From NCBI GenBank assembly GCA_023515725.1, contig JALDTO010000135.1:124647-188646 (forward strand): DNA of 64,000 nucleotides, read 5' to 3'. Origin of the DNA: Amoeboaphelidium protococcarum X5 (Eukaryota; Fungi; Aphelidiomycota). Both the position numbers and the translations under genes were made by a program. Of the stretch, positions 1 through 64,000 are shown piece after piece (the stretch's first letter is position 1; every line of letters begins with the position of its first letter). Under the pieces are notes generated by a model. That model was not told where the DNA came from. It did not search any database and saw only the letters and a program-made list of their open reading frames with translations.

Positions 1-776
1 GTGCCAGGAGATAGAATCAATAAGCTGACGATTGCATACTTGAAAAACTTCCACAACCAGGATAAAATTAACTTCTTCCATCCTTGCTCATTCAAAGTCT
101 TTTACTTGCGGGCAAACAGCTCTCTGTTAACTTACTCATTAGACTCGGCTTGATCCAGAATTACTGATAAAGCATCATCCTCAGAGTCTTCATCAGAATC
201 ATCTTCAGGAGCGGCAAACGAAACGCTCGGTTTCTGTTTCATATCTCGCGATTACTTTTCGCGCTCGCCACCACCAGAAGGACGACTATTGGAATTATAC
301 GCAGTATCTGTAGACTCTTGACGTGTAAATAACTTTCTCAGATTAGACTTTTTTGGCTGAGATGTATCTTGACCTTTGCGTTAATTCGACATGTCGGATT
401 ATCTGACATTATTCTGCTTCTCAGGCTCTTATTATGACTGGTCCATTTCCTCATATGTTTCAACCACAGACTGATAATCTACTTCCTCGTCATCTTCATC
501 ATGACAATCCGAGTGATTCAATGGAGACACGACGTGCCTGTTGTTATCCTGAAACTATGAGTATCGTTTCTTAAGAGAGGAGGTGGATGAATTTTAACCG
601 GTAGATACATTCTGATTACCCTTCTCCTGTTACTGAGCAGCCTTTTCCACAATACCAGCATTGATACGCGACATTTGCCGAATACGCGCCACTGTATCAC
701 TACTAATCTGATCCCCTTGCTTGGTATTGCTTGAACTTTTAATATACTATCCCTTTCTCTTACTGTGATTGTCCAT
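1..776 (-). CDS. N-terminal part of a membrane protein (long disordered/acidic N-terminus followed by a hydrophobic segment); runs off the left edge; family uncertain (possibly MscS-like)
   Basis: Open in table 6 from ATG 776 (MDNHSKRKGQ...) to the window edge, ending ...WKKLILSWLWKFFKYAIVSLLILSPG. Confidence 0.6.
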
Positions 777-1072
777 ATTTAAAATGAGAGAATAACAGTT
801 GCAGATATTATGACTTAATGAGCGGATTAAACGGAATGCAGAGTGGTAGAAGGTTGAAATTAACCTTGGATATTTGTGAAACGCGATCGAATCTGATTTG
901 AAACGGTCTGATTGGACGATGGAAATGGATTAGCTGCATTTCTTTCAACTCATGTGTGATTTGATTACATTACAATTGTTTCATTGTGATTTTCTTGCTC
1001 ATATCTTTATATCTTAACAGAAATACTCTTCACACATTCGAAACAGTCAAAACGTTCGATCTCGTTTAAAAA

Positions 1073-2091
1073 ATGGGTTTGGAACAGGACGTGGATTATG
1101 GAAACGCACTTATAACAGACATTAAGTAAGATAAAGTTTAAGCCAGAATATCGTTAACTGAAACTGAAAAGGATTTAATGATTGCTATCAAAGATAGTTA
1201 GCCCGAATAGACTATAGATGCTTTAAAATTTATGGTTGACACGAGTAAATAACTTCTATTATCTGTCGAAAACAGACTTGCATAAGCTCAGCATGATCTT
1301 ACGGAGATAATAAAACTGATGATGGAAAGGGAAAGTCGACTGATATCACAGATTACCTCTGCCAACTGTAACGGTAAGTTTCCATGGCACTATCAAGTTT
1401 AAATTTCATTTTATTGGTGTAGAATCATTGGATATTTCTGTATCATCAAAAAGTTCGTGAAGTTCATTCTCCTAAAGCGGCGTTTGTTCTACAGGTCGGT
1501 ACGTGAATCGTAAGAAGAAAGATGAGAGACGTGTTGATCAGACGAGACGGTTGTTGTGTTGCAACTGGCGAAAGTGATCTTAATGAGTTGCTCTCAGCCC
1601 ATATAGTGCCCTTATCTTAATTACAACTCATAAGTCGTGATCTGGAGTATTCTCTCAAGAATGGCATTTTATTGCGTAAAGACTTGGAACAAAGTTATGA
1701 TTTATTTTAGTGGATGTTTGATGATGATGGACGCGTCATAGTCCTATACGAGCGCTGGATCCACAGAAATCAAATAACCAAGATAGACTTGCGTGGCGAT
1801 TCCGAGACTAGGCCTTCGAGCAATCTAATTGCGGTTCACAATTAGCTTGCTCGCACTAGATCCTAAGAATGTTGTCCTCATTGTTGGAAGTTTGTTGGGA
1901 AGTAGAATATTGAGGCCCACCAAAAGAGCAGCTGCGAAGTATTAGACATCGAAAAAGATGCAGAACACAAATCTACTACTGGTGACTCTGACGTTGATGA
2001 TGAAGGTAGTTAAGAGGATTCATAGTCTTTTGCGGACTGCGACAACGCCGAAGAACAGCTCAACCTAATATCTAAGCCTAATATAATCTGA
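1073..2091 (+). pseudogene. HNH endonuclease-domain (HNH_2-type, Crinkler-effector-like) gene with helical N-terminus and C-terminal CxxC..H..C zinc knuckle; probably disrupted
   Basis: Exon 1 1073-1373, intron 1374-1422 (GTAAGT...GGTGTAG). In-frame TGA at 1458 and a frame offset before ATG 1522. 1522-2091 reads MRDVLIRRDGCCVATG...SAHIVP...KNGILLRKDLEQSYD...CCPHC...AH...C. Confidence 0.65.
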
Positions 2092-2954
2092 TCAATAGCT
2101 GCGTTGTTGAGTAACACTTTATACTCTTGACTCATTCAGAAAAAATAATATTATCGGTTATTTAATGGACTATATATATTTGTTTCATATCATACTATTC
2201 TGTTACTGGTATATCACATGAAACAACTAGTATAAGACTGATAGAAAGGGAACCACAGTCCCTGGGAACATAAAGGTCCCGAGGACAATATACTGTACAT
2301 ATTAGGTATTCGCTAAATTAAATCTTGTCGCTGAAGGAGACGCGTATTTTATCGCTACTTCATTCATTAAAGTCGACGATACTTTTACTGCCATAAGTCT
2401 CTTACTCGCTTTGCCATGTTCATGCCAGAAATGAAACAAGATCCGCAAAGGTAATTTTTAAAACAGACACCATTAAATGTAAGCCTAACTGCCAATTGAT
2501 TTCCATATTCATTTCATTTCAAGACTTATTCAATGGAATAGAAGTCATAGTGGTTTTTATTCAAATATCTTTATCATTGTTTTGACTTAATTATGCAGCA
2601 AATCATGTAGGCAAAGTTTATTTTTATCCTCGCGCGAAGCACCGTTGTGGTGGCTAACAGCGAGAACATCAGCTGATCAACAAGGCGAGAAACGGATAAA
2701 ACAATCACAGAAGCTGCTGATAAATTGCCAATCTCCCTCCTTTTCCCTTTTCTTTTCTATTACTATCCGTTTGCCATCCGGTAAACTCCATCTAATAGTG
2801 TTTTCCATCAGTCCCTTTATAATTCCATCCATCTTGATAGATTGGCTCATCCCCATTCTATCACTACTCCATCTCATCGTCATCTCCAGCCCATCGTTAT
2901 CGGTTGCTTATCACAAAGGATTTGCAAATTGCTGAATTGCCGCTATTATAATAA

Positions 2955-5408
2955 ATGCAGCAAAGTAAAAAGTAGTCACATTTGCCGAATAATAATGGTA
3001 GTGTTTAAGCAGCGAGAGAGTAAAAGGGTGATGGCTCTCATGGTGAGGTGAGAAATTCTGGTGGTCAGCTGTAGTCTTCATCCACTCCGTCCAAGAAGGG
3101 CATCTCTGCTAATCATCTGCTCAATTTCACTTTGCCTCCACGTTAGCCAAGTCATTCTCAGTAGTTTAATTCCGGTAGACACTCCAACCATAAAAGAGTA
3201 AATCATCAGCCGTATGTAAAGGAGAGATTTGTGAATGCCAATTACCGGTTTGTGGTTAAAACTGATGAATTCGGCAAGGATATGAATCCTGATCAATTGG
3301 TCACTTGGAGCAATGTAGAGTTGGTCTTACAGCTGGCTGCTGAGCCTGATGATATACAGTGTCCCATCTGTCTGTGCCCGCCCTCAGTGCCAAAAATGGG
3401 AAAGTGTGGTCATGTATTTTGCTATAGTTGCATTTTGCATTATCTGTCCATTGTTGATTCTATGCGTGTAAAGTGTCCCCTCTGTCATGACTCAGTTTGC
3501 AGCAAAGATCTGAAATCTTGTCAGGTGATTCAATGCAGTGATTACAGCAAATCGCAAAAGATTTATGGTACTAGTAGGTAGCCAGTGATGGCAATGACTT
3601 TGATGCAGCGATCGAATGCTAGTATCACCACTTTGCCAAAGTTTAATTACTCCAAGTGGGCCAATTCTAGTATGCCAAAGTTGCAGCAGGATTGGGATAT
3701 GAATTTGATAAAGTGGTCAAAGGTGTTGGTGGCGTACCCCAGTGTCATTCTACATCACATCATCATGCCAGAGATTGTGTAATTGGAGTATTTGCTGCAG
3801 GAGGCATAGAGTGCTAATGAGAACGATGAGGCGTTGTACCTGGAGATGGCCATCAGTGAGCAGAAGGAGAGGGAGAGAGTGTTGCTGTAGCGTTCACCAG
3901 CACTGCTCTCACAAACTGACCATCACAACACAAAGATGTCAATGCTAGATGTTCGCCAACTGAGCTCATCTCTGCCATCTAATGCTCCTGTTTTGGATGA
4001 TTTATAATTACCACCCTCGGCCAGTATTACGATTAAGGCCACAGTGATGGAAGATCCTTTTGCGGATATAGAGAGAAGTATTCAGGAGTAGGTGGAGACT
4101 GGCAGTTCTGGTGGTGCATAGTCATTATCAGATGGTGCGTCCACGTCATCTCTGTCGAGTCGTAAAAGCGTTGTACTGTCAGGTGAGTAGAAATAGTTAA
4201 CTAGTCAAGGATTCAAGTACGGCATCAATGCGACAAAGGGTCCTTTAGATGGTACTTATTATTTCTACCAATGTTCTGATGGCCAGTATTTGTTCCTTCA
4301 CCCGTTGGATATTAAAATTATCAAAAGTGCCTTTGGTGAGTATCATGACTTTCCGCATGAGATTTATGCCACCATCAGTGTGGTGACTGAGACCACAATG
4401 ACTGAGGAAGTTAGAAAGAAATATCGCTATCTGGGGCATCTTCCTCTAGGATGTGATGTATCATTCATAGAACTCGATTGGAAGAAGCCTGTTCTATGCA
4501 GGTAGTAGTTGATGAAGAACGATAATTAAAGTGGAGTGTACATTGAAAAGTATCTTGCAGGAGATAGTAATGATGAATTGAATCAAGTTTTAACTGATGA
4601 ATAGATTAGCCATTGGTTGTCTGAACTGGATAGTCGCCACAAGCGTCATGAATAGAAAAAGAGAAAGGAGGAGTAATCTGCTAGAAAGAACAAGAAGCAA
4701 CAGTCCAAATCTAATGATTCTGTGAATTTGGATGAACTGGCGAGATTCGATGGTGGTACTAGTGCCAGGACTCATGTGGAAATGTTTGATTTTGACGATG
4801 AAATTGCATGGTAGCCTCTTCCATTGAGCCCAGTATCGCAATCTAGTAAATCTGGCGGTCCCCTGGTATGGAATTAGTCTAGTGTTAATTTTGGTGTTTA
4901 TAAGAAAAATTAGAAAACCGCAAACAATAGCTAAAACAATTATAATAATAATAATAACAGTATAATTTAATCCAACTCATACGCAAAGAAGGCCCGTCCG
5001 CGTTCTTATAATGAGCTGTTCCCATAGATGGATGTTGGCCTCACGCCACCTTCAAATGGTATGAGTCCACCTAAGCACGGATCCGACCGTAAGAATAAGT
5101 CTTTTGCGTCCATCACCGGGATGAATAATTGTAATGAAGGTAAAGATGAGAATGTCCATGTTTAATATGCAATGATGGCTCAGTAATCATCATAGTCACA
5201 TAGTAATCTTGCAACGGCAGAGGTTAACGCTAATGTTGATGATAACGCGTCTGGTCAAGATCAAGATCATTAGCAGTAGTAGTAGTAGTAGTAGTAGTAG
5301 TAGCAGAAGGGGAAAAAGAAGAAGAAGCAGAAGGCAATTTTGCTGTTCAGCAATAGTGGTAACAAGAAAGGTGCTTATTAATCTCACGCACCTGTAGCTT
5401 TATAGTGA
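2955..5408 (+). CDS. RNF10: RING finger E3 ubiquitin ligase, RNF10/Mag2 family (817 aa)
   Basis: Motifs NHLLNF, KERFVNANYRFVV, RING CPICLCPP..CGHVFCYSC..CPLC, YYFYQCSDGQYLFLHP, C-terminal KKKKKQKAILLFS; single frame to TGA 5406. Confidence 0.93.
5271..5306 (+). repeat. (TAG)n microsatellite encoding an in-frame 12-residue polyQ tract in RNF10
   Basis: TAG CAG (TAG)9 CAG in the RNF10 frame, upstream of the conserved C-terminal KKKKKQK..LLFS motif. Confidence 0.9.
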
Positions 5409-5589
5409 AAATAACTTGTTTATGCTTTATTATTTGTTTGTTGTAGAAACTATTGTAATCGATACGAATTTATTGCTTCAGTAAAGTTTTTAGCTTTGTA
5501 ATCGTTACCGTGCCATTCTGAGGTTAGGATTTACGTGGGCACCCCTTAAACTTTTGACAACAACTGTAGACAGACACGGTTTTGTAAAT

Positions 5590-6349
5590 ATGTTCATGCG
5601 CAATAATTTTGTTGCCTTGGTAGTAGCCCTTTCATCAATGCTGACGGTATGGTGTACGCCTGTGGATTAGAGCTTAGTGTTATAGACAACAATAGATAGC
5701 GATACTGATGTCTCAGTCTTGCATCGCTAGTCCAAGATTCTACTGCCGTACAGAAGACGCGTCAAGATGCGCGTTGAGCCATCCAATGGTGAAGAGTATA
5801 CGTATGAGTATGCACTAGACCTTTAGAAGTAATTGATGCGCAAAACTGTATTCTAGAAAGATGACGCCAAAGTGGATTTTTACTTTATTGGTGTAAGTGT
5901 ATATCTTTAAATGTCTGTGACTGTGAATGAATTTTGATTGTTGATTACTACTGTAGGAGTAGGGTAAGGCTTATAGCATTACACGCGCTGCTAATGGAGA
6001 GTCAGAGTGCCAAATTCATCCATTTGAGTGGAAAGATCCTTGGTATGATGACAGATATTTTGAATTTATAGATTACAAGTTTTTGGGTGATCAAGTATGC
6101 TCAATGTATCAGGTGCAATTGGCATATGAGTATTATGCTAACATGTGGGTTGAATATGGCACAAATAGCATAATCGCTATATTCGAGAGCTACTATGATC
6201 GGGATGACGATGATTATAATACAGTGCTGCATGAAGATATGAAATATGTCGAGTCATTTAGCACACAATTTGATCAAAGTTATATCCTCCCTCCAAGCGA
6301 TATTTCTCATTGTAAAGCCAATGCGACGCGTCTGGTTTTGAGTCCATGA
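5590..6349 (+). CDS. Secreted protein, possibly ependymin-related (EPDR/LolA-like fold)
   Basis: Signal-peptide-like MFMRNNFVALVVALSSMLTVWC; intron 5893-5956; alternating beta-strand pattern; ends FDQSYILPPSDISHC like the EPDR F-x-x-P-x-x-C tail. Family call is tentative. Confidence 0.6.
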
Positions 6350-6454
6350 TAAGAACATTTTGTAATAGTATCTAAATAATAATACATTTTGAGAATATTA
6401 ATTAATGCAATACCACGAAATAAAGTAACAATCAATTTAGTCAAAAATATAGAA

Positions 6455-7618
6455 TCATTTCTTCTTCTTGTCACTCTTCTAATCACCTGATGCAGCAGAG
6501 CCATTCGCCAATAGTTTAGAGGCAGACTCGCTCTTGTACGCAAACACCTGCGACAATTCACCACGTACCAGAGCCACCAACAACACTGACAAAATACAAG
6601 CAGGCGACAAGTACAGAAGCGCCGGTTGAGCAGCTTAGAACACATGCATCACAGCCATGGTGGTGACCAACCCAATGATATATGCAACCATACAGCCAAT
6701 AAAGTATGGCTTTGCGAATGATCTAGTTTTAGCAGTACCTTTACCATTTTTCAATGATGCCACATATCTATAGTAATCATATCGCAGACACAGAGCCACA
6801 AAGATGCCCGGAATGACTATATCACCCAGTCCGAGCATTGAGAATGGTACCTTCTCTCCTCTGGCCCAGGCAGCAAAGTTCCTAGGAAACAACAGCTTGA
6901 TAGGAGCATCAAAATTCTTGGCCACACTGACCATCACCTCAGTACCAAATACCCAGAATATATCATAAACAAATAGACCGGATAGAAGCAGCATTCCCGT
7001 CTTGAAGTCATCCAGATCTAGGAGTTAAATTGCAGACGAGCTGAATGCCCAACCAAACAAATTACTCACAATCCAGTTCTTGGTCACCACATAGTAAGCA
7101 GTGCATAAAATAGCAACGACCAGGGCAGCGATACTAAAGTAGGTGAAAGAGTACTTGAAAATCAGTTCTTTGCCCTTGTGCTTTGTAATTCTAATCTTGA
7201 ACTTCTCCAAGTGCAGCAGGCCATTACTGCTAAGGATGGTGAAGTTTCCAATAGCATCAATCATCTTGGCCAGAGCAAGACAGCCCAGTAATCCAAAATA
7301 GGCAGTCAGCAGGTAGTTGATGTACTCTTTACTGAAGAATCTGAACACCAGGTACAGCGAAAACAGCACACCACTTCCAATGATTGGGAACCACATGGCA
7401 TCTTCGCTAGTGATCGCTTCACTCTCCACATCTTCATCTTCATCATCGCTCTCATCCTTTGATGACTTGCTGCTTTTACCACCAGCTGTATCCGATGCCT
7501 TCTTATACTTGATAGAAGCGAAAGAGCCAAAGTAGATAGGAAACACTGCAGCCAACAGAATAAAAGTATAAGTAACATATGCTGAATGTTCCTCCAACAA
7601 ATCTACCATTTTATCCAT
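6455..7618 (-). CDS. HM13: Signal peptide peptidase (A22B aspartyl intramembrane protease)
   Basis: YDIFWVFGT, LGLGDIVIPG, QPALLY motifs; ends KKKK-TGA (ER retrieval signal) only when TAA/TAG are read through. Confidence 0.95.
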
Positions 7619-7864
7619 ACTGAAACTCTTAATTCTTGTTTTAATACAATCTAGAATGCAAGCGAACAGATAAACCACCTGCAATATATGAACTGTAGTT
7701 ACTAATGCTGGTGAAGAAACAACTGAGGAGGAGCGACGTTGAAATTCCTTTGATGAACAAGCGGGAGAGCGGAAGAGTCGCGCGCTCTCAAAGAGTCCCT
7801 TTACTGTTCTTTACATTATTTCTTCACTCTTTAAGCGTTAGCTATATCATTTTATTATAGGAAA

Positions 7865-9037
7865 ATGTTTACCTAGATATATTAGAGTCCGCTTACTCCA
7901 GCGATTAGTATTATTAGAGGATCTCTCTTGATAGGAACTGTTGCGTTCCCCACCGGAACTTTTCTGTATCGATTGCTGCAGGTGGATCTTCAGAAGGCTA
8001 ATGGAGATGGTGAATACCCTCTATTAAAGAGAATACAAGAATAGACTATATATACTCTTTAAAAGTATCAGTTGATAAGATTAACTAATCAGCGATAGAA
8101 TCGATAGAATGTTAAGCTCTGGACTGAGTTGTATCTTCCATCACTGGCCGCACTCACAATTACATCTATCAGCGCGTTCTATGCATATCGATTAAGCGGG
8201 AGTTACGTGACGCGTCTTGGTATTAAAGTACCATCTACGGATGTTATGATGTAGATCTATAGTGCTTAGGCGGGAAACTTGAAGTCTTCCTCTTAATCTT
8301 TGAGCCGACATCAGTTGCAGCATCTAGAAAGGGATTTGTCTGTTGCAGACACAGCACTGCGGTAAGCTCTCGGTATTAGGCAGTCCTCTGTTGTGCACGA
8401 TAAAGATGCCTGTAATACTTCAGTTGCTGTTGCAAAGCGAACAATGCTGGCTGAAGTGGCGCGATATCGTGATGAGATACCAAAATCTGCACTTGCCATC
8501 TGGCCGTAGTTGTCTAATGTGCAGCGAAGTCTGTGCATGGACATGCTCTACTATTCCACCCTGCAGATTCAAACTCTTTCATCATATCCATTTGGATCTA
8601 TCATTGGTCGCATAATGAACCTGATTCAAAGAGGAAGTTAGAATGAAATCAGTTACTCCGCGCTGGGTCGTGTCAATACTGAGTGCCAACTGCAGTAATT
8701 GCAGCGACTTCCGCTTGGATAAATCACATCCAAGAAAGAGTTTATGAATAGATTCAAGTCTGGAATTCGTGGCTTTCTTGTATCTAGCAATGTTATGATC
8801 ACCTCTTTAAGCTCTTAATAATAATAATAGAGAGCGCCAAGATTGCTATGTTTAAATTGGATCGAGATTGAAGAGAAGAGTCCTCTGGTATGGTACCTTT
8901 TAAACTGCGTTGTGCCATGGAAGGTGGACCCTGATTTAGCATAGACTGCCGGTGAATTGTAGGAGGGTTCATACACGGATGTTACTATATCAGACGGCGA
9001 ATACACTCGTCAGGATAAGCTGTTAGCTGGTCAATGA
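7865..9037 (+). CDS. Hypothetical protein (390 aa) with two N-terminal hydrophobic segments
   Basis: Continuous table-6 frame from ATG 7865 to TGA 9035; no motif recognised. Confidence 0.65.
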
Positions 9038-9124
9038 ATTTACATGAGACTTAAGATGAGTGAGTCTAAATAGATAGCCAAAACATGATCAATAATACTT
9101 TATTATTAAAATATCCTAGTAGTA

Positions 9125-10336
9125 TCAATGAACGATGGAGGAGAATTCATGTTCAACTTCACCGTACTGAATGCCCATGATCAAATCATTAAAGTACTTT
9201 GCAAATGGACCAGCCTGAGCTTCCTTGTTATTAGGATCCAGTGGAATATTCAAATCCTGGCTCTTGCCGTTGTGATCAAAACGAATCTACTTCACCGGGG
9301 ATACAATTGCAGCGGTTCCAGCACCAAACATTTCCATCAGGCGGCCTTCCTTGCTGGCAGCCAATAGCTCACTCATTGTGATAACACGCTCGGACACTTT
9401 AAGGACCGATCTATCAAAAGGAGCTTTCAAATGGCACTTCAAGTCCTTTTGCTTAGCCAGCTTCAAGATTGAATCTCTTGTAACACCAGGCAAGATAGTA
9501 CCGTCCAGTGCAGGTGTGGCCAACTCAACCTGCCCGCTCTATTTATCTTTCAATACGACAAACAAATTCATGGTGCCCACCTCAGTCAATTAGAAATCTT
9601 TTCCATTCTCAATAGGGAACAACCATAGCACCTGCTAAAATCCCTCTTTAGCAGCGCTGCTTTGAGTCAAGATAGATGGTGCGTAATTTCCACCCACTTT
9701 GCAATCTCCAACTCCACCAGGCCAAGCCCTAATATTAGCCGGATTAGCTAATAGCGAGACTGCATTAAATCCCGTTCTATAGTACGGACCAACAGGAGAG
9801 CAGATGGTGAACAGCTTACTCCTACCAGAAGGACCAACACCGAGCGATTCTTGAGTGGCAATCATAGCCGGTCTGATGTACAGAGAGTATCCACGCTCAG
9901 ATGGAATATGACGAGCCTCCAACTTGACAAGGTCCTTAATGCAACTCAGCAACTAATCTCCATCAAAGTCTGGCAAAGTCAGTCGAGCAGTAGATCGCTT
10001 CAATCGCATCATGTTCATATCCGGCCTGAACATTCTAATCTACCCCTACTTGTCCTTGTAAGCCTTCATCCCTTCAAAGCACTCCATGCCGTAGTGGAAT
10101 ACGCAAGCAGATGGGTCCAGGCTGATTTTGCCATAGGGAACAATCTTCGGATCAGACCAACCGCTCTCCTTGTCATGATCAGCGATTAGCATATGGTCAG
10201 TGAAAAACTTGCCGAATACAAGCTCCTTGTTAGGCACTAGTTACTTGGGCTATTCAGTTTTCTAGATCTTCAAATTGGCATGCCTCAGCGGAGTTAAGCT
10301 CTTGCCAGATAGACATCGTGAGAACTTTTTCATCAT
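9125..10336 (-). CDS. BAT1: Branched-chain amino acid aminotransferase, probably mitochondrial
   Basis: [66 protein letters not shown]; basic N-terminal presequence. Confidence 0.96.
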
Positions 10337-10748
10337 AATCGTCAATGTGTTCCTTTCTGTGCGGCGATTGAATCTTTGATCACTTGTTTGAAGAGGAAAA
10401 GATACATGATGGGATGTAAGTAAAGGAGATATACTGATACACGTCTCTGATGTAAAAATCAATATCTAAATATTTATGGTACATAATGATGCGTTTCTTT
10501 AATTTATTCCCAGTGCGTGTAAAGTAGATGGTGGAAACTCGTGAAATTTATCCCGTGTCTGTGTGATGTCGCGCTGGCCAATTCAAAGGCCATCGTTGGT
10601 GCAACGTCGCCGTCACGTTTCACTTCACCCGTGATTTACATGTCATTACCGAGATGAAAGGCATTAAATTGCACCTTTCTCTCTCTCCATCTTTCTATAC
10701 AATTATTACACATCAAATAATTAAACTATTTACCTGAACTGAATAATA

Positions 10749-11621
10749 ATGATTAAACTAAATTTGCTGATTCTGAATGTGATCATTCTGTGCATAGCGC
10801 TGACCGCAGACGCTGGTATTTTTGATCGTTTCAAGAGCGGTGGGAATTCTGTTTCAAGCCAAGGCGGGCGTAGAAACTAATAATCGCCTCAATAGATGGG
10901 CTATGGTTCTGATGAGAGTTTGCTGTCTGAGCAAGACTAATTTGATGATCCTTAGTCTATGCAGTAGAAGAAGCCTGATTTTCGTTCAAAGATGAAGAAC
11001 TTCTTTGGCAAAAAGAAGTAGGAGAGAACTTTGCAAATGTCAGGCTTTGATAATATCAATGCAGGAAACTATGAACCAATTGGCACGCGCGGTATGAATA
11101 GTGGACGCGATCCTCGCCGTGAACCAGCTATTCCTGAAGATGAGCCAGTAGAAGATTAGGAAATGATGCAGCGCTATCAGAGTTTGGGTGGCTCTGCTTC
11201 CGAAGTTGGCTCATCAATGTCCACAATGTCCGCAATGAGTCGCGGCTGGTAAAAGATGAAACAGGCGCCGAGCGAAATCTCTTCAAGATACAAGTCATAT
11301 AAGCAGGGCAAGACTGACAAGAAGGAGGCCAAGTATGCTTAAAAACGCGCTTCCATTGCTCAGCGTCCGAACAAATTTGCAGAGTGTCTAGATTGGGATT
11401 TTAGAAAGGTGTCCATGCTTGGGCAGAGTATAGAGAAGCTAGGCAGACAGGGGTACCAAGTCATTACTTCGCACAAAGGAAAGCCTATTCTGATGGGCCG
11501 TTGTCTCGATTATGGACACAACAACAACGATGGTGAGTAGCAGTTTAGTGGTTATAAGCGCCCATCAAGTCGCGATCAAGAAACTCAAGTTAATTTTGAT
11601 TCTTTTGATCAAGAATACTGA
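10749..11621 (+). CDS. Secreted, largely low-complexity orphan protein (candidate effector)
   Basis: Signal peptide MIKLNLLILNVIILCIALTADA then Q/S/G/M-rich sequence; open frame to TGA 11619. Confidence 0.75.
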
Positions 11622-11869
11622 GTGGATGATCAATTTAGCTCTTATCAAAAGCGATCTACGAGTGATTAGACAAATGAATGGTAATAAAATGATAATTTAT
11701 TTTTTTAAGTTTCCTGCAACTGACCGATTGCTTAGTTCTGATAAGATGTATCTGTCGCGTATTTTCAGTATAAAAATGCAGTAAGGATCCTTTTAACAGC
11801 TGCAAAAGGCTGATGAACTTTCTTTTTCAACTTGACAACCGAACAAATGGCAATACTTTGTCTAAAAGA

Positions 11870-13675
11870 ATGGCGTTTACATTTATCAGTAACATTTCTA
11901 GTAATGCGCCTTACTTGGTAGAGCCTGGATTATTGACAATAATTTATTTTGGGAGTTAGTTACCACTGCGACAGAGTATTTTACAATCAATCGCCGTGAT
12001 CGTTCTATTAGGTTGCGCCTAACTGCTTCATGTACTCAATAAGCTTTACAACACTGGTGAAACTGTCTCGATTTCGCTGACTTCACCATTATAATGGAGG
12101 TTAACTTCTGGTGGTGGCCTATTCATGTCTGTTTTGAGCCCGCTGATTCTGATAAATGTATTGTGTGCTCATAATAGCAGTGAATACTCTCATAAACTGG
12201 ACCTCATCTCATCTGTGGCCTTCTGTTCATCCGCTGCACTCTGCTTTGACGTGATTTTATGCTCAACTGTTAGAGGATCTGCTCAACATTATACGACAGA
12301 TCTTTTGATATGCTCTATATCAATACTAAGCGGATACTACTCATTTACAGAGTATCATAGTTGGGTTATCATCAGTGCCTGTTTTATTCTACATGGTCTT
12401 TTTAGATGTATATCCTCCCTGGCTCAAGGCAACTTTGCTCTGTCTGAAGCATTCGTTCTAACAAGCCTTTTCTCCCTGTACGGGATAGACTTTTTGCATA
12501 ACTATATGTCTGACTATGGTATTGCTGACATTGATGGTGTTGATCAGAGAGTCTACCTAATGAGCTAGGCGACGGTAATTGGCATTCTCGGCTTTGGTAT
12601 CATTGCGTATCCAGTAATGAGCCTGATCCGTCAATTCTATTCCACCTAGCTCTATAAATGGAGATATTATTTGCTCACTCTAATATTCTATCTGGCTTTT
12701 TCAGTTGTAATTTTAAAGCTTTATCTGTATCTTTGCATCAAGTTTGAAACTCGGTTTACTACTGTGGGCAGTAATCCTATAGCTTTTGGCTTATATTTGA
12801 TATTTAACGAAACTGCGAATATAGCCATCATTGGTTGGTGGATTACATGCCTAGTAATAATGCTGACGGGGACTAAGCATTTGATAAATTTGGGTCCAGG
12901 TGGACTTGAAATGCGCCGAAAGTGGTTCCACTTCATTGCAGTAATCATGTTCATACCAGGCACGATTCTTACTCCACATCTAATGACTCTTTCGTTTGCA
13001 TTGGCTTTTGCCGCGTTCATAATGTTGGAGTATATAAGGATATTTCGAATTTGGATTCCATAGATAGATCCGGTGCAAATCGATAAGTTTATGCTCTAGT
13101 TTATCGAATAGCCTGTAGTAATGCCCATGAAATCGCCTTAAGATTGCAATCAGAAGCCTAGAGTTGAATCTGTCAAGGTTCGTCTACGAAGACTTAGCTC
13201 GGCCGATCTAATCAATCTTATTCATATGCGAAGTTGGGACTCGGGGCCTATGATCTTGTCGCATCTCTATCTTCTTATAGGATGTTCATTGCCTCTGTTT
13301 ATCACAATGTATATTCCTAATTTGACTTCTGGGAATCAAAATGCTCGTGTTCTTGCTAGTACTGCTGGTATCGTGGCCTTGGGTATTGGTGATACGTTCG
13401 CGGCTCTGGTTGGTAAACGATATGGCCGACTTAAATGGTCTAAACTATCCAATAAGTCAATTGAAGGCTCTATTGGATGTTTCCTCAGTATCTTTGTATC
13501 AACTTCTGCGCTCATAATCGTAACTCCTGGGTGTGAGTGCTCCTTCACGACTATGGCGCACATCATAATAACATCAGCCATCACAGCTCTGATGGAAGGA
13601 TGCTCGTCTCAAAATGATAATCTGCTACTCTCTATCGCCGCTTCATCATCATACTTGATACTCTATAGAATTTGA
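11870..13675 (+). CDS. SEC59: Dolichol kinase
   Basis: Multi-TM; RRKWFH, ILSHLYLLIGC, GIGDTFAALVGKRYG..KW...KSIEGS, QNDNL. Confidence 0.93.
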
Positions 13676-13775
13676 TCATCATCAACGCGCTTTATTGAAT
13701 GGAATTTTTCTCCTTTTTCTCAATTATCACGATATATCACTCAAACCTCTTTGAACAATACGCTTGACAATTAAT

Positions 13776-15155
13776 ATGGATGCACAGGATAATATCGACA
13801 ATTATTAGGAAGATTAAATGCTAGCGAATAATGGTGTGAAGCTTGTAAAGAAAAAGATGGCCATTTTAATGGGATATTGCGGCACAGGATATTGCGGGAT
13901 GTAAAATAATCCTGGTGTGGCGACAATAGAATCTGAGCTGTAGAAAGCTTTCGCCGCTGTCGGTTGTGTCAGACCGGAAAATTTGTTAAACCTGGGCAAG
14001 GTTGCTTTTAATCGTGCCGCCAGAACTGATAAAGGTGTTCATGCTGCTGGTTAGGTGGTATCGCTAAAGCTACTACTCCCTCAGGATGGGGAGAATGATG
14101 GTGTCAAGACCACGGTTGACGCGTTAAATGAAGCTCTCCCGGCACAGATCAAAGTGTGGGATATTGTACGCGTACGTGGTAATTTTCATGCTAAAAATAA
14201 TTGTCAGAGTCGTATGTATGAGTATCTCTTGCCCACATTTATGCTCTAGTAGGCTGATGATGAAGAGCGCACGTGGTACGGACAAGAGCTGACTGAAGAT
14301 GAAATTGCTCATATGAAGGAGATTTTCAGTGGATAATAGCAATCATAAGAGGAAGATTTGTTAGACGGCGAAGATATGGACTAGAATGACTCTGATGGTG
14401 AGTTATAAGTACCTGATGATCTTGATAAGAAGTGCAGAGAGTATAGAATATCAGCTGACCGGTTGGAAAAGTTTCGTGATATTTTGAGCTGCTATCTAGG
14501 TACTCACAACTTTCATAACTTTACAGTAGGCAGACCATTCTGGGACTAGTCTTCGAATCGTCACATGCTATCCGTAACTGCATCTGAGCCATTCGTAAAA
14601 GGCTAGACTGAATGGGTAGCTATTAAACTGCATGGCCACTCGTTCATGCTGCATCAGATCAGAAAAATGGTGGCATTTGCAGTCCTGGCGATGAGAATTG
14701 GTGTACCTGCAAAGTAATTATTCGACACCTTGTGTGGGGAAGTTCGCGTCAATGTTCCAAAGATGCCAGCTCTTGGTCTCTTTCTAGATAGGCCAGTGTA
14801 TAATTCATATAACAAGATTATTGCGGAGACTGCAAAGTAATAGGTACTTATGAGTGCTTAACCGGTCACTTTTGAGCCGTATGAAGAGGAAATGCGGAAG
14901 TTTAAAGATTAGTGGATCTATGAAGAGATTTACAAGGTGGAAGAAGAGAAGCGCGTGTACATGAAATGGCTTCAATGTATCAAGAGATATCCAACTAGCT
15001 GGGCTTATCTCAGGGAAGATGGTGTAGTTCCCTAAGTCTTCTCCGAGTTGGCCAAGTTGGGTGCTTATAATCCGCGCTCTGCTTCTGCCAGTAAAAAACG
15101 CGAACGCGACATTGAAAACACTAAAAAGTCTCTGAAATACAAGAGGTCAGCCTGA
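13776..15155 (+). CDS. PUS1: tRNA pseudouridine synthase 1 (TruA family); possible alternative spliced end at 15306
   Basis: [53 protein letters not shown]. Confidence 0.93.
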
Positions 15156-16018
15156 AGTTAGTTTGACTGAAATATATACAGATCCTCTTTAAAGGTTGTT
15201 ATAAGTTATTTCTTTTCTTTGCCACAGATTGAAAGTAGACATTGAGTAGGCTGAAGCAGTTATGAGTGCTAAATCTTACGTAACTACCAAAGAAACGTCT
15301 ACTTGAAAATCTTTCAAAATGAGAGGCTACTTCGTAAAATTCCAATACAAAGGTGTAAATGTTGCAACGAAATGGCCCATTCAATGCACAGAGATGCAAT
15401 AATGGTTCCTATGCTGCGTTTATCTCAACAATTACTGGCGCACCAAGAGAGTCGTCAATAATCTCAAGATGCGTGTGAATTGTTTGCATATTTCTTCGAT
15501 AAATTGAAGAAGAAAAGAAAAAAACTCCCGTTAAGGTTATAAAGCGCGAAAAGCGGAAAATTAATCGAAAATCAGGCATTAAGTTAACAATGAGAGAAAT
15601 ATGTGTGCGAGTGATCGTATAAGTTTGAAAAGTGATCAAAAATATCATGATTAGTGAATGAGCTCAAAGGAGAAGAGATACAGTATATCACTTTTGAGGA
15701 TAAAAACAATATCTAACTGATACTAACTTTAATTGATTCTTACAAAATATAATGTAATCGCCTTGATTCCACCACTATCACATTCAGTTTTATAGTGATG
15801 GCGCCCAAGATTGATATTTAATATTGCCTCCTAAATAAATAGAGAAGCGTTAGATTCATAAAGTATCGAATTTTAACGCTGACTGAGGAGGCTTCAATCA
15901 GGAAGAAAAGAATAACTGCCGGTGAAGTCTGATCAAGATTATAGCTTCAAGTCTAGGGGTCAGATCCCTTTATCTTCATGAATAGAAAATAAAATATCAT
16001 AATAATTCGCTGGTGATT

Positions 16019-16636
16019 ATGTCGTTTGAAGACTAATAGAATTACATATAGGCAATTCAATAGAATCTGAATGCGCTTGATGCCTTATTCTCTGTTTCAG
16101 ATGGCCCCTTTGATCGAATGAAAGCTGATAGATTAATACAAGACACTGAAAATATGATTGCTTCAATTTCCACCGAAAGCTCAGATGTGATAAAGTCTGT
16201 GGTGCCTCTTCGAATACAGTTAAAGAAGTATAAAATTAAGCTAAGTTGTATCTAATCGAGTCAAGCTAATGTCATCTCAGTCGCGTCTATTCTGCCGCCG
16301 TTTACCGCTAGATAGCCAAAGTAGAGAGATTAATTGTATGCAAATGCCACGAAAATTGATGCACAGGGTGAAATTCTTAATAAATCGCTCTAGATATCGC
16401 TGGAGTCTGACTCTATGGGTGCGTAAACTTTAAATGCTCTGTAAATGTAATCTATGGGATTGAAACGCGCTCAAAAGTAGCTAGAAATCGCCAATGAGAA
16501 GTTGACTTTGGGTGAGCAGTCTGTAAAGATCATGAATAGACGGAGACGTAACATGTATTTGATCATCGCTATCATTGTGATTATTCTTATTGGAATCGCT
16601 GCAGCAGTTGGTGTTGTATTTGGTGCTAAATTGTGA
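16019..16636 (+). CDS. Qb-SNARE, Vti1-like
   Basis: Helical N-terminus, QRDQL..., SNARE motif (ESDSMGAQTLNALQMQ), RRRR then C-terminal TM helix. Confidence 0.75.
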
Positions 16637-16667
16637 ACTGTCTTAAATATACTGTACACTGTCATTT

Positions 16668-18218
16668 TCACTATTCAATTCGCCCACCTAATTGAACAAT
16701 CACTTCTTACTTCGATGCTAATTGATGTTCATCATTTTGTAACCGTTGCCCAATGTTCACATCTTTCATGAAGGACATACTTATTGTCAGTATATGCCCA
16801 GGCAATAATTACAATATTCGATGATATTAGTACGGGAGGATTACGCCATCCAAGGTGAATTCAAACTTGTCGTGAAATTTGCCATTGACCAGCTATTTAC
16901 TAGCACAGACTTCTGACAATTAACAGGTCACCAATTGCGCGTACTCAAATAGACCATCAGATAGAATGTGAGGAACAGAAAGCAATAAATTCTTCGGGCG
17001 CCCATAGTATGATATTCCACTTCTAAATAGATTGATAAAGCTTTCCAGAAGTTGTAGTAGAACATCATTATCAAATACAGCTGTGCATTTGCTTTTTTCA
17101 TCAAGAACATTAGAGTCATTGTCCGAGCCTGTCTAACGGTTACAATTCAAAGCAATTATATTATCACGTAGCCGTACAAGCACTAATTAAAATCCATGAC
17201 CGGCTGCTGACTTTTTAAGACTAGCAAAGACATGTGAATTAACAGGATATAACTACCAATTCTTACCAACATAGGATAATGTCAGTTCTCGATTGTAGAC
17301 TGAAGCATACTAAACATTGCGTAAAGCAGCTTGTTCTTGTAAGGATCTAAAAGCCACACACCATTACTCATAATCACTTTAAATGCTAAATTGCCAACAA
17401 GAAGGCATGATTCTTGAACGTAAATTACTGAGAAACATTCGACTTTCTCTAAGCGAGTGGTGGAGTAACTCTAATGATGATTGAAATTCAGAGCTTACCA
17501 CCATGCGGGACACAACTCTTTAGCACGCAGATATATGATGCAGACTCACAGTGTTATCCTATTTAGCATTTGCCGACTTGACAGCAAGACATTTACTATA
17601 ATCATGAGGCTAATAAGTCCATTAATTATTATCATCTGGATCTTAATCATCATATCCTTTCTAAGCTTGATCAGAGGTATTATACGCATCTTCTGAATAA
17701 CGTCTCTTTCGTTCGGCATTAATACTCTAATGTGATATAAACGCATTAATCTTCACAGTAGGTTATAAATCATAATCATCTTCAATCGGAGCAGACTCTC
17801 GATCGTTCTCAATGGAGCCATCTAGTCCTTACTCATCATCACTCAATTCGATTGAGGTAATTCTGTGATAAATTTAATCAACATCATCGCGCAGAGGCAC
17901 AAAAGTCCAGCAATTGTTACTCTGCTGACAACTGTTGGAAATCCGCTGAAACACATTGGGCACAACAAGCATAGTCTTATCTGGCTCTTCCAAATCCAAC
18001 TGTCCATTTTCTATATTTTAAGATTAAAGATGATGTTGCTAAGATTATTAAGAGCTCTTTGGCAGTTTCTAATTCAAGGCAATACTTGTTAATTATTACT
18101 GATGTTAGAGTGGTAAATGAGCATCCGGATGAGACAAACTTTACTACACTCCCTGATACTGCTACTCTTTCTTTCTCAGCTTTTACCTATTTCTGATTGC
18201 ATCGAGACTCTTCACCAT
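16668..18218 (-). CDS. DONSON: Divergent DONSON (downstream neighbour of SON) homologue, replisome/CMG assembly factor
   Basis: Colinear blocks resembling human DONSON as I recall it: QWCVAFRSL (DWSVSFTSL), QLLESFIN (TLLNFLIN), VPHILSDGLFEYA (PPTLLSPVAFRGA), HDKFEFTLDGVILP (RDQFSLEITGPIMP); basic N-terminus and NVF motif. Confidence 0.7.
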
Positions 18219-18837
18219 GTCTCTAAACTTCAATAGATGGTAATCACAGTTTAATGAATACTACAAGAATACAAGACCAGCTAGAAATGGATGGTGCAGA
18301 ACTATAGTCAACGCGACGAATCAATTGGGAACAGCTACTACAGTACTTAAAACTAGAGACTGAACTGAAGAACGCGAGATGAAGGAACAAGTTGTTGAAA
18401 CAATAACGGTTTAGAGCGATAGCGCGCACTTTAACTATCAAGAACGAGCACATGCGCGTTACTTACCTGCAGAGGATTTTGAAATAGAGGCTATATCGTA
18501 TAAGAAATGTTTTTTGCATACTCCTTATTTAGAGTAGAAATTACACGTCTTTTCTCCGTTGAAACATTAGACATATCTACTCGCCCAGGCTCTCTGTAAA
18601 CTTCCATACAGAGGAAGGTTTCCTCAACCTCGACAATGCTCTATTTCGAGAAATTTCGCAATGCGTGCAAGTTTATATCGGTTAGCCTATTCCACAAAGT
18701 TCGAGATAATCATTCCATTTCACAGCAGTCTCCTCTACTGCACACTCTCTTTGATCAGCTTACTGACCGTTTCCAGACTAACTTGTCTTCATTATACTTA
18801 GCTTCACCAAAACTACGTTTGACGGCGCAAAAGTGAT

Positions 18838-19120
18838 ATGGACTATGAACTAGACTATTCTCCGCAGACTGAAAGTAGTTTGAGCGATATGTCTTGATTG
18901 CACATTCAAGGAGCAGCGATGAGGACGAGTTGGTCCTCATTTAGATCGACCTTCAGCTTTTGAGGACGAACCTGTCCTCATTTGACTTGGCTTTACCAAT
19001 ACTAAGTTCGAGGGCGTAAAACTCACATGGACTATGAACTAGACTATGCGCTCTAGACTGAAAGTGGTTTGAATGAAATATCTCGAGAATTGACAACATG
19101 CGGCGATGAGGACAATCTGT
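18838..19120. repeat. Imperfect direct repeat (period 189 bp) with two TGAGGAC-N6-GTCCTCA palindromes, in the divergent DONSON/PRE8 intergenic region
   Basis: ATGGACTATGAACTAGACTAT at 18838 and 19027, followed by AGACTGAAAGTRGTTTGA; palindromes at 18920-18939 and 18961-18980. Confidence 0.8.
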
Positions 19121-19252
19121 CTGCTTGTTGCCTTCGCTGCGTTTCGTTCATCAAAGTTGGAGTTTTCGCTCACGTCTGCTCTTCACTGTTCTTTTCGAGA
19201 CTAAATCAACTTGCTCGACCACACTATAAACCAAGTTACATTGTATAGATAA

Positions 19253-19972
19253 ATGTCTGATAGATACAGTTTCTCATTGACTACATTCTCGCCTAGTGGT
19301 AAGCTGGTACAGATTGAGTATGCTCTGAATGCAGTCGCTCAGGGAATGACCAGCATTGGAATTAAGGCCAAGAATGGGTGTGTCATTGCCACGGAGAAGA
19401 AGGCTCCGTCCTCGCTAGTGGATGACTCTGTGCTTACCAAGGTATACACCATTTGCGACAATATTGGACTGGTTTACAGCGGTATGGGTCCGGATAGCCG
19501 TGTTCTAGTCAGCAAGGCTAGAAAGAGTGCTAGCAAGTATAAGCAAGTGTATGGAGAGTGTCCGTCCACCATAGTGTTGGTGCGCGAAGTTGCCGCTGTC
19601 ATGCAAGAGTTCACTTAGAGTGGAGGTGTTCGCCCGTTTGGTGTATCGCTGCTGATCGTTGGCTATGACAACGAGTAGGGGCATATGATGTACCAGGTTG
19701 ACCCGTCTGGCTCGTACTTTCCATGGAAGGCTACGGCCATTGGTAAGAATTAGATCAATGCCAAGACATTCCTGGAGAAGCGTTACAATGATGAATTGGA
19801 GTTGGAGGATGCGATCCATGTTGCCATTCTGACTTTGAAGGAAGGTATGGAAGGTGGTGTTAGTGAAGATGGACTCGAGATTGGCGTTGTTCAAGATTCC
19901 GGTCCACACGCTGGCAAGTTCCGAAAGCTGACTCTTGGTGAAATTAAAGATCACCTCGTAAATATTGCTTGA
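19253..19972 (+). CDS. PRE8: 20S proteasome subunit alpha 2
   Basis: [21 protein letters not shown]; EFT[TAG=Q][12 protein letters not shown]; [18 protein letters not shown]. Confidence 0.97.
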
Positions 19973-20168
19973 ACTCCGCTGACTATTGATATATCGCTTA
20001 CTATTGTAGCGTTATTGAACTCATGTAATTGTGTAGTATTCTCTTTATTTATAGTTGATTTCATTTGACTTATACCTTTCACCTCTCCTCCGATATCATT
20101 TTCGGTCCACTTGAACGCATGAAATCGACTTAACTAGAAAGTCGGATTTTTTAAAGTTAATAAATTTA

Positions 20169-21429
20169 TCAATCCCTCAAGGATATCCATTCATCATGCA
20201 TATTGGATATGTTTTATACAATCTTGTCTTCAATCTCACATCCACCATCTAATTCAGATTAATCCATAGTGATTGAGGTGACGTGAAATGCATCAGTGAC
20301 TGCAGTAGAATGAGGCGGCAACTAAATTTAAGAGTGGTTTTCATTAGACGTAACAGGCAATGATCCATCTACTGAAGGCGTTTACCTACCAGACGATGAT
20401 GGTGTATGGTTGTTACTAGAATTGTATTACAACTGCTATGGAGACATTAGATGCTTCCGAGAATAGAATACAACTTGAGACTTTCTGGTGGACAAGATAT
20501 TGCCAATCACCACCTGATGGCCATAATTCTTCAGAGCATTGGTGGATTTTATAGATAACAATTGCGGATCAGTTTCCAACTTGAAAGACACTATAAAACC
20601 TCTTGATGCCCATTCAGACACGAGCGGCTTCAAAATCTTGGGCACCTGCTCCATCTTCAGCGTCAGTGATCCATCAGCACTCTAGATCTTATGCGTGGCC
20701 TACACTCACACAAGAATGATCAATGAAAACATAACCAGCAATCAATAACTAGCAAAATATAAGACATACCAAGTCTGAAGATGGAATACAAAAGTCGCTG
20801 ACTGCTGCAGCGAGATACCATAACGCATTCTTGCCTAGCATCGATCCCAAAGATCTACTGACAGATCTCAACATGATCAAGTAGTCATGCACTGTGATGT
20901 AATCCAAAAGGAGAATCTACTTTTATGAGTGAAAGTGTTACAATTCCGATAGACTAGCGGACATTTTGCGTACATCTTCCGGTTTGATTGCGACTTGACC
21001 ATCAGAAGAGATATCCAACCACGGAAATGCAAATCCTTCTGGAAAAGCACGAGCAACTTCGCCGTGCTTCTTATGAGACTGCTACCAGTGTCTGATGAAT
21101 GGCTACAGACTACCCTCGCGATGCATAAAAATCACAGCATATCCTAATCTGAGGAAGTACTCTGCAGATGCAGCACCTCGAGTTCCCAGCGAAAAGTTGT
21201 CGATAAATCTCACCATATTCTTCTCCAGCGGAACTTATGTGCCACCACTCTACACCACATAGTTAAGGTTATGATTAAAACTAACGCGAATTAAATTAAA
21301 ATATAATGTTCTTACAGTTAACAGCACAATCTTGCGTCCCAGTGACTTTTGCTGTTCCATAAACGCCAGAGCTTTCTAGCAATTATCTTTAACATGCTCA
21401 GATTCTTCATGATGAGCGAAAAATTCCAT
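20169..21429 (-). CDS. CAB2: Phosphopantothenate-cysteine ligase (PPCS)
   Basis: [48 protein letters not shown]; introns 21250-21315 and 20700-20769. Confidence 0.93.
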
Positions 21430-21858
21430 ATTCCAGTATTAGGTCTCCAGTAATAATCTCTCTAGATTAACAAAGCCTATAGCGAAAGTAAGCTACAAAA
21501 GATAAATAAATCTTAAATTCTCGAACTTGTTGATCAAAATCGAAATGAAATGAAACAGCGCATAGAACTGCACAAGCGAGAGACCAAAGATTCCTCATTT
21601 CATTGCTCAGCTTCTCTGTACCGGACTGCTCGTTCCATCCGTAAACACGTCATGGCGAGTAGTTTCAATGGAACATATTGTACAATAGTCTTTTTCGAAT
21701 TTATCGCTATGTAACTTCGATTTTCAGGATACTGTCGGTGTTTGTAAAAGATCGTCAATTCACCTTCGAGTGCAGACTTATCACACCTGAAGAATCGCGA
21801 AGTTTGATCAATTTCATTCATCATCTATCTAACAGTGAATTAAAACTATTGCAACAAT

Positions 21859-22987
21859 ATGACCAAGAGCGCGACTAAGAGTTAAGTATTAATCAAGACG
21901 TTGAGTCTTTAGCCAAACTTGTACATGCACGATGTGCCCAAAGTATAGTCCAAGTTGCAGCGATTAATTGACGCTGGCCTTGATCAATTGCATATCGTCG
22001 CTGGTAAGATTTGAATCCATCTGACTATGTTAATCTTCAATATTTCCCTACCAACCACCCGCGGAGTATAGTGTAGATTTCGATATGACGTTGACAAAGA
22101 ATTGGGTTAATGGAAAGAGAAATATGAGCTCACATGGCATGTTCCATCACTACAGCAAGACTCCAGAGTCGTACAGAATTGCGTCTTAGGCGACTTTTGA
22201 CAAGTACTTCCCCATCGAGATCTCCACCAAGATGACCATGGAGCAGAAGATTCCACACATGGTGCAGTGGTGGAAAGAGGCTCATGAGTAGATCTTGTCG
22301 CTGTAGTTTACGCGTGGTCATTTAGAGGAGATGACAGCTGAGCAAGGTGTATCGTTCCGCGAAGGCTTTGATCACCTGGTGGAATTCACTAGGCAGCAAA
22401 ATGTGCCCGTGCTGGTGTTCTCTGCAGGTATCACTGATGTTATCGAGAGTATGCTCAAGTTTAGCGATTTGTACACGGATCAGATGCACGTCATATCCAA
22501 TAGAATGATCTTTGACTAGAACTCCGGCGTAAATGTGGGCTTCTACGAGCCTATCGTTCATGTATTCAATAAGAACGAGTTTGCGTCAATGTTGAAGAAT
22601 GGCTTCAATAGATACCCTGAAGATCCTTGTCACCCAGCAGACGGTAGTGTTGTTCAGGCTCCTGCTTAGGAGATTCCTAATGCTTCAGCGAAACACGTAG
22701 AGATTGTCACTGTGAGGAAACACGTTCTGCTCCTCGGCGATTCATTGAGTGACATTCAAATGGTGCATGGCCTCAATATGGAAGATGTGATCACAATTGG
22801 CCTGATGAATAGATTTGTAATCGACAAGGATTCGAATCGCTGGAAGTGTGTTGGTAATGAATCCCTGTCATACGCCGAGATACTGCACTTTGTAGATCTT
22901 TACTTTAAGACTTTTGACATTGTCATTGCTGGTGATGGTCCCTTCAATCCATGGATATTGGATATTTTAGAATCAATGTCACATTGA
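21859..22987 (+). CDS. NT5C3: Cytosolic pyrimidine / 7-methyl-GMP 5'-nucleotidase (NT5C3 family, HAD)
   Basis: HAD motif DFDMT split by intron 22004-22076; KIPHMVQWW, VFSAG, HVFNKNE, LLGDSLSD. Confidence 0.92.
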
Positions 22988-23181
22988 TTGATTGAACATT
23001 TAAATTAATTCAAAGCATTTACGTCTCAATAGGTACTACGCTTGATATTAAGGGCGATAAAATTGTAATTAAACGGTCTAATACTATTTTTTTACGGTCG
23101 CTATAACCGTCTTGCCAATTGTTTTGCTCTTTTCAGATGGTAATAGCGTTTCAAGCAATGAAGATCATTAACTACTCCAAT

Positions 23182-25338
23182 TCAACTATATCTCGATCTT
23201 TTCTACGTGGAAGCGGTTTGAGGACTTCCTAGCGTCTAATCAAGCACTAAAACATCTACATTTGGACTTTTAGGTGGATTGATGTACGCGTCAGGCTCCT
23301 CAACCACCAAGCCGCCCAACCAAATTCCACCGAGAGATTGAGCTCTCTCAATGTCTGTGGATGAAATAATACCACCACCCTGAATATTTTATTATAATCT
23401 ACCCGAGTGGTAAACCTGCTGCCAGTATTAATGCAAGAACGACATACCGAGAGCAATACAAATTTTACTTACATCCTTCTCCTGCAATTCCGAGATCTTT
23501 AATACCGAGACTCCATTTGCTTTATCAAAGTACTCTCGCAAACTAAATCCACATGCCCAATCTATAATTGCGGGTAATTAAATCTGCTGATTGCCGACAT
23601 TATCAGTACAATATTGACGGAAGTATTCCGCATCCTACCGGGAGCTAAACTTGACAAACGCTTCCATTTTACTCTTAACCAAGGTGATGACTTCCGCATT
23701 GAATTACGCAACCAGGGGTGCAATACTCTAAGCACCAACCATATTCTATGGCAAATCACCCAAGTATACAGTCCTGGTAAGAACATGAACTTCATCCAAG
23801 AGGACAGCCGGATCAGCATACATGGTCCGATTAGGATTAGACGGAAATTGTTGAACTCTTTAGAGCCATTTCTAACTACCGTCTCCAGGCTGAGAAATCG
23901 AATGCTAACGCCGCTAATAAGGTTACTACTGCTATTATTCCGCTTGCTAGTATTAATTACTAAAATTCTATAACAGTGGAGGTTAACCGTAGTTTGTGGC
24001 TTGATGCGCATCTGTTTTACGACGTTTAAACTGAGAATCGTCTTCAAATTATTACTGGTTACTATTACCAACAGTAGGATACACATTGTGCTATTAAGCT
24101 ACTTAATTATTAGCAGAGAATTACTATTGTTACTATTGTGGAGCAGGAGACGGGATGTTAAAATTCGCAGCTAAACTGGCAAGAACATCTGGATCAGGTA
24201 GACTGAAAGGCATTGGTGAGGGATTTTGTGACTATTACTACGGCTGCTGCATCGAATACTACGGCATGTATTATTATTATGACTAGGAATACTACTACAG
24301 TGGCGTTTTCTACTATGCACCGATAGACTGCTGCAGGTACTATGATATTTATAATATCGCCTGAGTTTACAAACTATTCTAAATCGCGCCTTATTAATCC
24401 AAAACCACCTGCTAAGTATTATTTCCCTCTCCACCAACGGAAGTCACCGGGCCACTATTCGTCACCACCACTGGCTTATATTCTTCATCTCCATAGTCAA
24501 ACTGCAGTGGATTGTCAACATTATTTCGCGGAGTAGTTACATGCATAGGTAATGATGAGCTACTTGGCAATGACATTGGATCAGTAGATGTATACGGCTG
24601 ACTAGTGGGAGCCACAGATGACTTTTAAGCATCGCTTTAATTGTCTTGTGCTAAAGACGACTTTTATGCAACTTCATCACTACCACTCTCAATACTATCT
24701 TCGTCATTGACATCTTACTCAACTCCCTCCTCTTGTTCTTCTTATTCGCCACCTTCTTTCACTTAAAACTGCGGATATTACTCAAGCAAATCGCGAATTA
24801 CAGTACCTTCAAATATACCACTCTTCTACCACATGCTAATCAACTTGCAAACTTTAGCCTCATCTATACGGGATAGAGTATTCGAAGATTCAGAACTATT
24901 AACACTCTCATTGCTACCACTATTACTCTTCTTCACCAGAAATGAGAAGATTTCCTATAGCTTAGATGAAATACGCGCCTGTAAAGATTCTTTATGCTTC
25001 AAAAATGATGAAGACCCATTACCACTATTACCTTTACGACCAACGCTATCAAAATCCTTTTTCAGGGCGCGACAGATCGAGTCCACCGTGTATATGCCGT
25101 AAATCCTATAGTTGACGGGACACTTGGCCAGATATCTCTCCACCGCCCATACAATCATTTTGTACATATGAGCATTTTTAATAGCATGCTTAGTGACACC
25201 TTAAATCTTGCTAGCTGATACTCCAGAACTGGATGAAGATGATGTCTACTACTACTCTGACTGATTACTATAGTACGATTGCAGCATTTATTCCAACTGG
25301 ACAACCACTGGATGATTTTCAGGATTCTAAGACGACAT
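23182..25338 (-). CDS. CID + RRM Pol II CTD-binding protein (Nrd1/Seb1/SCAF4-8 family)
   Basis: N-terminal CID (GVSASKI..., YTVDSICR), Q-rich middle, SRTLYLG RRM, WACGF, GGLVVEEPD. Confidence 0.88.
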
Positions 25339-25845
25339 TGTTATTTCTACTACTTATGTGATAAGACTGATCTAAAGGAAATGTGGAATTTGATGATACA
25401 CTTTAGACAGAGGTACAGAAACACTGTGTAAACAAGTTAAAACTTTATTATTACTCCGAGTCTTTAGAAGTAACTGCACTCAGTATGCGATTGATTGATG
25501 AAGGAATAAGCGAGGAGTCGAAAGAGTGAGAGAGTGAGAGAGAGAAAGAGTGAGAGAACGCGCACAGATATTAACGGACGCGTGTAGGAACATGTGGCAT
25601 TGTTCCACTGATATAGTCCATCCTACCACTATCATAACAAATGTTCGTCACAAATTTTTATCTTATTAACTCCAATGTTCTCTAAATTTAAGTCGCCCAG
25701 CCCGCTATCCACGTATGACTTTAGTATGATCAGAGTTTTACAACTCAATAAAGAGATACTACAGTATACGATTGGAACAATGGTACAAGGTTGATTTCTC
25801 GTCAGTCTTATCGCTTCTATTAAAAACGGGAAAATTAACTATCAG

Positions 25846-26634
25846 ATGGCAATGATTTAGAAGTATTCAAATATAATGACGATTAATATTGTTAAGTCAC
25901 GCAGCTAGAAGTTCATATAGACTGCATACCTGATAAGACATAGCTCCTCGCTGAATGTGAAAATGAACGACACTTATACGCGTGCATCTTAGAAATAATT
26001 GAATCAGAACGCACGGCACGAAGTCGAAGAGTGGAAGCAGATATACAAGAGCCCATATATTGGCCCATTGAAATTGCTAAAGAAAATATCGCTGAGTACC
26101 GCATTTATTGCCACTGCTTGCGTGCCGTTCTTTGTGCTTAATCCTACGCGCAAAATTAGTGTGTCTGCTGCAGCATAGATGGCGGCATCGGAGCAGATTT
26201 CCTCAACTCCTTAATCAACTGCTGCTATAGCAGAGACCGCTGCCTCAATGATACCTCAGATAAGTCCACTCACTGTCGCGGTATCAACAATGGTAATTGC
26301 CACTGGGTGGAGTAGTACTGCTTTGTTATCGCTTCTATTAAGATCGTACGTGATTTAATTAGAGGCTCCTGTTGACAGAGAATCTTACGCGTCCATTGAA
26401 GATATTCCACTCAAAATTACGCACTTGGATTTCTGGTCAAGGCCTAGCAGTATGATGCTCTATGTAAAATAACTGAGACCAAAGTCTCACTCCACGCTGA
26501 TGCCATTTGTCACGTACGAGTATACGGATTCTGTCAGCGGTAAAGTGTAGCACTTGTTCATTCATCAGGAACTTCTTCAAAGTCAAGATGAACTGTAAAG
26601 AGTACTCAGATCTAAGGCCGAAACTCTATAATGA
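25846..26634 (+). CDS. TMEM70-family mitochondrial inner-membrane assembly factor
   Basis: Presequence-like N-terminus; IYKSPYIGPLKLLKKISLST, two TM segments, RSYVIQL, PFVTY, LFIH. Confidence 0.7.
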
Positions 26635-26843
26635 AATATAATATGCTATTCTTACTAATCACTAAATAGTTTCGTAGTTATGCATTATTCATTGTTTAGA
26701 GAATTTGACCCTGAGTTGTGATACTGAATTACTTTCATTTCGCGGCCTGTCCTTTCATCAGTAAAGGATTTCATAATAACAATTTAAACATTCATTTATA
26801 TACTGTAGTTCATCTGCCAATAGAATAATAAGCGATAGACAAT

Positions 26844-27383
26844 ATGACAAGGAATATATTGGTGGCTACTGATTTTTCATCGTGCTCTCGATATGCTTTA
26901 AGGATTGCCATGGAGCAGCTTTTGATTAATAACGCATGTAAAGATAAGAAAGAGTCCCATCCAGATGCACAGCATCATGAAGTACTGACGCTGGTGCACA
27001 TTATCTAGCCACCGCAGAATGAAAGACATATTGGAGGCTCAGATATGTTTGATGCATTGCATGAAGAGAAGTTGGCTATTAAGCGGATGCAGGAGCTGTA
27101 CGAGTATCAACTGGGGAAACTTTGCGATTCTCAAGGCAACCCGGTGGGTCTAAAGATTAACGTGTAGTATGCAGTCGAAATTGAGCATAATCCGGCAGCG
27201 GCTTTGATTAAATTGATAAATACAGAGAATGGTGGTGGATACAGTTCACACAAGTTCTCCGTGGTCGTAGTTGGCAGTCACGGTTAGAATGCGGCCAAGA
27301 GGCAGCAGATTGGAAGTGTCTCCCAGAAGATTCTATAAGAGGCTCAAGTGCCTATTCTGCTAGCGAAAGGTTAGGAGACTTGA
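26844..27383 (+). CDS. Universal stress protein (USP domain)
   Basis: NILVATDFSSCSRYAL, LTLVHI, VVVGSHG...IGSVSQKIL..AQVPILL. Confidence 0.92.
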
Positions 27384-27483
27384 ATAAGAATACTTTTTTA
27401 ATTTGAAAAATATATGTTTATGGAAATAGTAAGGTTTATGATAATGACATATTCAATATTAAGGCTGGTTAAGAATATATTGT

Positions 27484-28680
27484 TCAAGCAGCACTTGAGG
27501 TTAGTCTTTGGCTTTGTAATAACGCGACCAGTTCATCTACCTGAGCAGAAGATTTCGCTTATGCGTCTAAAGGCAACTTAAACTGCGCCTGGACAGTCTT
27601 GATCTACTTTTACAGAGCACACACCTACTCCGCAGCGTATTAGAACGCAGGATTCAGTTCCAAGGTGGATGCAAAGTACTTGCGGCTTAACGAGATGGTA
27701 TCACAATAAGTCTGTGCCACTTTAGTATCACTCAATGTACCAGCAGGCTAAGATTAAACGATTAAATCAGCCTTCTTGCGCAAGAGTTCTCCATACAGAG
27801 TGCAGTACAGGTAATTCAATGGCCTCAGCACAATCAACTCTTCCACGCAATACATTGCCAGGTCGATAAAAGATAAACTATCCGCAGTCGATTAATCTCC
27901 ACCCACCATTTTCTTACAGTATAGGGAACACAATAACATCCAAATCTCAGGATCAGATGGGAAAATGTCCAGCATCGACACTAACAACTAAATCGCAGAG
28001 TCTGTATCGCCACATTAACTTCTCTACTTCATCGCCTGCTGCACCAAATGAACAGGAATCTGCAAAGTCTAATCCAAGTCAAACGTCAAAACTTCCTTAT
28101 CCTATTATGACTATTTCGCTTTGCTCTTGGTACTTTGAGAATTCTAAGTTGCAGTTTTGGTTTTAGTTATAGAATCATAAATACCGTAAGCCTCACTCCA
28201 TTACTACTTTGACTCGTACAACTTGACTTTGAGCAACTTTACACGAACACTGCTGACTGAGAACTTTGATTCCAGCGCTTATAGCCACTTGCTAGCTTAT
28301 TTATAATACTTTTCATCGCCGCTTCCACTACCTAGTTAATAGCATCTTAGAGCAGCGATGATGCCCTACTCGTAAATGTCATACAACAAAGACGCGTCAA
28401 CAAGCAGCGAACTCATAGCATTACCCAGAACTACCACAGCGCAATCGTAAATCATCTCACATGACACCCCAAAGTGGAAAGTAATGTCTCCCAGTAGATC
28501 CAGCACTTGTTCATTCTCAGCCTTAAAACTAGAAATGTCTTTCACATGCTTCCAAAGTGGACTACTTTCAGGCAATGTCGGCAACTGTCCAGTGGCAACT
28601 TACTTCTCAAGCAGTCGCTGGTCTTTCAATAGCTGAAGACTTCCTGTAACATTCGATGGTAGGAATAATGAAGCCAACAT
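27484..28680 (-). CDS. EMC2: ER membrane complex subunit 2 (TPR)
   Basis: IYEQGIIAAL, SVRVKLL..YES, FPSDPEIW..LY, YCVEELIVLRPLNYLY, LSRKYFASTLELN. Confidence 0.8.
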
Positions 28681-29316
28681 TTCAATATTAACTTTTCAGC
28701 TTTTAATAATATACGTTCAAGTTGACGATTAGATCAGATTGGAGTGAAGAGAGAGGAGAGTTAGGCGAGATGAATTTCTACAGCAAACACGAATTCCCTG
28801 TTGAGATCACGCAAGAGTAATAAAGTTTGTAGTTACATGGGATATTAAGTTGCCGATCTGATGGGACAGAATATAAATTTTATTAATGAAGCTTATCATA
28901 AAAATTAGATAAGAAGGTTTTTTGAAACATAAAGCTAGTTCACTTGGAGATTGACTTAGTTTGAAGATCATGACAGTAACCCAATCTGATCTCAGTATAT
29001 CTTCCTCTCTCTGCTGTAACTTTCCCGCTGCCTCTTTGTTAAATTTAAGTAAAACGTTTCAAGTCTTAAATCCTAGACACGCGTAATAGTGAAGTAGCGG
29101 TCATATTCTCATCAAAGAGGACGCGCGTGTGCGCCATCTCAATTTTATTCTTCGCACGGCCGGCTGTCACGTTACACGGAGGCAGGCAGCTTTTTTAGAA
29201 TCTCGGCTCGTATTATCGAAATATACCATCACTCGTGTTGTCCCTATTCAGATTCATACAATTTTATCGATTGATTAATTCTATTCACAATTGACATTAT
29301 TATTATTATTCCGTGG

Positions 29317-30741
29317 ATGACTCTGTAAAAGAAGGGCTTGGAGGATTTGCAGGTATCGCCTCAATAGAAGTAGTAGCATTAGGAAACGGGAGTAGAGAAT
29401 AGCTCGAGTTACTAGTAGAATGACAGCGATTTGGCGCAGACATCTCGTGATTAATAGCCAGCTTAATAATAGTAATAGTTTAAGGCCACTGTGGATGAGG
29501 TTGTGAATAGCGTAAAGTAAGAGTAGAAAAGTGGAAATATGGTGAGAAAGTATCTGTATGCCATCCTGATTGTCATGTTCGCCGTTAACTGTGTAAAGTA
29601 TGTAAAGCAGAATTACTGCGCCGTGGGAAATCCGAATCCCATCTGCTAGAATATTTAATCTGCACGTATTTCGCTGAAGTAATTCATTTCTCTATCCTAC
29701 CCAGTGCTTAATACCATTACAGATTAATCATATAATCATAACTTGGATGATCAAGGCGTGTTGTTTTAGAAAGGTCCTTATGACATCTTGTTTGTGCTGG
29801 GCTGGATTGCTATTATTACGCTGCTGTAAAAGACTCTCACGCTCGGACTGCACACGTTTGCTTTTCATCGTGTCAAAGTGGCTTCAAGTGGGGCAAGTCC
29901 TTAGAAAGCAACAACATCTGTAATCCAGAATGAGTTAATTAAAGCTCAAGTCTCAGTGAGATCAGCCATGGCAAGTCGATTTGCTGAATAGTCTTATCTG
30001 TTTATTTATTATGTATGTTCCCTGTCGATGGGTTTGTACATATGGTCTCGTGAGAAATATTATCCATTCAACTTGCGAGAGTGCTGGACTGATTACCCGG
30101 TGTATTAGTTGCCTAGCCTGATAAAATGGTACTATTTGGTGCAAGCATCCTTTTGGTTGCAATAATTGTCATAGTTTCTATTCTTTACGGAGAGTCATGA
30201 GCGTAGAAAGGATCACTGGGCCATGACTGCGCATCATGGTATTACGTCTATGCTTGTCCTTAGTTCATACCTCTTCCATTTTACGCGTATTGGTAATGTT
30301 GTCCTTATAGTCATGGATGCAGCGGATGTCTTTCTCTGTGCTGCCAAGTCGCTCAAGTATCTGTTGGATAAAAAGTATTAGTTCATCTGTGATATTCTAT
30401 TTGGCTTGTTCACCGTTGTATGGCTAGTGACCAGGCATATTTTATACTACTTTATAGTGCGAACAATCTACGTGGATGCTGTTGATATCTTGAAGAATGT
30501 CGAATGGAATCCGTACATGGTTAGAGCAACGTTTGCGATCGATCAGCAGTCATCATCATAGATTGATCATAGTAAGCCTGGCGCATATTTCTCTGTTGGC
30601 ACATGGATCTTCTTTCTGACTCTATTCGTCCTGCTGTAGTCTCTTCTCATATATTGGTTCTTGCTTATCGTAAAAGTGGTCACGAAAGTTATTAAAGGCA
30701 CCGGTGCAGAGGATGTCCGCGAAGATGAAGAGGATGATTGA
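29317..30741 (+). CDS. LAG1: Ceramide synthase (Lag1/Lac1, TLC domain)
   Basis: Lag1 motif RRKDHWAMTAHHGITSMLVLSSY..RIG..MDAADVFL..AKSLKY; acidic tail DVREDEEDD. Confidence 0.93.
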
Positions 30742-31210
30742 TTCTCAATTGCTTTCAATGGGGGTATAAAGTCAGTTAAGTTGCATTCGTAATCTTTAAG
30801 CTTTCCTAATGCATTTTTTTCTTCATTTTATTCGGTACAAGTCCTAAATATTTATGCAACTTATACTATATTGCCGACAAAGCGAGCGATCCTTTTTTAA
30901 TGCAGTAAATCGTCTGGTAAATTAGTATAGAGAAACGTGGCTTTACTGTAAGACACTCCGGTCCTTTCTACTGCTCGCCTGTTCGCTCACACTATTAAAG
31001 TAACGCGCGCTCTCTCTCTGCAGTTGTGTTTAGCGGTCGCTCTTTCGTCAAAACTCTCTCGTGTGCTTTCCTTCTTATTCCTCTGTCTCTTTCTCATTCA
31101 ATAAGTTGACTTGAACTAGCTGTAGGTTGTTATTATTAATTTAAACTCTATTCATCTACTGGTTTTAGATTAAACTTTTGTTTTAGAGTTACTTAATATT
31201 TCAGTTTAAT

Positions 31211-33529
<2,319 letters not shown>

Positions 33530-33611
33530 AAATTCTGCACTCATTTGAACAAAGTTGAATTGATACACTGTCAGGAATATAAGGATATCTTATGATTGAC
33601 CGCGTATTGAT

Positions 33612-33895
33612 ATGATTAATAATGACTATCTTCTACAGACAGTTTCCAGGTTGATCGTTTCAGCTAAAACCTTTCCGTTTCACTTTAGAGAACGCGTCTG
33701 GGCGTTGTTTCATCTCATTGACTATTTTCTCTTCTTCGTTTGCGCTCTCCCGCCTGGCTGATGTGAGATGATTAATAATGACTATCGTTTACAGACATTC
33801 TCCAGGTTGATCGTTTCAGCCAAAACCTTTCGGTTTTACACCTGAAGAACGCGTCTGATATTGTTTCATCTCTCTGTGTCTCTTTTCTCATTTTC
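33612..33895. repeat. Tandem imperfect duplication (period 156 bp) upstream of kinesin-13, each copy with ACGCGT
   Basis: ATGATTAATAATGACTATC...CCAGGTTGATCGTTTCAGC.AAAACCTTTC...AGAACGCGTCTG...TTGTTTCATCTC starting at 33612 and 33768. Confidence 0.85.
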
Positions 33896-34100
33896 ATCTG
33901 CTCCCCTAAATGTTTGAAACGTTTCAAGTCTGTCGCGCTCGTTTCCTCTTTTCTCTTCTTTACTCGCACTGTCTTACATGAAAATACTGTAGTTCTCTCA
34001 CATTCACACTAACATACATTTCACTCACTCTATTGTATAACATTTGCAGATAGTCACCTCTTGTATTAACACTTAATTCTGAATCAACATCTGGAATAAT

Positions 34101-36641
<2,541 letters not shown>

Positions 36642-36833
36642 ATGCCTTAATATGATTAATTATCTCAGCATTCTTATTTCTATTTTATTGACTTAAAGTT
36701 GTTACCACTATTGGAATTTTTACGATGTATTTTTAAACTCGAATTTTCATTCCATTTTGAAATCTGATCATCGCTCAGACAATTGGACTTGGTAGGTACT
36801 CTTTCTACTTAAGTTAAACATTTACTGGCGATT

Positions 36834-39212
36834 ATGGGTAAAGGTTAGGAAGCCAAATCAAACTATCAGTAGTAATCCTACCTTAGGTATTAGCTATCGT
36901 TGAACTGCGGAAGTTTACCCCATGGGTACGCGTTGCTTCTGGCTCAAGTAGATAAGACTGTCAAATCACGGCAATCATCATCATAATCTTCGTCATCAAC
37001 ATCAACATCAAGTGTTCGAAAGGCAAAGCGAAATGGTATTAATGGTAAAGATAAGCAAAAGTAGTAATAGTCGTAGCAAGATTTATCTTTAGCTGCCTGC
37101 GAAAAGCATCTTAAACTGGCATCACGTAATGACAATAGTAGCAAAGGACAGTTTGGATTAGACATGAGTGGTATGCGATTGTTCCGTCTGAGTCCTAGCA
37201 TTTACTCCTATGTTGATCAGTTGCAAGTTTTAAATTTGGGTCATAATCAATTTAGTGAATTTCCGTCAGCGATATTGCAGTTAAAGTAATTAAGAGTGTT
37301 AGATTTATCTTCCAACTAGATCAGGTAGATTCCTTTTGAGATTTTCAAGTTGGGTCAACTGGTGGAGTTTTGGATCTTTGACAATAGCCTCGCTGATATT
37401 CCGGTGACCATTGGCCTATTGCCGCGACTCTAATTTCTAGGCGTTGAAGGTAATCAACAGCTAAATAGGATTTATGTGGATATGTTATACCGACTCGGTA
37501 CTGAGGGACTGGTTGCTCAGCTCAGAGACTCTCTTCCTCAAGAACTTCTGATCCCATACATGTATCCTGTGCGCCGATGGATTTAAATCTCCCCCGCGCG
37601 TCAAGATCCATTCTAGGCCTCGTTCAGAGTTATCACCTTCAACATATTGAGTGAGAGATATGCGAAAATGGACAGGTACTGGCACTCGCCATAATCTGTG
37701 GTTGACTTCAAGTATAGATGGCCCCGTATTGAATTCACCTTGCGCGCACTATCTCAAGATTACAGGGAGAATGGCATCATCATATGCTTACAGGAGATTG
37801 AAAGTTCTGTATGGTAGTAAAAGTTTTTTGGTGGTTGGATAAGTGCAGAATCTTCAGAATTCGTATGTGCTCACTTGATGTAGGAAGGTGACGCAAAGTG
37901 TAGACCACTTTAATTTGAAGACTCGCTGTGGGATGGACTATTTATGCCCAAGTCGCGATGGAGATTTCTGTCAGTGTAGAAGAGATACAATAACAATTAA
38001 TCCTCCTCTTCTAATCTACATCAAAACTCTGATGGTTAAACGGACGCTGCAAACAACAAAAGTAATGACAATAATAATCGGCTGCCTGGATCTGATGGTT
38101 GTTCTATATTGTGGAATACTTAATTTTTTTAACGATTAGACATGAAGCCATTCACTGCCGAGTTCTCCCGCCTGGCTCTAAATAGAAATGACTTTGTGAA
38201 GAGTGATATTCTATTCCAGAGATTTGTGAGTAAGGACAATATAGCTGTTGGTTGTGTCTTGCAGTCAATGGTCAATAGAGACAAGTTCATATTCATAGTG
38301 AATGTTCATATACATTGGGATCCTCAGTTTGCGGATGTTAAATTCGTCTAGAGTGTAATGCTGTTGGATGAGATGAAAAAGTATTATCAGTTGGTATTGC
38401 AGAAGTTTCCACACATCCAGGATATTGATATGGTTCTTACTGGAGATTTTAACTCACTACCAACCAGTCTAGTGTATGCCTATGTCACATCGTCTGATGA
38501 TGGGGTATGTAATATTGGGGAGCACAAAGATATGGCGCCATGCTTCGGTGACACAACACCGCCTGTCCAAGTGAAAAGCACAGACAGCATTCCCAGTTAG
38601 AATGAAGTGGTGGGCGATGGTCAAGGCACTGATGAGATACAGAATTTGAATACTGATGAGGTTGATAGTGATGGTGATGTGGATCCAGATACGGAGTCAC
38701 AGCAATGTATTAAAAAGTTTCGTAATTGGAAAGAGTCTGATTATGGCAGGATATCAAGCAGTGACTCGTGCCAGCATCATTTAGGCAAATAGCTACTAAG
38801 TGCGTATAGATCTGTGGAGGATAAAGATGTAACTGCGGATGGGGTAGTTGGACTTCCATTTACAAACCATACGGACTCTTTCACCGGTGCAATTGATTAC
38901 ATCTTTCACTCTGACTCGCTACACCTAGAAAGAGTATTGGGTGGTTACCTGCTGCATAAGGATCAGAGTACCGCTAAAGATATTAATCTAGATGTTGTGG
39001 CCAAGCAGAATCATGTCAGATTGGCAATGGACCACAATCAAGAGACTACCTCTCTGTTCATAATGACTAACACGTTTCGCCAGAATGGACCTCTGGATAA
39101 ATTGCAATAACAACAACTGTTCTCTATTGAAGGTGTCGAAAGTTTTGGATTTCCCAACTACACGTTCCCATCTGATCATATCCCACTTTGTGCAGAATTT
39201 AGACTAATCTGA
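36834..39212 (+). CDS. CCR4: Ccr4 deadenylase (LRR + EEP nuclease)
   Basis: LRRs (LNLGHNQF, LDLSSNQI), TFNILS, ICLQE, HIHWDPQFADVK, GDFNS, IDYIF, FPSDHIPL. Confidence 0.9.
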
Positions 39213-39465
39213 ATGATGGTTGGATAGACAGATGATACTTTTTACTTTACACGCGTCTATTGTGGCATACGATAACTGTTAAGAATAAAGTATGTATAGA
39301 ATGAATAAATCATGAAAAATTACAATAGAAGTGATGTATAAAATAAGAAGCGATTATTCAAATGATGAAGCTACAGTGTACATAAATCAACTCATGACAT
39401 TCAGTAGAGAGTACCAAGTATAATCATTTAATCAATGTTAATCAATTCCAATTCAATTATACATA

Positions 39466-40017
39466 TCAACCCTCTAATAGAGCCAGAATCATTCTATAAA
39501 GGTAGTAGAAAAACGAGAGCATGTAGAACCCAAGCTTAGCGAAAGCTTCCTTCTTGTGCATGCCAAGTGTTCGGAATATCTCAGTGGCATCCAGTACGTG
39601 TCTCTACTTTTAAAAGTTGTATACGTGATAACCGAGCAAGGGGAGATTCCAAGCCAGTGCCATAAATTGTCCACCCAACAGGAACATGACCACCAACACG
39701 GCATGAAGAGCATACTCGGGCAAGATGAACTACATACATATACACACGCTCATTAATGCAACATAGAATGGAAGTTAAATCACTGATTAATCCAGTATGA
39801 ATCGCTTACCTGATTAAGTTTTTTACATAAATCTATAGGATTAATAAAATCACATTCCAAATCTGAAAACATTATAATCTACATGTAGATCGTAAACACA
39901 TTTCGGATATCTAGAACTACCATCACCAAAGCATAATCTTACAAAGAACACCATAATAAATAAGAGTACAGCTGCCATGAATACAGCGAATAGAAATAGA
40001 CCCGATTCCCACGTCAT
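39466..40017 (-). CDS. ERV14: Cornichon/Erv14 cargo receptor
   Basis: [41 protein letters not shown]; introns 39879-39942 and 39730-39809. Confidence 0.95.
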
Positions 40018-40172
40018 GTCTTGTATCTACTTTGTATGTGTATACGTGAAATATTGGAAATGATCTTAAATCTGACGGAAAAGAAGGTGAATAAGGATGG
40101 CCTCAAAGACTTGAAGAGAATTTAAAGATAAATTGCCAACTAGAAAATGGCATAATTTTTAAAATAGATATA

Positions 40173-41213
40173 TCAAGCAATCTTATAGTTTTAAAGGAAC
40201 TTGTCAATGCCTGCACTCAAGTCAGGATCGGCTTCTTACGCGTCCACAAGCTGTCGATTGAATACTGAAGAGACGGACTGGGCGACAATGTCCATTAGTT
40301 CACTTGACACTGGAACATTTCGCCCAATCTCGGCAGATATAGATGTAATACCATAGTTGCTACCATCACTGAAAGCATCGCCGCTCTTCTTATACTTGAA
40401 TCCACAAGGATCAAATAAGGAATACCAGCGATCGGTATCCACATTACAGTTAAGTGAGAAGCCATGAGATGTTCGTCTAGTCCGTGGCGACACGTTAATT
40501 CCAAGTGCGGCAATCTTGTCACATTTCCACATGGATTATCCATCATTAATAGACTATGAATGATGATTCTACTTTTATATCCAAACGCCAGTTAGTGCAG
40601 ATCTATCATGGCTTGGTTCTTAGTTGCTCGATTCTGATTATGATGACAATTATTAAGACAGCAGATCTTCTGCGCGTCTACTTTATATGCCATACCCATC
40701 TTAACATGCTCGCATAACAACACTCTCCAAGTCATAGACATAACATCTCACGTTACCTGTAGACGGCCGTTTAGTGCCTGGCTAGCAAGTACCATCGCGC
40801 AGGTTGGACAAATTCAATATTGGATACACAACCAGCTAACCAGGTCCATGGAAGGTCAATTTACCACCTCTATTAGTAGTGACATAATCTGCACCATGTT
40901 GAGCATAAAACTATCGCGTCCACTCCAAGGCTTACGTGTCTTGATTATTCGCCAACCGTCTACCAGCCGTGAATGTTGGCAAGTGTTCCGTCATCAGTAT
41001 AACTTCTTTACCAGCATGCTTGGATAATAATGACTATGACTTAGCTAGTATTGAATCCTTATTGAACAGATTGTGTTGTTATCCATCATTATTTGTACCA
41101 GCGATAAGATCTAAACTAAGATTATGTTGTAGTCGGTGTTGCAACTCATACACCGGAGCGAACCTCTACAGACCGCTCAGCCTTTTCACCAAAATTGGAG
41201 GAGCTTTTTACAT
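40173..41213 (-). CDS. LIP2: Octanoyltransferase (LipB/Lip2)
   Basis: EHLPTFTAGRR, RGGKLTFHGPGQLVVYP, KIAALG, TSHGFSLN, PCG. Confidence 0.93.
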
Positions 41214-41389
41214 ATCAATACGTCTTTGAGCGATAAATTAAATATAGTTTTTACTCCTGTAACTCAATGCGTTTTATTGTACTTGAAGAACAATGGTTTG
41301 ATCTACAAACTGAAATCCGATCAGCGAGAAACTAAACGATCAATCAGATAGATTCGTTTTTGTAATTAAGAAATACAAACGATATAAAG

Positions 41390-42262
41390 ATGACTGTATA
41401 GCAGGAAGATATATTTAATTTTGACGTGTCTGAATTCGCACCCATCTCAGAATAGCGGAAGGAGTGTGATAGATGTCTTCGATCGTTGTCAATGTGTTTT
41501 TGCAGTCACCTGCCGGATGAGCCTGTGCAACTCAGCAGTGATACTGATGATATTCAATCTCCCCGCTGTTCAGTCATTGTTTTCTAGCATAGTAATGAGT
41601 GTGGTCATAAAAAGTCTACTGGACATCTAATACCGGAAGTGCTTGGATATGCGCGTATTTACTAATGTAAAAAGATTATAGAAAGTCCAAAGATTGGTGT
41701 ATAATACTCGAAATCTACAGTATCATTTGACTCGGTCTTGAGTGATTTGCGTGATACTGTTGGCAGTCAGTAGCGAATCTAGCCAGTCCTGATATTTCCA
41801 TCTAAAAATGCAACTTCCATGGATAAATTTATCTCTCAATAACTATTAGATGGTTATACAGGAGAAGGCGATAGAAATAGTACTGAAATGTGCCATTATG
41901 TGTTTATATTCATTGACGCGACGTGGCCATCCGCTATTAGGCTGCGCTCTGGGCCACTCGCCAATTTACCATCGATAGTGTTGGATGTTAACAGGTTGCA
42001 ATAGATTCGTGATCAAGATTGTAATTAACCGTCTAGATATAGTCTTATAAGGAAAGAAATTGACAATGGAATGTCTACATTGGAGGCTGTTGCTTGCTGT
42101 TTGCATGAATTCAACAGTTGCATTGCTTCTTCATCTGGATTGTCTTCAGAGTTGTAACATCATGCAAAGTTGCTTTTGCGCGTCTTTGATCAGATGGTTG
42201 ATATGCAACTTGAACACATTCCCATAGACAAGCAAAAGGTTCTTTCCACTGAAGCATCGTGA
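41390..42262 (+). CDS. DTWD2: DTW-domain tRNA aminocarboxypropyltransferase (DTWD2/TapT-like)
   Basis: C..C......CFC, QHSNE, STG, LIFP, IDATW, IRKE, MSTLEA. Confidence 0.88.
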
Positions 42263-42370
42263 TGAATAATTCTACTCCCTTTAGTCATATTTAATTTTTA
42301 TTGTTTTTTGCTTTTAGATCTTTCATATATGTTTAAAAGTGTCTTTCAGTTGGAAGAGAGAGCTGTCAAA

Positions 42371-43552
42371 TCACATCCACTCTCTCCTAATAAAGTCACA
42401 GATTGCAGTGTAGACAACCAACATAACACCTCCACCTACACAATGAAAATTTAATAATAATTAGGAGATATATACATAAGTATAAGAGAATTCTTACCAG
42501 GGCCAAGTCGCACAACTTTGGGAACGAAACCTTTCCACAGAGCAGCAGGGCCTTCATTTCGCGCAATGTTAAACATCAAAGGGTGACTCCATTGACTTGA
42601 CGCACCACCACTGCTGTTTTGAATTCTCGTCTTCACCACATCGTATGGAGTATTTAATAGGGTGGCACATGTTCCTGAAATCACACCAATCGTAAAATCA
42701 ATCATGGTATCATACGAACTACCCTTCACGACTTGCTCCTACTTCAGTTTCACCACAGCATCCGTCTACTTGATGTATCCAATGACACCGAAGTACGTTC
42801 CACTCCACACTGCATGCCGCCATAGAGTCGACTCTAGTCCTCGCCAAAAGCCAGCCACACCTGCAATGAGGCCACCAGAGCTAGCACTACCTTGGTAAAT
42901 CTGTCGTACACAATCAAGAGTTCCGCTAAACTGTGCCTTCTTTGCGGGGTCCTGCAGATTGATCTTGATTAGTTCAAATGGCACCACAATGAATGCCTCT
43001 GTACAGCCAGCCATTATACCTGTGCAGAATCCTAAAAGAATTTTGGCATTTCTATTACCAGACTACTTATGTGATTAATCGCGTGAACTTGCAACAGTGT
43101 TCAAATCGACAGTCGGATGATGCTTAAAGTATGGAACATTCTCTTTCAACCAGTGAGTATACTAATCATTTGTAGAGAATTTGAGTGCACGCTTAGGTGC
43201 TTCCAATAGAATGGGAGGTATAATTCCACGGTACAACGATGCGAACCCCTCCCGCTTCACAATGTTACTCAACATGCCAACCATGCTTGACCGGGGTGCT
43301 ACTGGCGCTATTGCAGAGGCTCCCAAATCAGCCGCAATAGACTTGGTACTTAATTACAAACGCGTTTTGATCACATCCAGAGGATAGAGTAATAGAATTT
43401 CAGTAATGCCTACACACATTTGGAACTTTAAAACTTGGTTCTGATTATCAACAACAAAAGTAACAGCTCTCACCAGCAACTCCGCCAGCCAACAGTTGGT
43501 ACTTGAACGGAAGTGGCTACTACTATAATTATTACTAATCTGACCGTTTCAT
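42371..43552 (-). CDS. ODC1: Mitochondrial 2-oxodicarboxylate carrier (ODC/SLC25A21)
   Basis: PLPFKYQLLAGG, YPLDVIKTRLQ, LYRGIIPPILLEAPKRALKF, PFELIKI, PYDVVKTRIQ, RLGPGGG; introns 43410-43473 and 42436-42497. Confidence 0.93.
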
Positions 43553-43610
43553 TGACACAGTGAAGTTGCAATAATTAAATTCACGTGTGATGATACAACT
43601 AGACTTCCGC

Positions 43611-43632
43611 AGAGAGAGAGAGAGAGAGAGAG
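43611..43632. repeat. (AG)11 microsatellite just upstream of the ODC start
   Basis: agagagagagagagagagagag. Confidence 0.9.
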
Positions 43633-43974
43633 ATTGCAGAGAGAAACGTGTAACGGAGAACAGAGACGCGAAACCTCAAAGCGTAGAGACTGATTGATTG
43701 ATAGCAAGATTGGACTGTGCAAGAGATTACTGTAGATTTGTCTCATTCCCCAAACAGGATCGATTCCGTTGACATTGAGTCGGTGGGAGTTGCTCTCTCA
43801 GTACTCGTCTCAAAGTAATCATTGTAAAATACAATCTACGTTGACATGATATTTATGCCGTCCTGTTATATGGACCGTATTCATGATCAGAGAGACATTA
43901 ACTCTAATCGAGAATTGAAAATAAGTTTGCGGATTTACCTTGTCGCGAAAAGTACAATGCTCTTATTGTTAAAA

Positions 43975-46658
43975 GTGCAAAGTGCAAAAACGGAAACCGT
44001 TAAGGTTGACGTTGGAAGAATGCGCGAGCGATCGAGCGCGCGACGGTGATCTCGCAGAAAACAGACAAGTCAGTTGTTTCAAACAAATCCTCAATGATTT
44101 TGCATTAAACTTTTTGTATTAAATCCACTTTCAATCTCAGTCTCCATATTATCTGTCTTGTTCAAATACTACACTCATCCATGGTACCAGAGCAATTGTT
44201 TGTCTTGAAGCTAGTTGGTTTGAAGTTCCCCCAATGTGCGATGAACTTATCCAAATCACCGCCAAAGTGCTTTCTCAGACATTTCATGATCGGGCAGTAT
44301 TGCTTCACGTAGAATGATTTGGCGCCAGCTGATAACCCGACGGTTGAGCCAGGATCATCCACTGCAAGAATGGCCTCCAACTTCGCCATGGCAGTCTTCG
44401 CTTTTCTCACTTTCTCTCTCCCAGGCATATCATTCACAACTTCATCCTACTGAACAGCTGTGATGGCAGGTACAACATCAGCTACGTCAGTGTCTTCTTC
44501 ATCGGATTCATAGAGTTCATCATCAGAGTGAACCGCAGCTTGTTCACGTAACTATCTGGAAGAAGATTATTGAGAAGTCAGAGTAGATTTTGGCTACTTC
44601 AACTTAGCTGATTGAGTGGCAGCAATCAATCCATTCGCATAAAGCTCAAGCATCCTACGCAGCTCATTAATCTCCTCCGGAGTGGCATTAGGTGCAATTT
44701 CTTTCAACTTTGCCTCAATAAGCTGCAGCACAGTCTCTTTCTTCTGCAACTGGAGAAGTGCATCGTAAATCACTCTAGGTCCACCAACTGCATCAACATC
44801 AGATAATCCACATAAGCTACGAACAATCTCTTGACTCACCTGCTGCAGACAAAAATTGCCTCTAGAATGGGCAGCATTCAGACTGCGAGCCATCTATAGC
44901 TACTCACAGTAGGCTGATCTGAATTTGCTTACCACGGAAGACACGTCCAAACGTCTAGTCTTCGCTAATTCTAGCAAATAGCTAGCATCCTTCTTATACA
45001 ATGCGGCATTAGCGGACGAAGCGTGTCGCGCACTCTTAGTGATGTCAATCTCTGATCCCATTCCCCAAACAGCAAGCAAATAGCCAGTCTTCCTACTAGT
45101 GTGCGTACCAAATTTACCATCGGGATTGCCGGTAGCAATCTTACAAGCTTTCTGATACTGCCTATGATAAGATACGTAAGAGATGTTGTACGCCGCATGC
45201 CCAACTTGCTTCACAGCATCCAGTGTACTCTCTTGAGGGAACAAGAATCCAGTTCTAATCCCAGAAATAAAAATCCACGTCAAAAGCGCACGAACCGGGC
45301 ACAATTCGGGCACATCATAATCCGTCCAAAGAGTCAAGCACACTCTAACACGATCAGACTTGCCTTTAATGTAGAAAGCAAGGGAAGATATACTGCCATC
45401 ACTTTGAAAGGTCGCAAGATCCTTGTTGAGACAATTTTCCAGCCTAGGATCATGAATTTTCAAATCGGTGACTTCATCATTGCGCAGAAATAGCTTGATA
45501 CTAACGATAATCATCGTCCACATCATGAATGACTTCGCATCATTTTTCGAGATGAAATACTCGCGGAGACGTAGTAATTCCCAAGGTGTGAGCGGCTAGC
45601 TGCCTTCGGACACGTAGCTGCATCCATCGCGGGAGTTCAATCTCTACATGTTAGTCATGAGGGAAGAATTCTTTGGATCTCCACCCAGCCAAATACGAGG
45701 AGCCATCGGATGGAACCGACAGCCAGATCTATCACCACGCTCAGAACGTTGGATGCACTCTTCGCAGATATCTCTGTACTCCCCCCTCTAATTACGACTA
45801 TCATGCAGCACAGAGACAGCCGATAACAACTGGTCAACATTCTGTGGCATATTCCAACCACCCTAGCACTTGATATCGTGCCCATAGACACATTTCACAG
45901 CGTTGCCATTCTCGTCTTTTAGCAAAGAACCCTTCTCATTACGCTTGAACTTGATAAACAAAATGATGCTCTTGGCGTTCATTGACGGTGTGTACTGCGG
46001 GGGGTTAGGAAGCAGCATTAAACTCGAGCTGTAGTCACCAATTAGCGCAAAAAAGTACCGCAATCCTCTGTAATGCTTCTAGTAGGCTTACATACTATTC
46101 ACAGCCAAAGGCCTACCGCCAGTGAGTGGCACAGATACGTCGGATCGAGTCAACCTCAGCAGCTTCAACGTCTCTCCAATGCCTTCATCCAGCTTATACT
46201 TGTACGCCGCTTCAATGCGATACACATGGCTGTTCTCCGACTTCTTGCGTCTCTTCACCTTCTTCGCCAACTGCTCATCATCCAGACCATCATCAGAGTC
46301 GTAATCGTCGTCGTCATCTTCATCTTCATTCTCCAGCTACCTATTGAAAGCAGCACTGACTTGAGCAGAACTTTGTGAAGTGATATCAGCAGTTTGATTC
46401 ATGCTAACAACACTTGTTTCAGCCTCGCACCCAGCCAGACCAGAACTTGAGGAGGCGGATACGCCGACACTACTGCCAACACCAGCACACTCATCAACGG
46501 CTGGGATGCCAGTACTACTGTTGGAGGTGGTGATACCACCTCCAGATGGCTACGAGTCACTCTACACTGCTCTAGAACGCTTCCTGCCAGACATGCGAGA
46601 CGGTCGAGATTGTAACAAAGCGAGTTCGGTGCGTTTCTCCGGGTGCAAGGTGCAAAAC
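43975..46658 (-). mobile_element. Putative Crypton-like tyrosine-recombinase DNA transposon (boundaries tentative)
   Basis: Single YR gene bracketed by GTGCAAAGTGCAAAA (43975) and GTGCAAGGTGCAAAA (46643); no long TIRs, RT or gag seen. Confidence 0.55.
44162..46594 (-). CDS. Tyrosine recombinase (810 aa, intronless, table 6)
   Basis: Full catalytic set: FLRNDE (R), KGKSD (K), CPVRAL, LFP, THTSRKTG (HxxR), ARH (H), ALY (Y); CEEC..CRFH putative Zn motif; acidic stretch plus KKVKRRKK NLS. Confidence 0.88.
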
Positions 46659-46757
46659 ACTACCGGTGCAAAAGAAAACAAGCGTTTTATTTGTTTTAAA
46701 AGAGTCAGATACAATAACATACAGATTTCTATTACATCAAATATCAAATATAATCAG

Positions 46758-48530
46758 TCACGTTCGTTCAGGAGCAATGAACACTTATACGTACGCCGAC
46801 TCTTTTCCTTCCCGGTCACTTTCTGATGATTACTGAGAAGGAGCTTTAAATGTCGCAGTAGTGGATGAGTTAAGTTTAATCTTGAACGTTACGATATCCT
46901 TGTAAGCAGTCCTTGCACAGTCTTCTCTTATATCATTGAGCAGTCCCCATTCCTCAAGCAGTCTTGTCTGGTGATAGAGCGTAATTTGCTTCTTATCAGA
47001 GTTCAGCTTTTTATACTCCAGTCTGAATCTTCGCCGACAATTTTGACCACAATAGTGAATATTATTTACATCATCATACTCTGTGGGCGTGTCAATAGCA
47101 TTGATATTCCGTACTGATTGCCTTAAATGGGGCAGGATATTAGCGTTCTCTGCAAATTCAGGCTCATTATAACCGTCAACAGAGCTTATGATGGCTCTCA
47201 ATTTCTCTGATGTAACCAGTGAAGATAGTTCATACACTTGCTTCATAAAGCGAGTTTCATATATTTTTCCCATAAAGTTGCGGACATCAACCACGGTATT
47301 CTCTCGTGCCATTGAACGTTCTTGTTACTCCTCTGCGGTATATCGTTGCAATTATGATGAGCCCGGGTGAAAGCCTTCAAATTTCACAGGATCCTAATTC
47401 AGTTTAACTGTAGCAACATGTTATTCATACCAGCCAACACCGCTAGATCCGACTTTACCAAAATTCATAGTTCTCGATATCTCTGGCCGTATACATCCGC
47501 GTTACTTGTGCTGGTCAGAATGCCGGAGCCAGTCATCCCAGTAAGTTTATGGCCAGCTATCGCGCAACTCTGCTGTCCACAACTACTTTTTCAACATCCA
47601 CCCAAGACCAGGGAAGAAGTCTGAGAGATAGAATGAATACGGATCTTCAATCAAATTTAGTTTCCCATTATCATTCCAGGCTGATATGCAAAACAATGTG
47701 TCATCTGCTTCCAAGACGGGCAAGAATGCCTGAAAGTAATCATAAAAATCCGGCGCTATTTCCATATCATCTTCAAGAATTATTGCCTATTAAAACTGCA
47801 TAACGTCGAATACTTGCGACAGAGCCCACTCGTAATGCCTGGATATTTTATAAAATGCAACGTAATCTTCGTGCCCTTTCTTTGTTACAGGAGTGGATTA
47901 ATCTGGTTACTACATAACTTATGACATGAAATATACCGCGGGAGAGCATTAACAAGTCTTACCTTTATATGCAGCACGCGATCAGAATATTGTTTAATGA
48001 CCTGAGAAGTTTCCTCGTGACCGCAATCCTGACTAACAATGATGGCAACATTCTCTTGCGGTTTATACTTGAGCAGACTGTCTAGAGCTCGTGAGACAGA
48101 TGGCCTATTACAAGCAATGACCAGAACTGCAATATGAGCCGGCGAAGGCTATACCTCAGGTATCTGCAGATTAACAAGTTTCAACTAATCATCAGCCACC
48201 TTGTCTGGGTGCAATAAATCTTCTTAAGGCTTAATAGGCGGTTTGAAACCTGCTGTCGATGGCGCTTGAGGTGCAGTGTCAACATCTTGGTCCGGCATTA
48301 ATCTCTACATTGTTAAGTAAATTCGATAATGTATATAGAAATGAAAATATTGGGATGGGTATATATACCTTTTGTGTTCCATCGACTTCTGTGGGATAGT
48401 TCTTTTCATTAAGAGCGTCAGATTCATCATTGACAGGGCCTGACCAAGTTAGAGTAAACATTCCATATAGGATGAGTGCAATACTAATAGCCATAACTAG
48501 CCTTACAACCTTTTTATTATTTATACTCAT
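46758..48530 (-). CDS. MGAT1: Alpha-1,3-mannosyl-glycoprotein beta-1,2-GlcNAc transferase (GnT-I, GT13), paralogue A
   Basis: N-terminal TM; VIACNRP, VSQDC, YKISRHY.WAL, ILEDDMEIAPDF, CISAWNDNG, DFFPGLGWML, WDDWLR, CIRPEISRT, RTAYKDIV; introns 48305-48368 and 47910-47962. Confidence 0.93.
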
Positions 48531-48902
48531 AATGTTATCTGTGAAATATTAGTTTTTCAAACTTTGATCTATTGACAATAAAGTGCAGAGGATCAAAAGA
48601 GTTGAAACAACGGAATGAAAGTGAAACGTCGCAGTAGTCGCTGAGTTCGAAATATAGTCGTGACTATTTATGGTTGTACTTATCAGTTTTTTACTCTGAA
48701 TTTTACCTTACTTTTGTGGTGTCAATCAATGCATAAGTTATAATTATTACGCAAAAGGGGGTCAATCAGAAGGCTTGATTTATAGATTGGTATTCTGTGA
48801 TACGTTGGCGTCCAATCTTGACTACCAAGTTGATTATAGGCTTTTCTCTCCAGTAAACCAAATTTATTAATTAACACACTTTAAATAAATCAGTAATAAT
48901 AC

Positions 48903-50578
48903 ATGGCATCTGTAATTAAATTGAAGCCTTCGAGAGTCTTAATAGTATGTATAGGAGTATTTCTTCTTATTCTATTTGGATATAACTAAGATTGGGGCAA
49001 TGGATCACTCAACGCTAAGCAAAAGGTAAAAATGTGAATTGTTTTGATCATTGCGACCATGATCACCATCATTTCGTTATGATTTGTAGAAAATGGCTCC
49101 ATATGTGTCAGAAAAGTTGGCGAATATTGACAGTAAGTTATTTATTTTATAAACATGGCATCCATATCATTTTTAGCTTTGTAGTAGATCTCCTAGAGCA
49201 ATCACTATCTGAGACTGGCGTCAAATCCCCAGTAATTGATCGCCTTCAATCTACCAAGGTGAAACAATCAGGCCAATCAGAGCCACGAAGTCGAGATGGA
49301 AATCTATCTACTGTAAAATCGAGCGAATTGGCGTCTCTTAATAATAAGAATAGTGGTAATACAGCTCTGCTTATTATTGCTTGTAACAGGCCTGAGATTG
49401 AGCGTGCACTCAATGCAGTTTACAAATACAAACCAAAGGATCGAATCCCGGTTATTGTTAGTCAAGACTGCAATCATGAGCCCACTTCTGAAGTTATCGA
49501 CAAGTTTTCCGATCGCTTAATCCATTTAAAATATCCTGTAAGAGAACCACCACAGGTCCGTCCAGGAGATGAACGCTGGCTTGGTTATTACAAATTGGCG
49601 CGTCATTATAAATGGGCTCTGGAGTAGACATTCAATGTTCTCATGTACGACAATGTCGTAATCTTGGAAGATGACATCGAGGTTGCACCTGGATTTTTCA
49701 AGTATTTCGAGGCATTCACCCCTCTCCTTCGCGCGGATCCCTCGTTGATGTGCATCAGTGGATGGAATGACAATGGCAAGGCGGAACTTGTGGGAGATGC
49801 CAATCAATTCCACAGATCAGATTTCTTTAGCGGTCTTGGATGGATGTTGACGCGTAAGTTTTGGGATGAAATACATCCTAAATGGCCACTTGTATTTTGG
49901 GATGATTGGCTGCGTTAATCCTTCATTCGCAATGGCCGATCATGCATCCGACCTGAGATTACTCTTAGCAGAAACTTTGGTGACAATGGTGTCAGTAAGG
50001 GCCAATTTCATGAGTAGCACATTGCCACCATAAAAATGAATGAGGAAGATTTGCAATTTGAAGGTAGAGACGGTGTGGACATTACGCGATTTGAAAAGAG
50101 TCGATATGATGCAGTATTTAAATTACAATTGACCAAGCTGTCTCGCGTTGCCACATCTGCTGAAATTAAAGCGATGCTTAATTCTGATGATCCTGAGAAA
50201 CATCCTCTCTATCTGGACAATCCTAATGTCGTGACTTCATCTGATGCGGATGCAGATGACTAGTTCAATTCTAATCGACCCAACTTTTGCGGACGTCAGT
50301 GTCTACGGCGTTATGTCATTTACTACGATTGGCTCGATCAGGATCAGGAATTTCATGGTTATCGCAATTTCGTACCTCTGGCCAAGGAGTGGAATCTTAT
50401 GGATGACATAAGAGAAGGCACGGCAAGAGTAGCTTATTAGCGGACTGTCTGCTTTAAATCGCATTTTAAGAACAAGGTTCCTCTGAAGGTATACATGAAC
50501 GGTAAGCAGAGGATTGCCAAGAATTAGTTTGAACAGTTCGTTGCTATTTGTATATCGCCCAAGCCTTAGGATGTCTGA
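48903..50578 (+). CDS. MGAT1: GnT-I (GT13), paralogue B
   Basis: N-terminal TM; IIACNRP, VSQDC, YYKLARHYKWAL, ILEDDIEVAP, CISGWNDNG, RSDFFSGLGWML, FWDDWLR, CIRPE; introns 49026-49089 and 49133-49184. Confidence 0.93.
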
Positions 50579-50785
50579 TAATTTAATAAATTAATAATAT
50601 CAACGTAGTATTTAAATCGGTATTTTAGAAGCCACTTCGCCATTTATCACTGAATTGAGTGAGGCTCAGCAATCAGCTAAGATAGCCCCTGAACGGCGTG
50701 TTATCATCTTATTCCCAGTGCTCGCGCTATCAACTAAATTTAATTCAATTTCCTTAAGTAAGAATCTGGCATAGGAATAGTATAT

Positions 50786-52225
50786 ATGTTTTAGTTTGCG
50801 GCTTTAGTGTACGTTGTATTGGCGTCTGTGGCAATAGCTGTGGAGTATGATCCCAAGATATATGTGCCTAATCAAAGCACTACGTGGAAAATGGGAGTAC
50901 AGCAACTAATAGCTTGGAATTCATCGTTTACACGCGATGATGGCCTTTATTACAATAATCTCACTAGACTAAATATTAATCTTTATTAGATGGGAAATAG
51001 TACCTAGAGTGGTCGCGATGAATTGATTTAGATCATAATTTAGAATGTGCCAATGTCGCTGGGTAGTATTTTTTATGCTTTGCCACATCGTCTGCCCACT
51101 GATCAGGATAAGCAGGATATTGCGTAGGAGGATAGGAAATACTATCTCAAACTGTATCCTTCATTCTTCGAGTGGCCTAGATCGTGTAGAAATTGTCTGT
51201 AATCTGCTCCTGGTAGTGCTCCATTCGTCATTCTGCCATCTGATTGCAAATAGGAGCCTTGTCCACCTGTGATTGGGAATGGTGGTGGATTGGGTGGAAA
51301 TAGCGGTGGTAAGAGCGATTATATTACAGCGGTCAAAGCTGTGGGTATTGCTGTTGGTGTCGTGGCTTTGATTGTCTTTGTAGTGTCAATGTTCGTGTAT
51401 GGTCGGCGTGGACTCAAGGTGGTGGGCACACGAAAGGGTCGTTAAAGAGGCCTCAATTATCGCTACAAACCGCCTATTGTGGACAACAGATTGCGAGATT
51501 CAGAGGTTAATGATCCAATGTCTCCGTCACCTCTGAGAAGATTTTTCTCTGTAGAAACGCTGCGTGAGTCTGAATTTGATGATGATATTGCAGGTCAGTC
51601 TGTTATCGGTAGTGGAGCTTCCGTATCAGTGAGAGACGGTCAATCAATCAAGCGATAATCTTCCTTGGCACATTTAGGTGAGTAAATTATACGCGATGCT
51701 GAGTTATCTGCGCCCAACTCACCTATTCTACGTCCGACAAGATCAGTCAACAAGGTGATTCTTGATCTGCCTCCGAGTCCACCTAAACTTTACGCAAGAC
51801 CATCTAATAATACACTGTCTGGTTATCAAACCGCCTCTTAGCTTTTTTAGTCAAATCTGAATTCTGACAGTGAACATGACAATGATTTGACTATTGTCGG
51901 CAATAAATTGGATACAAGTCCTCTGGTACGTGTCCTCAATTAAAGTGACGCGCTGATGCTTGGTGACACGTTCAGAAATGCTCTCCGGACTGACACGTCA
52001 TTGTCAGATTCATCTTGCACATTGATCACTGATAATAGTACTGGCGATGATAGAGTGTAGCGTAACTCGGACTCAGATCCAACTACATCCACTTCATTTG
52101 AACGTAGTGCTCGGGCATTCAACGAGACTTAAGAACGTTTACTCTTCTCCGTTGGAAGCTCACCTGTGCTCGGTAGATTAGCCGCGTTGGACAGAGAAGA
52201 TTAAACACAACAACGAGAATTATGA
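50786..52225 (+). CDS. Type I membrane protein: signal peptide, Kre9/KNH1-like Ig ectodomain, TM helix, disordered Ser-rich cytoplasmic tail
   Basis: I..P..STTWKMG....IAW beta pattern; TM AVGIAVGVVALIVFVVSMFVY followed by GRRG. Confidence 0.7.
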
Positions 52226-52277
52226 TATTTGAAGTGAATTATATTGACTTTCATATTGACATTATGTGATGATTAAT

Positions 52278-53417
52278 TCATTGACAGCTGCGCACCACTT
52301 TAACCACAATCACTTCATCGTCATCGTCGTCACCTCTCTGTGGTGATATAGAGTCAACATTTCGTTACTAATCATCAGTTTCTTTATCATTCGTAGTTTG
52401 AGCATTAGTATTATTTGAGATTTGAGGACTTTGCGATCTCAATTATTCTTATTATTATTCATCTTATGACCGAACGGCATCTTCTATATGTGTAAAATCA
52501 ATTTTAGACAACAGGCAATCAACAATACGTTGTCTAACATTAATGATATCCGCTTAAGAGAAATCAAAGTCTTAGCCAATAGTTCCATACAACATGACCA
52601 AAGAGGTGAATACTCCACAACTTGAGCCATCAGATTGATGAGGGAACTATTTACCAAGTACAATTTCCCAATCCTCTTAACGGTCAGAGTGATTCTTGTT
52701 GATCCACTCGTCAAGCAAGTACCGTCGCAATATATGACCAACTTCTTTACATACACCATAGCTATGCATGGAATCATACAATGTGATTGTGCTTGAACGT
52801 ACATTAATTATAGCAGACAGCCAATGGTAATTTTGGTAATTAATAGGGACCATTACGCGATTCAATGCGGAAATATCCACTTTACGCGTCCATTGCTTCA
52901 CCTTGTCGTAACAGTAACCAGACTAGTTCTCAGTAAGAAGTTAATAAAAGAAAGTGTTCATAATATGCACCTTCATTCCATCTATTACGTGCAAAAATCG
53001 GATATACTCTATGAATCCATTAATTATTTCATCGTTCAGCCAGCCTCCACTCCAAGTTGTCAGAAGATCCTGTTTGTATACAGGAACACTCTTCCACAAA
53101 GTCACAGGTTTTTAATCTAATTAATCCTTTAAATTATCCTGCTCATATTCCGAATGTAAGTATTTCTATAGTCGTATTCTACGAGCATTGTCAAGAGGCT
53201 TAGTAAATTTCGGCGAGGTATGTTCAGCAGGGACAATCTTGAGGTTCTTTAATCGTTCGAATACTTCATCAATATCATCATCGACTGGTTAGTCCTTTAT
53301 GCTGCAAGAGACATTCTGGTTTTAAGTCTCCTTATTACAAATGTTCACCGCGGTCTAGTTAACATCGTTCTCTGGGGCATCGCCAGCCAAGTTATCGCCG
53401 TTTACTTGAGATGTCAT
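52278..53417 (-). CDS. Ulp1/SENP-family SUMO protease (C48)
   Basis: WLNDEIIN, VKQWTRKVD, PINYQNYHW, YDSM, PHQSDGSSCG. Confidence 0.9.
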
Positions 53418-53506
53418 TTAGTCTTCTTGTCCTGTTCTACGGAGAGAATGTCACAACTAAAGCAAAAATAGTTTACAACATTCAGCATTTATTTCATCAA
53501 TTCAAT

Positions 53507-56500
53507 TCAATTCAATTATTGCAATCTCTTCTTCACTTCATCACTCATATCAGCCGTATACGCGGTAATGTTTAATGGACCACCACCGCTACCCTACTTG
53601 TTACTCACAGAGAGGGAACGCACACGCGATTTAATGTTGGCAAAACTCCCGCGCGCTTGAGGTTCTGACACTTATTGCTGCGGCTAAGTGTTATTATCGG
53701 CAATTGACTTACTAGAACCTTATGTGACAGCACCATCAGTCACTTTACTGCTTCTGTCGATGACTGGACTATTAGGAGTACTACTCATACTCTTGGCACT
53801 TCCAATATTACGGCCGAGTGTAGAGGTGGATCCATTATTACCTGGGCTATTACTACCGCGGATTGACAGGCCGGCCAGGAGTGAGTTTGTCAAAGTTGGC
53901 TAAGCACCACCACGTGTATCATCTTTCGGTTCGCTAATCTTACTCTCTGCGTACATCTGAGACTCTGACAATATCTTCCACTGTGTAGCCAAGTATTAGC
54001 GCACATCTTCATTCGACAGCAACTTGTATGAAATACTTTGCATTGATCTGATTTGCTAAAACACATTGGCAAGCATTATACAACGCGTGTAATTAATAAT
54101 CTTCGCACCCTCTTGTCCAGCATTTAAATAGTGTGCACTACTATAAACTGGATTACCATCTTCAACAAAAGTCAAGTCTGACAAGTACATACCAAGATAC
54201 GGAACCATCGGTACTCCAGAGTTCGTATACATTGCAATAGTGTTACGGTACACCTTATAATTGCCTTCGCTAGACACTAATGCATTCAGTTAAAGCCAGG
54301 CATCAGAGTACTTTTTAGGTAAAGCTTTCCAGGTATGCTTCATGCGACTCACGGAGCCCATATTCAGCCCGGCAACAATCTCAAAGCAAGAGTTGTAATT
54401 GCGCATCTTCACACACTCAAAAGCCACCTGAATGAAGCGCTTAATAACTTCTACGCGATCACTTAGCTTTCTAGTCAAAACCACCTATGACGCCACGCCA
54501 TACGCGATTCTATTGAACCAACTAACAAAAAATAACAGATTAGGAGCTAGCAATTCCCTTAAATTTTTATCCTTCAAACTCCAGCACTGGTGCAGAAGCT
54601 CGTGATGCTAGACTCTCTTTAAGCTATCGTGCTCAATAAATGATAGCTCTGTAGCCAGTGCATTAATATCAACCTCCAGTATGGATACAAACTCGTCTTC
54701 ATTAGGTCCTTGGACGCCACTGACATTGTTATTCACCAAAAGCTATCGAAATGGATTATCTCTGGCAACAGATTAGTCCTTCATACTTTAAAATGTCCAA
54801 TTTTACAACGTCAGTAGCACGTTATATGAGTCCTTGATGATTGCGAACTTATCAACTTCCTTTTCAACAACTTCGCCAATAAATTGCGTGACCAGCTTAC
54901 ACAGCATCCTATTCCTCTCAAAATCACTAGCTTAAGTTTAGATCCAATACGACAGAGTTGCAATCACATTTTACTACTACTCGATACATTGCACAATAAC
55001 TTGATTAAATCCGGATTTCTAAACATTCTTCAAAATCGTCGCTTAAGTCAACCCTTTACTACTCACCTAGAATCCCGCTGCACTTAACTACTCCATGCAC
55101 TCGAAATACTTGAGAATCAACAGCCTCGCAACATCAATCGCGTCAGAATGATACGCATAAGTCGCTATAAACTACTTTACAGTGGCAATTGAAAAGGTGC
55201 TACTATCAACAATATGGCTGATAAGAGAGCTCAAAGTAGCAGCTCTCAAAACTTTACACGATCCACTATTAGTAGTATTTGGAGAGGACACGGCATCATT
55301 TTCATACTAAACATGACCATCCTTTGGATAGAACTCAGCTTAATATGCAACATTCTCACGACCAAACTAGATCTCAAGTGATTGAATCAATTGCTCACTG
55401 ACATTGGCAAAGCACTTGTACAGTCCCTTGTGACCCAAACAGAAGGCACCTAAACGCTAAGCTTACTGCTTTGATCTAAAAGCTAATAAAGAGCTTTCAG
55501 CAGTTTACACCTAATCAGACGCCGCACTGGGAATATGTGAAGACAGGGACGCTTCACTAAATTGGACTGGTAGATTTGCCGTCTTCAATACATCAGAAGG
55601 AGCGAGCAACCTTTATCTAGCAATATCTTCAGAATTCTTCCTCACCTTTTCATCATCTTCAATTGATGTGAAAATGGCCAACTGTGCCACATCCATAGCG
55701 GACATTTCAGAAACTCTTTCTTGATTTCCATCCCCATCAACATCGCCAACAGTTGAGCTGGACTGTCCTTACCCAGAATCGGTGGCATAAGTCGACGCCT
55801 TACGCGACACTGCCGGACTGTGGGCAGATGGAGTCGACGGGGCAGAGTTCAAGATGTTCTCATCAAACTAAGCCAAACTTCCGTTGATATCAGCAATCCT
55901 ACCAACGTTGCGAGATCCATTCAAACTATCCTTGGATCCACGACGCGCATAAACAGAATCAGAAGATTGGATTGCACTACTGCTTTTGTTTAAATGATCG
56001 CTGGATCTAGAAGCTTTTACAACATGCTATTTCAGCTACTACTATTACTTACCAGCTTGAAAGAATAATCCAGTAGCAGATGACTACGCAGTGGAGTGAC
56101 TCAGATGTTAAGTCTACTGCTACTACTATGCAGAGTGCCCTTTTGCAGAGTCGTCCTTCATCAAAGAGAGACCAGCACCACCACCACCAGAAGAAGAACC
56201 TTGATCCATCATCAACGCAGCTGGATCAGGTCTTCCTTTACTTCCCACCGAGCCGACTGTTTCAGCGCGCTTACGACGTTACAACACCTTCGGCTTTGTC
56301 TTCACAGGCGCCGCCATCGCTTGTTCTGCAGCAGCAAAGTCTTGTCCATTCACCGACACAGGTGCATTATTACTACCATAACCTATTGGCATTTGAACGT
56401 TGAGATCGCCACCTTCAGCATTGAATTAAGATAAGTCTTCTTCAGCAACTGTTACCGTGTTAATGAGCGGGCTTCTCAGTCTAGACACTCTTCTATGAGA

Positions 56501-56632
56501 CAGCAGACTATTATCCGATTAAGGATTGTTTTCTAATTGACTCCCATTACTACTGTTACTGTTATCAGTCACGGCACTCTTATCCGCAGCGGTTACTTGC
56601 AAACTGGTCGCAATCTAGTCCTTGCTTCTCAT
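53507..56632 (-). CDS. Ras guanine-nucleotide exchange factor (REM + CDC25 domain)
   Basis: RAATLSSLISH, FIATY, LATELSFIE, WFNRI, NYNSCFEIVAGL, SRMKHTW, GNYKVYR, VPYLGMYLSDLTFVEDGN; 1041 aa frame. Confidence 0.92.
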
Positions 56633-57699
56633 TATTATTTTTTAAATCTCACAGCAGTTTATAATTTATTATCTTATTTACACTTGACTTGATCTATCAC
56701 AGAAATAGACTGTACATTGTAAGATGGGCTAGGCTGATTATTATTAAAGGTTGTTTTAAAAATAGATTTCCATCTGAATCTGATTAATGCTGTAGACACG
56801 ATTAAACGCTAAAACATCACATGAGCATATACATTGAATATACTACGTAATCATAAAATAATAAAATCACAGGAAGCGGTTCGGGAATATACTCATAGAC
56901 ATTTATTTTACACTATCTATTCAAAGTAATTCAAAATAAGACTCCAAATATCACGTTAAGTGCGCGATTAGAGACACCTTTCGGGTGTTAAACCGAGCAT
57001 TATCAAACTCTGGGAGTTAATGAACAGCATCAGTTAAAAATTACCTACACTTATCGCCAGTCTATGGATCTTTACAAGCTAACATAGATTCACCCATCTA
57101 TTAAAGTGCATCACAGAGGGACGTATACTAATTCTACACTCTGATATAAGTATAATCATCACGAGACAGACCATTCTTGTTATATGGAAAAGCCTGGCGC
57201 AACTACAATTGTAAATCTCTAATCACATTCTCTTATTATGCAAGTCTTTGAATTATATCTTGTTAATCTTAGCTCAACTCTATTTAACCATCCACCCCAT
57301 ATTGACCAGTTTCTTTTGAGGGCTATGCTTATTATTATTAAGATCTAATTTTGAGTCTCTTTAATTACTCTGCAGGGTCGACAATATGCTGAGAGGATCG
57401 CTTCCTACTATTAGGAGAGAAATGGGATTGAGACAGATTCACCTCTGCACTCTCATCGTGCATAATTATAACCATAATTATCTTGTTATTATTATAATGA
57501 GGATGGAAAGCGTAATTCAATTACTGCAGATATAAATTTACGATTTCTACGACCGAGAACAGAGAACAGAGAGGAAAAATGAGAGGCGCCAACTCAAAGC
57601 GATCAAGTTTCGTTCCGCATCGAGTATAGAAACGCACTTAATTAATGCGGCAGCTTCAAGTTGTTAATCAAAATATTAGCCTAAAGTGTTGCACACAAT

Positions 57700-58428
57700 A
57701 TGATTATTGATATATACGTATTGGATAGGAGAAAATTTGAGTCTAGCGATAACGGATTGTAGAACACGAAGGCCGATTATACAACATATGGTCGCAAGCT
57801 ATTGGATTGGTGGATCACTGAAATTTTGGGGATCAAATGCGAGTACGAGATAAATAGGCGGTAAGATGGAGGAAAGCCATACAATAAAAGCAAAGATGGA
57901 ACTGAAATCATCGCGTTTAATATCTCTCATTAAGACGATCTGGTGGTACTCGCAGCGGTTTATTGTAAATCTTTGTTATAGACACTGCGACTGGGAGTTG
58001 ATGTCGTACATTTGAATCTTTCATCATTCGGGCGTGATATAACCAGTGTAGAATAGGCATATTAGAGTATGCGGCCTGCCTTTTGCGAATCAGAGTAGAA
58101 AAGTATAGAATAAAGATTGTATGAGCATGAGGATGATAAGTAAGCGTTGTCTCTCATATTACATCTATGGTCAATGAAGGAAGCTTATTTGAAGGCTATC
58201 GGTATTGGAATAGGATCTACGGAGTTGTCATAGTATTGCATGTTATGTCCTATCAGAGACTAGCCTTTACAGGAATATGCCGGGTTCAAAATTCTATCTA
58301 CCAGATGCTCGCATGATTAAGATTATCTAACTACCGTCGCATTTGAAGACTCTAAATCTGCAGTATCCGAGGGAGTTGTTGAATATCATCAAGTCTAATA
58401 TAACGGTCATAAATTTTCGCTCTATTGA
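57700..58428 (+). CDS. LYS5: Sfp-type 4'-phosphopantetheinyl transferase (Lys5/AASDHPPT)
   Basis: GKP, FNISHQ, LGVDV, WSMKEAYLKAIGIG. Confidence 0.9.
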
Positions 58429-58473
58429 ACAATAACTGATCTAGATATACATGTAATCATCATTAGTGAGCCC

Positions 58474-61302
58474 TCAAGACATCAGTAGTAGACTTTTGAA
58501 GAGAGCATCAGAGGATATCAAGTGATGGGCACTGTCATAATTGAGAATTTCTGTAGAGAGACGCTCCAGCTCTTCCAACTGCAGACGCTGTGTTGAGTTC
58601 ATGCGCGACTTCTTCCGCCTCAATCCTTTATCATCAAGGCATTTGAGGATGAGATAATGTAGCCAATATATATTAGTTTTAGGATTAAACTCTTTCCAGC
58701 ACTGCTTATCGCCAGTATGCTGAGGATCTAGCAAGTCCCGCATCATTCTATACACGTCGAATTGATAATCACCTTGTCCTTGGAAGTATGCCTCCTCATC
58801 GTATGGCCGGCATATGACTTGTTACTGATTTATGGAGACTCTGGAGAATGTATAGTCGATGATGGTGCATCTAACACCGCCTGATGGTACGTTATACTTT
58901 TAACCGACAATACAATATTCATACTCCTGATCATCAGTAGCTTTAAGCAAAACATTGCCCCAATGAAGATCTCGATGTTCAAATTGTACCGTCTTCTCTG
59001 CTTGTGCTATAGTGAGTGAACATTAGACAATCAAAGAGACGGCCTACTCTATCTGAGACAATTTGAAATGCTCTAAATCACATCCACCATTCTGCAGGAG
59101 GAGTACGCCATACTTTTAATCAGATTTAAATTCATCTGGTCTATCGTTCTCTGACTAGTGAGTCAGAGCCCACGAGTCCCAACAGCTGAGCAACTTCTGT
59201 GGGTACTTTCCAGTAGTGACATACAAACCAAGACATTGAACAAAATTGAGTCCACCAAGGAGTTTACAGTCTCCCAGTAGCTTTGTCAAAATGAACTCTT
59301 GCGCTAATTCATTAACACTGGTTTGTGGATCACCATTAACCAGCACTTTACGATTATCACCAAATGGTATAACTTTCATCGCAGCACTCTGTGTCTAAAT
59401 AGCTTTCTAGTCACTCTACTTCTCCTAACAATGTCCACCATGAAGAGATTACAAAAGCAAATCATAAACCTCTGAGAATGTAGCCTCGCCCAACTTGCAC
59501 AGCTTTTTGATATCAAATTGCTTAAAGAGCTTAGTAAAACTTAAGGCCTGCTACTAGTTACAAATTCGAAAAATATCTTTGAGTATATAAGTCTCTAGAT
59601 CTTGATTAAAAGAGATCCACGATACGTCCAAGCTCTAATCACCTAAACTTAATCTACCCACTCCTTCTACTGTCTATATAATCTAATCATCGAAAGCATT
59701 ATCTTATTCACTATCTGAAGCTGTGTTTTACTACTATCCGCTTTACTCAACTTGCTCCAGTTGTGGGGTCTAAGAATCTATAATAGGAGATTTCTTATCA
59801 TCACAAGCCATGTTGCTATGCCCACTAGTATCAAAACCAATTAAAACATTATCAGCTTAAACATCTGCCAAAGTTTTATCAACACTTTTAGAGTCATTAT
59901 TTTTACTTGTACTGTGGACATCTTATGCAGACCCAATGACAGTAGAACGTTCTTTATTTTCGGAGCAGTTTCTAATAGGTATTACCGAATCGACACTCTG
60001 CATTAGACCATTTTAAGCATCAGCATTAGATTCAATAGCTGGAAAATCAACATCTACGTTGTCCTGTGATGTATCCTGGCTGTCATCTGAATTTAAACGG
60101 CGAACCTCTAATGGTTACTTAAACGATGACTATTATTCTACCGGACTCGGGCATTATTATTAAGCAGCAGCAGATTGATCAACAGCATCAATTACTATAT
60201 CATCGATCAAAGACTTGACTAGTAATAGAACCGACTCCTTTCTTTCACATTCACCAACGTAATCTTTCTAAGACTACGTGGATTGTTCACCACCGAGAGA
60301 GTTAATAGGAATCTGACTGACATTCTCCGGATCGGTAGTCAAAACATTGACAGCTGGCGACAACGCACGCCTTTTAGAAGGACTATTATTAATATCGTCG
60401 ACTGATACATTGTCCTTACACGATTATATTTCAGAATCCAGAGTTAGATCTGTGGAACAGCCATTGACCACAACAGAGTTTACAACATCATGCACAGACA
60501 AATCTGAACCAATTGAGTTCGGTGACAGCTTAAACGGAGTTAAATTCTAAAATTACATTGTCAACCTAGGCAGCTTATGTCTACCAACATTTATAGACCC
60601 GACGGGTGTGGAATGGTACATGAGAGGTTAATTCAAATCAGCATGGTGTCGAGGAGAACATGGCTCAAGTAGGAACGACTAATGCTTATCATCAATATCG
60701 CAATGTTCGATGTCTACAGGCTCCTCAGCAATTTCTTACTACTCTTCTTATGGAGCGTTAATCACCTTTGGGTGTTGTCTGTCGACTTAATCCTATAGAT
60801 CACACTAATTCTCTATATCACTGTTCTTAATCTTTTCTTTAATTTCAGTGCGATAATCAGACTAAATTTTAGATTCTAAACTCTCTTTTACAGTCTTTGG
60901 TACATCAATATTCTACTTCTTCTTTCTATTGTTATTCAAGGCCTTCTTACGTGTGGATATCTTCTTCACTGCCACAGAGGGCTAAAAGTCTGAATCATTA
61001 CTCTGGATTGATACATCAGCTAAACTCAAATCCTTCAAATTGGCCTTTTTCACCATGACAGTCCTCTTTTCAGGCTCTTACTGAGTATTGAGATGACCAT
61101 CCATATTATAAACATCATTCTCCTTGTCTGCTGTGTCAATCTCAATTTAGGCAGTGAGAACTGGTGCAGCAGAGGTCCCAAATACAGAGGATCCAGGAAA
61201 TGCTATAGAGCCAAATACTGCACCAGACAGCCCCATCTTCTACTATATAGTCCTATTCTTCTTTTTTCCATAAGTCTTCATCTATGGCCGCGGCTGCAAC
61301 AT
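58474..61302 (-). CDS. HASPIN: Haspin kinase
   Basis: N-terminal KTYGKK; KLGEATFSEVY, MKVIP, FEHRDLHWGNVL, IIDYTFSR, GDYQFDVYRMM, PKTNIYWLHYL. Confidence 0.95.
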
Positions 61303-61698
61303 GTTGTGTGATATACTGTTATTTAAAGCTTTTTAGTTGAGAGCAAGAAATACGTATTGTACCGTGGATGAGAAAAGGCAAAAAGTTGAAACAAGAGAAA
61401 TCTATCGTGGCTCTAAATCGCCGTCTGAAGGGACATGATCGCGAATTATTAGCGTCACTGATGGTGCTTTTAGCACAGAATAAAATTTTTCATATTATTA
61501 TTAATAATGAAACACATACTGTAGTTTAAGGCTGAGAATACCTGTTTTTTTATGGAAAAGTGTTGTTTAGGCGCACGAAGGCTTTGGGCATTATCATCAG
61601 CAACACTGAAATGAAGGAACGCGCGAGCATTGTTGTTGTTGTTGTTGCTTCAGCTCCGAAGTGGACGAACAATCTACAGGATATTCAGACAGACAGAC

Positions 61699-63286
61699 AT
61701 GGCTCCTGTATAAAGTGAATCTTTTGTCCAGAGTGCTGATAGATAGAAGGGCATAAGAATACTCACTTTAGATGGTGGTGGGATCAAAGGACTGGTGGAG
61801 CTGAAAGTATTGCTAGAGATCGAGAGAAGAACCGGGAGAAAGGTATTATCAATGTCAGTTTCAGTATCTGAAAGGAGAAAGAGCATTCAAATAGTTAAGC
61901 AATGTTTATTGCATGTAGATAAATGAGCTATTTGACTTGGTTTGCGGTACATCTACTGGTGGCACTATCGCACTTATTACTGGATTGAACTTGCAAGGAT
62001 GTGCAAAGATAAAGCGTCCCAGTCCAGATCCCGCCCATTACAAGCAGCAGGTGGAGGAAGAGTTGAGTCGCCCTTTGCCCGAGCGTATCGCAGATTTGTA
62101 CAAGGAGTTGGCGCATAATATCTTTCAACCTCTAATTGATAACAAATGGTATGTGTTCGCTACTACTCAGGCTAGATACTGGATATCTTATTGTGCAAAG
62201 ATTTATTTCTAATATGGGTATGGAGGCTCCCTCTACGATACAGGTAAACTGGCGGATATGTCTGCCGAGTATTTGCAGCCAGAGTTTGGATTTGTGAGTA
62301 ATGATTAGCTACTAGGCATCGCTGATAAGTATTCATAAAATAAAATGACCAATGTATGTGTTGTATCTGCTATTAAGGTTGGCGACTAGGCGTTTAAGCC
62401 ATACATTTTTAGATCTTACAAGTTGCCACGACTGCCGCCTCCACTCACCGGCATAGAGTCTGCATATCCACACGGGCTAGAAGATACCTGGGGAGTATCC
62501 AGCTACAATAACGATTTCTATCTTGCTAGTGGCAGCGATGGTTAGATCAATTGTGCAGCCAAGATATGGGAGGCTGCTCGTGCCACTAGTGCTGCACCAG
62601 GAGTTTTTGCCCCTATTGTTCTCAAACATCAAGGTGTGTTTGTAGATGAATTATGCAACAGGCGCGAAGTTGACAAGATTGCCTTCATTGATGGTGGTAT
62701 AGTTGCTAACAATCCATCAGAGATTGCTTTGGATGAAGCTTTCAAACTATTCGATGGTAGACCAATCGACTGCTTGGTGTCATTGGGGACAGGTGCTAAA
62801 GGATGGTCCACTGAGTAGAGGGTATTTGCTCTTCGCAATGGCACAGACTCTGCGAAACTGGATTTACCTCAGTGGATGTTCACACTCGATGAAATGGTCA
62901 CCAACGCAGAATATGCGCATCATAGAGTGAGAAATAGGATTGCGTTAGCCAATGAGTAGTACCGAACTTATTAAAATCGTTAGAATGATGCATAATAAGT
63001 CCGTGATGAAGACGTGGTGTAAAAAGATCCTCTAGCCGAAACAACTTACTTCAGGTTCAATCCTCAGTGCCTGAAAGAAGATTACACAATGACTGAATGG
63101 CATCCTGAGAAGTTGAAGTAGATGGAACAATCGGCTGAATAGTATTTGAAGACTGACACCATCTCAAAGCAGATTGATGTTCTGTGTGCCATTTTAACTG
63201 AGAAGAAAGGTTGGCAAGAGAAAGCTAGAGCATTTCGCAAACGTCCAGTGGACACTCTTCTACCTGCAGAATGCCACATACAGTGA
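61699..63286 (+). CDS. Patatin-like phospholipase (iPLA2-gamma/PNPLA8-like)
   Basis: RILTLDGGGIKG, GTSTG, ATSAAPG, DGGIVANNP, VSLGTG, YFRFNP; intron 61843-61918; start codon tentative. Confidence 0.9.
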
Positions 63287-63504
63287 TACTCAATGAGTTG
63301 ACTTTTTGTTGGTTTCTTTAATGATGTAATACTGGAATAAAGGATAAGTAGGGTGTGTTGCAACGTTTTGATTCGACGATTTTCTTCAGTTTTCGCCGGT
63401 GGTTTATCTTTACGAATTTCTGCTGAAGACGACACCCGTTCAACTCGGTAATTTAGTAAATAGGTAGAGTTTCGATAAATTGATACTAAGCAATACGGTT
63501 AAAT

Positions 63505-64000
63505 ATGATTGTGAGGGGATTATCTCATAAGGGAATGGCTAGACTAATAACTAGAAGTAGCCGCGGATTTTGGAAATATTCCATGGCTTCTAGGTAATCA
63601 AAATTATGGACTGGCGCGTCTCGACCAATGCCTGCCATCAATGTTGTAATCAACAAGGTATGATTAATATTTTGATTGATTATTGCTTATATCGTTTATA
63701 TAACATATATTTAATGAATGTAGTAATAATTTCATGGAAGCGCGTTATTGAAATAGAGCAAGCGGGATCCATATCAAGTGCTGGGAGTTAATAAATCATC
63801 GTCACCTGCAGAGATCAAGAAGGCATACTTTAAGTTGGCTAAGAAGTATCACCCAGATGCATTCTAAAGCGCGTCATAGAAGGAGAAGGATGATGCCAAG
63901 CAAAATTTTATTGAGATTCAGGAAGCTTATGATATATTGAGTGATGAATAGAAGAAGGCTCAATTTGATCGGTTTGGGCACATTGATCCTAATCAGTATG
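63505..64000 (+). CDS. MDJ1: Mitochondrial DnaJ (Mdj1/DNAJA3-like), 5' part
   Basis: Arg/Ser-rich presequence, intron 63658-63723, [35 protein letters not shown]. Confidence 0.85.

Follow-up and report, generated by a model that had tools for sequence, protein, structure and literature searches.

The recombinase gene and its locus

The window analyzed here is a 64,000-nucleotide stretch of the genome of Amoeboaphelidium protococcarum X5, and its minus strand carries a single frame of 810 sense codons plus a terminal TGA (46594..44162), with a mitochondrial-carrier gene and a GNT-I gene as neighbors. The open reading frame (ORF) is intronless and contains 15 in-frame TAG/TAA codons read as sense (TAG 13 times, TAA twice), so that TGA is its sole stop. 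This is the host code genome-wide; 26 further TGA-free frames of the window, of 350–1119 codons, contain 645 TAA/TAG codons versus 500 CAA/CAG. An earlier, sequence-only reading of this DNA had described an intronless, 810-residue frame in table 6 lying between housekeeping genes, and both points are borne out. It had placed the feature at 44162–46594, which is correct for the ORF, but the mobile unit is larger, extending from 43953 to 46714. The standard code splits the gene into fragments, with the result that annotation overlooks the element, and the element is a transposon that can be expressed only where TAA and TAG are sense codons.

Searches were run with the stop-free pieces of the 810-residue protein separately rather than with the full read-through protein. 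Local scripts translated the frame with table 6 or put X at every TAA/TAG, and these translations served for pairwise alignment alone. The protein belongs to a family of ~700 members at E ≤ 1e-3, the full-length alignments of which span residues ~110–810, with local BLASTP E-values as low as 1e-140.

Domains and predicted fold of the protein

The N-terminal region contains an acidic run, EDEDDDDD (residues 90–97), and a basic one, KKVKRRKK (residues 111–118), in agreement with the acidic, NLS-bearing N-terminus claimed previously. It also contains a CxxC-x11-CxxH cluster (45710..45766, minus strand; residues 277–295), which corresponds to columns C137, C140, C153, and H156 of alignment A3, each conserved at 90% or more, and which is a probable zinc site. 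The sequence-only reading had correctly recognized a Cys/His cluster ahead of the catalytic domain, while its spacing of x13 has to be corrected to x11.

The catalytic tyrosine-recombinase domain (44903..45595, minus strand; residues 334–564) possesses the complete R-K-HxxR-H-Y set that had been reported, namely R371, K412, H498, R501, H524, and Y533, and all six columns are conserved in alignment A1 of 41 relatives. An AF2 model of the catalytic piece reached a pLDDT of 97.3, and its best Foldseek matches, at a probability of 1.0, were XerH, Cre, XerA, lambda Int, and Tn1549 Int. VIA-align Z scores were 17.4 for Cre, 16.7 for XerA, and 15.5 for lambda Int (a further value being 16.0), and lower for Ndc10 (7.4–8.8) and QRICH1 (7.8). 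The modeled domain is thus of the Cre/Xer/lambda-integrase fold, the structure on which the sequence-only reading had staked its assignment.

Two further regions follow. A post-catalytic helical subdomain (44597..44893, minus strand; residues 568–666) is conserved in alignment A2; its helices are modeled at a pLDDT of ~90 in the relative P0005, and its single match in the Pfam scan was a weak one to HTH_61 (E 0.07). The C-terminal helical domain (44165..44446, minus strand; residues 717–810) carries a C-x3-H...C-x6-C module (C772-x3-H776 and C801-x6-C808), the C, H, C, and C of which are nearly invariant among the 46 sequences of alignment A2. This agrees with the Cys/His residues noted there earlier. 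The homologous part of P0005 was modeled at a pLDDT of 90–98, and a structure search of the PDB and the ESM Atlas with the C-terminal region gave no match (best Z 4.5).

Pfam scans found no match for the C-terminal domain, and GCR1_C was absent both from the recombinase and from the C-termini of the 46 relatives, in keeping with the earlier remark that the domain was not recognizable as GCR1_C. Pfam and NCBIfam scans of the nine stop-free protein pieces yielded nothing usable, and no PDB sequence matched the catalytic piece or profiles built from the catalytic and N-terminal regions. No Pfam family scored above threshold, with NDC10_II found below threshold in 11 of the 41 members and Phage_integrase in 3 of 41. 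Pfam scans of the element protein and its relatives also returned no match to DUF3504 (41 catalytic domains, E ≤ 0.1), DUF3435, reverse transcriptase (RT), or DDE transposase.

Limits and ends of the element

When window positions 38000–47500 were compared with the genome, ~20 other places matched, and every match started at 43950–43957 and stopped at 46714–46732. The whole mobile element occupies 43953..46714 (minus strand, 2762 bp), with position 46714 as its 5′ end. Each of the 19 copies with both flanks available is 2762 bp long, and they differ from one another only at position 3, position 2586, and one last base. Unrelated flanks start directly outside these limits in all copies. The ORF accounts for 2433 bp of the unit (88%), and no other gene was found within it; RT and DDE transposase were looked for without a match, so that, as had been said of the neighborhood (no RT/gag or DDE transposase), the unit encodes a tyrosine recombinase only.

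Each end is marked by a 5-bp core. The left core (43953..43957) is TACAA in the window copy and TAHAA across copies, with A at base 3 in 11, C in 7, and T in 7 of the 25 left junctions. The right core (46710..46714) is TACAA in 24 of 25 right junctions and TACAG in one, and its third base is C in all 25. The two cores therefore differ at base 3 in 18 of the 25 left junctions. The left core derives from the target, since its third base agrees with that of the element-free homeologs C176 and C158, and the right core is carried by the element.

Terminal inverted repeats and long direct repeats are lacking; when the two 160-bp ends were compared, inverted and direct matches reached at most 8 bp. 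Two tandem GTGCAA(A) units (43975..43987, plus strand) adjoin the left end, and three more (46643..46671, plus strand), in the same orientation as the left pair, adjoin the right end; five of six such units lie within 72 bp of an element end. The right-end arm, TTTTAAAAGAG(TCAGA) at 46694..46709 as read from the ends, would, in a circle, form an imperfect inverted repeat with positions 43958–43974 (TG-CTCTT-ATTG-TTAAAA) on either side of the core. A second element family was also encountered, the left end of which is hidden by a run of N.

Other eukaryotic elements likewise carry tyrosine recombinases, and one DUF3435 cluster occurs among the features-based Atlas neighbors of the protein. The gene might be viewed as a remnant of a DIRS/Ngaro-type retroelement, as a derivative of one that does not reverse-transcribe, or as part of a larger, Starship-like cargo element with its other genes beyond the window. 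This is hardly credible given the identical limits of all copies with unrelated sequence immediately outside, the share of the unit taken up by the ORF, and the lack of split or inverted terminal repeats and of any match to RT, RNase H, methyltransferase, or DUF3435. Moreover, a unit of 2.76 kb is not a large cargo element.

Copy number and recency

At least 21 full or nearly full copies are present in the assembly at a 100% match, ~11 contig ends carry 72–88 bp of an element end, and contig C203 (2575 bp) contains nothing but element sequence. In the source run, word depth is 2770–3500 on the element versus 68–82 on the flanks. In another sample with the same organism label, it is 91.5 on the element versus 50–94, with three SNPs and two junction pairs. 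These depths suggest ~40 copies in the source run versus ~2 in the other sample, a difference in copy number of ~20-fold. Runs of two other organisms also contain the element, with 0–1 differences. We infer a very recent burst of insertion in the source strain.

The sequence-only reading had left the choice between an active and a domesticated element, with a single-copy syntenic orthologue as the sign of domestication, and had pointed to further copies and empty sites as the evidence to look for. Both exist: the copies lie between different flanks, and homeologous sites lack the element and hold one core each. A host recombinase gene, kept by selection at a single locus between the mitochondrial-carrier and GNT-I genes, would agree with an intact, intronless frame in the host code that retains all catalytic residues, and with a position among ordinary genes. 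It would not be expected to occur as at least 21 near-identical units with sharp common ends, to be missing from homeologous sites, or to vary ~20-fold in number between samples; the copy number and the empty sites exclude it, and its probability is practically negligible. Activity is the half of the earlier alternative that is favored.

It is also conceivable that a small circular plasmid or episome, encoding a Flp-like recombinase and mainly extrachromosomal, has integrated secondarily to give the chromosomal copies. A depth of ~40x against 21 full copies and ~11 contig-end fragments would suit such an episome, as would contig C203 and the many relatives found on metagenome contigs of 2.3–3.5 kb. 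The excess depth is, however, explained by the collapse of some copies and the interruption of others at contig ends, and the element contains no replication gene. A circle-junction sequence, sought in the assembly with one mismatch allowed, was not found, and neither was a tandem copy. The Logan contigs of the source run also contain no circle joint, although an abundant circle would be expected to leave one that leads back into the element. Rare forms are lost from contig-level data, so that a missing joint counts only weakly against a circular intermediate of the transposon. Taken together, an episomal origin appears very improbable.

The reading preferred here, at a probability of about 0.9, is that the window gene encodes the recombinase of an autonomous, 2762-bp Crypton-type DNA transposon that would excise as a circle and seems to have undergone a recent burst. 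The element is apparently active and not a host gene. Its assignment as Crypton-type, proposed earlier, agrees with a unit that encodes only a tyrosine recombinase of predicted lambda-integrase/Cre fold, with no RT or DDE match, and with 5-bp direct repeats that match the target. Cryptons are DNA transposons with a tyrosine recombinase as their only protein and with short direct repeats (4–6 bp) at both ends that stem from identity with the target rather than from duplication, and their circle mechanism is largely inferred. To our knowledge, they are among the least understood eukaryotic transposons, with most known copies being old and few.

Target sites and element-free sites

Across 25 left and 25 right junctions, the target consensus is A-R-TAHAA-N4-W-TAY, which comprises 15 positions. 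In the window, the target-side motif (46715..46722) consists of five variable bases followed by TAC (TA-Y), and the element-free homeolog C156 carries the same target-side bases as this right flank. All 25 right flanks have T at +6 and C or T at +8, while 24 have A at +7 and 23 have A or T at +5. Clean pairs of filled and empty sites are provided by C155 versus C232 and by C245 versus C205, and exactly one core is present at each of six homeolog joints without the element, on diverged homeologous contigs. Two metagenome scans, one for the right junction of the window copy and one for the right end of the element, gave no match.

Two other explanations of the bases beside the right core were considered and rejected. 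A carried-over coupling sequence, as in Tn916, does not apply, because the five variable bases are also present in element-free homeologs, and the same observation rules out a TA target-site duplication combined with variable element ends. The target TA (+6/+7) lies one base closer to the core than the TA of the element's left end, which means that the presumed site of the element is not simply reproduced in the target. The constant C of the right core, moreover, does not fit a symmetric heteroduplex overlap of 6–8 bp resolved at random.

Possible exchange of flanks between copies

In three of five tested copies, the left and right flanks look swapped relative to the homeolog, with the homeologs joined to the flanks of other copies, and the apparent swaps always fall exactly at the 5-bp core. 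Such flanks are due either to misassembly or to copies having recombined with one another. The window copy and the copy on C57 were tested for simple reciprocal exchange, which was not found. It is possible, if rather doubtful, that the ~40 identical copies also exchange flanks, either through action of the recombinase on the ends of different copies or through homologous recombination. If true, such exchange would very rapidly have rearranged the chromosome arms of a single subgenome.

A proposed mechanism of transposition

The following scheme is proposed for the Crypton-type element. The recombinase would recombine the two cores and thereby excise the element as a circle, in which the imperfect inverted repeat (..AAAAGAG-TCAGA-TACAA-TG-CTCTT..) and five GTGCAA units would be brought together around a core. 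The zinc-type domains of the N- or C-terminal region might bind to the GTGCAA units, which are candidate accessory sites. The circle would then integrate by conservative, site-specific recombination into A-R-TAHAA-N4-W-TAY targets, with strand exchange presumably taking place 3′ of the third core base.

The element family combines dozens of identical copies, element-free sites, a 15-position target consensus, and a mapped exchange point, and the strain with ~2 copies serves as a comparison. Excision, circle formation, and target choice can therefore be tested directly in an apparently live example of a little-studied class of transposons. The element also draws attention to a large unannotated protein family, with ~700 members and no Pfam model, in which two conserved, zinc-type accessory domains are predicted.

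Relatives and comparison with known systems

Named relatives of the protein are mostly from chytrids (Zopfochytrium, Blyttiomyces, Quaeritorhiza, Physocladia, Chytridium, and Irineochytrium), and proteins of the oomycete Aphanomyces are among the closest, at 41–46% identity. Oomycota and Bacillariophyta are the sources of the nearest Atlas clusters, which lack a Pfam domain, and a word-based protein search, restricted by its length window, gave two short matches only. No report of Cryptons in aphelids or chytrids was found in the literature.

The sequence-only reading had suggested a possibly undescribed group. It is tentatively conceivable that the element represents a Crypton lineage apart from F, S, A, and I, centered on zoosporic fungi and aphelids, as the predominance of chytrids among its relatives, a TACAA core unlike those of CryptonS, and a CHCC C-terminal domain without Pfam or PDB counterpart would suggest; the sub-threshold NDC10_II matches point toward CryptonF-like recombinases. 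This suggestion is weakened by the Aphanomyces proteins, by the oomycete and diatom clusters, and by an architecture that is common to hundreds of chytrid, oomycete, and metagenome proteins and that fits the published CryptonS description in every feature tested. Judging from architecture, description, and the taxonomy of its relatives, the element probably belongs in or beside the CryptonS lineage.

CryptonS elements of oomycetes and a diatom (Kojima & Jurka 2011, PMC3212892) resemble the aphelid element in encoding only a tyrosine recombinase, in their size of ~2.8–3.9 kb and copy number of 3–30, in lacking GCR1_C while possessing a C-terminal region conserved within the group, and in ends that carry direct repeats of 5 or 6 bp but lack inverted ones. 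The cores reported for most of them are TATGG or TTACTG rather than TACAA/TAHAA, the length class (5 bp with TA) being the same. Unlike CryptonS, the element resides in an aphelid-like holomycotan with TAA and TAG as sense codons, and its relatives are mostly from chytrids. CryptonF elements of fungi and oomycetes (Goodwin et al. 2003; Kojima & Jurka 2011), and the derived Ndc10/Cbf2, are like it in that short direct repeats serve as substrates of recombination and a circle is proposed. CryptonF elements possess GCR1_C, whereas the element does not, and its predicted fold is nearer to Cre/Xer/lambda Int (Z 15–17) than to Ndc10. CryptonA, with DUF3504, differs in that the 41 catalytic domains of the element family lack a match to this domain.

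Among prokaryotic systems, Cre, XerA/XerH, and lambda integrase are similar to the element in their catalytic fold and R-K-HxxR-H/W-Y residues, with H524 and Y533 of the element nine residues apart, and in a candidate site made up of a short core between imperfect inverted arms. Identity to these enzymes is only 12–20%, and the element adds an N-terminal region of ~330 residues with the CCCH cluster and a C-terminal extension of ~245 residues with the CHCC module. They act on one att or dif site, whereas the element would act on many loosely defined targets. In this respect it is more like the integrases of Tn916 and Tn1549, which are also tyrosine recombinases and accept many AT-rich targets of low homology for insertion of a circle, but it shows no carried-over coupling sequences and possesses no conjugation machinery.

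Reading Frame and Genetic Code

Translation of the minus strand at 44162–46594 with the bacterial table yields fragments, the breaks between which are exclusively TAG (13) or TAA (2). The sole TGA is the terminal stop after 810 sense codons, and the single read-through frame that had been assembled from ORF fragments under table 6 is therefore upheld. Because 26 other TGA-free frames in the window, of 350–1119 codons, together carry 645 TAA/TAG versus 500 CAA/CAG codons, TAA and TAG are read as sense across the genome (23.6 Mb, ~40% G+C), and this reassignment is a genome trait that extends beyond the recombinase gene alone. Stop-free pieces of the recombinase were searched separately, and the joined frame was translated locally, either under table 6 or by writing X for each stop.

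Recombinase Family and Architecture

Pfam and NCBIfam scans found no match on any stop-free piece, and a word-based protein search with the pieces returned two short matches. An exhaustive HMMER search with the 231-residue catalytic piece (44903–45595, minus strand) recovered 700 relatives at E<=1e-3, 39 of them at E<=1e-30. The conserved columns of a 41-relative alignment are R38, K79, H165, R168, R190-H191, and Y200 in the numbering of the piece, and the catalytic residues of the full frame are R371, K412, H498, R501, H524, and Y533. An AlphaFold model of the piece, made from this alignment, has a mean pLDDT of 97.3. With this model, Foldseek retrieved XerH, Cre, XerA, lambda integrase, and the Tn1549 integrase, all at probability 1.0, and an independent all-against-all structural search gave Z scores of 17.4 (Cre), 16.7 (XerA), 16.0 (XerH), and 15.5 (lambda Int). 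The lambda-integrase fold expected by the sequence-only reading is thus present. By comparison, Ndc10 scored only 7.4–8.8 and QRICH1 only 7.8. Below threshold, the Pfam family NDC10_II appeared in 11 of 41 family members and Phage_integrase in three.

The protein consists of an N-terminal region, a catalytic domain, a helical subdomain, and, following a disordered linker, a C-terminal helical domain; since alignments of relatives span residues ~110–810, this four-part architecture is a trait of the family. The N-terminal region, a putative core-binding domain, carries a nearly invariant CxxC-x11-CxxH cluster, which had been recognized earlier ahead of the catalytic domain with an erroneous x13 spacing. 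The C-terminal domain has its own nearly invariant C-x3-H...C-x6-C pattern; none of 46 members had a Pfam match in this part, GCR1_C included, as the sequence-only reading had supposed, and a search for structural neighbours found none (best Z 4.5).

Copies and Limits of the Element

Within the organism's own genome, a DNA search located about 20 further sites that match window 43953–46714 at 100% identity, and about 11 contig ends carry 72–88 bp of either end of the element. All 19 copies compared with their flanks are 2762 bp long, and the only variable sites among them are position 3, position 2586 (A or C), and the last base, which differs in a single copy; one additional copy is missing the final 28 bp. 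The ORF accounts for 88% of the unit, in which no second gene was found, and comparison of the ends revealed no shared inverted or direct repeat of >8 bp. Elsewhere in the genome, weak, stop-ridden matches to the catalytic piece (35–49% identity; C135:20951–21319, C179:505022–505396, and C154:380992–381111) look like decayed fragments of older recombinases.

Target Site and Point of Exchange

Twenty-five junctions on each side define the layout: flank ..A-R / TA-H-AA TGCTCTT... ...AGAGTCAGA TA-C-AA / N4-W-TA-Y.. flank. The left-flank R and right-flank Y occur at 25/25 junctions, the right-flank W at 23/25, and the TA at +6/+7 at 25/25 (T) and 24/25 (A). In the outward direction, R-TA ... TA-Y forms a short palindrome whose two TA enclose 8 bp, an arrangement that would correspond to tyrosine-recombinase core-site geometry.

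Homeologous contigs in this genome are 82–95% identical and provide empty sites. For the C155 and C245 copies, both flanks are adjacent in the element-free homeologs C232 and C205, respectively, with a single 5-bp core between them and no gap in the alignment; exactly one core is likewise found at four more homeolog joints. Homeologs share the five variable bases that follow the right core; these bases are therefore target-derived, which rules out their carry-over from a previous site. The third base of the left core (A in 11, C in 7, and T in 7 junctions) matches the homeolog where informative (TAAAA vs CAAAA, TATAA vs TATAT), and that of the right core is always the element's C; hence, the cores are not a duplication: the left one is target-derived, and the element supplies the right one. 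Either exchange occurs 3′ of core base 3, or a heteroduplex is invariably resolved one way. This is the Crypton pattern, in which short direct repeats serve as substrates of site-specific recombination (PMC3212892; PMC13465315).

A circular form would bring an imperfect inverted repeat to both sides of the core, which would be flanked by five GTGCAA units in a single orientation, split three and two between the sides. A circle junction was not found in the assembly or in contig-level read data.

Several copies lie inside other repeats (left flanks of the copy-bearing stretches L032 and L039; right flanks of L035, L039, and L057), which suggests a preference for targets in repeated DNA. One such host repeat contains a hairpin (..TCAAAGGTG..CACCTTTGAGGA..) and another contains CTGATACTAAC. 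A different repeat, ~150 bp long (L041 3417–3566; C98:~1432057–1432206), starts about 255 bp rightward of one copy; it has at least 18 more copies genome-wide at 88–99% identity and may be a small non-autonomous element. In the window, the left flank holds a (GA)n simple repeat (43604–43644).

Mismatched Flanks

For three of the five copies tested (the window copy, the C57 copy, and that at C98:1428641), the left and right flanks have homeologs that lie apart; each of these instead meets the homeolog of another copy's flank exactly at the core. The homeologs concerned are L050 (C156:92900–94800), L055 (C235), L072 (C176), and L073 (C158), compared with the copies in L038, L041, L043, L049, L058, and the window; on them, the counterpart of one copy's left flank runs at the 5-bp core into the counterpart of a different copy's right flank. 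The ODC-MGAT1 adjacency anticipated for an empty site is affected: in the homeolog, the GNT-I side meets the counterpart of the left flank of the C57 copy in place of the carrier gene. The mismatch may reflect wrong joins by the assembler across a 100%-identical, 2.76-kb repeat or, alternatively, exchange of flanks among copies, and the contig-level data in which it is seen are compatible with both.

Activity and Age

Taking depth from Logan contigs as a rough guide, word depth in the source run is 2770–3500 for the element versus 68–82 for its flanks, or about 40 copies, and the corresponding values in another sample under the same organism label are 91.5 versus 50–94, with three SNPs and two pairs of junctions, of which one pair is also present at a contig-end copy of this genome. 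Moreover, runs under two other organism labels contain the element with 0–1 differences, in one case at the same site as the C179 copy. Identical copies, the copy-number contrast, and empty homeologous sites speak for a burst that is very recent and strain-specific and, together, exclude domestication, the alternative under which the sequence-only reading would have given up mobility; of the earlier "active or domesticated", the first apparently stands. The analysis also gives a consensus of the target, the source of each core, clean filled/empty pairs, a domain analysis, and the flank-swap problem.

A Second Crypton-Like Family

This genome also contains a single copy of another family, which shares the domain architecture and is 40% identical in the catalytic piece (L052 3081–5668, C264:~1093580–1096170; see also L071 2388–4964); here, an N run masks its left end. 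Its protein is 97% identical to NCBI's [quoted passage not shown], which belongs to a 90% cluster of 14 members, and this match makes the aphelid origin named in the sequence-only reading a reasonable one. In GCA_023515745.1, the public A. protococcarum assembly, the family occupies another locus. Beside it lie two long TGA-free frames (L052 1–2529; C264:1090500–1093030): one of about 450 codons that resembles the core of a transposase or integrase, and one of 438 codons with P-loop helicase/primase-like sequence.

Relatives and Classification

The named relatives, all hypothetical proteins, come from chytrids (Zopfochytrium, Blyttiomyces, Quaeritorhiza, Physocladia, Chytridium, and Irineochytrium) and from the oomycete Aphanomyces; many more occur on metagenome contigs of 2.3–3.5 kb, and the nearest ESM Atlas clusters comprise proteins without domains from Oomycota and Bacillariophyta. 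The closest full-length relative, P0152, is encoded on a JGI metagenome contig (L068) of another organism, between a 325-residue Phage_integrase-family gene and a MULE transposase fragment (91–1068 and 4193–4873), and its neighbourhood is therefore transposon-rich.

The element is very young, apparently active, and of an already known kind. A separate, new Crypton group is the less likely placement; by published description rather than by a tree, we place the element, with a probability of roughly two in three, in CryptonS or a sister lineage. CryptonS elements, described from oomycetes and a diatom, are 2.8–3.9 kb long, occur in 3–30 copies, and have a conserved C-terminus without GCR1_C and terminal repeats of 5–6 bp (PMC3212892), a description that fits the present element except in core sequence.
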